Positions 1 to 41,855 of a stretch of 41,855 nt of DNA are shown one piece after another. The translations under genes and the position numbers were made by a program. Every line of letters starts with the position of its first letter. Within the stretch, counting starts at the first letter, position 1. The DNA comes from Elusimicrobia bacterium CG03_land_8_20_14_0_80_50_18. GTDB lineage: Bacteria; CG03. The stretch is from NCBI GenBank assembly GCA_002780705.1, contig PEUP01000004.1, forward strand, positions 1 through 41,855, given 5' to 3'. The notes under the pieces are model-generated. The model did not search any database. It saw nothing but the letters and a program-made list of their open reading frames with translations, and was not told the DNA's origin.

Positions 1-1914
1 ATCCACGACGGGAAAAGTGTTGGCCAGCGTGATACCCGCTTTCTTGTTCGGATATTTATCAAACACCTCCTTGATCGCGCGCGCTATCGGAACGATTGAT
101 GTGACAGCACCCGTGAGCTTAAAGAGTTTTGGTATCTTGGGGTCGGATACTTCCATCACCCAGTCAATTATTTTGGCCGTGAGCGCGGCGTTCTGGGAAA
201 CAATATCGCCCTCGGTGCCGTCACCTCCCTGAGGACAGGAAAGGGAATACTCGATTCCCATGACCCCGGCGTTTTCAAGTTTCTTTGTGTTGGCCTGCCA
301 GCCCTTCTTGTCTTCCTTATCGTTCCCCGTGACGGGGCCGCCGGTAGATGCCATCGTCAGTCTGTCCGGAAATTCCTTAACTAATTTCTTAACTTCCCCG
401 CACACTCTTGAAAGCGAATGGCCGGAAACATTATCGCAGTTGCCGTAAGTCGTCTCGTTGAAAGTGTGCATATATTCGCCGGGTATGTGTATGTCGCCGC
501 CGTCAAAAGCGGTCTTCATCACTCCGCCCGCCCAGCCGGCCTCATAAGCTTTTTTCATTTGGTCATAGCCGTCCGAAGGCGGCGCGGCGGAAAGTAAAAA
601 GGGCGACCTTATTTTTCTTCCGAAAAAATCCGTTTCAAGGGAAACCGGAAGCGGGTTATGGCCGCCAAGCTCGACAAAACTTTTAACATCTTTCTTTATC
701 TTCGGGGCCGGTTTCCTTGAAAGATACGCGACAGCGGAAGCGGCGGCGTTTTTACCGGAAGCGGCGGCTTCAACAACGGTTGTCGGTCCGTTAGCGTAAT
801 CGCCGGCTGAAAAAATTCCTTTCGTTTGCTCAAAACGTTTTTCGGCGCGCGTGCCGATAGCCAGGATAACATTCTTTATGTCATTTCTTGACTGTTCCGT
901 TCCGGGGATAGTCTTAAGGTCTTTGAGAGAAAACTTTTTTCCCGCGACCAGATCCACTTTGACCGTTGTGAGTCCGGAAATTTTCCCGTTCTTCGCTTTT
1001 ATCGCCGTCACCGAGGTCCTGTTGGTCAGTTCAATACCGTTTTCAAGAAGCTCCTCTCTTTCCTTGGCGCTAAGCGGCATTTCGGAAAGCGTTTCAAGAA
1101 TGAACATCTCCACTTTTGAGGCTCCGTTTTTTTTCGCCGTCACCGCACAGTCAACCGCGGATGCCCCACCGCCTATTACGGCAACTTTGCCCGCGAACTT
1201 GTATTTTTTCGGATTGCTCAAATAGTCTACGACATTGACGGCCTTGTCCTGGTTTTCAATTCCCGGCATTATCGGAGCCCAGAGACCTGTGGCGGAAATA
1301 ACGGCATTGTATCCTTTTTTCAGAAGCGCGGCAGGATCCTTAACCGCCTGCCCCGTCCGGACCTCTATGTTACCCAGGGATTTCACAAAATCTATGTCTG
1401 TCCTGATTATTTTCCTGTCCAGCCTGAACTCCGGTATGAGATTACAGGCTCCGCCGGATTCTTTTCTTTTTTCAAAAACCGTGACCTGATAGCCGTTCTG
1501 CGACATGACAGCCGCCGCGGCAAGCCCGGCCGGGCCGGCGCCGACGACGGCAACTTTGCCGGATTTGACCGATGCCTTCGCAAAACCGGGAATACCTCCA
1601 AGCTCTTTTGCTTTCTGTATGATATACGCCTGCACTTCAGGTATTTTCACGGAGCCGTCGAAATCCTTGTGGGAGCACTTCGCCATGCAGTGCCTGTCGG
1701 GGCAGACCGTACCGCAGACTCCACCGAGGGGATTGTTCTTCATGATCAAAGACGCCGAGCGGAGAAAATCCTGAGGCTCTCCCCCTTTTGCCGCCATTAT
1801 AAAATCAAAAGGCGAACAATTTGCCGGGCAAGCGGCTTCGCAGGGCCTTGCCTCACAATATTCGCACTTTGTCAGTTCCGCCTTGAACTGCATCTCAGTC
1901 ATCGTCCGTTTCAT
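1..1914 (-). CDS. Fused dihydropyrimidine-dehydrogenase-like oxidoreductase. A GltD/PreT-like Fe-S + FAD/NAD(P)H module is fused to a PreA/dihydroorotate-dehydrogenase-like barrel. The C-terminal end runs off the window.
   Basis: Absent from the ORF track because it is open to the window edge. Manual reverse translation starts at ATG (comp. 1912-1914), with AGGAGG at comp. 1921-1926. It gives MKRTMTEMQFKAELTKCEYCEARPCEAACP...GTVCPDRHCMAKC (two Cys clusters) and the dinucleotide-binding motifs VAVVGAGPAGLAAA and VAVIGGGASAVD. A DHOD/DHPD-like segment follows (FFGRKIRSPFLLSAAPPSDG...GWAGGVMKT...YSLSCPQGG). The frame stays open for 638 codons down to base 1. Confidence 0.8.
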   Translation of the reverse strand, partial: MKRTMTEMQFKAELTKCEYCEARPCEAACPANCSPFDFIMAAKGGEPQDFLRSASLIMKNNPLGGVCGTVCPDRHCMAKCSHKDFDGSVKIPEVQAYIIQKAKELGGIPGFAKASVKSGKVAVVGAGPAGLAAAAVMSQNGYQVTVFEKRKESGGACNLIPEFRLDRKIIRTDIDFVKSLGNIEVRTGQAVKDPAALLKKGYNAVISATGLWAPIMPGIENQDKAVNVVDYLSNPKKYKFAGKVAVIGGGASAVDCAVTAKKNGASKVEMFILETLSEMPLSAKEREELLENGIELTNRTSVTAIKAKNGKISGLTTVKVDLVAGKKFSLKDLKTIPGTEQSRNDIKNVILAIGTRAEKRFEQTKGIFSAGDYANGPTTVVEAAASGKNAAASAVAYLSRKPAPKIKKDVKSFVELGGHNPLPVSLETDFFGRKIRSPFLLSAAPPSDGYDQMKKAYEAGWAGGVMKTAFDGGDIHIPGEYMHTFNETTYGNCDNVSGHSLSRVCGEVKKLVKEFPDRLTMASTGGPVTGNDKEDKKGWQANTKKLENAGVMGIEYSLSCPQGGDGTEGDIVSQNAALTAKIIDWVMEVSDPKIPKLFKLTGAVTSIVPIARAIKEVFDKYPNKKAGITLANTFPVVD

Positions 1915-2088
1915 TAATATCCTCCTAAACAACATTCCAAAAATCTAATTATCAGGCAACGCTTCCGGTTTTTCAACCTTGCGCTTAAGATCCCTCACTA
2001 TCGTTCGGGATGACTGAGGCGAGGGATTCGGAATGACAGTGAAAACCGGAACCGTCCCCGTTTTCCCCGTTTTACGGTCGCTGTTTCC

Positions 2089-3027
2089 TTACTTTTTCTC
2101 AGACTCTGGCTTCGGCAGCCTGATTCCCAGATAGGACGCCGTGGCTTCCGCGTCTCTTTGCAAGCCCCTATTTGAGCTCTTTGACGCCTCAATAACTATG
2201 TTTTCAATCTCTTTTGTTTTCTGTTTCATCAGACCGAGAGCGCGGATGCCGTTTCTTTTTGTTTCTATGTTTTCCGATTTAGCGGCGTCCAGAGCCATGC
2301 CGAAACCTTTGTCACTGCCCAATTGAGCGAGAGAATACACAAGCGCATACTGAACATTCGGAGATTTTTCCTTTTCCAGCAAATTCTCAAGAGTTTTAAC
2401 GGCTTCGGGATTTCCTATCTCGCCCAGGGCTTTTATGGCCGCCAGACGCAATGATTCGTCCTTGCTCTTGGAAGCAAGCTTCAGAAGCGGCTTGGCCGCT
2501 TCCGAATAGCGCATTCTGCCGAGAGACTGTGCGGCGACGGAGCTTAACCGCGGATTTTTGTCCTCAAGCGCTTCCATGAGCGCGGGCGCGGCCTCATGAG
2601 AGCCTATCACCCCGAGAACATTGATAGCCGACAGACGCAAGCCGAGATCCGTTTCTTTTTTCAAATATTCAGCGAGGGGCTGAACAGAATTTTTATCTCT
2701 TATGTATCCGAAAGCCACGATGACCCCCGCGCGGACATTCCGGTTTTCATCACCCAGCGCCTTTACAAGAGAAGGCACACCTTCCCTGCTGCGCATATTT
2801 CCAAGCGCTTCAGCCGCCATCGCGCGCACGCCGAAATCAGCGTCATTTTCAAGAGCTTCGCATAAAATTTTCACGGCGGAGGGCTGTCTCATCCTGCCTA
2901 TGTCCCTGACGGCTTCACGCCGCACGGCGGGCGATGTGCTTTTCATAAGATGAAATTTGCTTTCCGGCGTCCCGCTTTGAGCAAAAATCAGTCCACTACA
3001 CAAAACAAGCGCGATAATTATTTTCAT
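2089..3027 (-). CDS. Exported HEAT-repeat (PBS-lyase-type HEAT) protein
   Basis: 312-aa ORF with N-terminal signal peptide MKIIIALVLCSGLIFAQSG. It carries repeated ~30-aa units of the type xxVRxxAxxALGxxxxxxAxxxL (VRREAVRDIGRM, VRAMAAEALGNM, VRAGVIVAFGYI, LRLAAIKALGEI). It overlaps the upstream gene by 4 nt. Confidence 0.7.
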   Translation of the reverse strand: MKIIIALVLCSGLIFAQSGTPESKFHLMKSTSPAVRREAVRDIGRMRQPSAVKILCEALENDADFGVRAMAAEALGNMRSREGVPSLVKALGDENRNVRAGVIVAFGYIRDKNSVQPLAEYLKKETDLGLRLSAINVLGVIGSHEAAPALMEALEDKNPRLSSVAAQSLGRMRYSEAAKPLLKLASKSKDESLRLAAIKALGEIGNPEAVKTLENLLEKEKSPNVQYALVYSLAQLGSDKGFGMALDAAKSENIETKRNGIRALGLMKQKTKEIENIVIEASKSSNRGLQRDAEATASYLGIRLPKPESEKK

Positions 3028-4040
3028 TCTTCCCTCCTGTTATGCCTCTCGGCAAAACTTCTCACCTCTGCGTCCGTATCATTCAAAAGACTCCTGAACA
3101 GCTCACGGCTTTCTTCATCGTCATAATACAGCAGCACTTTCGCCGCTGCCAGGCGAATGGCGGCATCTTTACTGTTCAATGACGGCAACACGATTTTTTT
3201 ACCGGAATCGTCCGAATCTCTCGCAAGCAGAAAAGCCGCCTCAAGCGCCATCAGCGTATCCTTTTCACCCAGATACTCTTTTAGTATGGCGGCGCTCTCA
3301 AGAGGGCGGATTTTAATCATCGCCCTGAGCGCTGTTTTGCGGGCATCGGCCGATTGATCTTTTGACGCCATCCTCTGCAAATGCTTGAAGTATTCTTCCA
3401 GCCGCATATCTCCCGCGAACTCCGCGGCGGAGATCCTGATAATCTCGCCCTTGTGTTTCAAAAGTTTATCCACCTTCTCAGCGGCGCCGGTCAACTGCAG
3501 ATTCGCGGCCGCGCGGAGCGCCTCTTTTACGACGATAAAACTGGAATCATCCAGCATGGCCAGCACTTCTCCACCCGCGATGGCCGGAGGAAACGCGCCG
3601 AGTACACGCACCGCGTCAGCTCTTATAACAGCGGCGCTGTCGCTCAGAGCGTTTTTCAGGATATCCAGAGCTATGCTCGTCAGGTTTATTTTCTGCTGTG
3701 CGGTGGCATCTTCCGCGAGTTCATCGCTGAAGGCGGCGGTAGAAACTCTCAGCTCCGGAGCGATAACAATATCGGTCTCATCAAAAAAAGCGCTGAACTG
3801 GGCGATGCCTGATACGGCCAGGCGCCGCACAAGAAGATCATTATCCGTCGCGGCCACAGCTAAAAGGTTAATGGCCGTCACCGGAGAAAGTGTAGAATGT
3901 ATCACGGAATACACCGCGCGGCGGCGGACAAGGGGCGTTTCGGAAACGATGTCTTTTCTCAAATCGTTCGCGAGGGACGCATACAGGGTCCCCGTGAGGC
4001 AGAGCGCGGATAAAACCAGAATTCTATTCATTTTCATCAT
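3024..4040 (-). CDS. Exported HEAT-repeat protein, second paralogue-like gene in tandem
   Basis: The track ORF is 3024..4076. I prefer an internal Met (MMKMNRILVLSALCLTGTLYA), which gives a signal peptide and avoids overlap with recG. HEAT-like units include VRRRAVYSV, VRRLAVSGIAQF, IRADAVRVLGAF, IRLAAAKVLL and VRSFAERH. The exact start is uncertain. Confidence 0.6.
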   Translation of the reverse strand: MMKMNRILVLSALCLTGTLYASLANDLRKDIVSETPLVRRRAVYSVIHSTLSPVTAINLLAVAATDNDLLVRRLAVSGIAQFSAFFDETDIVIAPELRVSTAAFSDELAEDATAQQKINLTSIALDILKNALSDSAAVIRADAVRVLGAFPPAIAGGEVLAMLDDSSFIVVKEALRAAANLQLTGAAEKVDKLLKHKGEIIRISAAEFAGDMRLEEYFKHLQRMASKDQSADARKTALRAMIKIRPLESAAILKEYLGEKDTLMALEAAFLLARDSDDSGKKIVLPSLNSKDAAIRLAAAKVLLYYDDEESRELFRSLLNDTDAEVRSFAERHNRREE

Positions 4041-4059
4041 AATCTTAATGATATTACTT

Positions 4060-6156
4060 TTACGAGACCTTGGCAAGATTAAATCCTTCCGCGAAACGCG
4101 CCATTATCCTCGTTTTCAGCTCCCTGTCACGCTTCAAAACCGGGTCTTTTTCTATGATAGTAAATGCCTCCTTGCGCGCCTCGTCAAGGATGGCAATGTC
4201 TGACAGCTCCGGGAATTGTTCCTCAAGCGCCTTGTTGTAATTAAAACTGATATCCATCATTCCGTGCTGCGCCGTGCCGAAGTACTGTCCGCCGCCGCGA
4301 AGTTCAAGATCTTTTTCCGCTAGCTCAAAACCGTCAGAGCATCTCAAAAAACACGAAATACGCTCAATGGCCAAAGTGTCAGCGGCGGAGAATGTCACAA
4401 AGCAATAGGATTTCTCACCGCCCCGCCCTATTCTTCCCCGGAGCTGGTGCAGTGTGCTCAAGCCGTACATGTGAGCGTTTTCAATGAGCATAAATGTCGC
4501 TCGGGGAATATCCACGCCCACCTCGATGACGGTCGTGGAAACGAGAATATCGCTTTTGCCGCTTGCGAACTTCTCCATCGCGGCGCTCTTCGCCGAGGGG
4601 GACATGCGGCCGTGGAGGAGCGTCAGCCTGTGATCCGGAAATACCTCTTCCGAAAGATATTTGTGCGCGGCTATGGCTGAATCCTCCTCCTGCGCCTCTT
4701 CTATGGCTGGATAGACAACAAAAGCCTGAAAACCCTTATCCAACTGTTTTCTAATCAGGCCGTAGGCCTCCTCCGAACTGCCCTGAAGGGTCTCCACTTT
4801 TTTCCTTCCAGGCGGCAATTCGCGTATCTCGCTCCTGTCCAAATCCCCGAATAAGGCCAGCGACAAAGCCCTCGGTATGGGGGTTGCCGTCAGCACAAGA
4901 ATGTCCGGAGACGCCCCTTTGGCGGAAAGCGCGGCCTTCTGAAGAACGCCGAAACGCTGCTGCTCGTCTATCACGATCAGAGAAAGCTTTTGAAATTTAA
5001 CATGCTCCTGGAAAAGCGCGTGCGTTCCTATAACGACATCCGCCTTACCCGCGGCTATCTCTCCCAGAGCCCGGGCCCTGTCTTCTTTTTTCATGCCTCC
5101 GGTCAAAAGAACGGTTTTGATGCGGATGCTTTCCATAAGAGAGGATAGCGTCCTGAAATGCTGTTCGGCCAGAGGAAGTGTGGGAGCGAGTATCGCCGTC
5201 TGATATCCGTTCTCTTTCGCGAGCACCGCCGAGGCCGCGGCCACCACGGTTTTACCGCTTCCAACATCGCCCTGTATGAGACGATTCATCGGATAGGGTG
5301 AGAGCATGTCTCTGAAAATATCATTGATTGCCTTTTTCTGGCCTGAGGTAAAATCAAAAGGGAGTGTTTCCTTCCATGGCGTCAGCAAGTTTTTCTTCAA
5401 ATTATACCTGAGCGCTTTTTCCGTCCTTTTAATCCGCGCGCGATTATAGGCCACAGCGCAGACGAAAACAAAAAATTCCTCAAACTTAATCCTTCTGTAG
5501 GCATCCTTCAGCGCCTCCGGAGTGGGCGGGAAATGAGCGTTTCTGAACGCATCGCCGCGGGCGGGAAAAGACAGTCGTTTTCTTGTGCCGGGGGGAATAA
5601 ATTCCTCTACGGCCTGAGCGTATTTCTCAAGAGCGTTCCACATCCAGCGCCTGAAACGCTTAACGCTGATGCCTTTTGTCAGACGGTAAACAGGCACCCG
5701 GCGGAAAAATGAAAGGCTGGCCTCTCCGGGTTTTAGCACCTCAAAATCAAAATTATTCATTGTCAAACCTTCCGCGAGGAGTTCCACTTTTCCGTAGACG
5801 GCTACCTCCTGTCCTATTTCAATGACGGCAAGGATATATTTCACCCTGTTGTGAAAAGCGAGAAGACGTATGTCCCCCGTGCCGGCTCTGTCTTTTAGAG
5901 TTATCTCAACAATGCGGGAGCGCCGCCGCGGTGATTTCCCGCCGCTTATTTTTTTGACAGTGCCGACAACGAAAAAACTCTCATCCGAAGGAAGAAGAGC
6001 GGCCAGCTCGCGCGCAGAAACAGGATTTATCCTGTCTTCCATCCTGAAAGGCAGATAAGAGAACATGTCCTCGACCGTGCGTATGCCGAGTTTCTCCAGA
6101 AGAGAAGCGTTGCCGGGGCCCACGCCTTTGATATACCTCACATCGGTTTTGTCCAT
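4060..6156 (-). CDS. recG: ATP-dependent DNA helicase RecG
   Basis: 698 aa. N-terminal wedge/OB region, Walker A GDVGSGKTVVAA, DEQQRFGV box, and C-terminal helicase motifs (QLRGRIGRG). Confidence 0.93.
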   Translation of the reverse strand: MDKTDVRYIKGVGPGNASLLEKLGIRTVEDMFSYLPFRMEDRINPVSARELAALLPSDESFFVVGTVKKISGGKSPRRRSRIVEITLKDRAGTGDIRLLAFHNRVKYILAVIEIGQEVAVYGKVELLAEGLTMNNFDFEVLKPGEASLSFFRRVPVYRLTKGISVKRFRRWMWNALEKYAQAVEEFIPPGTRKRLSFPARGDAFRNAHFPPTPEALKDAYRRIKFEEFFVFVCAVAYNRARIKRTEKALRYNLKKNLLTPWKETLPFDFTSGQKKAINDIFRDMLSPYPMNRLIQGDVGSGKTVVAAASAVLAKENGYQTAILAPTLPLAEQHFRTLSSLMESIRIKTVLLTGGMKKEDRARALGEIAAGKADVVIGTHALFQEHVKFQKLSLIVIDEQQRFGVLQKAALSAKGASPDILVLTATPIPRALSLALFGDLDRSEIRELPPGRKKVETLQGSSEEAYGLIRKQLDKGFQAFVVYPAIEEAQEEDSAIAAHKYLSEEVFPDHRLTLLHGRMSPSAKSAAMEKFASGKSDILVSTTVIEVGVDIPRATFMLIENAHMYGLSTLHQLRGRIGRGGEKSYCFVTFSAADTLAIERISCFLRCSDGFELAEKDLELRGGGQYFGTAQHGMMDISFNYNKALEEQFPELSDIAILDEARKEAFTIIEKDPVLKRDRELKTRIMARFAEGFNLAKVS

Positions 6157-6197
6157 AAATATCCCTGATATCCTTTCAATAAATTACGCCTGAACGC

Positions 6198-6226
6198 TTG
6201 CGCAATTTTAGAAAATTTTATAGCAT
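6198..6226 (+). promoter_or_regulatory. Candidate sigma70 promoter for rpmB (TTGCGC-N17-TAGCAT)
   Basis: TTGCGC at 6198-6203, a 17-nt spacer, and TAGCAT at 6221-6226, about 45 nt upstream of the rpmB ATG. It lies in the divergent recG/rpmB intergenic region. By-eye match only. Confidence 0.35.
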
Positions 6227-6271
6227 TCTCCAAAGATAGTAACGGGGCCGTCCCCTCTTGGAGGAAAAATT

Positions 6272-6454
6272 ATGTCAAAAATATGCAGCGTGTGCGGGAA
6301 AAAGGCCATGGCGGGAAACAACCGCAGTAAGTCCAACCGCGCGACAAGAAGGACATGGGGTGTCAACCTTCAGAAAATCCGTTTTGAATACAAAGACAAG
6401 ACTCAATCAGGTTATGTGTGCGTCTCCTGTTTCAAAAACGTGCGCAAGGTATAG
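6272..6454 (+). CDS. rpmB: 50S ribosomal protein L28
   Basis: 60 aa, MSKICSVCGKKAMAGNNRSKSNRATRRTWGVNLQK..., typical L28 sequence. GGAGGA lies 6 nt upstream of the ATG. Confidence 0.93.
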   Translation: MSKICSVCGKKAMAGNNRSKSNRATRRTWGVNLQKIRFEYKDKTQSGYVCVSCFKNVRKV

Positions 6455-6458
6455 TCTT

Positions 6459-7871
6459 TCAATTCCCGCCTCTTAACCTGCGGCGGATCTTGTATCTTGC
6501 CGAAGGATTCTTCGCGATTTTAAGCCAGTCTCTTGACGGGCGCGCCCGTTTGGCGGTCAGAATCTCAACGCGGTCGCCACTTTTGAGCGCGTAATCCATA
6601 GGCTGCATAACCCCGTTCACCAGACAGCCCCTGAAATGATCGCCGATGTCGCTGTGCACGGCATAGGCGAAATCCAGCGCGGTGGCCCCGTTGATGAGTC
6701 TTTTCACATCGCCCTTCGGGGTGAGAACAAATATCTCGTCATAGCTCAACTCTGTTTTGAGGTTGTGTATAAATTCCTCCCGCGAGAGATTGTCCATCTG
6801 CCATTCATAGAAGGAATCCAGCCAGTTCCTCAGGCCCGAAGCGGCGCGGGCGGACATGTCCTTGTATCTCCAGTGCGAGGCGATACCGTATTCGCTGGTT
6901 CTGTGCATTTCTTCCGTCCTGATCTGAAATTCAATGATTTCGCCGCCGACATCGCAGGTCGTGTGGATTGACTGATACATATTCAATTTGGGATAGAATA
7001 TGTAATCCGTAAAAGAGCCTTCCACCGGCACATACATCTTGTGCAGCAGAGCGAGCGCTTTGTAACAATCCGCTTTGCTCTCCGTGATAACGCGCGCGGC
7101 GACAATATCCTCAAGCTCGTCTATGCTCTTACTTTGTTTCTGCATTTTTCTGTAAATACTCAGCGGGCTTTTCACCCGCGCCTGGATAATGACATCCGTA
7201 ACCCCGCTTGCGTGAAACTGCCGGGATAAATCTTTCTCCACATTTTTGATCGCCTGACTGGCGCGGGGATGAAGAAAGCGCAGCCGTTCCTGTATTTTTT
7301 TGTATTCGCCCTCATGCATCGCGCAAAAAGCTCTGTCCTCAAGCTCGGCCTTCACGATATTCATACCCAGGCGGTGTGCCAGAGGCGCATATATCTCCAG
7401 AACCCCCTTAGCAAAACGCTCACGGTGCGCCGGTTCAAGAAATTCCGCCGTGCGCATGTTGTCAAGTTTATCGGCGAGCCTTATAATGATGACCCGCACA
7501 TCTTTGCCCATAGCGAGTACGAGCTGTCTGAGGTTCTCAGTGTCCTTGGAAAAAGAGGGCAGCTTCTTGATTTTTGTGAGGGCCGCCACAATTGAAGATA
7601 CCTCATCGCCGAACTCGGATTTGATCTCTTCCGCGCTGACCTCAGTGTCCTCCACAAGATCGTGCAGGAGCCCGGCAATCAGCGCCGTATCATCCATTTT
7701 CCACTTGCCGAGTTCCAGCGCCACGCGGTAGGGATGCAGTATATAAGGAGAACCGTCGAGCCTCAGCTGGCCGCTGTGATGTTTCTCCGCCCAGTCAAAA
7801 GCGAGCTGGACAAAATCTTTATCTTCCGAAACAGCAAGCAGTTTTTCAAGCTCTATTTTTTTTGCCAGCAT
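6459..7871 (-). CDS. rel: Short bifunctional RelA/SpoT-family (p)ppGpp synthetase/hydrolase (HD + synthetase + TGS; no C-terminal ZFD/ACT-RRM region)
   Basis: 470 aa. HD motif HDLVEDT, synthetase-domain motif MYQSIHTT...EFQIRTEEMH, TGS segment VLTPKGDVKRLINGATALDFAYAVHSDIG. The protein ends about 40 aa after the TGS domain. Confidence 0.85.
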   Translation of the reverse strand: MLAKKIELEKLLAVSEDKDFVQLAFDWAEKHHSGQLRLDGSPYILHPYRVALELGKWKMDDTALIAGLLHDLVEDTEVSAEEIKSEFGDEVSSIVAALTKIKKLPSFSKDTENLRQLVLAMGKDVRVIIIRLADKLDNMRTAEFLEPAHRERFAKGVLEIYAPLAHRLGMNIVKAELEDRAFCAMHEGEYKKIQERLRFLHPRASQAIKNVEKDLSRQFHASGVTDVIIQARVKSPLSIYRKMQKQSKSIDELEDIVAARVITESKADCYKALALLHKMYVPVEGSFTDYIFYPKLNMYQSIHTTCDVGGEIIEFQIRTEEMHRTSEYGIASHWRYKDMSARAASGLRNWLDSFYEWQMDNLSREEFIHNLKTELSYDEIFVLTPKGDVKRLINGATALDFAYAVHSDIGDHFRGCLVNGVMQPMDYALKSGDRVEILTAKRARPSRDWLKIAKNPSARYKIRRRLRGGN

Positions 7872-7898
7872 TTTATGCCCGGAAAAAAGGTGAGTGCT

Positions 7899-8888
7899 TT
7901 AGAACGGTGAATTGACCGAAAAGGAGAAAGTTTCCAGATATTTATCATAGGAAGACAGAACGGGATATTCTTTCTGCCAGGATATGTCAACATTCACCCT
8001 GTCCTGATACCAGCCTATGCCGGCTGAGTAGCCTGTCTTATGATTGTCATTGAGATCTTCACCGAATATTCCGCCCCGCAGAAAAATAATATCAGCTATG
8101 CTCTGTTCCAGCCCGGTGTGATATATTTTTATATTTTTTTTACCGTCCGCCCGCGCCTTGCTGTATTTACGCAACTCCACCTCGGATGAGACGGTCAAGA
8201 GCCGGCTCAATTGAACCATCGCCCCTGAGCGCCGGATCACGGGCGGATCGCCCGAATCAAAGCCGCTCCATGGTATGGATGACGGAGAATTGAACAGCGA
8301 CGCGGCAAAAGTGATATTCGGATGAGCCCTGTAAGTGACACCCCAGTCAATGCCGTAGCCGTTGGCGTCTGATATCCTGGCCGCGCCGCAGGAAGTCACG
8401 CCCATAAATCCGGAAAAATAATTAATGTTCATTCCGAAATTCACAGCGGGACTGACATTGTTGGAAAAAGACATGCTGAACTTGTTGACTTTCACTTCAA
8501 CGGATGAACCCGCCGTGCCGGTTGATACAATATTGGAAAGCGGCTGCCAGGCCACAGCCATGCCGCCGCCCATGAAACCCAAAAAGGTGAGAGCCCTGCC
8601 GCCGAGAATGTCATACTGATCGGCCAGTTCCTTCGGAGACTGGCGCACATTGAATGAGATAAGGCTCATGTTGGTGCCGCCGTAGAGGCCCGCCGGATTG
8701 AAATACACGGCCGAGGCGTCCCGCGCCGAACAAAGGCCGGCGCCGCCCATGGCAACGCTTCTCACCCCGGGATTATAGCCGTCATAAGCGTTATATGGGA
8801 ACAAATCCGGAAGCGCCGCGGACCATGCAAAAGAAGCGGCAAATAGAACAAACGCGAAAAGCCGGAACAAAAAACCCTGTTTAGCCAT
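7899..8888 (-). CDS. Outer-membrane beta-barrel protein (FadL/PorV-like N-terminal motif)
   Basis: The track ORF starts at a TTG (8897). I prefer the ATG at comp. 8886-8888 (MAKQGFLFRLFAFVLFAASFAWSA signal peptide). It has the motif VAMGGAGLCSARDASAVYFNPAGL, alternating hydrophobic strands, and a C-terminal ...SVNSPF aromatic terminus. Confidence 0.65.
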   Translation of the reverse strand: MAKQGFLFRLFAFVLFAASFAWSAALPDLFPYNAYDGYNPGVRSVAMGGAGLCSARDASAVYFNPAGLYGGTNMSLISFNVRQSPKELADQYDILGGRALTFLGFMGGGMAVAWQPLSNIVSTGTAGSSVEVKVNKFSMSFSNNVSPAVNFGMNINYFSGFMGVTSCGAARISDANGYGIDWGVTYRAHPNITFAASLFNSPSSIPWSGFDSGDPPVIRRSGAMVQLSRLLTVSSEVELRKYSKARADGKKNIKIYHTGLEQSIADIIFLRGGIFGEDLNDNHKTGYSAGIGWYQDRVNVDISWQKEYPVLSSYDKYLETFSFSVNSPF

Positions 8889-8893
8889 TTGAT

Positions 8894-9586
8894 TCAAATT
8901 ACCTTGTATTCCCTGAGTTTGTTCAAATCCGGTATCTCAATTGCACCCTTCTTAAGAACCAGCACACCGTCCTTCTTTAGGACCTGCAGCGTGCGGTTCA
9001 CCACTTCTCTGGCAGACCCCACAAGCTCGGCCAGCTCCTGCTGCGTCATCGGAAGCCGCCGTTTCTTTTTATACGGCCCTCTTGCGGAAGCCAGCATAAC
9101 AAGCGCTTTGACCGTGCGCTCGGCCACACTCTCATAAAAAAGCACCTCTATGTGCTTATTGGTGTCCTGCAGACGATGGCAGAGACTCGCCAGGACAGAC
9201 ATTGCCACGGAGGCATTGCCGTCCAGCAATTTCTTAAAATTGGCGGCATTGAGTTTCAGGAGTGTCACAGGGCCGATGGCCTTTACGGAAGCGCAGCGCG
9301 GCTGATTGCTTATAATAGCCATTTCTCCGAAAAGCTCGCCTTCTTTGACAATTGACAGCGATTTTATTTTCCCGTCGTCAGATGTTTTGTACACCATCGC
9401 GCGCCCTTTCACAACAAAATAAACATGACTCCCGGTTTGATTTTCTTTAAGTATGACTGCCCTGTTCTTGAATTTCACAAATTGACCGAATGCGAGAATA
9501 TTCTCAAGATCCGAGGGCGCCACGCCTTTGAGCGCTTCGAGCTTCTGCAATATCTGTATTTTTTTATTCATTTTCGTTTTCAACAA
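8894..9586 (-). CDS. Crp/Fnr-family transcriptional regulator
   Basis: 230 aa. A cNMP-binding beta-roll (GELFGEMAIISNQPRCASV) is followed by the HTH segment QQELAELVGSAREVVNRTLQVLKKDG. Confidence 0.85.
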   Translation of the reverse strand: MLKTKMNKKIQILQKLEALKGVAPSDLENILAFGQFVKFKNRAVILKENQTGSHVYFVVKGRAMVYKTSDDGKIKSLSIVKEGELFGEMAIISNQPRCASVKAIGPVTLLKLNAANFKKLLDGNASVAMSVLASLCHRLQDTNKHIEVLFYESVAERTVKALVMLASARGPYKKKRRLPMTQQELAELVGSAREVVNRTLQVLKKDGVLVLKKGAIEIPDLNKLREYKVI

Positions 9587-9673
9587 CCTCCGCTGCCTGG
9601 TATTTTACCATAATAAACTATTTAGTCAACCGTGAGATTACGATTTCAGCGCTTTTTATGTTATCATTGACCT

Positions 9674-10426
9674 ATGTTCTCCATCAGATTAAAAGACTTT
9701 AATTTTGAGAAAATCTTCAACTCGGGCCTGTTTTATTTTTTTTATGACAGCACTCCAAAACGCAGAATCCCCACGGCTAAGAAAATCATCACACTGAGCT
9801 TCGCCCAAAACCGGAACATCCTGCGTGTGGACACAAGCTCTTCTCTGGATGATGACGAGGAAAAAAGCGTAAAAAAACGCCTGCGCTACTGTTTCGGCGC
9901 TGACGAGAATATGGACGAATTTTATTCTCTCTGCTCGCGGGACAGGGTGTTGAAAAATTTTCTGCCCCGCATAAAAGGCACAAGGATAATTTCGGCCTAT
10001 TCCGATTTTGAGGCCCTGGTGGGGGCGGTCGTCTCGCAGAACAATTCCTATATGCATTACCGCGCTCAAATGCTCAGACTGTGCAGTGAACTGAATTTCA
10101 AACGCGAAAACTATCTCGGTAACCTGGATAAATTCCGTCTGGGCTATAAAAGCGCCTATCTGAAAAATCTCGCGGAGGGTTTCGGCAGGACAGCTCTTGA
10201 AAAAATAAAAGGCATCGGCGCTTATTCCCTGAACCTCTTTGAAATATTCCAGAAAAGAAATTACAGCGCTTTTTACATAGACTGCCTCACGGAAAAAATC
10301 ATGAGAGAAAGCTATCGCGCACACTCGGATCTTGATGAAGCGTCAAAAAAACTCTGGGGAAAATGGCGGGGGCTGGCACTGGCCTATCTTCAGCGCTTTT
10401 TTGAGCAGAAGCCTCAAAACGCTTAA
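9674..10426 (+). CDS. HhH-GPD superfamily DNA glycosylase (Ogg/AlkA-like)
   Basis: 250 aa. N-terminal FNFEKIFNSGLFYFF resembles the Ogg LxxTLxSGQxF motif. It also has FEALVGAVVSQNNS, the helix-hairpin-helix KIKGIGAYSLNLF, and a downstream Asp (FYIDCLTEKI). The region is visibly AT-richer than its neighbours. Confidence 0.55.
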   Translation: MFSIRLKDFNFEKIFNSGLFYFFYDSTPKRRIPTAKKIITLSFAQNRNILRVDTSSSLDDDEEKSVKKRLRYCFGADENMDEFYSLCSRDRVLKNFLPRIKGTRIISAYSDFEALVGAVVSQNNSYMHYRAQMLRLCSELNFKRENYLGNLDKFRLGYKSAYLKNLAEGFGRTALEKIKGIGAYSLNLFEIFQKRNYSAFYIDCLTEKIMRESYRAHSDLDEASKKLWGKWRGLALAYLQRFFEQKPQNA

Positions 10427-10465
10427 TCGTTTACAATGGCGCCAAAAAGTATTAAAATCAGAGCT

Positions 10466-11650
10466 ATGAAAAAAACACTCTACGGGCTTCTGCTCCTTGC
10501 CGCCGCGGGAATCGCCGTAAGCGCCGCCTTCGGATCATGCCGCCGCCGGCAGTCGGGATCGATCGCCTCTGACACCGTCTGGAAAGGCAGAGTGAAACTC
10601 ACCGGGGATGTCGTTGTTGAGCGAAGAGCAGCGCTGACGGTGGAGGCGGGAACCATTATTTATTACGCCGGCAAAGCCGATAACCAGGTGCGCTACATAC
10701 GGGAGGAGGCCGCCGGGCCCTTCAACATACTTCAGAATGATAAAATGGAAATACTGGTTGAGGGAAAACTCTATATACGCGGCAGGGCCGAAAAACCGGT
10801 GAAGTTCATAGAATCGCCCTCTTTCGGAGGCATCGTATTCCTCGGAAACAATCCTTCGGAAATATCTTTCACCGAATTCACCGGCGGGGATGTGCCTGTG
10901 CGGGTCTACGGCGAAAACAAAGTCGTGATTTCAAACAGCATTTTCCGCGACGCGGAGCTGGCGGGAATAGGATACTGGGATCTCGCGGGCGGCAAAATAA
11001 CAAATAGTGTTTTTGAAAACTGCCGGCACGCCATAGGCGTGTCGGATTTCGCCGCGCCTGAAATATCCAGCTCCTCTGTTCTTTTCTCCAAAATGGCCGG
11101 AATATTCTGCGAAGGGAATTCGGCTCCTGTCATCACAGGTTGCAGAATAGAGGGCAACAACGCAGGCATAGCCGCCGGCGGCATTTCTGCGCCGAAAATT
11201 TTTTCCTCTTCCATTCTTGGAAACGGCGCGGGGGTGTCTGTCTGGTCCAATGCCTCGGTTGTAATTGAGGACTGCAGAATCATGAAAAATGTCAGCGGCG
11301 TATTCTTCCAGGACGAGGGCGCAGGGACAGTCAGTAACAGCCTGCTGAGCTACAACGGCGCCGCCGTGTCGGCGGCGGCTGTTTCGCGGCCCGTAATAGA
11401 CGGGAATGTTTTCACCGGAAACGACAGCGCCGTCATTCTGCGGGATAATTCCAGCGCTTCCATCAGCAACAACACAATAAGCGGAAAAGAGGGGATACAG
11501 CTGGCGGAGCTGTCACGCGCAAGGATAACGCACAACAGCTTCAGCGACTGCCTCACCGCGGTCAAACTCACGAACCGCAGCAGCGCTGTCCTGCAATCCA
11601 ACAGCATGTCCGCGGTTAAAAATACGCTTGTTGACGAACGCGTAAAATGA
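10466..11650 (+). CDS. Lipoprotein with right-handed parallel beta-helix repeats (NosD/pectin-lyase-fold-like)
   Basis: The track ORF is 10436..11650. The internal Met gives MKKTLYGLLLLAAAGIAVSAAFGSC, a lipobox-like signal. The body is many ~22-aa repeats of the type xIxxNxIxxNxxGI (ISNSIFRD, ITNSVFENC, ITGCRIEGNNAGI, SSSILGNGAGV, IDGNVFTGNDSAV, ISNNTISG). Confidence 0.6.
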   Translation: MKKTLYGLLLLAAAGIAVSAAFGSCRRRQSGSIASDTVWKGRVKLTGDVVVERRAALTVEAGTIIYYAGKADNQVRYIREEAAGPFNILQNDKMEILVEGKLYIRGRAEKPVKFIESPSFGGIVFLGNNPSEISFTEFTGGDVPVRVYGENKVVISNSIFRDAELAGIGYWDLAGGKITNSVFENCRHAIGVSDFAAPEISSSSVLFSKMAGIFCEGNSAPVITGCRIEGNNAGIAAGGISAPKIFSSSILGNGAGVSVWSNASVVIEDCRIMKNVSGVFFQDEGAGTVSNSLLSYNGAAVSAAAVSRPVIDGNVFTGNDSAVILRDNSSASISNNTISGKEGIQLAELSRARITHNSFSDCLTAVKLTNRSSAVLQSNSMSAVKNTLVDERVK

Positions 11651-12366
11651 AAATAGCGATCTTTGCCAACACGGGCAGGGCGAAAGTCAGAAAAAATCTC
11701 ACGCTCCTTAAAAAAATCCTGAAAAAAGAGGGGATCGCTGTCTCTAAATCCGGATTTGACACGGCTTTTGTGCTCGGAGGAGACGGCTGGCTCCTTAAGA
11801 CACTCCGTGGACTGCGCTCAAAAAATGTGTCAATCTATTTTTTCCCTATGGGTGAAAACACCCACGCAAGAGGATTCAAAATCAGCGACACTTCCAAAAT
11901 ACTGGCAGGCTCGCTGAAAGCTCTGAAATACCGGCCGCCATATCTCCAGAGTTCAATGACGGCTTTCAACGACATTGTTATAAGGACCGGGAAAGTGGCG
12001 CGCACAATGAAATACGAGGTAAGGGCGGGCGGCAAAACAATGCGCTGTGAAGGCGATGGGGTCATTGTGTCCACACCGTTGGGTTCAACGGCCTACAATT
12101 TGGCGGCCGGCGGCAAGAGCCTTCCTCTCGGATCTAAAAAAACCGCTGTCACCCCCATTCTGACTTTCCGGGGGAACAGCAAAGGGATGCTTGCGGGAGA
12201 CAAGCTGAACATAAGCGTTAATATACTGAGCAAACAGGGGGATGTGTGGGAAATAGCCGACGGCTGCCTTATAAAACCCGCGGCGTCTCTGACAAAAATA
12301 AGCCGGAAAAAGGCGTCGTGCAGGATAATATTCCCAGCGACACAAAAATCAGGAGGCAAAAAATGA
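11647..12366 (+). CDS. nadK: NAD(+) kinase
   Basis: 239 aa. GGDG motif (FVLGGDGWLL) and STPLGSTAYNLAAGG motif. ATGA overlap with the upstream gene. Confidence 0.85.
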   Translation: MKIAIFANTGRAKVRKNLTLLKKILKKEGIAVSKSGFDTAFVLGGDGWLLKTLRGLRSKNVSIYFFPMGENTHARGFKISDTSKILAGSLKALKYRPPYLQSSMTAFNDIVIRTGKVARTMKYEVRAGGKTMRCEGDGVIVSTPLGSTAYNLAAGGKSLPLGSKKTAVTPILTFRGNSKGMLAGDKLNISVNILSKQGDVWEIADGCLIKPAASLTKISRKKASCRIIFPATQKSGGKK

Positions 12367-12833
12367 TAGCAAAGGCCAATGTACAGGACGCGAAACAGGT
12401 TTACGAGATAATAAGAAAGCACGCCGCCAAAAGCGCCCTGCTGCCAAGGCCGCTCGTGGCGGTTTACGAGCATATCAGAGAATTTTTTGTTTATCGCGTA
12501 AAGGGCAAAATACGCGGCATTGTCGCTCTGCACATCGTGTGGGAAGATATGGCAGAAGTCCGCTCCCTTGTCGTTGATGTCCGCCACAGAAAGAAAGGCA
12601 TCGGCCGGAAACTGGTCGAGAAAACTCTTGAAGAGGCGGGAATCCTCAATATTCCCAATGTGTTCGCCCTCACCCGGGAAGAGGCTTTTTTTAAACACAT
12701 AGGGTTCAAAAGGGTTGCGAAAAACAAACTGCCCCAGAAGGTCTGGAAGGACTGTATAAACTGCCCGCTCTTTCCGGACTGCGACGAGGTGCCTGTTATA
12801 TTCCGTCTGAAAAATAACGCCGGTCAAAAATGA
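12363..12833 (+). CDS. GNAT-family N-acetyltransferase (short N-acetylglutamate-synthase-like type)
   Basis: The track ORF 12246..12833 overlaps nadK. The in-frame ATG at 12363 (ATGA overlap with the nadK stop) gives MIAKANVQDAKQVYEII.... It has the acetyl-CoA motif VDVRHRKKGIGRKLVE and a C-terminal WKDCINCPLFPDCDE tail. Confidence 0.75.
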   Translation: MIAKANVQDAKQVYEIIRKHAAKSALLPRPLVAVYEHIREFFVYRVKGKIRGIVALHIVWEDMAEVRSLVVDVRHRKKGIGRKLVEKTLEEAGILNIPNVFALTREEAFFKHIGFKRVAKNKLPQKVWKDCINCPLFPDCDEVPVIFRLKNNAGQK

Positions 12834-12891
12834 AAGGCGGGCCTGCTCACGATAGCCGGGAATCTACTTAAGGATTTAAACATCTAAGGAA

Positions 12892-13500
12892 ATGGAAGCG
12901 AAAAAAAACGGCAGCATTAGCGATGATGAGCTTGTAAAGCTGTCGCGGAACGGGGATAAAAACGCTTTTGGGGAGCTTGTAAAACGCCATGAGGGGAAAG
13001 TGTACGCCCTGGGTTTCAGGTTCATGAAAAACAGAGAAGACGCCGCCGATGTCATGCAGGACACTTTTCTGCAGGCATACAGAAAGCTCGGCTCATTTGA
13101 GGGCAAATCAGCTTTTTCCACATGGCTATACCGGATCGCGGTGAATATATGCCTGATGAGGAAGCGCAAAAAAAAATTAGAGTATGTGTCCTTTGATAGC
13201 GCCATTGAATCGGAATCCGGCGGAGACGATATAAAACGGGAACCTGTTGACTGGTCGGACGAGCCGCTGGAACTGGCCGACAAAAAGCAGGTCAGGGAAA
13301 AAATAGAGAAAGCGCTCTCCAAGATGCCGGGAGAATACCGGGAGGTGGTGGTGTTGCGGGATATGGACGGATTTTCAAATAACGCGGTGGCCGATATGCT
13401 CAAAATATCACTGCCCGCCGTTAAATCCCGCCTCCACAAGGGCAGGATGTACCTTAGGAAAGAGCTTTCGGATTATTTCCGGAGCAGAGGGGAATTATGA
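12892..13500 (+). CDS. ECF-type RNA polymerase sigma factor (sigma-70 family, regions 2 and 4)
   Basis: 202 aa. Region 2 is FGELVKRHEGKVYALGFRFMKNREDAADVMQDTFLQAYRKL...FSTWLYRIAVN. Region 4 is EYREVVVLRDMDGFSNNAVADMLKISLPAVKSRLHKGR. Confidence 0.9.
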   Translation: MEAKKNGSISDDELVKLSRNGDKNAFGELVKRHEGKVYALGFRFMKNREDAADVMQDTFLQAYRKLGSFEGKSAFSTWLYRIAVNICLMRKRKKKLEYVSFDSAIESESGGDDIKREPVDWSDEPLELADKKQVREKIEKALSKMPGEYREVVVLRDMDGFSNNAVADMLKISLPAVKSRLHKGRMYLRKELSDYFRSRGEL

Positions 13501-13802
13501 AAGACCTGGATAAGCTGCTGCGCTGTATGGAAGAACGCATAGACAGCAAAATAGACAGCGATTTTCTCTCCTTCGGCGGCACTTTATTTGACCGGAAGGC
13601 CTTCTACGATAAAATCAGGCAACTTTTGGAGGGGGAAGGTTTTGACGAAGTGATGGAAAGCCCCGATGAAGAATACTGCGCGGCGGTGCTCAGAACACTT
13701 TGCCGCACAATCTGTTTATGCAGGGAAATGGATGAAATGGAAGTGCCGGAAGACATACACTCAAAACTCCTGAAGGCGATTGAAGAGGAATTAAAAGACT
13801 GA
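13497..13802 (+). CDS. Small acidic Cys-rich protein translationally coupled to the ECF sigma gene (candidate soluble anti-sigma factor)
   Basis: 101 aa with an ATGA overlap onto the sigma gene stop. It has no hydrophobic helix and five Cys residues (C10, then YCAAVLRTLCRTICLCRE), with no canonical HxxxCxxC ZAS motif. The function is assigned by position only. Confidence 0.4.
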   Translation: MKDLDKLLRCMEERIDSKIDSDFLSFGGTLFDRKAFYDKIRQLLEGEGFDEVMESPDEEYCAAVLRTLCRTICLCREMDEMEVPEDIHSKLLKAIEEELKD

Positions 13803-13919
13803 CGGCTTTGAATCTGTTTCAGCATCAAGGCATCTAAAGCGGAAGAGCCTCTTTGACGGCTATGACGCGGGGGCCGAATGACCATGGAATCAGACTAAAC
13901 ATGAACGCGGGGAGGAATA

Positions 13920-16484
13920 ATGAGACTTGATAAATTGACCTTAAAAGCTCAGGAAGCGATGGCGGAGATGCAGGATATCGCCAGGCGCCTGGAACACCAG
14001 CGCCTGGACGGAGAGCATCTGCTGCTGGCTCTTTTGAGCCAGAAAGACGGAATAGCTCCGGCTCTGATAGAAACATCGGGCGGCAATCCCGGAGAAATAA
14101 GCCGGAGCCTGGAAACAGCGCTTGCGGCCCAGGCCAAAGTTTCAGGTGGCGGCGAGCCGTATATGAGTCCCTCTCTTGACAAAATACTTAAAAACGCTTT
14201 TTCTGAAGCGGCAAAATTAAAAGACGAATATGTCTCCGTTGAACATCTGCTCCTGTCTGTCATTTCTTCAGGCGGAGTATCCGCTGAAATTCTAAAAAAA
14301 CACGGAATCACTCATAACTCTCTGCTGGCCGCTATGAAAGAGATAAGGGGAGGGAGCTCCGTGACGGACCCGGATCCGGAAAGCAAATATCAATCTCTTG
14401 AAAAATACGCGCAAGACCTGACGGCTCTCGCCCGCGCGGGCAAACTCGACCCCGTTATAGGAAGAGACGCTGAAATCCGCAGGATAATCCAGGTGCTGTC
14501 GCGGCGCACAAAGAACAACCCCGTTCTCATAGGCGACCCGGGTGTCGGGAAAACAGCCATAGCCGAGGGCCTGGCGCGAAGGATAGTGGAAGGCGATGTG
14601 CCGGACACGCTGAAAAACAAAAAAGTGCTGGCCCTGGACATGGGCTCCATGCTGGCGGGCGCGAAATTCCGCGGCGAATTTGAGGAGAGGTTCAAGGCGG
14701 TGCTGAGGGAAATTAAATCAGCCGCCGGGAAGGTCATACTTTTCATTGACGAACTTCACACGATCGTCGGGGCCGGAAACGCCGAAGGAGCCGTTGACGC
14801 GTCCAATATGCTCAAACCCGCTCTCGCGCGGGGCGAACTGCGCTGTGTCGGAGCCACCACTCTTGACGAGTACAGGAAGTATATAGAAAAAGACCCCGCT
14901 CTTGAACGCCGTTTTCAGCAGATATTCATAAAAGAACCCGATGCGGAAGACACCATAGCCATTCTGCGGGGACTCAAGGAAAAATATGAAATATTCCACG
15001 GAATCAAAATCAAAGATTCCGCTCTGGTGGCCGCGGCGACGCTCTCCGACAGATATATATCTGACAGATTTCTGCCGGATAAAGCGATAGACCTCGTGGA
15101 CGAAGCGGCTTCTAAACTTCACATAGAGATAGACAGCATGCCCGGAGAAATAGATGAGATTGAGAGAAGAGCCCGCCAGCTTGAGATAGAGAAAGCGGCG
15201 TTAAGGAAGGAAAAGGACGCCGAGAGCAAAAACAGACTGAAAAAAATAGAAAAGGAGCTGGCTGATCTTAATGAAAAAAATAAAGCTCTCAAGGCGCACT
15301 GGAAACTTGAAAGGGACTCCATCAAAGCGATACATTCCTTTAAAGACGCTGTGGAAAAAGCCAAAACCGAACAGGCCCGGGCCGAACGCGAAGGCAACCT
15401 TGAAAAAGCCGCCGAACTCAAATATGGGACAATAGTGGATATAGTCAAAAAAATAGAGGATGAGACAAAAACACTCTCAAAAATCCAGTCTTCCCTGCAG
15501 CTCCTCAAAGAAGAAGTTGACGAGGAAGACATCGCCGAGGTGGTGTCAAAATGGACAGGTATCCCCGTGTCAAAAATGCTTGAGAGCGAGATGCAGAAAC
15601 TTATTGTCATGGATGAACAGCTGAAAAAACGGGTGGTCGGGCAGGACAAGGCAGTCGGCCTTGTCAGTGACGCCGTGCGCCGCGCCAGGGCCGGGCTTCA
15701 GGATGAGAACCGGCCCGTGGGCTCTTTTATTTTTCTCGGCCCCACCGGAGTCGGAAAGACGGAACTTGCCAGAAGTCTAGCAGAATTCCTGTTCAACGAT
15801 GAAAGAGCGATGGTGAGAATAGACATGAGCGAATACATGGAGAAACATTCCGTTTCCCGTCTCGTCGGAGCGCCGCCCGGTTACGTGGGATACGACGAGG
15901 GCGGTCAGCTCACGGAAGCCGTCCGCAGGCGGCCCTACTCCGTAATACTTTTTGACGAAATTGAAAAAGCTCACGCCGATGTTTTCAACATGATGCTCCA
16001 GATTCTGGATGACGGCAGGCTCACCGACAGTCAGGGGCGCACCGTGAATTTCAAAAATACCATAATCATAATGACCTCCAATGTGGGAAGCGAATATCTC
16101 GCGGAAAAAAATTACAGCGAAAAACTCGTGACGGAGGCCTTACGGCAGAAATTTCGCCCGGAGTTCCTCAACAGACTGGACGAGATAATCGTGTTTTCGC
16201 CTTTAAGCCGCGAAAATATCAAAGCCGTTGTTGAAATACAGACATCAAGGCTTGTGAAAAAACTGGAAGAGAAAAACATGAGAGTGGAACTGAGCGCGAA
16301 GGCCAAGGAATATCTCGCGAGCGAAGGCTATGATCCCGATTACGGAGCGAGGCCGCTCAAGAGATTCATACAGAGAAACATTCTCAACCCTCTCGCCGGC
16401 AAGATTCTCTCCGGCGAATTCCGCCCGGGCGACAAAATCATCGTTGACGCCGATGCCAATGGCCTGAATTTCAGAAAAAAATAA
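13920..16484 (+). CDS. clpB: ATP-dependent chaperone/disaggregase ClpB
   Basis: 854 aa. Clp N-domain, two AAA+ modules ([16 protein letters not shown]), a long coiled-coil M-domain between them, and GARPLKR near the C-terminus. GGGGAGG lies upstream of the ATG. Confidence 0.95.
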
Positions 16485-16504
16485 AACCAGGCGCCTCAGA
16501 TATC

Positions 16505-16520
16505 GCGGCTATAAAGCCGC
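16505..16520 (+). terminator. Short hairpin between convergent clpB and rubrerythrin genes (GCGGCT-ATAA-AGCCGC); weak terminator candidate
   Basis: 6-bp stem and 4-nt loop, 21 nt after the clpB stop. There is no clear U-tract on either strand. Confidence 0.3.
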
Positions 16521-16530
16521 TCCTACATTG

Positions 16531-16570
16531 ATTGCGACTGCCTGCCCCGCTTACCGGGGAGTGATCATCT
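16531..16570 (+). repeat. Partial copy of an intergenic repeat (ATTGCGACTGCCTG + CCCCG..CGGGG hairpin + GAGTGAT)
   Basis: ATTGCGACTGCCTGCCCCGCTTACCGGGGAGTGATCATC aligns by eye with 32739-32777 (ATTGCGACTGTCTGACGACCCCGTAGGGGGAGGATAAGC), which lies inside the inverted-repeat element. Confidence 0.5.
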
Positions 16571-16572
16571 TA

Positions 16573-17148
16573 TTACCAGTTTTCAGCGAGAAGCTGAAAA
16601 TGGGCCTGAGGATGGGCGCAGGCGGGACATTCTTGCGGGGCCTCGATGCCCTCGTGTATATAGCCGCAGTTTCCGCAGCGCCATTTCACCGGAGCGTCTT
16701 TTTTGAAAACTTTTCCGTCGTTTATATTTTTCAGAAGTCCGAGAAAGCGTTTTTCGTGCTGTTTTTCGGCTATGGCTATTGAGCGCATGGCCGCGGCAAT
16801 CTCCGGAAAACATTCTTCATCCGCTATCTTCGCGAAACCGGGATACATTTCCGTGTGCTCGTGGTTCTCGCCCGCAGCGGCTCCTTTGAGATTCTCGGCC
16901 GTAGTGCCCACAACACCCGACGGGAAAGAGGCGTTTATCCCGGCCTCGCCGCCCGTCATGAATTTAAAAAGCCTCTTGGCATGCTCTTTTTCGTTCGCTG
17001 CGGTTTCGCTGAATATATCCGACACCTGCACAAAACCCTCTTTCTTAGCTTTTGAAGCGAAAAACTCATAGCGGTTACGCGCCTGCGATTCCCCGGCAAA
17101 AGCCGCCATCAGATTTTTTTCCGTCTTTGTTCCTTTTAAATCCGCCAT
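16573..17148 (-). CDS. Rubrerythrin
   Basis: The track ORF extends to 17232. The internal ATG at comp. 17146-17148, preceded by AAAGGAGGAG, gives MADLKGTKTEKNLMAAFAGESQARNRYEFFA, a typical rubrerythrin N-terminus. It has a ferritin-like diiron domain and a C-terminal rubredoxin-like CGNCG...CPACAHP. Confidence 0.92.
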   Translation of the reverse strand: MADLKGTKTEKNLMAAFAGESQARNRYEFFASKAKKEGFVQVSDIFSETAANEKEHAKRLFKFMTGGEAGINASFPSGVVGTTAENLKGAAAGENHEHTEMYPGFAKIADEECFPEIAAAMRSIAIAEKQHEKRFLGLLKNINDGKVFKKDAPVKWRCGNCGYIHEGIEAPQECPACAHPQAHFQLLAENW

Positions 17149-17192
17149 TTCTATTTCTCCTCCTTTTACAACAGTTGCAGCTAACGCTCTGC

Positions 17193-17896
17193 TTAATCCG
17201 TTTCCTTGAACTCTTCCTTTCCGACTCCGCAAACGGGGCAGACCCAGTCGTCCGGAAGGTCGCTAAAAGGCGTGCCCGCGGCTATTCCCGAATCAGGATC
17301 TCCGACCGCGGGATCATAAACATAGTTGCACACAGTGCACACATATTTCTGCATATTTGCCTCCTCCTTCCCTGCCTCCCTCTTCACTATGCCGCTCGGT
17401 ACGGGAGCCGTATCGGGCGTAGTGCCTTTCTTCACAACATGATAATACTCATAGGTCATGGGCTCACCGGATTTGACATTTTCCGCTCCGGTCAGTTTTC
17501 CTATAAAAATATCATGCGTGAGAGAGTCCACCACCTTGATGACTTTGCACTCCATGTGAGCCAGCGTGTGCTCAAGAAGCAACGGGGCCCCAGATGGACT
17601 CTTTTTGTAATTTATGTCCTTGAATTTGTCTATATCTCTGCCCGACTTGAAACCCAAGAGCCCGATTAGTTTCATCGGGCTTTCTTTTTCAAGCACGGAA
17701 ACGGTGAAAACCCTGGATGAGCTTATAAACTCATGGCTGAGATTTTTTTTGTTAATGCACACGGCCAGAACCGCGGGTTGGCGGAGACCTGGAATAAAGT
17801 GTTCGCTATCTGGGCATTCATCCTGCCGTCAAAAAACGAACCCACCGCATACATGCCGTAACTCAGTTTAAAAAGCGCGGTCTGATATGTGTTCAT
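17193..17896 (-). pseudogene. Flavin-reductase-domain + rubredoxin fusion (high-molecular-weight rubredoxin, Hrb-like), interrupted by an apparent 1-nt frameshift near 17771-17780
   Basis: The downstream frame (track ORF 17193..17762) encodes ...[13 protein letters not shown]...HDIFIGK...[12 protein letters not shown] plus the rubredoxin [10 protein letters not shown]...WVCPVCG. The missing N-terminus ([41 protein letters not shown]) is in another frame starting at comp. 17894-17896, which stops at comp. 17723-17725. Adding one C to the AACCCGCGG run restores ...[16 protein letters not shown].... Confidence 0.75.
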
Positions 17897-17902
17897 GTCG
17901 CC

Positions 17903-17931
17903 ATTATATCTAATTAACTACGGGACGGCAA
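17903..17931 (-). promoter_or_regulatory. Sigma70-type promoter TTGCCG-N17-TATAAT for the Hrb-like/rubrerythrin operon; -10 ends 6 nt before the ATG (leaderless geometry)
   Basis: Reverse strand: TTGCCG (comp. 17926-17931), 17-nt spacer, TATAAT (comp. 17903-17908), GGCGAC, then the ATG at comp. 17894-17896. No Shine-Dalgarno sequence is present. Confidence 0.55.
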
Positions 17932-17952
17932 ATAGGGGCCTTCCTGCACAGG

Positions 17953-17981
17953 TTGCAAAGTTGAGGGAATAGTTATATAAT
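17953..17981 (+). promoter_or_regulatory. Sigma70-type promoter TTGCAA-N17-TATAAT for the PLP-enzyme gene
   Basis: TTGCAA at 17953-17958, an exactly 17-nt spacer, and TATAAT at 17976-17981. This leaves a ~50-nt leader ending in GGGAGG before the ATG at 18036. Confidence 0.6.
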
Positions 17982-18035
17982 TTCCTCTAAAGCGTTCGCA
18001 ATAACGCGGACATGATAACACGGGAGGCAATAGTA

Positions 18036-19505
18036 ATGAATAAAGACAGGAAACAGGTTTTGGAAAAAACGATCAAGCGCTGCAGGGAAAAAAACATCAT
18101 CATACCCACATTTGAACAGATGTATAACCCTGAGAAAGTGCCGCAGGGAATCAAAGACGAGCTGAAGAACATAGGCCTTTGGGATCTGGAACCCAGAAAT
18201 CTTTTCAGGATAACCTGGAAAAACGAGCCCGTGAAACACGGCGGCCGTTTTGACGGCGTGAACTATATCGAACTCCCGAAGGAAATCACAGGCGTGAAGG
18301 CCAGAGTCATGGTGTTGGTCGGGAAGTTCTTTCCCACCGGAGCCCATAAGGTCGGCGCCTGTTTCGGCCCCCTTGTCACCAAGCTGATTACTGGAGAATT
18401 CGACCCGACAACACAGAAAGCCGTCTGGCCCTCCACGGGCAATTATTGCCGCGGCGGGGCCTACGACTCCTACCTGCTGGATGTGCCGGCGATAGCCATT
18501 CTTCCCGAGGGAATGTCCAAAGAAAGATTTGACTGGCTGAAGACCGTCGGTAGTGAAATTTTCGCCACACCGGGCGTGGAGAGCAATGTTAAAGAGATAT
18601 ACGACAAATGCCATGAGCTGAAAGCTGAGAGAGGCGACGGCGTTGTGATACTCAACCAGTTCGAGGATATGACAAACATGATGTGGCATTACGCTGTCAC
18701 AGGCCGCGCCATGGAAGAAGTTTATGAAAAAAACAAAAAAGCCAATCAGCGTTTTTCCGCGCTGTTTCTCACGCAGGGTTCGGCGGGAACACTTGGCAGC
18801 GCTGAGTATATCCGCAAATTTCATCCCTCTGTTAAAGTGGGAGCCGGCGAAGCTTTGGAATGTCCCACCCTGCTTTACAACGGTTTCGGCGGACACAGGA
18901 TTGAGGGTATCGGCGATAAACATGTGCCCTGGATACTCAACCTGAAAAACATGGATATGGTCGCAGGCATAGAGGATGAAAAATGTATGCGCATGATAAG
19001 GCTTTTTAATGAGAAAAAGGGACATGCCTATCTTAAAAAGCAGGGTGTTTCCGATGAGATCATATCCAAACTTGATCTGCTGGGCATCTCCTCAGTGGCG
19101 AATATAATCGGCGCCATAAAAATGGCGAAATATTATGAGATGACCGAGAACGACATGGTTTTCACAGTCGCCACAGATTCAATGGAACTCTACGGTTCCA
19201 GAATAAAGGAATTAAAAGAAGAGCGCGGCGAATATACGGATGTGGACAGCGCGAAGGATTATGAGACCTGCCTCCAGGAAATAGACACAGAGCATCTCAT
19301 TGAACTCAGCTACCGTGATAAAAAGAGAATGCACAATCTCAAATACTTCACATGGGTTGAACAGCAGGGCAAAGAAGTGGAAGACCTTGACGCCCAGTGG
19401 TATGACGAAAACTGGTGGTCCGATCGGCTTGATATTACCGATAAGTGGGACAAGCTCATAAACGAATTCAATGAAAAGACCGGCCTGATAAAAAAATATC
19501 AGTGA
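18036..19505 (+). CDS. Fold-type II PLP-dependent enzyme (Trp-synthase-beta/cysteine-synthase superfamily) with a ~150-aa C-terminal extension; specific function unknown
   Basis: The track ORF starts at 18012. The ATG at 18036 is preceded by GGGAGG. It has a PLP-lysine context FFPTGAHKVGA, then STGNYCRGGAYDS and LTQGSAGTLGSA (phosphate-loop-like). The C-terminal ~150 aa carry no motif I recognise. Confidence 0.65.
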   Translation: MNKDRKQVLEKTIKRCREKNIIIPTFEQMYNPEKVPQGIKDELKNIGLWDLEPRNLFRITWKNEPVKHGGRFDGVNYIELPKEITGVKARVMVLVGKFFPTGAHKVGACFGPLVTKLITGEFDPTTQKAVWPSTGNYCRGGAYDSYLLDVPAIAILPEGMSKERFDWLKTVGSEIFATPGVESNVKEIYDKCHELKAERGDGVVILNQFEDMTNMMWHYAVTGRAMEEVYEKNKKANQRFSALFLTQGSAGTLGSAEYIRKFHPSVKVGAGEALECPTLLYNGFGGHRIEGIGDKHVPWILNLKNMDMVAGIEDEKCMRMIRLFNEKKGHAYLKKQGVSDEIISKLDLLGISSVANIIGAIKMAKYYEMTENDMVFTVATDSMELYGSRIKELKEERGEYTDVDSAKDYETCLQEIDTEHLIELSYRDKKRMHNLKYFTWVEQQGKEVEDLDAQWYDENWWSDRLDITDKWDKLINEFNEKTGLIKKYQ

Positions 19506-19583
19506 TTTCGGCCTGAGCTGATAAAACCCGCCGGCCTCGGCGCAGGCAGGGCTGACCGCAGGAGTGATTTAAGCGGAGGATTG

Positions 19584-20486
19584 ATGTATAAAAAAGGCAT
19601 TAACCTGAATACAGTGACGGTGGAAACGCTCAAAACGCTCCCCGGGATAGGTGACAATCTCGCCAGGAGCCTGGCTCTTCACAGAGAGCTCAAAAGCGAA
19701 TTCGTTAACCCCTCGGAATTCAGCGCGATTGTCCCAGAACATGTGTATTCCGGGATAGTGAAAGACTATAACATCTACGCGGTTTCTCCGCATGTGTGGA
19801 AAAGCAGGGTAACAAGTGAAATCAACAAGCTCTATAGTCCGGATCTGACTGTATTTTTTTCTGAGAATTCCTCTCTGACAGTGAGTTTGAACCGGGATAT
19901 CTATGTGATAAATATCCCTGCCGGCATAAAATTAGAGCGGGATGTACTGCATGAGACAGGGGCAATCGCCGGCCTCAAAAGATTGATGGGCTGGCGTCCG
20001 AAGATAAAAGCCCTTGTTCTGACCGGGTCGCCCGATATGGACACTCTCAACAGATTTCTTGCCCGCTATGACGCCGCTTCTCTTTTCTGCGCGCGGGAGG
20101 ACGATATGTTGAGCGCCGGAAGCAAACAGAAATTTATAACGGAAATGATAATGGCTCAAAAAATCAAGGTCTTCAGCTCCGCCGCTAAAATCAAATCAGA
20201 TGATTTTGAGATAAAAATGTTCGCGCCATCCGGAGATTCGCCGGGGCGCGCAATCCTGATTGCTTTCGGCGCTGTAAGCGTTTTGCTGATGTTTAATATG
20301 GCGGAAGCCGACCAGATGGCTCTGATCCATGATCCTGCCGCGCGAGGCCTAATCCCGAACGCCGTGTGCGCGTACGGTGCGGCGCCCGTTGGGATTTTTA
20401 TGAGTTTTTGCTCATCGCCCGAATTAATAGACATCCGCAAAAAAAAGAAATTGATCAGCGACGGCAATCTTATCTATGCCTCTTAA
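19584..20486 (+). CDS. Protein with an N-terminal ComEA-like HhH motif and a degenerate ComEC-type metallo-beta-lactamase-like C-terminal region
   Basis: INLNTVTVETLKTLPGIGDNLARSL is a ComEA/ComEC-type HhH. Downstream, IKALVLTGSPDMDTLNRFL sits where ComEC MBL domains carry LxLTHxHxDHxGG, and SVLLMFNMAEADQMAL sits where they carry LLxGDxExxxE. The metal ligands are replaced. The start is ATG 19584 (GGAGG 4 nt upstream) or TTG 19581. Confidence 0.4.
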   Translation: MYKKGINLNTVTVETLKTLPGIGDNLARSLALHRELKSEFVNPSEFSAIVPEHVYSGIVKDYNIYAVSPHVWKSRVTSEINKLYSPDLTVFFSENSSLTVSLNRDIYVINIPAGIKLERDVLHETGAIAGLKRLMGWRPKIKALVLTGSPDMDTLNRFLARYDAASLFCAREDDMLSAGSKQKFITEMIMAQKIKVFSSAAKIKSDDFEIKMFAPSGDSPGRAILIAFGAVSVLLMFNMAEADQMALIHDPAARGLIPNAVCAYGAAPVGIFMSFCSSPELIDIRKKKKLISDGNLIYAS

Positions 20487-21573
20487 AATATCCACAAAAG
20501 ATCTGCGGAAAATGACGGAGAATCTCATAAATATACGCTCGGACAAAAAAAATCCGTCCATGGCGGCGTATCTGAAAAAAGCTCTCCGACAAAACGGCTG
20601 GAAGAATATCACCGGACACGGTGGCAATGTCTGGGGCAGTATCGGTTCGGGAAAAATAAAAATCCTGTACGATATACACTCCGACACCATTACGGCCCGC
20701 AGGGACGGATGGCTCAGTGATCCCTTCACGGCCGCAACTCGCGGCGGACGGCTTTACGGCAGGGGATCTGTCGACGACAAAGGCCCGCTGGCCGCGGCGA
20801 TTTTCTCGGGGAATTTTATTGAAGATTCAAAAGATTATAAAGTGTATCTTCTCGCGTCCGACAGAGAAGAAACAGATGAGGGTTACGGCTGCCGCATGTT
20901 CCTGAAAAAAGAAAAGTTCAAACCGGATTTCGTCCTCATATCCGAGCCTTCCGATATGAAACTTATTTTCGGCCAGCGCGGAAGGATTGAGGTGACTCTC
21001 ACCGCACGCGGCATCCCAGCGCACGGCTCCATGCCGGAAAAGGGCAAAAATGCTATTTCCATGATGAACGCGGCGCTTTCATCTCTGTCAAAACTTACAT
21101 TCAGACAGGTGCCTCCTTTCACGGCCACAAGCATAGCCCCCACTGTCATAAAAAGCGAGGGCGAGGGGAAGAATGTTCTGCCTTTGAATTGCCGCCTTCT
21201 TCTGGACATCAGGATTAACCACAGAGAGAGCGTTGCTTCCATTATAAAAGCCCTGAAAAAACAACTGCCCCGGGGCATAGAGATAAAAGCGGGGAAGTTC
21301 TGTCCCGCCTGGCTTCTCCAAAATAAAACTTACGCGCAGGCGGCTAAAAAAACTTTCAGACAAGCGTATGGAAAAACAGCTGCGCCCTCTTACTGGAAAT
21401 TTTGCACAAACGGCTCCTCTTACGCCTCAAAAGGCATTCCGGTAATCGGTTTCGGCCCCGGGAAACCGCAGCTCTGTCACAAAAAAAACGAGAACATAAA
21501 AATATCGGATATTGAGAAGTCTGTCATATTTTTCAGACTCCTGCCCTCTCACATAGCGGGGCGCGCGGCATAG
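20476..21573 (+). CDS. M20-family metallohydrolase (ArgE/DapE/YgeY-like deacylase)
   Basis: 365 aa. It has HSDTI, YGRGSVDDKGPLAAAI, the REETDE acidic pair, LISEPSD, and a dimerisation-domain insert (GRIEVTLTARGIPAHGS). Confidence 0.8.
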   Translation: MPLKISTKDLRKMTENLINIRSDKKNPSMAAYLKKALRQNGWKNITGHGGNVWGSIGSGKIKILYDIHSDTITARRDGWLSDPFTAATRGGRLYGRGSVDDKGPLAAAIFSGNFIEDSKDYKVYLLASDREETDEGYGCRMFLKKEKFKPDFVLISEPSDMKLIFGQRGRIEVTLTARGIPAHGSMPEKGKNAISMMNAALSSLSKLTFRQVPPFTATSIAPTVIKSEGEGKNVLPLNCRLLLDIRINHRESVASIIKALKKQLPRGIEIKAGKFCPAWLLQNKTYAQAAKKTFRQAYGKTAAPSYWKFCTNGSSYASKGIPVIGFGPGKPQLCHKKNENIKISDIEKSVIFFRLLPSHIAGRAA

Positions 21574-22599
21574 ATGCGGAGAAAAAAAATTATTTTCCTG
21601 GCGGCGTCAATGCTGCTGTGTAACAAGCTCGGCGCCTCGGAGCCGCTTTACATAGCGAATCTGCCGAATATTCATGAGTATGAGCTTTTTGCCAATAACG
21701 GCTGGACAGGCAACTGGTATGTCGGATACGACCACTGCTGGATCACGGAACTTCCTCCGGCGCCGGAAAAGAAAAATTTCAAAAAAGCCTTTATCGGCGT
21801 AAAACTTGGCCGCGCCAAAAGCCTCAAACAGCTCAAAGCCGGCATACAGGGCGAGATAGACGCTCTTTCGCAAAAACTCGCGGAGGCGGCGCCCGCGGAA
21901 AAAGCGAATCTGACTGCCGAAATAGAATCTCTGAAAAAAAAATCGCCTGAAAACGCCAAAATAATTATAGCGGTTTCGGACAACGCGGATTTTTCCGGCA
22001 GGAAAAGCTACCTCGCCGCGCTTAACAGTGAGATACCGCTTGAAGGAGATAATAGCGAGGCCCTGAATAATGTCGGGGAGTCGCGATGGTTCTGGACAGA
22101 AGTGCCCATGTCGGCGATTTCTGCCGAAAAGACTAATTTTGTGGCCGCATGGTCGGATAACCCTCTCTTTGCCTCTGTTTCTTACGCCCCCGTAATCGCG
22201 GCGGGCTGGTCGGAAAAGAACAAGTATGCCTATCTATCCACGGACAACTTTGGGAAAGCGCCGAAAAATCCGGAAAAGAAAATCAGTTTTTTCACACCGG
22301 CGCTCTGTATCAGGCTTGTGCCGGATAATAAACAAATTTTCAAAGTCAGCGTGCTGAAAGCGGAGATAAATGACGGGGTTTTAAGGGTGCAGGCGAACAT
22401 AGAAGGCGAGCCGGAAAGGCTTCGCCTGCGCGTTTTTGATGACAATGGTGAAGTCTCAACAGGTTTCGGCATTTCAACGCCGCCGTGGCATATCACAGCG
22501 CATAATCTTGAAAAAGGCAGATACAGTTTTGAGCTTGACGCGGAAGACCGCTTTGGCAACCGCGCCGAAAGCGGGAAAAAAACTTTCGCGGTGGAGTAG
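21574..22599 (+). CDS. Secreted hypothetical protein (signal peptide; C-terminal Ig-like-looking beta domain)
   Basis: 341 aa with signal peptide MRRKKIIFLAASMLLCNKLGASE. I recognise no catalytic motif. The start directly abuts the stop of the M20 gene. Confidence 0.5.
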   Translation: MRRKKIIFLAASMLLCNKLGASEPLYIANLPNIHEYELFANNGWTGNWYVGYDHCWITELPPAPEKKNFKKAFIGVKLGRAKSLKQLKAGIQGEIDALSQKLAEAAPAEKANLTAEIESLKKKSPENAKIIIAVSDNADFSGRKSYLAALNSEIPLEGDNSEALNNVGESRWFWTEVPMSAISAEKTNFVAAWSDNPLFASVSYAPVIAAGWSEKNKYAYLSTDNFGKAPKNPEKKISFFTPALCIRLVPDNKQIFKVSVLKAEINDGVLRVQANIEGEPERLRLRVFDDNGEVSTGFGISTPPWHITAHNLEKGRYSFELDAEDRFGNRAESGKKTFAVE

Positions 22600-22628
22600 G
22601 GTTGCGGTTCTAAAACCGCCAACCCTTT
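22599..22628 (+). terminator. Hairpin (11 bp with one bulge) + TTT immediately after the 21574..22599 CDS; weak terminator/attenuator
   Basis: GGGTTGCGGTT-CTAA-AACCGCCAACCC followed by TTT. It sits directly before the SD of the small membrane peptide gene. Confidence 0.4.
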
Positions 22629-22641
22629 GAAGGAGGACAAA

Positions 22642-22767
22642 GTGGAACAACTGGGGATTATCGGGGCAATGACCGTTGTAAACATTGTGATGAATCTGGT
22701 TATTTTGATTTTGTGCGCTTTCATTTTCGCGAAAGTCAGAACATTGCGTAAATTCCTGAGTAAATAA
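22642..22767 (+). CDS. 41-aa hydrophobic small protein (single TM helix)
   Basis: Too short for the ORF track. A strong SD, GAAGGAGGA, lies 4 nt before the GTG at 22642. Translation: MEQLGIIGAMTVVNIVMNLVILILCAFIFAKVRTLRKFLSK, with TAA at 22765-22767. Confidence 0.5.
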   Translation: MEQLGIIGAMTVVNIVMNLVILILCAFIFAKVRTLRKFLSK

Positions 22768-22807
22768 GCGCTGTAACACTATCCGCGGCGTATCGGGCTC
22801 TGCCACA

Positions 22808-22837
22808 TTGACAAAGCCGGCGGCCAGATAGTATAAT
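22808..22837 (+). promoter_or_regulatory. Consensus sigma70 promoter TTGACA-N18-TATAAT; -10 ends 8 nt before the M23 peptidase ATG (leaderless geometry)
   Basis: TTGACA at 22808-22813, TATAAT at 22832-22837, and the ATG at 22846. There is no SD in between. Confidence 0.65.
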
Positions 22838-22845
22838 TACCCCTT

Positions 22846-23775
22846 ATGAGCAAAAAAACCGTTAACCGGTACCATGTGCCCAGGAAGCAGATGACCATTA
22901 TGCTGCTGCCCCACGGCGGCCGACGGGGAACACAGGTCACAGTATCATATCTGTTCCTGTTTCTCGGATGCGCGCTGTGGTTCGCGATCACGGCGACTGC
23001 CGCCTATTTCATCAGCGAACGCGTGCAGGTAAACGAAACCCGGCAGGCGAACATCGCGCTTCAAAACAAGGTAGCCAGTTTCAGCGAAAATTTAAACAAC
23101 TCCCTTGATCTCATCAACGAGACGGCAGAACTCAACACCCGGCTGAAGGGGATGCTTGCCCTCGGTAACAAGTCAAAAATCATAGAATATTCCGCCGCGG
23201 GAGGGCCGTCAAAACTCCAGAGTCTCCAGTTGTCTAAAATACTTCTTGAGACAAACCCCGCTGAATCCGAAGAACTGCTGGCTATGAACGCGGAGGAGAT
23301 GCTCGCGGGAGGCTGGCAGGAAAAACTCAATTTTCGCGAGATTTCCGAATACCTGAATGAACAAAGAATACTTGCCCGTTCCACTCCGGCTATCTGGCCG
23401 GCAATGGGAAGGGTGACAAGCCCCTTCGGCCTGAGGGCGTCGCCCTTTACCGGAAGCAGCCAGTTTCACAGCGGCCTGGATATCGCGAATGTTAAGAATA
23501 CCCCGCTGAGGGCAACAGCGGACGGCAGGGTCGTCTTTGCCGGCTGGGCGGGTAATCTCGGCAAAACCGTTGTGATCTCTCACCGTATGGGCTACACAAG
23601 TTACTACGGGCATTGCGATGAGGTGTTTGTGAAACAGCAGGACAAAATTGAGAGAGGGCAGATAATAGCCAGCATTGGCAGTACCGGCCGCGCAACCGGA
23701 TACCACGTGCACTACGAAATTAAACGATACGGGAAATCGCTTAATCCCATGTATTTTGTCAACAGGAGTTTTTAA
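22846..23775 (+). CDS. Membrane-anchored M23-family (LytM-type) metallopeptidase
   Basis: 309 aa. N-terminal TM helix (VSYLFLFLGCALWFAITATAAYFI), a coiled-coil segment, and the M23 motifs HSGLDI and GYHVHYEI. Confidence 0.9.
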   Translation: MSKKTVNRYHVPRKQMTIMLLPHGGRRGTQVTVSYLFLFLGCALWFAITATAAYFISERVQVNETRQANIALQNKVASFSENLNNSLDLINETAELNTRLKGMLALGNKSKIIEYSAAGGPSKLQSLQLSKILLETNPAESEELLAMNAEEMLAGGWQEKLNFREISEYLNEQRILARSTPAIWPAMGRVTSPFGLRASPFTGSSQFHSGLDIANVKNTPLRATADGRVVFAGWAGNLGKTVVISHRMGYTSYYGHCDEVFVKQQDKIERGQIIASIGSTGRATGYHVHYEIKRYGKSLNPMYFVNRSF

Positions 23776-24152
23776 TGTTCGGTTCAAACAAATTAGAGAA
23801 GAAAATAGGCCGTATTGAGACTGTTATCGGGCATGAGAGCGTGATAACCGGCACCATCGCCACCAAAGGTTCACTCAAAATAGACGGGCTTGTCAACGGC
23901 GGGATAGAACAGGCGGACGCCGTAATCATCGGCGACACCGGAAAAATAATAGGTGATGTCACCGCGCAGACGGTCATTGTAAGCGGAGAAGTGGAAGGCA
24001 ATATCCACTCCTACATATCACTAGAACTCATGGAGGACGGCAAGATAAAGGGCGATGTGAAAACCTCGCAAATATCCATCAACGAGGGCGCTTTTTTTGA
24101 AGGTAATGTTACCATGGAAAAAAACGCCACGCTTCCGCAAAACGAAGACTAA
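23775..24152 (+). CDS. Bactofilin (polymer-forming cytoskeletal protein)
   Basis: 125 aa with a TAATG overlap onto the M23 gene. It has the bactofilin beta-helix pattern (TVIGHESVITGTIATKGSLKIDGLVNGGI...IIGDVTAQTVIVSGEVEGNI...KIKGDVKTSQISINEGAFFEGNV). Confidence 0.88.
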   Translation: MFGSNKLEKKIGRIETVIGHESVITGTIATKGSLKIDGLVNGGIEQADAVIIGDTGKIIGDVTAQTVIVSGEVEGNIHSYISLELMEDGKIKGDVKTSQISINEGAFFEGNVTMEKNATLPQNED

Positions 24153-24742
24153 TCAAAATAAAGAATGGCCTGGGCGATCTCTTCACGCACAGCCGGATTA
24201 TCCGTTTCTGTAAACAGTTTTCTGAGGTTCTCTTTTGCTTTCATTTCACGCAAAGTTCTCACCGCGCGGATTCTCAATTCGTCTTTTTCTTCTTCCCTGG
24301 AAACGATAGAAGCAAGAATAGCGTCGAACTGACGCTCGCCCATATAGCCGGCCATGTCTACGCACCAGTAGCGGAATTTCCAGTAATAGGCCTCGCCCCG
24401 CAGACCGGCCCATAAATCTCTGCCTTCTATCGCATCGGCTATGAACGGTATCGCCGAAGACGGGTCCTCCAGTAAAATAACAGATTCTTTCAGCGTGCTT
24501 ATTCCCAGGCCCTCAAGCGAACTGCCTGATGCGGCTTTTTTCCTCACGCTTTCAAGCGCTTCAAGGACAGCCTTTTTTTGGTGAGGGCGTATCTTCTGTT
24601 TTTTTTCCAGCCAGTAATCTGCCGGAGCTTTTGCCGGGATAGCGGAAATTCGCGCGGCGGGATAACATCCTGAAATAAAAAGAAAAGCCAGCGCAATGGC
24701 GGCGGAACGCGCGGCACGGAGAGCAATTTGATTTTCTGTCAT
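24149..24742 (-). CDS. Lipoprotein with HEAT-like C-terminal repeat
   Basis: 197 aa. Lipobox LAFLFISGC and a C-terminal LRIRAVRTLREM...NPAVREEIAQAI. It overlaps the bactofilin stop by 4 nt in convergent orientation. Confidence 0.55.
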   Translation of the reverse strand: MTENQIALRAARSAAIALAFLFISGCYPAARISAIPAKAPADYWLEKKQKIRPHQKKAVLEALESVRKKAASGSSLEGLGISTLKESVILLEDPSSAIPFIADAIEGRDLWAGLRGEAYYWKFRYWCVDMAGYMGERQFDAILASIVSREEEKDELRIRAVRTLREMKAKENLRKLFTETDNPAVREEIAQAILYFD

Positions 24743-24807
24743 TTTATTGTAGAATATATCATAAAATTTGGAAAAATAACATAAATTTTTTATCGAGGGG
24801 GATATTT

Positions 24808-25488
24808 ATGGAATTTGTGAGGAGGCATGCCAAGACCATACTCAGCGTTGTAGCCGCTGTTTTCATAATAGGTATTTTCTACATGAATTATCAGGCGCAG
24901 GGGCCAACGGCTATAAAAATCAATAGAACCAAAATAAGTTACGATGATTACCACCAAACTTTCACACGGCGACTTGACAGAGAACGGGATGAAAGGGAAA
25001 CACCCCTCAGTACGGATGATATCAGCAACATAAAACAGAATGTGCTCGCGCAAATGGTACAGGACGAACTGATAATACAGCGGGCCGATAAATTCGGCGT
25101 GAAAGTGCCGGATGAAATCATATCATCTTCAATAATGTCAATGCCGGCATTCCAGCAGGACGGAAGGTTCAGCCGGAACATCTATGAGCGCGTCCTGGCC
25201 ATGTATTATAAAATGTCACGCCTTGATTTTGAGAACGATTTGAGACGCTCCATTAAAAAGCAATTTTACAGGGATATGATGCTGGCCGCGGCCAAGGTGT
25301 CTCCCATGGAGGCGGCGCTGGTATTCCGGGTATCTTTTCCCGACGAGGATTTTGAAGAAAAAAAAGCGGAATTCAAAAACACATTGCTGAATGAAAAACG
25401 CTCCCTCATTTATTACTCGTGGATGGACAGCATGCTCAAGAACTCCGAGATCATAAACAACATCCCGAAACTGGAATCCCGCAACTGA
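24808..25488 (+). CDS. PpiD/SurA-N-terminal-domain chaperone-like membrane protein lacking a parvulin domain
   Basis: 226 aa. N-terminal anchor HAKTILSVVAAVFIIGIFYM, then a SurA_N-like region (ISYDDYHQTF...QNVLAQMVQDELIIQRADKFGVKVPDEII...). GAGGGGGA lies upstream of the ATG. Confidence 0.55.
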   Translation: MEFVRRHAKTILSVVAAVFIIGIFYMNYQAQGPTAIKINRTKISYDDYHQTFTRRLDRERDERETPLSTDDISNIKQNVLAQMVQDELIIQRADKFGVKVPDEIISSSIMSMPAFQQDGRFSRNIYERVLAMYYKMSRLDFENDLRRSIKKQFYRDMMLAAAKVSPMEAALVFRVSFPDEDFEEKKAEFKNTLLNEKRSLIYYSWMDSMLKNSEIINNIPKLESRN

Positions 25489-25498
25489 AATTGTGTGA

Positions 25499-25523
25499 GG
25501 GACTTTTGTCCCGATCTTATTTG
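25499..25523 (+). terminator. Weak intrinsic terminator candidate after the PpiD-like gene (GGGAC-TTTT-GTCCC + GATCTTATTTG)
   Basis: 5-bp GC-rich stem and a 4-nt loop with a T-rich tail, 11 nt after the stop. Confidence 0.35.
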
Positions 25524-25560
25524 TCTAGGTTGCGCAAGGCGTCCCCGTTTTTGCGTTTGC

Positions 25561-26514
25561 TCAGCGGGTGAGATGCTCCCTGAATATTTCGTTTGAAACG
25601 CTTTGCCCGTCACCGCCGTAAATCATAACGCCCATACCCCGCGCATCGGCCATACGGAGCGCTTTATCGCTATCCATGAGCATAAAAGCGGTGGCGTATA
25701 TATCCGCCTCAAGCGGCTCAGGGCAGATAACCGTCACCTGCTTTTTGTCTGAGGAAAGCCCCGTCACAGGGCTCACTATATGACTGTATTTTTTGCCGTC
25801 CCTGATAACAAAATTTTCATAATCGCCGCTTGTGGCCACAGCCTTATCGCTCAGCGCCAGGACAAATGTGAAACTTTTTTCTCCGGGTTGACGCACCCCT
25901 ATGCGCCACAATTTCCCGGCATTCCTCCCTATGGCCAGCACATCTCCGCCGGCGTTTATGAGGGCGTCTTTTACGCCGTTCTCTTTCAGAGTCTGGGATA
26001 ATTTCTCCAGGAGATATCCTTTTCCGCAACCGCCAAAATTCAGCAAAGCTCCGCCTGTCGTGACGCGATGCCCCTCTATTTTTATTTTATCCAGGCCCAC
26101 CGAGGCCAGCGCTTTTTTTAAAACATTGTCCGGCGGCTGAGCGCCCTGAGCTTCTGACAAAGGCGAAAAACCCTCCGCCTTCAGGACAGGCTCGACGGTG
26201 GGATCAAAAAGGCCATCCGTTTCTTTATGCGCTTTTTTGACGCGTGTTATCAGAGCCGCAAGTTCAGCGTCGCGAATCAGCCCCTTCCTGTTCAGTTCTT
26301 CCGTCACGCCGGACTTCACACTCAGAAGCTCATGGCAACGCTTTATCTCATCTTCCAGAAGAATGAATATCTTTTCATCCGCGCTTTTGGGCAGACTGAT
26401 ATCTATAAAGGTGCCGAAATAAAGAAAGCGCCTGGTTTTGATGCCTCGCGAACAGGAGCTAAAAAATAAAAGCGGCGCTAAAAATAAAAATAGAGGAACT
26501 GGCTTCAAACGCAT
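25561..26514 (-). CDS. apbE: FAD:protein FMN transferase (ApbE family) lipoprotein
   Basis: The track ORF extends to 26634 and overlaps the upstream gene. The internal ATG at comp. 26512-26514 gives MRLKPVPLFLFLAPLLFFSSCS (lipobox). The body is ApbE-like (GLFDPTV...GGCGKGYL...ALINAGGDV...VATSGDYENF). Confidence 0.8.
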   Translation of the reverse strand: MRLKPVPLFLFLAPLLFFSSCSRGIKTRRFLYFGTFIDISLPKSADEKIFILLEDEIKRCHELLSVKSGVTEELNRKGLIRDAELAALITRVKKAHKETDGLFDPTVEPVLKAEGFSPLSEAQGAQPPDNVLKKALASVGLDKIKIEGHRVTTGGALLNFGGCGKGYLLEKLSQTLKENGVKDALINAGGDVLAIGRNAGKLWRIGVRQPGEKSFTFVLALSDKAVATSGDYENFVIRDGKKYSHIVSPVTGLSSDKKQVTVICPEPLEADIYATAFMLMDSDKALRMADARGMGVMIYGGDGQSVSNEIFREHLTR

Positions 26515-26519
26515 GACGC

Positions 26520-27518
26520 TCAAACGACTATGGGCAAATCCGCCCCGCAATTGGCGCAGCGGCTGCCGTGAAGAGCTTTGATCTCCACGCTGTAGCCCTC
26601 GCGGGCTATGAGGAGCGCCCGGCAATGCGGGCAATATGTGCCCGTCCGGGCGCTGACATTGCCCTGATAAACAAAATCAAGTTTCCTGATGGCCAGATCC
26701 CTCAGCTTATCAAGCGTCCGCAAAGATGTGGGCGGTGTTTTCTGTTTATACGCAGGGAAATACCTTGATAAATGAAGCGGGATCGCCGGGGAGAGCGCCC
26801 AGATCCAGTCTATCATTTCCCTGAAATCATTCTCGTCGTCGTTTAAGCCCGGTATCACACAGAAGGTCAGCTCAATGTGTTTGCCGGCTTTAACAAACAT
26901 CTCCACAGTCCGCATAACGCTGTCCAGATCCCCGAGGCAGTATTTTTTATACGGCTCTTGGCGGAAAAATTTTATATCCACATTCGCCGCGTCTATCAAA
27001 GGCATCAGTAAAGCGAGAGGTTTCTCATTAATGTATCCGTTCGTCACCAGCACATTTTTCAGCGAGAGGCCTCTGAACAGCTCCGCGCAGTCTCTCACAA
27101 ATTCAAAATTGATGAGCGGTTCATTATAAGTGTAAGCGATGCCGACGGAATTATATTTTTGAGCCAGAGCCGCGAGTTCCTCCGGCGTTGCCTCGCGCAG
27201 ACTTATGTCCTCAACGGATACCTGCGATATACTGTAATTCTGGCACCAGGGACAGGTGAAATTACAGCCCACACTGCCTATGGAAAGGATTTCTCTGCCC
27301 GGGAAAAAATTATATAAAGGTTTTTTTTCAAGAGGGTCAATGCTCACGGAAGACAGTTTACCGTAAGTCAGCGCGTACAAAACACCGTCGGAGTTTTGCC
27401 TTACGCCGCATGAACCCTTTTTCCCAGGCCTGATCACGCACATCCGCGGGCAGAGCTCACAGCGCAAAACATCTTTGCCCGGGCCGTAGCGCGAATAAAA
27501 AAGAGCTTCTTTCTCCAT
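26520..27518 (-). CDS. AmmeMemoRadiSam-system-type radical SAM enzyme (PFL-activase-like)
   Basis: The N-terminal CELCPRMCVIRPGKKGSCGVR cluster, the radical-SAM CxxxCxxC (GCNFTCPWCQN), and the C-terminal CPHC...CANCG ribbon together match this family. I chose the ATG at comp. 27516-27518, preceded by GAGGGGA; the track start at 27530 is a TTG inside that SD. Confidence 0.75.
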   Translation of the reverse strand: MEKEALFYSRYGPGKDVLRCELCPRMCVIRPGKKGSCGVRQNSDGVLYALTYGKLSSVSIDPLEKKPLYNFFPGREILSIGSVGCNFTCPWCQNYSISQVSVEDISLREATPEELAALAQKYNSVGIAYTYNEPLINFEFVRDCAELFRGLSLKNVLVTNGYINEKPLALLMPLIDAANVDIKFFRQEPYKKYCLGDLDSVMRTVEMFVKAGKHIELTFCVIPGLNDDENDFREMIDWIWALSPAIPLHLSRYFPAYKQKTPPTSLRTLDKLRDLAIRKLDFVYQGNVSARTGTYCPHCRALLIAREGYSVEIKALHGSRCANCGADLPIVV

Positions 27519-27615
27519 ATTTCCCCTCAAATTATTTTGTGCCCATCTTTTTTATAATTGAAACTGCCAATATTATGATCTTCTCGCGCAGTTTTAGATT
27601 CTTGTCAGACATTGG

Positions 27616-28434
27616 CTATTTCAACCTCTTGATATTTTTATTACTAATCAGCGATTTCATCTGAGTGATAGCTATTTTGTTGAGCTGCATAAGCCGCTCG
27701 CTTTGCGCCAGCCCCTGATGAATCAAAACGGAATTAATGCTTTCAAGATTGGAAAGAACAACCAATTGTTCAATTGCCGCATAGTCACGGATGTTACCCT
27801 TTGCAATGGGATTTTCATCCCGCCATTCTTTAGCTGTTTTCCCGAACAATGCCATATTGAGCATATCCGCTTCTGAAGCATAAACAAAGTTAATTTGCTG
27901 TTTAGTCAGTTCTTTCGGTATAAGGTTATCCTTGATTGCATCGGTATGAATCCGGTAATTGACCTTAGCAAGGGTCCGCTGAAAATTCCAATCCAGTTTC
28001 AACCGTTTATTTTCATCATCTTTTAATCGCTGAAATTCCTTAATGAGATATATTTTGAACTCAGGACTTAGCCAACTACCAAACTCAAAAGCGATATCAC
28101 GATGGGCAAAAGTTCCACCGCCATAACGTCCGGCTTTTGAAATTATACCGATAGCATTTGTCGCTTCAATCCATTTGCGGGGTGTTAGGTTAAAACTGTT
28201 TAAACCAGCCTGACTTTTAAAGGTCACGAATCCGTTACCTTTAAAATCAGGGTTATGAAGTTCCTCCCATATACCGATAAACTCAAGCGTATTACGATTA
28301 CGCATCCAACTGTAAATCATCGTATCATCACCAAAGTTTTTGACCATGTCTGTCAATGAAATATAATCATCATTATTTCTGCTAATAATTGTAATTTCCG
28401 TTTCTTTAACTATTATGGTCTTATTTTTTTTCAT
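27616..28434 (-). CDS. KilA-N domain-containing protein (phage/plasmid-type DNA-binding domain + conserved C-terminal domain)
   Basis: 272 aa. TIISRNNDDYISLTDMVKNF...MIYSWMRNRNTLEFIGIWEELHNPDF is a typical KilA-N/ORF6N N-terminus. The gene and both flanks are visibly more AT-rich than the neighbours. Confidence 0.75.
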   Translation of the reverse strand: MKKNKTIIVKETEITIISRNNDDYISLTDMVKNFGDDTMIYSWMRNRNTLEFIGIWEELHNPDFKGNGFVTFKSQAGLNSFNLTPRKWIEATNAIGIISKAGRYGGGTFAHRDIAFEFGSWLSPEFKIYLIKEFQRLKDDENKRLKLDWNFQRTLAKVNYRIHTDAIKDNLIPKELTKQQINFVYASEADMLNMALFGKTAKEWRDENPIAKGNIRDYAAIEQLVVLSNLESINSVLIHQGLAQSERLMQLNKIAITQMKSLISNKNIKRLK

Positions 28435-28541
28435 AAATCACCTCACTCCCCTTCCTTCAACGCTTATTTTATAGTTATTCAATCCCACATACGCGCCTGA
28501 TTCAAAGACATGAGTTCACCCTGCCATCCCCCTTGGAATCA

Positions 28542-28868
28542 TTACTTTTCCGGCGTTTCCCAGAGGCGTTCTATCCCGTAAAATTTACGCGACTCCTCGG
28601 TAAAAACATGTATCACGGTGTCTTCGCAGTCCACAAGAAGCCATTGTTGCGCTTTCATACCCTCGCTGTGCCGCGAACCGCCGATAGCTTTCAGGCCCTT
28701 GTCTATCTCGCGGGCGAGCGACAACAGATGCCTCGGGGAAGTGGCCGTCATGATAACATGGAACCTGCCGCAGGTATCAAACTTCGCGAGGTCCAGTATT
28801 TTTATGTCTTCGGCCTTCATTTTTTCCGCTATCTCAAGCGCCATCTCAACTTTCTTATTTTTTTTCAT
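28542..28868 (-). CDS. rsfS: Ribosome silencing factor RsfS (iojap)
   Basis: 108 aa, ...DIKILDLAKFDTCGRFHVIMTATSPRHLLSLAREI...WLLVDCEDTVIHVFTEESRKFYGIERLW. Confidence 0.9.
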   Translation of the reverse strand: MKKNKKVEMALEIAEKMKAEDIKILDLAKFDTCGRFHVIMTATSPRHLLSLAREIDKGLKAIGGSRHSEGMKAQQWLLVDCEDTVIHVFTEESRKFYGIERLWETPEK

Positions 28869-30072
28869 TCAGAAATTCCTCCGGGAAATCATCCCCCACA
28901 ACAACAGACACATCAACCATGCGGTCAGGGTCCATATCCGTGCGCACGCGGCTGCAGCCGAGTATCTTCGCCGTCCGGACCGCCTTTGAGAGCTCCCCGG
29001 TCCTGGCAATAACTTCGGTGTATTTTTTATAGCTTCCCCAGTTACCCCACAGCACAACATCACAGCCGTAACCGCGCAATTTCTCGGAAAGAGCCTCGGC
29101 AAGGCCGCTTGTCCCGCTGGCGTTAAAAACCTCCGCCTGTATGCCTTCCAGACTGTCGGGGCCGCGTCTTATCACAAAAGGCCGGATCTTTGACCTCGGC
29201 CAAAGCTCTTTTTCAGAACCCGCTATGGAAGCTTTGATCTCTCCGGCCGCTTTCTCATCCAGTCTCCACACATCTTTAGCGCCGATGCGCTGCGATTCTC
29301 CCGGCAATATCTGATATCTCTGGTGCTCAGCGTCAAAGGTGCGGAACACATCGGCCAGGACAAGTAGATCCTGCCATTTGAAATTCGTAAAAATATCTTT
29401 GCGGTATATCCTGACAAACTCCGGCAGCGCCGATATAATGTTGACATCAAAACAGTGCGCTATAAGATTCCTGACGAAGTCCTGCTGCCTTTTGATGCGC
29501 CCCATGTCGCCCAGCGCCGAATGCCTGTAACGCACATATTTGAGCGCGTCGGCGCCGGACATCATGTAATCGCCGGGCTCGAAGTGAATGTGAAGCCCCC
29601 CCCAGTAATCGTCATAATGCATGGGTATATCAACGGTCACCGGAATTCTGCCCAGAGCGTCAATGACATGTACAAAGACATCAAATGTGATTACAATGTG
29701 ATAATCAAATACCACGCCGAGGAATTTTTCAAGCTCACTTTTAAACTCAAGAATACCTTTATCCATGCCGTATCGCCTTGTGTTAAGATAGAGTACCTCG
29801 CTGAGTTTGCGCGGGATCCAGCTCCTTTGCTCATCCCATTTGATCAGCACATCGCGGGGCACGGAAACAATATCAATGAAACGGGTCTTCGGTTCGTAAC
29901 TCAGCCACAGCACAACATCGGAATGAGAGCCTCCCATCACCTGATCTGCCCCGACCAGCAGCATATTGATCCTTTCGCCTCTTACGCATTTTAAAAAAAA
30001 TCCGCTCCGGAAAAACAATGCGGCCGCTAAAGCCGCCAGGAACAAAACAAAAGCTGCAAAAACTTTTTTCAC
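28855..30072 (-). CDS. LCP-family (LytR-CpsA-Psr) protein with C-terminal LytR_C-like domain
   Basis: 405 aa. N-terminal anchor, then INMLLVGAD...HSDVVLWLSY...IDIVSVPRDV...RYRH..GDMGRIKRQQDF. The C-terminal region resembles LytR_C (VFNASGTSGLAEALSEKLRGYGCDV). Confidence 0.8.
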   Translation of the reverse strand: MKKVFAAFVLFLAALAAALFFRSGFFLKCVRGERINMLLVGADQVMGGSHSDVVLWLSYEPKTRFIDIVSVPRDVLIKWDEQRSWIPRKLSEVLYLNTRRYGMDKGILEFKSELEKFLGVVFDYHIVITFDVFVHVIDALGRIPVTVDIPMHYDDYWGGLHIHFEPGDYMMSGADALKYVRYRHSALGDMGRIKRQQDFVRNLIAHCFDVNIISALPEFVRIYRKDIFTNFKWQDLLVLADVFRTFDAEHQRYQILPGESQRIGAKDVWRLDEKAAGEIKASIAGSEKELWPRSKIRPFVIRRGPDSLEGIQAEVFNASGTSGLAEALSEKLRGYGCDVVLWGNWGSYKKYTEVIARTGELSKAVRTAKILGCSRVRTDMDPDRMVDVSVVVGDDFPEEFLNEKK

Positions 30073-30635
30073 AGATAAAGCTCCATGGCGTTGATGTATT
30101 CGTAAACCTTTTCCGGCAGCAGATAGCGGTAAGGCCGGCCCTCTCTGATATTTTTTCTTATCATTGAAGACGATACGGGAATCTCCGGCGCGTCAATGCG
30201 TTTTATCCGGGGATTCTCCCCAAAGCCTTCAGGCGGCATTGTTCCGCTCCGGCGCCAGACCCCCAATGTAAAATTATTTAAAATGCTCCCGCCATCCTTC
30301 CAGTCCTTCAGATCATTCAGCGCATCCATGCCGAGCAGGAAAATCATCTCACCGCGCAGGATTTTTTCAAAATGCTTGAGCATATCTATCGTGTATGAGA
30401 CGGAGTCTTTTTTTATCTCGTAATCACTGACCTCAAAACGCGGGTTGAGGCATGCGGCCAGCACCGTCAGTTTATAGCGCGTCTCGGCGCTGAGAACATC
30501 CCTGCTCTTGTGCGGCGGGTTGCCGGATGGAATAAAGATGATTTTATCCAGCGAGAGCGCGCCGAGACTCTGCTCGGCGAGTATCATGTGCCCTATATGG
30601 GGGGGATTAAACGTGCCGCCGAAGAGACCCGTCAT
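30069..30635 (-). CDS. nadD: Nicotinate-nucleotide adenylyltransferase
   Basis: 188 aa. GGTFNPPHIGH motif and the C-terminal ISSSMIR motif. Confidence 0.92.
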   Translation of the reverse strand: MTGLFGGTFNPPHIGHMILAEQSLGALSLDKIIFIPSGNPPHKSRDVLSAETRYKLTVLAACLNPRFEVSDYEIKKDSVSYTIDMLKHFEKILRGEMIFLLGMDALNDLKDWKDGGSILNNFTLGVWRRSGTMPPEGFGENPRIKRIDAPEIPVSSSMIRKNIREGRPYRYLLPEKVYEYINAMELYL

Positions 30636-31883
30636 TTATTTTCTGATCTGGCCGCTGCCGGATATGATATATTTGTACGATGTTAATTCCTCAAGGCCCA
30701 CGGGCCCGCGGGGATGGAGTTTCTGATTTGATATCCCTATCTCGGCGCCCATACCGAATTCGCCGCCGTCGGTAAACCGGGTTGAGGCATTGTGGTAGAG
30801 ACAGGCGGCGTCAACCGCGCTGAAAAATGTCTTCGCGGCATTTTTGCCGGAAGCGACTATGGCCTCGGAATGGCCTGAGCCGTGCGTGTTTATAAACTCG
30901 CAGGCATCATCTATCCCGCTGACGACTTTTATGGATATTATCTTAGCCAGATATTCGGTATCCCAGTCCGCGGGCGACGCGGCTTTTATATCCGGCAGAA
31001 TCTTTCTTGTCTCCGGGCAGCCCCTCATCTCAACCCCGTTTGATGCATAAACCCTGTGTATCATGGGCAAAAATTTCTTTGCGGCGTCTTTGTGCACCAG
31101 CAGATTCTCTATGGCGTTGCACACACCAGGCCGCGACACCTTTGCGTTGAGCGCTATGTCAACGGCCATTTTCATGTCAGCGTCTTTGTGCACATAAAGA
31201 TTGCAAACCCCTTTTCCGTGATAGATCACGGGGATTCGCGATTTTTTAACGACAGCGTTAATAAGGCCCTCACCGCCGCGGGGGATCACCGCGTCTATGA
31301 GGCCGTTCATCTTTAGAAGACTGTCAACTGTCCGCCGGGAACTATCTTCCACGAAAAACACCGCGTCTTTTATCTCGGCGGGCACGGCTGTCATGACAGC
31401 GTCATAAACGGCCCTATTGCTTTTGACGGCATCGGAGCCGCCGCGGAGAATCACCGCGTTACCCGATTTAAGGCACAGCGCCGCGACATCGCTGGTGACA
31501 TTCGGTCGGGATTCATATATCACCATCAATGTGCCCAGCGGAACGGAGACCTTCCTTATATTAAGACCGTTCGGCCTTTTTCTGACAGACAGCACCCTGC
31601 CCAACGGCGAGGGAAGACGCGACAGATCAACGACCTGGGAGGCCATGGCGCGTATTCTTTTTCTGTCCAGACTCAGCCTGTCTATGAAAGCGGCATCCTT
31701 CCCCGAAAAAAGAGCCCTGCTTATATCTTTTTTATTGGCGGCGATTATTTTGCTTTCGCATCCTATGATGTTCCGGGCTATTTTCCTGAGCATGCTGTTG
31801 ATATCGGAATCTTTCATCCGCTCAAGTATTCTGCCCTGCCGCCGCATCCGGCGGAAAATCTCGCGGTAATCCGTTTGATTCAT
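30636..31883 (-). CDS. proA: Glutamate-5-semialdehyde dehydrogenase (gamma-glutamyl phosphate reductase)
   Basis: 415 aa. ALDH-fold ProA pattern with the catalytic Cys context [14 protein letters not shown] and C-terminal [13 protein letters not shown]. Confidence 0.92.
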
Positions 31884-32518
31884 CTGTTCTCTTTTATATC
31901 AGGAAGCTCTTTGAGAGCCTCTCTGATTTTCTCTTCAGGATATGCGTAATCTGTCAGATTGCCCTCAAAATAAGCGTCGTATGAACTCATGTCAAAATGG
32001 CCGTGGCCGCTTAGGCAGAAAACGATGCACTTTTCCTCGCCGGTCTCCTTGCACTTCAAGGCCTCGTCAATCGCCGCTCTTATCGCATGCGAGGATTCCG
32101 GAGCGGGTATTATGCCCTCCGTCCTGGTGAAAAGAACGCCGGCCTCTTTGTTGAAATAGGCCTGCGCCACGGAAGTGTTGGGCTTATGGCTTCCCGCCGG
32201 AGAAACGCTCTCGTCCTTGAAATAGATTCTTGCCGGTGTTTTCAGAGCTTTTTCAAGACGGGTCGCTCTTTTAAGCGGCGAAGGCCGCCATATCTTATAT
32301 ATTTCCCTGACCTGCTCAGGGATCTCTATCCAGCGCTCCGTTGACATCTCCTGCTTGATCAGACTCTCTGGAAAAATTGCCAAGAGGTCTTCCGGACCAA
32401 GCGGCTGTCCCGTTTTAGGATTGAGCGGCGGCGCCAGCGGTTGGGGAAGATCAGCCTGGATGTTATACCACGCCTCGGGAATTTCTTTTTCTGAAAGATA
32501 AATTTTTTTATCGGCCAC
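31880..32518 (-). pseudogene. TrpB2-type (TrpB-like PLP enzyme) gene carrying a large in-frame internal deletion (N-terminal ~127 aa joined directly to C-terminal ~85 aa)
   Basis: 212-aa ORF with a GTG start and GGAGG 4 nt upstream. The N-part is [13 protein letters not shown]...[30 protein letters not shown]. It is followed immediately by [49 protein letters not shown], which in full-length TrpB2 (~430-450 aa) lies about 240 residues further on. The core, including the GGGSN phosphate loop, is absent. The junction is near comp. 32135-32140. Confidence 0.7.
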
Positions 32519-32576
32519 AGCGCCTCCAAATCGGGACGGCTATGTCCCGGCTCTTCACTAACCTTCATACAGTCGG

Positions 32577-32606
32577 ATATTACCAAATTTTGACGGGCAT
32601 GGGCAA
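32577..32606 (-). promoter_or_regulatory. Sigma70 promoter with extended -10 (TTGCCC-N18-[TGG]TAATAT) for the trpB2-remnant/proA operon
   Basis: Reverse strand: TTGCCC (comp. 32601-32606), 18-nt spacer ending in TGG, and TAATAT (comp. 32577-32582). It lies about 55 nt upstream of the GTG start. Confidence 0.5.
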
Positions 32607-32659
32607 GGGTAAGGTTTTTCGTGATTCAATAACTTAATGACTGGGTTAGGTCCTTATGT

Positions 32660-32879
32660 AATTTGACCTTGTTCATAATCATAGGCCCAAACCGCTTTAG
32701 AGCGATATAGGAAAATTTAGGAGAAAAAATCGTTAAGAATTGCGACTGTCTGACGACCCCGTAGGGGGAGGATAAGCAACCTGCCTACCGGCAGGCAGGT
32801 TTAGATTTTTGGTCCGTCAAAAATTTTCCGTCTAGCGAAAAAGCGGTTTGGGCCTATGATTGGGTTCTGAAATTTGACC
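32660..32879. mobile_element. MITE-like or structured-RNA element: a 185-nt core (32677-32861) closed by a perfect 22-bp inverted repeat and flanked by the 9-bp direct repeat AATTTGACC
   Basis: AATCATAGGCCCAAACCGCTTT (32677-32698) is the exact reverse complement of 32840-32861. AATTTGACC occurs at 32660-32668 and 32871-32879. No ORF lies inside. Further internal complementary segments are listed in the findings. Confidence 0.55.
32778..32810 (+). terminator. Terminator-like hairpin inside the element: AACCTGCCT-ACCGGC-AGGCAGGTT followed by TAGATTTTT
   Basis: 9-bp GC-rich stem (32778-32786 / 32793-32801), a 6-nt loop, and a T5 run at 32806-32810 on the + strand only. Confidence 0.45.
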
Positions 32880-32902
32880 GCGGGAAAATTATGTGGTACA
32901 TT
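32874..32902 (+). promoter_or_regulatory. Sigma70 promoter with extended -10 (TTGACC-N17-[TGG]TACATT) for the tandem-HhH protein gene
   Basis: TTGACC at 32874-32879 (part of the right 9-bp direct repeat), a 17-nt spacer ending in TGG, and TACATT at 32897-32902. The SD GAGGGAGG lies before the ATG at 32956. Confidence 0.45.
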
Positions 32903-32955
32903 AAGGTGTTGGTCCGCTTATAGTTGCATCGAGTATCCTGAGGGAGGTAAATTTT

Positions 32956-33696
32956 ATGAAACGAATCATTCCGGTGCTATTTTGCGCGATTGTGTTGCTT
33001 TTTCCGTCCAGTGTCGCTGCGAAATCAAAGAAAGCGCCCAAGGCCGAGGCAAAATCAAGTTTTGAAAAAATCAATCTTAACGAAGTCAGTGAATACGATT
33101 TGAAGCAGATACCGGGAATTTCCGCATCAAAAGCCAAAGCGCTGCTCGCCTACCGCGACGAAAAAGGCGAAATAAAATCAATCGAAGAGCTAAAAGAAAT
33201 AAACCATGAAACCAAAAGCGGAAAAACGAGCTATGATTTCGCCACATCAAAAGGCGCCTGGACAAAACCCATAAAACTTCTTATGGACGCCGATGTGTTT
33301 ACAGTCAGCGGAGGTGTGGGTGTGGTCGATCAGAACGCGCTTCATAAGCATCTGTTTCCGAAACCCCGAGATATAAACAGCGCGTCGTCGGCTGAACTGA
33401 CAGCATTACCGGGTATATCCAAAGCGAACGCCCAGCACTTAATAGACAACAGGCCCTTTTCATCCATAGACGGTCTGAAAGACATTTCTTATGAAACCAA
33501 AAGCGGAAAAACCGGCTACGCCTTTGCCACATCCAAAGGCGTATGGAAAAAAGATATTAAAATTCTGATTGACAGCGGCCGCCTTGTTTGCGCGGGCTCA
33601 ACAAAAAGTTCCAAGAAAGCCGCTCCGGCCAAAGAATCAAAAAGTGACGAGCAGGACGACGGCCAGGAAGAATCAGACGAACCGGAAGAATATTAA
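32956..33696 (+). CDS. Secreted protein with two tandem ComEA-like HhH modules, each followed by a conserved ETKSGKTxYxFATSKGxW extension; acidic C-terminal tail
   Basis: 246 aa with signal peptide MKRIIPVLFCAIVLLFPSSVAA. Module 1 is INLNEVSEYDLKQIPGISASKAKALLAYRDEKGEIKSIEELKEINHETKSGKTSYDFATSKGAWTKPIKLLMD. Module 2 is DINSASSAELTALPGISKANAQHLIDNRPFSSIDGLKDISYETKSGKTGYAFATSKGVWKKDIKILID. The tail is DEQDDGQEESDEPEEY. Confidence 0.65.
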   Translation: MKRIIPVLFCAIVLLFPSSVAAKSKKAPKAEAKSSFEKINLNEVSEYDLKQIPGISASKAKALLAYRDEKGEIKSIEELKEINHETKSGKTSYDFATSKGAWTKPIKLLMDADVFTVSGGVGVVDQNALHKHLFPKPRDINSASSAELTALPGISKANAQHLIDNRPFSSIDGLKDISYETKSGKTGYAFATSKGVWKKDIKILIDSGRLVCAGSTKSSKKAAPAKESKSDEQDDGQEESDEPEEY

Positions 33697-33849
33697 AAAG
33701 CTTTAGCCAATTTAATTGGTTTAATTTGAAATTTTAGTATTGTGCGACTGCGGGCAGGGCTGTTTATTCGGTGGCAATCAACTGGCGCGAGCTTTGACAA
33801 TTGTTTTTAGCACACAAATTTTCTACCATATAGTCTGAGGCGGCTTAAT

Positions 33850-33865
33850 TGTTTCACATGAAACA
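33850..33865. promoter_or_regulatory. parS: parS-like centromere site TGTTTCACATGAAACA (one mismatch to TGTTNCACGTGAAACA)
   Basis: 16-mer located 20 nt upstream of the patatin-like gene and about 1.5 kb upstream of parA. Flanking Ts and As extend the arms to TTGTTTCA/TGAAACAA. It is the only such near-match I found in the window. Confidence 0.65.
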
Positions 33866-33885
33866 ATCCGCGGGAAGGAGCGTTT

Positions 33886-34803
33886 ATGAAAAAATTTAAG
33901 CTGGGTATTGCTCTGGGCGGAGGCGGCGCCCGGGGCCTGGCCCATATCGGCATACTGGATGCCCTCGCTAAAGGCGGGCTGTCCATAGATGCCATATCAG
34001 GGACAAGCATGGGCGCGGTAATCGGCGCCTTGTACGCGGTGGATGCGGACGAAAGGGCGGTTGAGAAAAAGGTCGCGGGATTTATAACCAGCGGGCCTGC
34101 CCGGGAAGCCGCGTGTTTTTTTTCAAAAAAAGCTTCATCACGGCCTTTCGGCAAAATTCTTTCCGCGGCGAAACAATTTTTTATAATGAACCGGGCGGTG
34201 ACAGGGCCATCTATTCTCAGCGCCGAACAGGCGTCGGCCATATTCAACGAGTTTCAAGTACCGGAAACTTTTGATGGTCTGAAGATCCCTTTTTATTCTG
34301 TGGCCACGGATCTGGGCACGGGGGACGAAAAAGTTTTCTGCAGCGGGAAACTGAAAGCAGCCGTGCTCGCTTCTTCTTCAATCGCGGGAATCTTCCCGCC
34401 CGTTCAAATCAACGGCTCTTACTATCTCGACGGTGGCTCGGTCAATTCCGTTCCTGTCTCCGCGCTCCAGCCCTACTGTGATTTTGTTATAGCCTGTGAT
34501 GTGAGGCCGGCAAGAAAAATAATTTCCCGTTTTGACCAGGGCCTGGCCATTCTTTCCCGCACAGACGCCATATCTTCCTACAAGCTTGCCGATCTGCAGA
34601 TAGAGAAGGCTGATTTTATCATACGGCCGAACACTCATAACATCCACTGGGCTGATTTCAAAAAGATGGGCTATTGCATAGAGCAGGGCCGTATAGCCGC
34701 TCAAGCCTGTCTGAAAGAACTTAAAAAAGCCATTTGGCGGGCTAAAGTCAGGAGTTTGCCGGGGAGATTGTTTTCAAAAAATGCCGCAGTCCTTAGTAAA
34801 TAA
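33886..34803 (+). CDS. Patatin-like phospholipase (RssA-type)
   Basis: 305 aa. Oxyanion motif GGGGARG, nucleophile elbow GTSMGA, and catalytic Asp motif YLDGGSVNSVP. GGAAGGAG lies upstream of the ATG. Confidence 0.88.
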   Translation: MKKFKLGIALGGGGARGLAHIGILDALAKGGLSIDAISGTSMGAVIGALYAVDADERAVEKKVAGFITSGPAREAACFFSKKASSRPFGKILSAAKQFFIMNRAVTGPSILSAEQASAIFNEFQVPETFDGLKIPFYSVATDLGTGDEKVFCSGKLKAAVLASSSIAGIFPPVQINGSYYLDGGSVNSVPVSALQPYCDFVIACDVRPARKIISRFDQGLAILSRTDAISSYKLADLQIEKADFIIRPNTHNIHWADFKKMGYCIEQGRIAAQACLKELKKAIWRAKVRSLPGRLFSKNAAVLSK

Positions 34804-35371
34804 TAAATTTCTGATTGCGCCCGAAGCGGCGGAAAAGCTGAAACTCTATATGGACACGCTGAAGAAATGGAACCGGCGTTTCAATCTCACTTCCTTTGAT
34901 GAGAATCAACTGTGGGAGGAGGCCGTGGAAAGCTCCGTTATCTTCGCCGACGCCATAACAGCCATACTGCCGGAGCAGAAGCCCCTGACTTTATGCGACA
35001 TAGGCTCCGGCGCCGGCATACCCGGCATCATCCTTAAAATAGTGATGCCTGAAGCGCAAGTCGATCTGGTGGAATCAAACGGTAAAAAGGCGGGTTTTTT
35101 GAGTGAGATTAAAGAATTGCTGGAACTGGACGGGCTCAGGGTGGTGAACAAAGACGCGCAGGAGTTTGCCTTAAGCGATAAAAAATTATACAATGTGGTC
35201 ACAGGAAGGGCTTTTGGCAAGAAATTTCTGAAACAGGCCTTCCGGCTTGTTCTTCCGGGAGCTTATGTGATGTATTATAAGAAAACGCTGAAAAAAGGAG
35301 AGTTCATGAAAGAGCCCGATCTCATAAGGGATTACGGGGGAGCTTTCATTCTGATCTGGAAAAATGGGTGA
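34781..35371 (+). CDS. rsmG: 16S rRNA (guanine527-N7)-methyltransferase RsmG (GidB)
   Basis: 196 aa. ...WNRRFNLTS..., the SAM motif DIGSGAGIPGI, and its position directly upstream of parA. Confidence 0.88.
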   Translation: MPQSLVNNKFLIAPEAAEKLKLYMDTLKKWNRRFNLTSFDENQLWEEAVESSVIFADAITAILPEQKPLTLCDIGSGAGIPGIILKIVMPEAQVDLVESNGKKAGFLSEIKELLELDGLRVVNKDAQEFALSDKKLYNVVTGRAFGKKFLKQAFRLVLPGAYVMYYKKTLKKGEFMKEPDLIRDYGGAFILIWKNG

Positions 35372-36131
35372 AATCATAGCTATAGCCAACCAGAAGGGCG
35401 GCGTGGGAAAAACCACCACCTCTGTCAATCTGGCCAAGGCGCTGGTGATGAGAAGAAAAAAAATTCTTCTTATCGATATTGACCCGCAAGCCAACTGCAG
35501 CTCGGGCATGGGCGTGGAAAACAGCGCCTCCAACATCTACGATGTTCTAATCAGGGGCTCCCTGGCCGGCGCGGTGACAGCCCGCGATCACTTCCCTGAC
35601 ATTGTGCCATCAACGAGGGACCTTACCGGGGCTGAAATAGAACTTGTGGGGATGGAAGGCAGGGAATACCGGTTGAAGCAGGCTCTTGCCTCTGTCAGGG
35701 ACACTTACGACTATATACTCATAGACTGCCCACCCTCACTGGGATTGCTTACCATTAACGCTCTCACGGCCTCTGACAGCCTGCTGATTCCCCTTCAGTG
35801 CGAATTCTACGCGCTTGAGGGCCTCGGTAAGCTGTTGAACACCCTCAAATATGTGAGAGACGCTTTCAATGAGCATCTCCGTATCAAAGGGGTGGTTCTC
35901 ACCATGTATGACAGCCGCCTGAATTTAACCGCCCAGATAAGCGATGAAATCAAGAATTTCTTCGGCGACAATCTCTTTAGCTCCGTTATACCGAGAAATG
36001 TGAGGCTTGCCGAAGCCCCGAGTTTCGGCAAGGACATCTTTGAATATGACAGGCATTCGGCCGGCGCCGTCAGCTATATGAAACTCGGCGACGAATTCCT
36101 GGCCCGCGAGAAAAGGGATGCGAAAAAATAG
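35364..36131 (+). CDS. parA: Chromosome-partitioning ATPase ParA/Soj
   Basis: 255 aa. Deviant Walker A NQKGGVGKTTTS, then IDCPPSLG and VIPRNVRLAEAPSFGK. Confidence 0.93.
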   Translation: MGEIIAIANQKGGVGKTTTSVNLAKALVMRRKKILLIDIDPQANCSSGMGVENSASNIYDVLIRGSLAGAVTARDHFPDIVPSTRDLTGAEIELVGMEGREYRLKQALASVRDTYDYILIDCPPSLGLLTINALTASDSLLIPLQCEFYALEGLGKLLNTLKYVRDAFNEHLRIKGVVLTMYDSRLNLTAQISDEIKNFFGDNLFSSVIPRNVRLAEAPSFGKDIFEYDRHSAGAVSYMKLGDEFLAREKRDAKK

Positions 36132-37575
36132 CATCTACAACTGGCGCGATTTCAGCGTAGAGGATCTGGTCAAAAAAAAATCCGGCTTAAAAATAAGCGT
36201 GATAATCCCCACCCGCAATGAAGCCGCCACAATAGGCAAAATCATACACGCTATACGCGGGAGCCTTGTTCTGAAGCACCCTCTGGTTGATGAGATAATA
36301 GTGCTTGACGGAGGGTCTTCCGATTTAACAAGAACGCTTGCCCGCAGAGAGGGGGCTCTCGTGCGGCGGGATTCGGATATCGTGCCCGCCCTGGGGAACT
36401 TCCAGGGGAAAGGGAATGCCCTTTATAAGAGTTATTTCGCCAGCACCGGCGATATATTAGCCTTTGTAGACGGTGATATACGCAATTTCTCGCCGCGCTT
36501 TATAATCGGCATTGTCGGCCCCCTTCTCACAGATAAGAAGATATCCTTTGTCAAAGCTTTCTATAAGCGGCCACTTATGGTTTCCGGCAAATTCAAAAAG
36601 GGTGAGGGCGGCCGGGTGACAGAAATACTCGCGCGGCCGATTCTCAACACCTTTTTTCCGGAACTGGCCGATATCCGACAGCCGCTTTCTGGTGAGTACG
36701 CTGTCAGGCGGGATCTTTTCAGGAAGCTGTCCATTCCCTCTGGATACGGCGTAGAACTGGCTTTTCTGATTGAGATCCTGCACATAGCCGGCCGCAAGGC
36801 AATCGCCCAGGCGGATCTGAGTGAAAGAAAGCACAGGAATCAAACACTGCACGCGTTGGGCAAAATGAGTTTTGAGGTGCTGCACTCTTTTCTGCATTAC
36901 GCACAGAAGGTAAAAAAGCTCAGGGTGAGCGCTCTCTCTGAAAATTATTACGACCTGTCCAAAAACAGCATATACAAAATATCGCAAAAATATTACCCGC
37001 CTGTCAGCGGGATGCTCAAGACAACAGAGCTCATATTCCTGCGCCATGGCGAAACCGACTGGAACAGGGAAAAACGCATCCAGTCGAGGCAGGATATTCC
37101 GCTCAATCCAACAGGGAAAAAGCAGGCGCAGAGAGCCGCCGCGGCCCTCAAAAAAGAAACAATATGCGCCGTCTACAGCTCGCCTTTGTCCAGGGCGCTC
37201 GACACCGCCCTGGTTATAGCCCGAGAGCACGGCCTGCCTGTCCGATGCGACAAACGCCTGCTTGAAATATCTCACGGGGACTGGTCCGGTAAAAAAGAGC
37301 ATTGGCTGAGCGCAAAATATCCGGGGCAATACAGAAAATGGAAAAAGGAAGCCTGGAAACATCTGCCTCCCGGTGCGGAATCATGGGAAGAACTGACGAA
37401 GCGTCTAAGATCATTTTTGGACCACATCAGGAAAAATCACAGCGGGGAGAGGGTCCTGGTGGTTTCCCACAGGGGCGCAATCGCCGGGGCGCTGACAGTT
37501 ATAAGGAAGAAGCCCTTGAGCTATATAAACAGATATCTGCCCGCTAACTGCCGGCCGGTAAAAATCAAATTGTAA
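36118..37575 (+). CDS. Two-domain fusion: GT2 glucosyl-3-phosphoglycerate-synthase-like glycosyltransferase (aa ~1-300) + histidine-phosphatase (phosphoglycerate-mutase family) domain (aa ~305-485)
   Basis: N-domain: ISVIIPTRNEAATIGKII, VDEIIVLDGGSSD, GKGNALYKS, FVDGDIRNF, GGRVTEILARP, QPLSGEYAVRR, GYGVELAFLIE and ERKHRNQ match my recollection of GpgS (Rv1208-type). C-domain: LIFLRHGETDWN (RHG motif), SSPLSRALDTA and VVSHRG (second His). Confidence 0.7.
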   Translation: MRKNSIYNWRDFSVEDLVKKKSGLKISVIIPTRNEAATIGKIIHAIRGSLVLKHPLVDEIIVLDGGSSDLTRTLARREGALVRRDSDIVPALGNFQGKGNALYKSYFASTGDILAFVDGDIRNFSPRFIIGIVGPLLTDKKISFVKAFYKRPLMVSGKFKKGEGGRVTEILARPILNTFFPELADIRQPLSGEYAVRRDLFRKLSIPSGYGVELAFLIEILHIAGRKAIAQADLSERKHRNQTLHALGKMSFEVLHSFLHYAQKVKKLRVSALSENYYDLSKNSIYKISQKYYPPVSGMLKTTELIFLRHGETDWNREKRIQSRQDIPLNPTGKKQAQRAAAALKKETICAVYSSPLSRALDTALVIAREHGLPVRCDKRLLEISHGDWSGKKEHWLSAKYPGQYRKWKKEAWKHLPPGAESWEELTKRLRSFLDHIRKNHSGERVLVVSHRGAIAGALTVIRKKPLSYINRYLPANCRPVKIKL

Positions 37576-37590
37576 ATGGAGGACTGAAAA

Positions 37591-38412
37591 ATGAAAAAAG
37601 CTGTGCTGGGACGAGGGCTCAAGGCGCTTATCCCCGAAAACGAAGAAGGACGCATCCACATGATCAGCGTTTCAGAAATACAGCCGGGCACGCACCAGGC
37701 CAGGAAAAGTTTCAACGCGGACAGCATTACGGCTCTGGCGGAAACGCTGAAGCAGGACGGGATAATACAACCGCTTGTCGTTTTACCGTCGGGGACAGGC
37801 TGGAAACTGATAGCCGGCGAAAGACGCCTGCGGGCCGCGAAACTGGCTGGATTCAAAAAGGTGCCGGTCACAATCAAAGACACGGATGAAGCCTCGGCCG
37901 CTTTTTTATCACTGATAGAAAACCTGCAGAGGGAAGACCTGAACCCGCTTGATGAGGCCAGGGGAATTGAAGCGCTGATGAAAAAATTTTCCCTCACACA
38001 GGAAGCTGTCGCCGAAAGAGTGGGCAAAAACCGTTCCACTGTGGCAAACACCCTCAGGCTCCTGAAATTTCCGGAAGACATCGTCGCGGCTATAGCCGAC
38101 GGGAAAATAAGCGAGGGGCACGCCCGCGCGCTGTCAGTGATAAAAGACCCGCGAAAAAGAAAACACATCATACACCGGATCATTAACGAGCATCTCTCTG
38201 TGCGCGAAACAGAATTTCTCGCCACGGGAAGAAAAAAAATCGCTAAAACCCGGATGGCCTCCGCCGAGATAAAGGAAATAGCTGAAACTTTAGAGAGCGC
38301 GCTTTCTACAAAAGTCGAGGTACATGCGAACAAAAAAAATCAGGGTCACATCAAAATTCATTTTTTCTCGTCAGAAGAATTGGACCGTATCATCAAAAGA
38401 CTTTCCCGGTAG
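37591..38412 (+). CDS. parB: Chromosome-partitioning protein ParB/Spo0J
   Basis: 273 aa. GRGLKALI N-terminus, the ParB box IAGERRLRAAKLAG, and the HTH LTQEAVAERVGKNRSTVANTLRLL. GGAGGA lies upstream of the ATG. Confidence 0.93.
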   Translation: MKKAVLGRGLKALIPENEEGRIHMISVSEIQPGTHQARKSFNADSITALAETLKQDGIIQPLVVLPSGTGWKLIAGERRLRAAKLAGFKKVPVTIKDTDEASAAFLSLIENLQREDLNPLDEARGIEALMKKFSLTQEAVAERVGKNRSTVANTLRLLKFPEDIVAAIADGKISEGHARALSVIKDPRKRKHIIHRIINEHLSVRETEFLATGRKKIAKTRMASAEIKEIAETLESALSTKVEVHANKKNQGHIKIHFFSSEELDRIIKRLSR

Positions 38413-38678
38413 CTGAACAGCGACGAGAAAACCGCCCAGAGCGCGCAAACGCTTATGATTTCACCGGAAATATAATCGGACAGGAGAATTATCATGGCGA
38501 AGAAAACGATGATATAAACAACATGGAAGAGCCATGAATTTTTTTTGGACCGCGCGCGGAAACGCGGGTTCACCCCGAGCGCAAACAAAATACCGAGGAA
38601 GACGCCCATAAGCGGATTCAGGCCAATATACCGCACAAAGATCAAAACAGCCAAAAAAGCGGGCAACATATAAATCAT
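38358..38678 (-). CDS. Small integral membrane protein (about 3 TM helices), unknown function
   Basis: 106 aa with a strong SD (GGGAGG, 5-nt spacer). It has hydrophobic helices. Its last 55 nt overlap the 3' end of parB in convergent orientation. Confidence 0.5.
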   Translation of the reverse strand: MIYMLPAFLAVLIFVRYIGLNPLMGVFLGILFALGVNPRFRARSKKNSWLFHVVYIIVFFAMIILLSDYISGEIISVCALWAVFSSLFSYRESLLMIRSNSSDEKK

Positions 38679-38832
38679 AACAACCTCCCGCGCTCATTTT
38701 AACAAAATTTTCCCGGAAATGCACACTGGCCACTTGCAAAAACAGCCCAAAACTTGCTAATCTGCATCAGACGATTATTTGGAAATACCATTATGCTGAA
38801 ACAATCAGAATTTAATTGCCGGGGACGGGACA

Positions 38833-39135
38833 ATGAGCGTATTTGAGGCTGCCATGCTCATCTGTTTCGGCATAAGCTGGCCGGTTTCTATAACAAAAAC
38901 CCTGCGAACAAAAATCGTGATCGGAAAAAGCCCGCTCTTTATGGCCATAGTCTGTTTCGGCTATTTTTGCGGGCTTATTCACAAAATACTGTACTCTTTT
39001 GACTGGATCACGGTTCTTTACGCGCTGAACATGATCATGGTCGCTGTTGACCTCGGGCTTTATTACACTTATCTGCCGGAAAAAAACTCCCCGATGTCAA
39101 ATGTCAACCTGCCTGCCGGTCAGGCAGGGACCTGA
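38833..39135 (+). CDS. Small 3-TM membrane protein, PQ-loop/SemiSWEET-like by motif resemblance
   Basis: 100 aa. FGISWPVSITKTLRTKIVIGKSPLFM resembles the PQ-loop segment (LPQxxKxxKTKSxxGxS). The last ~10 codons (NLPAGQAGT) are read through a palindromic repeat. Confidence 0.4.
   Translation: MSVFEAAMLICFGISWPVSITKTLRTKIVIGKSPLFMAIVCFGYFCGLIHKILYSFDWITVLYALNMIMVAVDLGLYYTYLPEKNSPMSNVNLPAGQAGT
39108..39128. repeat. Palindromic hairpin CCTGCCTG-CCGGT-CAGGCAGG, related to the 32778-32801 hairpin (REP-like motif)
   Basis: AACCTGCCTGCCGGTCAGGCAGG (39106-39128) versus AACCTGCCTACCGGCAGGCAGG (32778-32799). The stem sequence and the CCGG-containing loop are the same. Confidence 0.5.
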
Positions 39136-39142
39136 CCCCGTT

Positions 39143-40201
39143 ATGCGGATTTTTTCACGCTACATATTCAGAGAATTCTTACCGGTCTTCGCTTCATCAT
39201 TTTTCATCTTGATCGGTATCTTTATCGTGAACGAAGCCATGGGATTTATCGCATCCCTTGTCGTGAAAGGCGCTGGGCTCGCCGATATAGCGAAAATTTT
39301 TCTGACGGGCATCCCGTCTTCTTTCATTTTTGTCATTCCCGTGTCATTTGTCCTGTCATGGGTCGTCGTCGTCAGCCGCCTCGCCGGAGATTCCGAAATA
39401 CTCGCCCTGCAGTCATCGGGAATCAATCCGAGGACCATACTCAAGTCTGTCCTGGCATCCGGAGTGTTTGTTTCTCTTTTCATGCTCTATTCCAATGCCG
39501 TGCTCTCACCGAAAAGCAGCCGCGCGATGACCGTTCTGGTAAGGGATATACTCGCCAGGAATATACTGCGTTTCCGGGAAGGCGCTTTCAGCGAAATCGG
39601 AGATTATGTTTTTTACGCGGAGAAAATCTCATCGCGAAAAATGAAAGACATAAGGATATACCGCCGTGAGAAAAATTTTCCGGCCACGGCCATCACAGCC
39701 GAAACGGGAGAACTGGCAATCAAAGAAAACGGCTCCGCGGCCCTGACTCTCGCGCGGGGCCGGATGAAAGTGAGGGACATTAAAGACCTTGATCTTCTGA
39801 CAACCGTGGATTTTGAAAAATACTCCTTTTTAATCAATTCGCCCGAATTCGGCGAAGCGGGGCAGAATATTTCTCAAATTGAATCTTCAAAATTGCGGGA
39901 AAGGATAAAGACCGCTGAAAAAGGCGGAAAAGGCAGCACTAACCTGAAAATGGAATATCACATGCGGCCTGCCCTGGCCTGGGGAGTCCTGTTCCTCGCT
40001 ATGGCGGGGGCTCTTTTAGGAATAAAGCTGCAATCGCCTAAAAAAGCCTCCAGCATAGGCGCGGCGGTTCTGCTGATAAGCGCCTATTATCTCAGTTTCA
40101 GCCTCTGTTCGCACATGGCTGACAGCGGATGGCTTGCGCCTTATCTGGCGGTGTGGATACCCAATATCCTTTGCGCCCTGGGAGCGCTGCTGGCCTTATG
40201 A
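39143..40201 (+). CDS. lptF: LPS export ABC transporter permease, LptF/LptG (YjgP/YjgQ) family
   Basis: The track ORF starts at 39047. The in-frame ATG at 39143 gives MRIFSRYIFREFLPVF, the canonical family N-terminus. It has 3 TM helices, a periplasmic beta-jellyroll region, and 3 more TM helices. The F versus G assignment is by gene order only. Confidence 0.8.
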   Translation: MRIFSRYIFREFLPVFASSFFILIGIFIVNEAMGFIASLVVKGAGLADIAKIFLTGIPSSFIFVIPVSFVLSWVVVVSRLAGDSEILALQSSGINPRTILKSVLASGVFVSLFMLYSNAVLSPKSSRAMTVLVRDILARNILRFREGAFSEIGDYVFYAEKISSRKMKDIRIYRREKNFPATAITAETGELAIKENGSAALTLARGRMKVRDIKDLDLLTTVDFEKYSFLINSPEFGEAGQNISQIESSKLRERIKTAEKGGKGSTNLKMEYHMRPALAWGVLFLAMAGALLGIKLQSPKKASSIGAAVLLISAYYLSFSLCSHMADSGWLAPYLAVWIPNILCALGALLAL

Positions 40202-41289
40202 AACTTTTTTTAAAATACCTCCTGATACGATTTGGAAAAGCTTTTTGCATAGCCCTGGCCGGTTTCATGAGCCTTTTCATTTTTTCCGGCCTGATCACGC
40301 GCCTCAGCGTTTTTTCCGAATATTCCGCCTCGGCCAAACAAATCATCTATTTCCTCGCCTGCAAAAGCCCCGCATGGTTTTTACAGGCGCTTCCCATGTC
40401 CATTCTGCTGGCCCTGGTCATGACCATAACGGCCCTCAAGCGCCATAATGAGCTGACTGCAATAGAGACATCGGGCGTTTCAATGCTAACGCTGATGAAA
40501 CCTTTTGTCGCCGCAGGCGCCATTCTCGCCGCGATCATGTTTCTGACAAATGAGTTTGCGGCCAAAAAGGCCTCAAGCGAGGCCTACCGCTATTACAATG
40601 TCGTCATACGGGGGCATGCTGCACCGCCGCCGCGAGGCCGGTATTTCAATCTGCTCTATCACACGGACGGACAAATAAACGGAAAATCCTTTTATTACAT
40701 AGGTTTTTACGATTCCGCGAAAATGAGCGGCAGTAATTTCAACCTGGATATCACGGGGCAAAAGGGCGCTGTTAATATTTTTGCGAGAACTTTCTTTTAC
40801 AAAAAAGACGGGTGGGAGCTGAGAAACGGAGTAGAAAGAAAATGGGATAAGGCCGGCGAATTAACAGAGGAAGAAGCTTTCAAGTCAAAGTCTTTTAATT
40901 TCGCGCAGGAACCGGCTGACTTTCTCATCAAGACTCTTTCATACCGCGAAATGGGCATAGTCCGCCTGAGCAGACATATAAAGGACCTCAGAGCGGCGGG
41001 CATTGCGTCTCATCAGGAAAAGCTGGATCTCCATGCCCGCGTTTCATCGGCGCTGGCGGCTATGGTTGTTATAATAATCGGCTTTCCCATAGGCATTTAT
41101 TTCAGTCATCTCGGGAGGATTTTCGCCATTGCCCTGAGCATGGTCGTGTGCTTTGCATACTGGGGGCTTTACTCGCTCGGACTCTCTTTCGGCCAGACGG
41201 GCAGCCTTCCTCCGTGGATAGGCGCATGGGGCGTGAATATAATTTTTGTCGCGGCGGCGCTCTACTTCATGAGGAAGAAAAATGTCTGA
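40198..41289 (+). CDS. lptG: LPS export ABC transporter permease, LptF/LptG (YjgP/YjgQ) family
   Basis: The track ORF starts at 40129. The ATG at 40198 (ATGA overlap with the upstream stop) gives [16 protein letters not shown]. The architecture matches the upstream paralogue. Confidence 0.8.
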
Positions 41290-41855
41290 CCTCCGACGCC
41301 TGGCGCTTTGCGCCCTCTTTTTCCTGCAGGCTGTTTTTCTTTACGGCGCCGAAAGCGTCCTGCTCAAATTCAAAGACGGCACGCCGGAAAGCACGCAGAA
41401 CGAATTAATCAGCCGTTCCACGCCGACAGCCGTCTCACTCATGGAAGAAATCTCTGTGTGGCGACTGAGATTTTCCGATGGCGCGGCGGCCCTCAAGGCC
41501 GTGGATTTTTTTACAGGCAGAGAGGAAACGGAATACTGCCACAAAAGCCTGAAACGCAGGGCTTTCGCTCCGAACGACCCGAGCTATCTTGATGATTCCC
41601 AATGGGGCTTGAACGGCGCCCACGGCATAGCGATGGACCAGGCCTGGAACATAGAGGGAAGTTCCGGCTCCGCTTACATCACAATCGCCGTTATTGACAC
41701 GGGCGTGGATTATGAGCATGAAGACCTATCCTCAAAAATATGGACATCTCCACAGGGCTATCGCGGCTATGATTTTGTTAATAACGACAATGATCCTCTT
41801 GACGACAACGGCCATGGAACTCATGTGTCCGGAATTGCCGCCGCCGCGACAAACA
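41282..41855 (+). CDS. Secreted S8-family (subtilisin-like) serine peptidase, N-terminal part; runs off the window
   Basis: Absent from the ORF track (open to the edge). The ATG at 41282 overlaps the lptG stop by 8 nt. Translation: [25 protein letters not shown] (signal), an inhibitor-I9-like propeptide, the catalytic Asp motif [14 protein letters not shown], and the catalytic His motif [11 protein letters not shown]. Confidence 0.85.

Follow-up and report, generated by a model that had tools for sequence, protein, structure and literature searches.

The window, by which we mean the whole 41.8-kb stretch analysed here, comes from the chromosome of an uncultured member of the Elusimicrobiota; the source names read "Elusimicrobia bacterium" MAGs. 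Two divergent operons meet at a spacer of 437 bp, which houses the element that is the subject of this report. On the minus strand, leftward of the spacer, lie a truncated TrpB2-like gene, proA, nadD and others. The rightward genes, on the plus strand, encode a secreted ComEA-like helix-hairpin-helix protein and a patatin-like lipase, and include rsmG, parA and parB. The promoter of the ComEA-like gene has a −35 box TTGACC (32874-32879), a 17-nt spacer and a −10 box TACATT (32897-32902) with an upstream TG. On the other side, the minus-strand hexamers TTGCCC (32601-32606) and TAATAT (32577-32582) probably function as the −35 and −10 boxes of the leftward operon. These hexamers, together with an AAATTTG just upstream of the −10 box, are conserved in the alignment of the outgroup loci described below.

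The TrpB2-type PLP enzyme gene to the left of the element (31880-32518, minus strand) encodes only 212 aa, in which the N-terminal ~125 aa are fused to the C-terminal ~85 aa, the middle having apparently been deleted. At the same place, outgroup genes encode 462 aa (L005) and 454 aa (L009), and L008 has none; the truncated form is identical across all window-type contigs in which the gene was called whole. Further left, a KilA-N domain gene (27616-28434, minus strand) lies in a low-GC stretch (0.44 versus ~0.50) between a radical-SAM gene and rsfS. Given that these two genes are adjacent in outgroup L008, the KilA-N gene appears to be a second lineage-specific insertion, ~5 kb from the element. 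The ComEA-like protein (32956-33696) contains an internal tandem duplication, with two helix-hairpin-helix modules. In a metagenome contig (L001, protein P0006), recombination between the repeats has removed one unit, giving a 151-aa variant. The mismatches of this contig stem from that deletion between two internal repeats of the gene and do not represent strain divergence.

Between about 32000 and 33000 the gene strand flips from minus to plus exactly at the spacer, where the cumulative GC skew has a local minimum, and rsmG-parA-parB lies just downstream. These features would suit a replication origin, but a DnaA-box cluster is absent near the locus and the outgroup spacer there is merely 200-250 bp, so that the spacer is probably not an origin. 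By Pfam, no transposase or recombinase was found among the scanned or precomputed-Pfam genes, which cover most of the 41.8 kb. The same set contains no HUH/RAYT-type domain, and the scanned window genes include no tyrosine or serine invertase.

Structure of the element

The original prediction described a non-coding element closed by a perfect 22-bp inverted repeat and bracketed by a 9-bp direct repeat, with inner pairings and a terminator-like hairpin; all of these features are present where it placed them (Table 1). The two arms are exact reverse complements; a search of the 41.8 kb that allowed up to 3 mismatches returned these two matches only, against 0 in shuffled sequences. The halves of the element remain ~79% complementary over 42 nt, extending past the perfect arms. 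At its 3′ end the right arm runs into the right copy of the flanking repeat, the two sharing 6-7 nt (TATGATT). The 8 nt beyond the left arm show no complementarity to the 9 nt beyond the right arm, and the GTTCAT of the left 8 nt is retained in a sister lineage. On inspection, neither XerCD/dif-like nor hix-like dyad symmetry was found within an arm.

Table 1. Positions of the element's parts and of the neighbouring promoters (window coordinates)
Feature	Position	Strand	Basis or remark
Promoter of leftward operon (TrpB2-like remnant, proA, nadD), putative	32577..32606	-	read from sequence; context, outside element
Left flanking-repeat copy TTAATGACTGGGTT...ATGTAATTTGACC, ending in AATTTGACC	32634..32668	+	repeat search
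Outer left 8 nt TTGTTCAT	32669..32676	+	between left direct repeat and left arm
Left arm of perfect 22-bp inverted repeat, AATCATAGGCCCAAACCGCTTT	32677-32698	+	identical in sister lineage (L043)
Interior, 141 nt	32699..32839	.	opposite orientation in sister lineage (L043/L044)
Inner helix, 5′ half GGAAAATTT	32710..32718	+	pairs with 32821-32829
Window-lineage-only segment, 61 nt	32756..32816	+	gap in L043 alignment
Intrinsic-terminator-like hairpin AACCTGCCTACC/GGCAGGCAGGTT, then TAGATTTTT	32778..32810	+	terminator scan
Inner helix, 3′ half AAATTTTCC	32821..32829	+	inverted-repeat search
Right arm AAAGCGGTTTGGGCCTATGATT	32840-32861	+	exact reverse complement of left arm
Outer right 9 nt GGGTTCTGA	32862..32870	+	between right arm and right direct repeat; identical in sister lineage
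Right AATTTGACC (32871-32879) and promoter of ComEA-like gene	32871..32902	+	promoter scan

The predicted inner pairings, GGAAAATTT with AAATTTTCC and TGACGACC with GGTCCGTCA, are likewise in the sequence, and the helix starting at 32710 is paired in both minimum-energy folds of the window version and in the folds of the sister version. The plus strand folds at −83.3 kcal/mol (z = −7.7 versus shuffles) and the minus strand at −75.7 kcal/mol (z = −7.35). The terminator-like hairpin has a stem (32778-32801) of 9 pairs, a loop of 6 and a T tail to 32810; the ORF map of the window contains no plus-strand gene upstream for it to terminate. Both this hairpin and a small CCCC-GTA-GGGG hairpin (32757-32767) lie within the 61-nt segment that is restricted to the window lineage. 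As read from the sequence, the junctions of this segment share CG (GACG/ACC ... TCCG/TCA).

The terminator-like hairpin has a near twin at 39106-39128, where a 100-aa ORF ends shortly before lptF. The twin sequence AACCTGCCTGCCGGT corresponds to the minus strand of 32787-32801 and is identical over 15 nt. Hairpins of the form CCTGCC...GGCAGG occur only at these two places in the window, and at none of the outgroup loci. A hairpin like that at 39106-39128 may have been the source from which the 61-nt segment was copied.

A further short sequence, GGAAAATT, occurs three times: at 32710-32717 and 32822-32829 (minus strand), which form an inverted pair within the element, and at 32883-32890, in the spacer of the ComEA-like promoter. 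At that position the spacers of the outgroup ComEA-like promoters have a different sequence. It could be a shared protein-binding motif, or it could reflect a mere AT-rich bias. As predicted, no ORF of at least 30 aa lies inside the element. A smaller ORF was considered at AGGAG (position 32720) and rejected, as no canonical start codon follows.

The window contains exactly two copies of the 9-mer AATTTGACC, which lie 8 nt (32660-32668) and 9 nt (32871-32879) outside the arms. Given that 17% of shuffles also have two copies of this 9-mer somewhere in the window, the 9-mer repeat alone is weak. The repeat is however longer and imperfect. It matches at 13/15 over 15 nt and, by eye, extends over ~24-33 nt (21/24 plus an 8-nt gap), where the copies read TTAATGACTGGGTT[AGGTCCTT]ATGTAATTTGACC and CCTATGATTGGGTT-CTGAAATTTGACC, or in short form ATGACTGGGTT...AATTTGACC and ATGATTGGGTT...AATTTGACC. 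As proposed, the −35 box of the downstream gene comes from the right copy. The promoter, TTGACC-17-TACATT, is conserved in relatives and appears in all outgroups as TTGACA...TATGTGGTAnAnT.

Empty sites and an interior inverted in place

Orthologous loci were fetched via homologues of the ComEA-like protein. Six contigs (L005-L010) from four outgroup Elusimicrobiota lineages, whose ComEA-like proteins are 78%, 70%, 66% and 65% identical to that of the window, have the same gene order and an empty site. Their spacer is short, with one ATTTGAC(A) as the −35 box, and neither alignment nor blastn revealed any element-like sequence in it. The outgroup promoters stand back to back, with −35 boxes ~25-40 nt apart. 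Compared with these loci, the window has 211 extra bases that are bracketed by the duplicated AATTTGACC. Given that the outgroups have one ATTTGAC and lack the element, the window carries a 211-bp clade-specific insertion. The four empty lineages thus bear out the view that this is inserted DNA and not ancestral spacer. The element is a ~200-bp quasi-palindromic non-coding insertion between back-to-back promoters, specific to one small clade of groundwater Elusimicrobiota.

The pattern expected of a target-site duplication was found, namely AATTTGACC on both sides of the insert and one ATTTGAC in the empty outgroup sites, with the caveats that the repeat extends imperfectly beyond the 9-mer and that its left copy is missing in the sister lineage. 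In outgroup L008, the empty site reads ATGACTGGGTTC ... GAAATTTGACA, once. Judged by its sequence, the left repeat copy looks like the ancestral spacer and the ancestral −35 box, now severed from its −10 box.

The element also occurs in a sister lineage (L043/L044). This lineage encodes protein P0030, which belongs to the same 90% protein cluster as the window's ComEA-like protein and is 93.5% identical to it (16/246 residues differ), and its flanks have ~90% DNA identity. The position of the element and the nucleotides that border it agree between the lineages, with GTTCAT directly before the left arm and GGGTTCTGAAATTTGACC directly after the right arm; over 32862-32900, L043 is identical to the window. 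The interior has been inverted in place between the two lineages: that of L043 is the reverse complement of the window's, such that 255/272 columns match when the window interior is flipped and 217/272 when it is not. By our own count on the alignment, 78/80 positions of the shared interior are identical. The breakpoints of the inversion lie within the 22-bp arms, and the sequence outside the arms is unchanged.

Two stretches of the window are absent from L043. One comprises 61 nt (32756-32816) with both hairpins, and the other 64 nt (32608-32671) with the left AATTTGACC, a region into which the left repeat copy falls. In addition, two substitutions and a 1-nt insertion set the right arm of L043 (AAAGCGTTTTTGGGCATATGATT) apart from that of the window. 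These three are the only differences in the arms, and the ~100 other shared nucleotides have 2 changes. The concentration of the differences in one arm suggests one arm-to-arm conversion tied to the inversion, by which the window repeat was perfected; as the simplest account, we infer that this conversion, coupled to the in-place inversion, made the repeat of the window lineage perfect. Since only two lineages bear the element, either orientation may be ancestral, and each indel may be a gain in one lineage or a loss in the other.

The element has diverged little between the two lineages. At fourfold-degenerate sites of two flanking genes, 27/158 differ between the window and the sister lineage (17%), whereas 5/125 positions differ in the shared element, counting arms and interior (4%; binomial p = 7e-6 versus fourfold sites). 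The 5′ UTR to the right of the −10 box is also visibly far more diverged than the element. Given that the junctions are the same in both lineages, the insertion predates their split, and its age combined with its low divergence suggests purifying selection. An exchange of the segment between the lineages is a less likely alternative. The original prediction took the perfect stem as favouring a young mobile element. This argument is weakened by the age of the insertion, which is older than the divergence of two lineages now 17% different at fourfold sites. It is also undercut by the sister's right arm, which is imperfect and holds all three arm differences.

In the data within reach, the element is present in a single copy. 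There is no second copy in the 41.8-kb window or among the fetched loci, and a 20-mer of the arm has no match in 185,579 GTDB species genomes. A two-arm 10+10 pattern gave 24 matches in the GTDB genomes, which by our own estimate is about the number expected by chance, and none is related by blastn. In a metagenome scan, the 20-mer found the same locus only, in a collection that is incomplete and missed JGI contigs carrying the locus. A 16-mer had 7 chance matches in viral contigs, with nothing related among them, and blastn against plasmids and phages returned nothing relevant. Six-frame peptides had no matches in a collection of 5.8 billion proteins, a weak result in that known partial ORFs overlapping the element were also not recovered. 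Arm searches of GTDB genomes, metagenomes, plasmids, phages and viral contigs revealed no autonomous IS with the same ends. Finally, MEGAHIT-style assemblies (k141_ names) contain contigs of 35-45 kb in which the 185-211-nt element causes no break; to judge from the behaviour of such assemblers, these genomes should lack a second identical copy of at least 141 nt.

The idea of a MITE, which the original prediction had offered, therefore stands in part. The orthologous loci are polymorphic, as it predicted, but the element is single-copy in everything searched, and no parent IS or transposase was found. A multi-copy MITE family is rejected on the absence of a related copy in the genome, metagenome, viral, plasmid and phage searches, and a REP/REPIN element on the single copy and the lack of a RAYT-type domain in the Pfam-scanned or precomputed-Pfam window genes.

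Two loci with a superficial likeness were set aside. They have 21-22-bp perfect repeats with a GGCCCAAACCG core and a repeat spacing similar to the element's, and are located in a Methylococcaceae MAG (L021, 2311-2483) and a gammaproteobacterial MAG (L039, ~60-400). The sequences are unrelated: neither aligned with the element by blastn at E up to 1. L039 consists of a single very long palindrome, which may have arisen as a fold-back during assembly. A different artefact affects a public contig of the locus itself (L047; ENA ERZ27293404, k141_274073), in which positions 1-19 are the Illumina adapter ACGTGTGCTCTTCCGATCT fused to the locus.

Window-type contigs from many samples span the element, and every one of them (15/15) has the window orientation, with three minor internal variants only; both sister-type contigs (2/2) have the opposite one. 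Orientation thus tracks lineage and not sample, as counted on consensus contigs, which cannot show minority orientations. Several short contigs end within 32700-32877, one of these ends being the adapter artefact of L047. We considered this clustering as a sign of mixed orientations, but for contigs of these lengths it is not clearly above chance.

Proposed origin and role

Our preferred reading, to which we assign a probability of roughly 0.45, is a one-off MITE-like foldback insertion at the −35 box that was later inverted in place, arm to arm, and is now constrained. A single foldback or MITE-like DNA would have inserted at the ComEA-like −35 box in the common ancestor of the window and sister lineages. 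The insertion would have duplicated AATTTGACC, such that the right copy could still serve as the −35 box, and the inserted element would never have amplified. Arm-to-arm recombination or template switching would then have flipped the interior in one lineage, and the same event would have perfected the repeat of the window lineage by conversion of its arms. Separate indels would have gained or lost the 61-nt two-hairpin piece and the 64-nt left flank. Today the element would be constrained, probably as DNA that acts in cis between the divergent promoters, where it would provide a spacer or a binding platform. A flip leaves its quasi-palindromic layout (the arms, GGAAAATTT/AAATTTTCC and AAAAATC/GATTTTT) nearly unchanged, which would explain how the inversion came to be tolerated.

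Some observations fit a mobile origin poorly. The inverted repeats are subterminal: 8-9 nt separate them from the direct repeats. The sister lineage lacks any left repeat. A clean 9-bp target duplication does not square with a flanking repeat that is longer, contains mismatches and extends into the right arm. Given that no other copy, parent IS or transposase was found, the element lacks the multi-copy property that defines MITEs; its transposition-type origin is putative. Moreover, purifying selection is unexpected for a dead selfish element, so the preferred reading has to add a hypothetical host function. Being single-copy, unusually well conserved and inverted between sister lineages, the element is not simply a young jumping element, nor is it a known RNA.

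The inversion could instead be the work of a site-specific recombinase encoded elsewhere, which would flip the 141-nt segment between the 22-bp repeats and thus alter the ComEA-like gene and/or the divergent proA-nadD operon, e.g., by turning the internal terminator. This reading is doubtful. It accounts for the two orientations that occur in nature between identical outer flanks, and for inverted repeats that bound the very segment that flips. With 22-bp repeats and a segment of 80-141 nt, the element is within the size range of known invertons. The segment lies directly upstream of a promoter, the window version holds a unidirectional terminator, and conservation well above neutral would be expected for recombinase sites with a regulatory payload. 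However, each lineage has one orientation in all of its contigs, and the Pfam-annotated genes over most of the window include no recombinase. A scan found no sigma-70-like promoter inside the segment in either version, and, because the native promoters lie outside it, the terminator belongs to no known transcription unit in either orientation. In the sister version the terminator is absent and the right arm degraded.

The strong conservation and the perfect window repeats would nevertheless be compatible with a working switch whose lineages are in opposite majority states. We regard such an Elusimicrobiota switch, operated by an invertase encoded elsewhere and phase-varying the periplasmic ComEA-like DNA-binding protein and/or proA-nadD, as distinctly unlikely. 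To our knowledge, no inverton has been described in the phylum Elusimicrobiota.

A locally generated palindrome is also improbable. According to this alternative, a hairpin or template switch copied neighbouring sequence in inverted form during replication or repair, and a later event of the same type inverted the loop and made the arms perfect. The right arm's last 7 nt together with GGGTTC (TATGATTGGGTTC) match the spacer of the L008 empty site (TATGACTGGGTTC), and TATGATTGGGTTC is also matched in the left flank of the window. Given this match to the ancestral spacer, the repeat looks partly derived from the target, with the left arm as its inverted copy. The complementarity of the halves beyond the perfect arms agrees with such an origin, for which a single copy and a missing transposase would be expected. 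Beyond those 13 nt, however, the element does not resemble the outgroup spacers or the rest of the window, such that its bulk has no local source, and this mechanism gives no reason to expect the exact 9-bp duplication of the −35 box.

Least probable is the multi-helix RNA that the original prediction had put forward beside the MITE, which would here be a structured sRNA gene of ~120-185 nt, forming a long rod with a branched tip and ending, in the window version, at the internal terminator. Its fold is very stable on both strands (z about −7.5), the sister version still forms a long hairpin (z = −4.0 and −5.2), the plus strand has a hairpin followed by a T-tract, conservation is above neutral, and an RNA gene within the segment would survive inversion. 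Yet the idea gained no positive support. Rfam gave no match in the whole window at the gathering score, and nothing relevant, 6S RNA included, at E up to 10 in 32400-33100 and L043, so we reject known RNA families (6S RNA, riboswitches and others) for both versions. The fold lacks a large central bubble. A scan found no promoter inside the element or reading into it in the window version, and none is common to both versions, the sole inward candidate of the sister version being TTGACG-17-AATCAT, from the left; the terminator is missing from the sister version. The differences between the window and L043 elements are few, and are unpaired or pair-breaking; the changes in the sister arm break pairs and are not compensated. 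Unlike housekeeping RNAs, the element is absent from related lineages.

If the preferred reading, a foldback insertion later inverted in place, is true, a one-off insertion of this type can hit a −35 box and spare the promoter, and the loop of the element can flip in place between the element's own repeats. Such a flip can perfect the repeats, so that a perfect inverted repeat need not mean youth, which calls for caution in repeat-based annotation of MITEs and invertons in metagenome-assembled genomes. The conservation beyond that of neutral sites suggests that the element may have been recruited for a cis-regulatory task, as a spacer or binding platform that lies between two divergent promoters. 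If it were an active switch, phase variation would extend to a poorly studied groundwater phylum and to a protein of the DNA-uptake type. No major open question is altered by the element.

Comparison with known systems

The 6S RNA (Rfam RF00013 and relatives) is similar in its length of ~185 nt, measured arm to arm in the element, in its long closing stem and in its rod-like fold. The element differs from it in lacking a covariance-model match, the large central bubble, synteny in relatives and a promoter.

Kelchner and Wendel reportedly described hairpin-associated small inversions in plastid non-coding DNA in 1996. Small inversions that are flanked by hairpins and need no dedicated recombinase are well documented in plastid DNA, where the loops measure 4-50 bp (PMC12371153). 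As in the element, inverted repeats form a stem whose loop is reversed without moving elsewhere, and the orientations are fixed differences between related lineages. The present loop, by contrast, is 80-141 nt long and bacterial.

Invertons such as E. coli fimS, Salmonella hin, C. difficile cwpV and the Bacteroides capsule promoters share with the element a short segment between inverted repeats of ~20 bp, a position just upstream of a gene and the occurrence of both orientations. Switches of the cwpV type act via a terminator that is formed in one orientation only, and the window version likewise carries an orientation-dependent terminator. Unlike invertons, the element is fixed in orientation in each lineage, as seen in consensus assemblies, and has no nearby recombinase and no inner promoter. 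Its native promoters lie outside the segment, so that a flip has no obvious target.

Bacterial MITEs and foldback repeats, such as the Correia/NEMIS elements of Neisseria, ERIC/IRU and RUP, resemble the element in being non-coding, ~100-300 bp long and able to form a long inverted-repeat hairpin. They too are intergenic and adjacent to promoters, with a duplicated target and an empty site in related genomes. Such repeats can re-use or supply promoter boxes and terminators. By contrast, the present element is a single copy and not a dispersed family, its repeats are subterminal by 8-9 nt, the searches returned neither a partner transposase nor sequence relatives, and it is conserved above neutral between two species. 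The element is thus apparently a singleton addition, with no sequence relatives found, to the small repeat-bounded non-coding insertions. Its in-place flip, the repeat that this flip probably perfected and its strong conservation set it apart from a routine MITE.

What the first reader, a model, noticed from the sequence alone, without database searches (positions are those of the whole stretch)
36118..37575. GpgS-like glycosyltransferase fused to a histidine phosphatase, inserted between parA and parB
Seen directly: one 485-aa ORF joins a GT2 domain to a C-terminal RHG...SH histidine-phosphatase domain. The GT2 motifs are IPTRNEA, LDGGSSD, GKGNA, DGD, GGRVTE, QPLSGEY, GYGVE and RKHRN. The ORF overlaps the parA stop by 14 nt and ends 15 nt before the parB SD, so it sits inside the rsmG-parA-parB operon.

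Established knowledge: glucosylglycerate is made by GpgS followed by GpgP. The mycobacterial GpgP (Rv2419c) belongs to the histidine-phosphatase superfamily. The fused mannosylglycerate synthase/phosphatase I know of uses a HAD-type phosphatase. parA and parB are normally adjacent.

Inference: this may be a single-polypeptide glucosylglycerate (compatible solute or polysaccharide primer) pathway that is co-transcribed with the segregation genes. Both the fusion and the location are unusual.
Basis: partly seen in the sequence, partly recalled or inferred. Interest (0 to 1): 0.65.

Follow-up and report, generated by a model that had tools for sequence, protein, structure and literature searches.

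The report
Fused glucosylglycerate enzyme between parA and parB
A single gene in an uncultured Elusimicrobia bacterium joins the two enzymes that most likely make the stress-protective sugar glucosylglycerate, and throughout a small clade it sits, unusually, between the chromosome-partition genes parA and parB.

Summary
ORF 36118-37575 (+) encodes 485 aa. Its N-terminal half is a GT81 glucosyl-3-phosphoglycerate synthase (NCBIfam equivalog 332 bits, cut-off 262). Its C-terminal half is a branch-1 histidine phosphatase (Pfam E 2.5e-54). All catalytic residues of both halves are intact. The model is confident (pLDDT 93.9, pTM 0.91).

It is not an assembly artefact. The same fusion occurs in about 13 protein clusters (48-100% identity), including seven species-representative genomes. 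In every related locus with enough flanking sequence it lies downstream of rsmG-parA and upstream of parB.

The parA-parB gap is a variable carbohydrate slot. One relative adds a sugar-nucleotide synthesis gene. Another adds beta-phosphoglucomutase, GH65 and GT4 genes. One nested relative has an empty site. Distant Elusimicrobia have adjacent parA-parB.

The synthase-phosphatase link is supported independently. Aerophobetes carry the two as overlapping separate genes, at least three other lineages fused them separately, and giant-virus contigs carry the pair.

The most likely function is one-polypeptide synthesis of glucosylglycerate. The donor nucleotide is uncertain, because the residue that excludes GDP in the mycobacterial enzyme is glycine here. 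Mannose as the sugar is not excluded. I found no published description. This is a new variant of a known pathway, of moderate interest.

The parts
36118..37575 (+). Fusion gene of 485 aa, a predicted bifunctional glucosyl-3-phosphoglycerate synthase/phosphatase
   Evidence: ORF. Two-domain architecture. Conserved as a single ORF in about 13 clusters. AF2 model pLDDT 93.9, pTM 0.91.
36127..36939 (+). GT81 (GT-A fold) glucosyl-3-phosphoglycerate synthase domain, aa 4-274
   Evidence: NCBIfam NF010496 332.3 bits against a cut-off of 262. PDB sequence hits 3f1y 4.6e-58 and 4y6n 1.2e-54. Foldseek TMt 0.80-0.92 to GT81 structures only.
36469..36477 (+). Asp-x-Asp metal/nucleotide motif, D118-G-D120 (Mtb D134-S-D136)
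   Evidence: Invariant in 16 fused proteins. Residue mapping. Role taken from PMC2581804.
36682..36699 (+). QPLSGEY donor-sugar loop, aa 188-194 (Mtb PLSGE, with Ser210 and Tyr213)
   Evidence: Pereira et al. 2008 propose that this hydrogen-bonded loop discriminates against mannose.
36310..36312 (+). Gly65, the position of Mtb Ser81, which clashes with the guanine 2-NH2 group
   Evidence: Gly or Ala in all Elusimicrobia fusions, Ala in R. xylanophilus MpgS, Ser in nearly all standalone homologues. Role of Ser81 from PMC2581804.
36940..37026 (+). Linker, the former C-terminal tail of GpgS, aa 275-303. It is predicted to be structured (two short strands).
   Evidence: pLDDT about 88-93, with strands at 276-279 and 284-287. 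Conserved within the clade.
37027..37554 (+). Histidine phosphatase (branch 1) domain, aa 304-479, the predicted glucosyl-3-phosphoglycerate phosphatase
   Evidence: Pfam PF00300 184 bits. PDB hits PspA 4ij5 2.6e-29, PhoE 2.4e-23 and Rv2419c GpgP 1e-20. Foldseek TMt 0.70-0.83.
37042..37050 (+). RHG motif, R309-H310-G311 (the catalytic His nucleophile). Its catalytic partners are R359, E383 and H451.
   Evidence: R309, H310, G311, R359 and E383 are invariant and H451 is at least 90% conserved in 16 fused proteins.
35364..36131 (+). parA (soj). Its stop overlaps the fusion gene by 14 nt.
   Evidence: The overlap with the fusion start is conserved in relatives, mostly at 4 nt.
37591..38412 (+). 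parB (spo0J), starting 15 nt after the fusion stop, with GGAGGA in the spacer
34781..35371 (+). rsmG (gidB), overlapping the parA start
   Evidence: TIGR00138 112 bits against a cut-off of 99.5.
33886..34803 (+). Patatin-like phospholipase gene, the first gene of the same-strand cluster
   Evidence: Syntenic in all relatives.
33850..33865 (.). parS site TGTTTCACATGAAACA, one mismatch to consensus, at the head of the cluster
   Evidence: No shuffle of 100 reached the observed 2 matches, which are one palindromic site read on both strands. One or two copies sit at the equivalent place in 11 related loci.
38522..38536 (+). First terminator-like hairpin on the + strand after parB. This is weak evidence.
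   Evidence: The total number of terminator-like sites is not above the shuffle expectation.

Best explanation
The gene encodes a bifunctional enzyme that makes glucosylglycerate in two steps on one polypeptide. The N-terminal GT81 domain transfers glucose from an NDP-glucose to the 2-OH of D-3-phosphoglycerate, with retention of configuration, and this gives glucosyl-3-phosphoglycerate. The C-terminal histidine-phosphatase domain removes the 3-phosphate through a phospho-His310 intermediate and gives glucosylglycerate. The fusion most likely arose when the stop codon was lost between two overlapping adjacent genes, an arrangement still seen in Candidatus Aerophobetes. In the ancestor of a small Elusimicrobiota clade the gene entered the rsmG-parA-parB cluster. 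There it is translationally coupled to parA and probably expressed constitutively with the segregation genes, about 2.3 kb from parS. Shown here: domain identity, intact active sites, recurrence of the fusion, recurrence of the location, and repeated independent association of the two enzyme types. Inferred: substrates and products, the physiological role (compatible solute, nitrogen- or osmotic-stress solute, or glycoside primer), co-transcription, and possible use of a GDP- or ADP-linked donor because Gly65 replaces the Ser81 that excludes guanine in the mycobacterial enzyme.
For: GT half: it passes the NCBIfam GpgS equivalog cut-off, 332 bits against 262. It is 45% identical to Mtb GpgS over the trimmed domain. 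All 41 top structural matches are GT81 enzymes. The Mtb-state residues are conserved: E54, K114, D134, D136, Y165, R185, T187, PLSGEY, Y229, E232, R256, H258, N260 and M269 (roles from PMC2581804). Phosphatase half: His_Phos_1 E 2.5e-54, and the R309/H310/R359/E383/H451 catalytic set is conserved. It is a short domain of about 185 aa that resembles phosphatases (PspA, PhoE, CobC, Rv2419c) more than mutases. There is precedent: Rv2419c is a histidine-phosphatase GpgP (PMC3240985). Functional linkage: Aerophobetes have gpgS and a 184-aa His_Phos gene overlapping as TTGA. The Elusimicrobia phosphatase half is sister to those genes in 171/200 bootstraps. Independent fusions exist with other architectures: Usp-GT-HP in P0014, the reversed HP-GT order in P0015, and a separate clade containing P0124 and P0184. 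All 11 giant-virus contigs with a GT81 gene also have a His_Phos gene within 2 kb. Pathway context: a relative has an NDP-sugar synthesis gene (nucleotidyltransferase plus phosphohexomutase) directly upstream of the fusion, inside the parA-parB gap. Reality of the gene: it is the same ORF in NCBI, JGI, ENA and Logan assemblies.
Against: No biochemical data exist for any member. The phosphatase half scores higher against phosphoserine phosphatase PspA (106 bits) and PhoE (86 bits) than against Rv2419c (78 bits), and it reaches no NCBIfam equivalog cut-off. Its substrate therefore rests on genomic association, not orthology. The best PDB sequence hit of the GT half is the dual-specificity R. xylanophilus MpgS. 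Gly65 at the Ser81 position, and the neighbouring gene in L004 that resembles Man-1-P guanylyltransferase, leave a GDP-mannose donor possible. The GT-domain tree does not place Aerophobetes as sister (0/200), so the gene-pair origin is supported by the phosphatase half only. Promoter and terminator scans are no better than shuffles.
Confidence: 0.7

Rival explanations
1. The enzyme makes mannosylglycerate, not glucosylglycerate. The GT81 domain would act as a mannosyl-3-phosphoglycerate synthase using GDP-mannose, as the R. xylanophilus enzyme can, and the phosphatase would remove the phosphate from mannosyl-3-phosphoglycerate.
For: The top PDB sequence and fold hits are R. xylanophilus MpgS, 3f1y and 3kia. 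Gly65 (Ala in P0011) occupies the Ser81 position, as does Ala in the Rubrobacter enzyme, and this removes the proposed clash with guanine. In L004 the upstream gene best matches a mannose-1-phosphate guanylyltransferase model, at 260 bits but below the 440 cut-off, and is fused to a phosphohexomutase.
Against: The query keeps the GpgS states where the Rubrobacter enzyme differs: E54 (V), S210 (A), Y213 (F) and H258/N260 (N/H). The PLSGE-Tyr network is the feature proposed to exclude mannose. Identity is 45% to Mtb GpgS and 37% to Rubrobacter MpgS. The query passes the NCBIfam GpgS equivalog cut-off. The Pfam GT55 MPG synthase model scores 16.8 bits, below its cut-off of 27.
Confidence: 0.15
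2. Glucosylglycerate is not the end product in these bacteria. It would instead be the acceptor or primer for further glycosylation, giving mannosylglucosylglycerate, glucosylglucosylglycerate or an MGLP-like polysaccharide. This reading is compatible with the best explanation for the enzyme itself.
For: A GT4 glycosyltransferase follows the pair directly in Aerophobetes, with a faint match to the mannosylglucosylglycerate synthase model. In the AUK224 lineage a GT4, a GH65 and a beta-phosphoglucomutase-family gene lie with the fusion between parA and parB. The P0014 fusion lies behind two GT4 genes and next to an alpha-amylase-family gene.
Against: In the window and its closest relatives the fusion is the only gene in the gap, and no GT4 or other sugar-glycerate gene occurs in the 42-kb window. 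The match to the MggS model is far below its cut-off, 43 bits against 640.
Confidence: 0.25
3. The C-terminal domain is not the pathway phosphatase. It would act on something else (phosphoserine like PspA, alpha-ribazole phosphate like CobC, or as a phosphoglycerate mutase that supplies or regulates 3-phosphoglycerate), and glucosyl-3-phosphoglycerate would be released or processed by another enzyme.
For: The best solved relative is the PspA phosphoserine phosphatase. The best NCBIfam models are PspA and CobC, both below their cut-offs. A serA-like 3-phosphoglycerate dehydrogenase gene lies a few genes upstream in several relatives.
Against: The GT81 and His_Phos types are associated repeatedly and independently, by fusion in both orders, by overlap and by adjacency, in bacteria and in giant viruses. 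That is hard to explain unless they act in one pathway. The domain is short and lacks the insertions and tail of cofactor-dependent mutases, judging by alignment extents. The Mtb precedent shows that this superfamily supplies GpgP.
Confidence: 0.08
4. The gene, or its position, is an assembly chimera or a frameshift artefact that joins two separate genes.
For: The window comes from a metagenome-type assembly, and its exact protein is on record from only one 6.4-kb contig.
Against: The same architecture and position are found in at least 10 independent assemblies at 48-89% identity, from four data sources. The linker is conserved and confidently modelled. GC content shows no discontinuity.
Confidence: 0.01

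Closest known systems
Mycobacterial two-gene pathway: GpgS (Rv1208, GT81) plus GpgP (Rv2419c, histidine phosphatase superfamily)
   Same: The same two enzyme families carry out the same predicted reactions. The GT half shares all catalytic and substrate-binding residues described for Rv1208, at 45% identity. The phosphatase half has the same fold and catalytic set as Rv2419c.
   Different: In mycobacteria the two genes are separate and unlinked (PMC3240985). Here they form one polypeptide. The phosphatase half is not a close orthologue of Rv2419c, scoring 78 bits against 106 for PspA. Ser81 is replaced by Gly. The organism is a Gram-negative-type Elusimicrobiota bacterium with LptF/LptG genes.
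Rubrobacter xylanophilus MpgS/GpgS (GT81, PDB 3f1y, 3kia, 3o3p), a dual mannose/glucose enzyme
   Same: It is the best solved sequence and fold relative of the GT half. It has a small residue at the Ser81 position. According to PMC3240985, that genome also relies on Rv2419c-like histidine phosphatases rather than HAD MpgP.
   Different: It is not fused. It has PLAGEF instead of PLSGEY, V instead of E54, and the H258/N260 pair is swapped. Identity is only 37%.
Bifunctional mannosylglycerate synthase MgsD of Dehalococcoides (MpgS fused to MpgP).
   Same: It has the same logic: a synthase and a phosphatase of a sugar-glycerate pathway on one polypeptide.
   Different: It uses a GT55 synthase and a HAD-type phosphatase. 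Here the synthase is GT81 and the phosphatase is a histidine phosphatase. The GT55 Pfam model is below its cut-off, and there is no HAD domain.
Fused glucosylglycerol-phosphate phosphatase/synthase of heterotrophic bacteria such as Marinobacter (abstract of PMC10873239)
   Same: It is a compatible-solute synthase and its phosphatase fused into one protein.
   Different: The solute is different (glucosylglycerol, with glycerol-3-phosphate as acceptor), and so are the enzyme families.
Hydrogenobacter thermophilus PspA, a metal-independent phosphoserine phosphatase (PDB 4ij5)
   Same: It is the closest solved relative of the C-terminal half: 106 bits, 36% identity in the structural alignment, TMt 0.81. 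It has the same catalytic residues.
   Different: It is a standalone enzyme of serine biosynthesis. Nothing in its context links it to glycosyltransferases. The NCBIfam PspA equivalog is far below its cut-off, 131 bits against 350.

Membership tests
GT81 glucosyl-3-phosphoglycerate synthase (GpgS) | Sequence match above the curated family threshold | tested here: met
   NCBIfam NF010496 equivalog, 332.3 bits against a cut-off of 262, covering aa 4-274 of the query and positions 11-281 of the 307-position model.
GT81 glucosyl-3-phosphoglycerate synthase (GpgS) | GT-A fold that superposes on solved GpgS/MpgS structures | tested here: met
   AF2 model pLDDT 93.9. Foldseek ranks 1-41 are all GT81 structures, TMt 0.80-0.92, rmsd 1.8-3.9 A.
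GT81 glucosyl-3-phosphoglycerate synthase (GpgS) | Asp-x-Asp motif, the Lys114-Asp134-Glu232 network and the His258 metal ligand | tested here: met
   D118/D120, K98, E213 and H239 are invariant in all 16 fused proteins. Roles are from PMC2581804.
GT81 glucosyl-3-phosphoglycerate synthase (GpgS) | 3-phosphoglycerate-binding GGRVTE segment (Val186 main-chain N and Thr187 side chain) | tested here: met
   G164-G165-R166-V167-T168-E169 is invariant. Role.
GT81 glucosyl-3-phosphoglycerate synthase (GpgS) | Glucose-specific PLSGE loop with its stabilising network (Ser210, Tyr213, Tyr165, Ser163) | tested here: inconclusive
   The PLSGEY motif and Y149 (Mtb Tyr165) are present. Ser163 is Ala, as in most standalone homologues. 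The rule is a structural proposal, not a tested predictor.
GT81 glucosyl-3-phosphoglycerate synthase (GpgS) | UDP preference enforced by Ser81 | tested here: not met
   Gly65 occupies this position, and it is Gly or Ala in every Elusimicrobia fusion. This bears on the choice of donor nucleotide, not on family membership.
GT81 glucosyl-3-phosphoglycerate synthase (GpgS) | Catalytic activity: NDP-glucose + 3-phosphoglycerate gives glucosyl-3-phosphoglycerate | not testable with these tools
   This needs a recombinant enzyme assay.
Histidine phosphatase superfamily, branch 1 | Pfam His_Phos_1 match above the gathering threshold, and the fold | tested here: met
   184.4 bits against a cut-off of 21.7. 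Foldseek TMt 0.70-0.83 to PspA, PhoE and Rv2419c.
Histidine phosphatase superfamily, branch 1 | Catalytic core: RHG His nucleophile, second Arg, Glu proton donor and second His | tested here: met
   R309, H310, R359 and E383 are invariant, and H451 is at least 90% conserved.
Mycobacterial-type GpgP (Rv2419c orthologues) | Closest characterised relative is Rv2419c | tested here: not met
   PspA scores 105.9 bits and PhoE 86.5 bits, both higher than Rv2419c at 77.9 bits. The domain works like a GpgP by inference but is not shown to be its orthologue.
Mycobacterial-type GpgP (Rv2419c orthologues) | Specific hydrolysis of glucosyl-3-phosphoglycerate | not testable with these tools
   This is inferred from fusion and adjacency with GT81 in several independent lineages.
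HAD-type GpgP/MpgP (classical sugar-phosphoglycerate phosphatases) | HAD fold with the four invariant Asp motifs | tested here: not met
   No HAD family hit in the ORF. The description of classical GpgPs is from PMC3240985.
GT55 mannosyl-3-phosphoglycerate synthase (Osmo_MPGsynth) | Pfam PF09488 match above threshold | tested here: not met
   16.8 bits against a cut-off of 27, as a partial match only.
Chromosomal ParABS locus (rsmG-parA-parB with parS) | ParA (Walker ATPase), ParB (N-terminal, HTH and C-terminal domains), a nearby parS and an upstream rsmG | tested here: met
Chromosomal ParABS locus (rsmG-parA-parB with parS) | parA and parB directly adjacent | tested here: not met
   They are separated by the 1.46-kb fusion gene here, and by 1.5 to about 7 kb in relatives. 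They are adjacent in L081, L084 and L085.

The most novel reading that the evidence does not exclude
In this Elusimicrobiota clade the parA-parB gap would be a maintained cargo slot. It lies inside the ParB loading and spreading zone next to parS and at origin-proximal gene dosage. Its position would tie synthesis and turnover of a glycosyl-glycerate solute to the expression of the segregation operon, and so to replication and growth state. On this reading the location is regulatory, not accidental. The repeated turnover of carbohydrate genes at exactly this site (fusion alone; fusion plus an NDP-sugar synthesis gene; fusion plus beta-PGM, GH65 and GT4; empty) would reflect selection for that coupling.
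Probability: 0.1. Interest if true: 0.7.

Novelty: new variant of a known kind. Interest (0 to 1): 0.45.

Why it matters
So far glucosylglycerate synthesis has been described with separate enzymes, and the histidine-phosphatase type of GpgP is known only from Actinobacteria. This protein, its split counterpart in Aerophobetes and the independent fusions elsewhere indicate that the pairing of a GT81 synthase with a histidine phosphatase is widespread and ancient. They also supply a 'Rosetta-stone' argument that assigns a substrate to a subfamily of an otherwise hard-to-annotate phosphatase superfamily.

A single 485-aa enzyme that would turn an NDP-glucose and 3-phosphoglycerate into glucosylglycerate would also be a convenient biocatalyst.

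For chromosome biology, the locus is a clear and phylogenetically stable exception to parA-parB adjacency, with an empty-site relative available for comparison. It could be used to ask how much cargo the operon tolerates between its two genes and next to parS.

Tried and rejected
1. Literature. Seven full-text searches looked for a GpgS-phosphatase fusion, glucosylglycerate in Elusimicrobia, genes inserted between parA and parB, and the pathway in giant viruses. None gave a relevant report. PMC12057145 and the Borg preprint mention the terms only in passing.
2. Promoter and terminator scan of 33.6-39.2 kb. The counts equal the shuffle expectation, so the scan supports only the weak statement that no + strand terminator-like site lies inside the cluster.
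3. Repeat search around the gene for insertion scars or flanking direct repeats. Only short matches at chance level were found, so there is no sign of a mobile-element mechanism.
4. Composition. There is no GC anomaly at the gene, so recent horizontal transfer is not indicated.
5. Aerophobetes as sister to the fusion in the GT-domain tree. This was not recovered (0/200). Only the phosphatase half supports that relationship.
6. Other sugar-glycerate genes in the 42-kb window. None were found.
7. Alignment A3, which included locus translations and representative-library proteins, was not submitted to structure prediction because of the tool's input rule. A4 was used instead.
8. One search failed because of a bad coordinate range, and one search failed on a file path. 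Both were repeated correctly.
9. The domain trees are simple neighbour-joining trees with bootstraps, not maximum-likelihood trees. Deep branching order should not be over-read.


Full report
OBSERVATION. All the listed motifs are present. The parA stop codon (TAG, 36129-36131) lies 11 nt downstream of the ORF's ATG, which gives a 14-nt overlap. The ORF's TAA (37573-37575) is followed by a 15-nt spacer containing GGAGGA and then the parB ATG at 37591. So the '15 nt' is the distance to the parB start codon, not to its SD. The neighbours are bona fide rsmG, parA and parB. The rest of the window (recG, spoT/relA, clpB, lptF/lptG and others) shows an ordinary chromosomal region with no GC anomaly at the gene.

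WHAT THE TWO HALVES ARE. Residues 4-274 match NCBIfam's equivalog model for glucosyl-3-phosphoglycerate synthase at 332 bits, above the curated cut-off of 262. The generic Pfam GT2 model is also hit, and the GT55 mannosyl-3-phosphoglycerate synthase model is below its threshold. By sequence, the best solved relatives are the GT81 enzymes of Rubrobacter xylanophilus (MpgS/GpgS, E 4.6e-58) and Mycobacterium tuberculosis (GpgS, E 1.2e-54). Residues 304-479 are a branch-1 histidine phosphatase (Pfam E 2.5e-54). Their best solved relatives are Hydrogenobacter PspA (106 bits), Bacillus PhoE (86 bits) and then the mycobacterial glucosyl-3-phosphoglycerate phosphatase Rv2419c (78 bits).

STRUCTURE. 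An AlphaFold2 model built on 35 sequences is confident throughout (mean pLDDT 93.9, pTM 0.91), including the linker, which forms two short strands. Foldseek against the PDB returns only GT81 structures in ranks 1-41 (TMt 0.80-0.92), then PspA, Rv2419c and PhoE for the C-terminal half (TMt 0.70-0.83). None of the listed matches covers both halves.

ACTIVE SITES. I used the residue roles given in the M. tuberculosis GpgS structure paper (PMC2581804) and mapped them through an alignment that included the PDB sequences. The query has the Mtb state at Glu54 (E35), Lys114 (K98), Asp134/Asp136 (D118/D120), Tyr165, Arg185/Thr187 (GGRVTE 164-169), Pro-Leu-Ser-Gly-Glu-Tyr (189-194), Tyr229, Glu232 (E213), Arg256, His258 (H239), Asn260 and Met269. 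These are invariant across 16 fused proteins. The phosphatase catalytic set R309-H310, R359, E383 and H451 is likewise conserved.

DONOR SPECIFICITY. One informative difference is Mtb Ser81. The paper says its side chain would clash with the 2-amino group of guanine and so explains the enzyme's UDP preference. It is Gly65 here, and Gly or Ala in every Elusimicrobia fusion. It is Ala in the GDP-sugar-using Rubrobacter enzyme and Ser in nearly all standalone homologues. At the positions where the Rubrobacter mannose/glucose enzyme departs from GpgS (E54V, S210A, Y213F, and the swapped H258/N260 pair), the query keeps the GpgS state. I therefore favour glucose as the sugar, possibly from a purine-nucleotide donor, and I keep mannose as a rival.

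THE FUSION IS REAL AND RECURRENT. A search of 5.8 billion clustered proteins found the same two-domain architecture in 13 clusters at 48-100% identity. Where named, these come from Elusimicrobia MAGs and are annotated simply as glucosyl-3-phosphoglycerate synthase. The great majority of the family is standalone at about 320 aa. In the exhaustive 50%-identity library the whole Elusimicrobia group collapses into one representative. A scan of one genome per GTDB species found seven species representatives with the full-length fusion.

OTHER FUSIONS. Other architectures also exist:
- Usp-GT81-His_Phos (P0014, in a glycosyltransferase cluster).
- The reversed order His_Phos-GT81 (P0015).
- A divergent GT81-His_Phos clade comprising P0124, P0132, P0148, P0153 and P0184.
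In neighbour-joining trees the Elusimicrobia fusions are monophyletic in both halves (193/200 and 194/200). They never group with P0014 or P0015 (0/200). P0014 groups with Usp-GpgS proteins (200/200), and the divergent clade is separate (168/200). The two enzyme types have therefore been fused at least four times.

THE UNFUSED STATE. In three Candidatus Aerophobetes genomes a 323-341-aa GpgS is followed immediately by a separate 184-aa histidine phosphatase. In L015 the two genes overlap as TTGA. The Elusimicrobia phosphatase half is sister to these separate genes in 171/200 bootstraps. The GT half does not show the same relationship (0/200), so this origin is supported by one half only. Loss of the stop codon in such an overlapping pair is the simplest route to the fusion. 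This step is an inference.

THE LOCATION. Wherever enough flank is available, the Elusimicrobia-type fusion lies directly downstream of rsmG-parA, and its start overlaps the parA stop, mostly by 4 nt. I surveyed the clade with ParB as the query and looked at contexts:
- Window lineage, L003, L010-L012, L014 and L082: the gap holds the fusion alone.
- AUK228 (L004/L016): an 808-aa sugar-1-phosphate nucleotidyltransferase/phosphohexomutase gene plus the fusion.
- AUK224: the fusion plus a beta-phosphoglucomutase-family hydrolase, a GH65 enzyme and a GT4 transferase. This order was reconstructed from two contigs that overlap at 99.3% identity.
- L081 (Elusimicrobia CG08): nothing in the gap, although this genome shares the whole synteny.
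- L084 and L085 (more distant Elusimicrobia, ParB 44% identical): adjacent parA-parB.

GAIN OR LOSS. In a ParA+ParB tree the empty-site genome L081 nests inside the fusion-bearing group, as sister to the window's subclade (351/500). The topology that would place it outside all fusion-bearing genomes appears in 46/300 replicates. A single ancestral insertion with later loss is therefore favoured but not proven. No repeats or mobile-element genes flank the insertion.

parS AND TRANSCRIPTION. A near-consensus parS (33850-33865) sits at the head of the same-strand cluster patatin-rsmG-parA-fusion-parB and is conserved in 11 related loci. The cargo therefore lies about 2.3 kb from a ParB loading site. 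No terminator-like site occurs on the + strand between rsmG and the end of parB. This scan has little power.

MECHANISM. Steps shown: family membership of both halves, intact active sites, and a rigid, confidently modelled two-domain protein. Steps inferred: the GT81 domain makes glucosyl-3-phosphoglycerate from an NDP-glucose and 3-phosphoglycerate, the histidine-phosphatase domain hydrolyses it to glucosylglycerate through phospho-His310, and expression is coupled to parA and parB.

The assignment of the phosphatase substrate rests on three points:
- The mycobacterial precedent that this superfamily supplies GpgP, whereas classical GpgP/MpgP enzymes are HAD proteins usually encoded next to the synthase (PMC3240985).
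- The repeated, independent fusion or adjacency of the two families.
- An unexpected control. All 11 IMG/VR contigs with a GT81 homologue, several of them labelled giant-virus MAGs, also carry a histidine-phosphatase gene within 2 kb. In addition, the fused P0184 lies on a 201-kb contig with Nucleocytoviricota hallmark genes.

The physiological role (compatible solute, nitrogen-stress solute, or primer for larger glycosides) cannot be decided. GT4 genes next to the pair in Aerophobetes, AUK224 and the P0014 locus suggest further glycosylation in those lineages, but no such gene is near the fusion in this window.

COMPARISON AND NOVELTY. The protein works like the mycobacterial GpgS plus GpgP pair and is a member of GT81 by every testable criterion. 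Its phosphatase half is a member of the histidine phosphatase superfamily but not demonstrably an orthologue of Rv2419c. It resembles in logic, but not in families, the GT55-HAD mannosylglycerate fusion of Dehalococcoides (my own knowledge) and the fused glucosylglycerol-phosphate enzymes (PMC10873239 abstract). Public databases hold the sequences, named after the N-terminal half only. I found no paper describing the fusion, the split pair outside Actinobacteria, or cargo between chromosomal parA and parB. I rate it a new variant of a known kind, with moderate interest (0.45). The enzymology is predictable, but the fusion, its evolutionary recurrence and the stable position inside the segregation operon are real and undescribed.

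Noticed in passing
L086 5001-6686; L087-L097 (IMG/VR contigs): Giant-virus contigs carry the same enzyme pair. P0184, a GT81-His_Phos fusion, lies on a 201-kb, 25% GC contig with a D5-like primase-helicase, ubiquitin, TFIIS, Rpb6 and a ubiquitin-conjugating enzyme. All 11 IMG/VR loci with a GT81 homologue (several labelled GVMAG) also have a separate His_Phos gene of about 210-255 aa within 2 kb. Ten of the 11, and L086 as well, have QPLGGEY rather than QPLSGEY, which may mean a different sugar. I found no published mention.
   Followed up: partly
P0124 (protein; no locus fetched): A GT81-His_Phos fusion (530 aa; RefSeq member XP_066911316.1, 540 aa) is annotated in the cnidarian Clytia hemisphaerica on a 445-kb contig. 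It clusters with the giant-virus-associated fusions. It could be a horizontal transfer, an integrated viral element or contamination.
   Followed up: no
window 33850-33865: A parS site (TGTTTCACATGAAACA) lies between a promoter-like site (33807-33834) and the patatin gene that heads the rsmG-parA-parB cluster. One or two parS copies occur at the same place in 11 related loci.
   Followed up: yes
L013 4360-8285 joined with L083 1-5157: In the AUK224 lineage the parA-parB gap holds four genes: the fusion, a beta-phosphoglucomutase-family HAD hydrolase (TIGR02009 above cut-off), a 769-aa GH65 enzyme and a 392-aa GT4 transferase. This looks like a synthesis-plus-phosphorolysis module for an alpha-glucoside.
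   Followed up: partly
L004 3572-5998 (same as L016): An 808-aa fusion of a sugar-1-phosphate nucleotidyltransferase (left-handed beta-helix type; best model is mannose-1-phosphate guanylyltransferase, below cut-off) with a phosphohexomutase sits between parA and the GpgS fusion. That puts hexose-phosphate activation and glycosyl-glycerate synthesis side by side.
   Followed up: partly
window 38358-38678 (- strand): A conserved 106-aa ORF with no family hit, hydrophobic and probably a membrane protein, converges on parB and overlaps its 3' end by about 55 nt. A similarly placed, similar-sized ORF (95-106 aa) is called in every related locus examined, including the empty-site genome; I did not compare their sequences.
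   Followed up: no
window 27000-29000: The GC content dips to 0.44, against about 0.50 elsewhere, around a KilA-N domain gene (27616-28434, - strand). This may be a remnant of a mobile element or prophage.
   Followed up: no
proteins P0083, P0108, P0111, P0123 and following; loci L038-L067: Many GT81 GpgS homologues carry N-terminal extensions. About 600-aa forms carry universal stress protein (Usp) domains, one carries a PTS EIIA domain (P0111), and about 480-aa forms in Sporomusa and other Bacillota have a 180-aa extension. This suggests regulatory fusions are common in the family.
   Followed up: no
window 31000-33000: Cumulative GC skew reaches its minimum near 31-32 kb, and gene orientation switches from the - strand to the + strand at about 32.5-33 kb, just upstream of parS and the rsmG-parA cluster. 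This is consistent with a position close to the replication origin.
   Followed up: no
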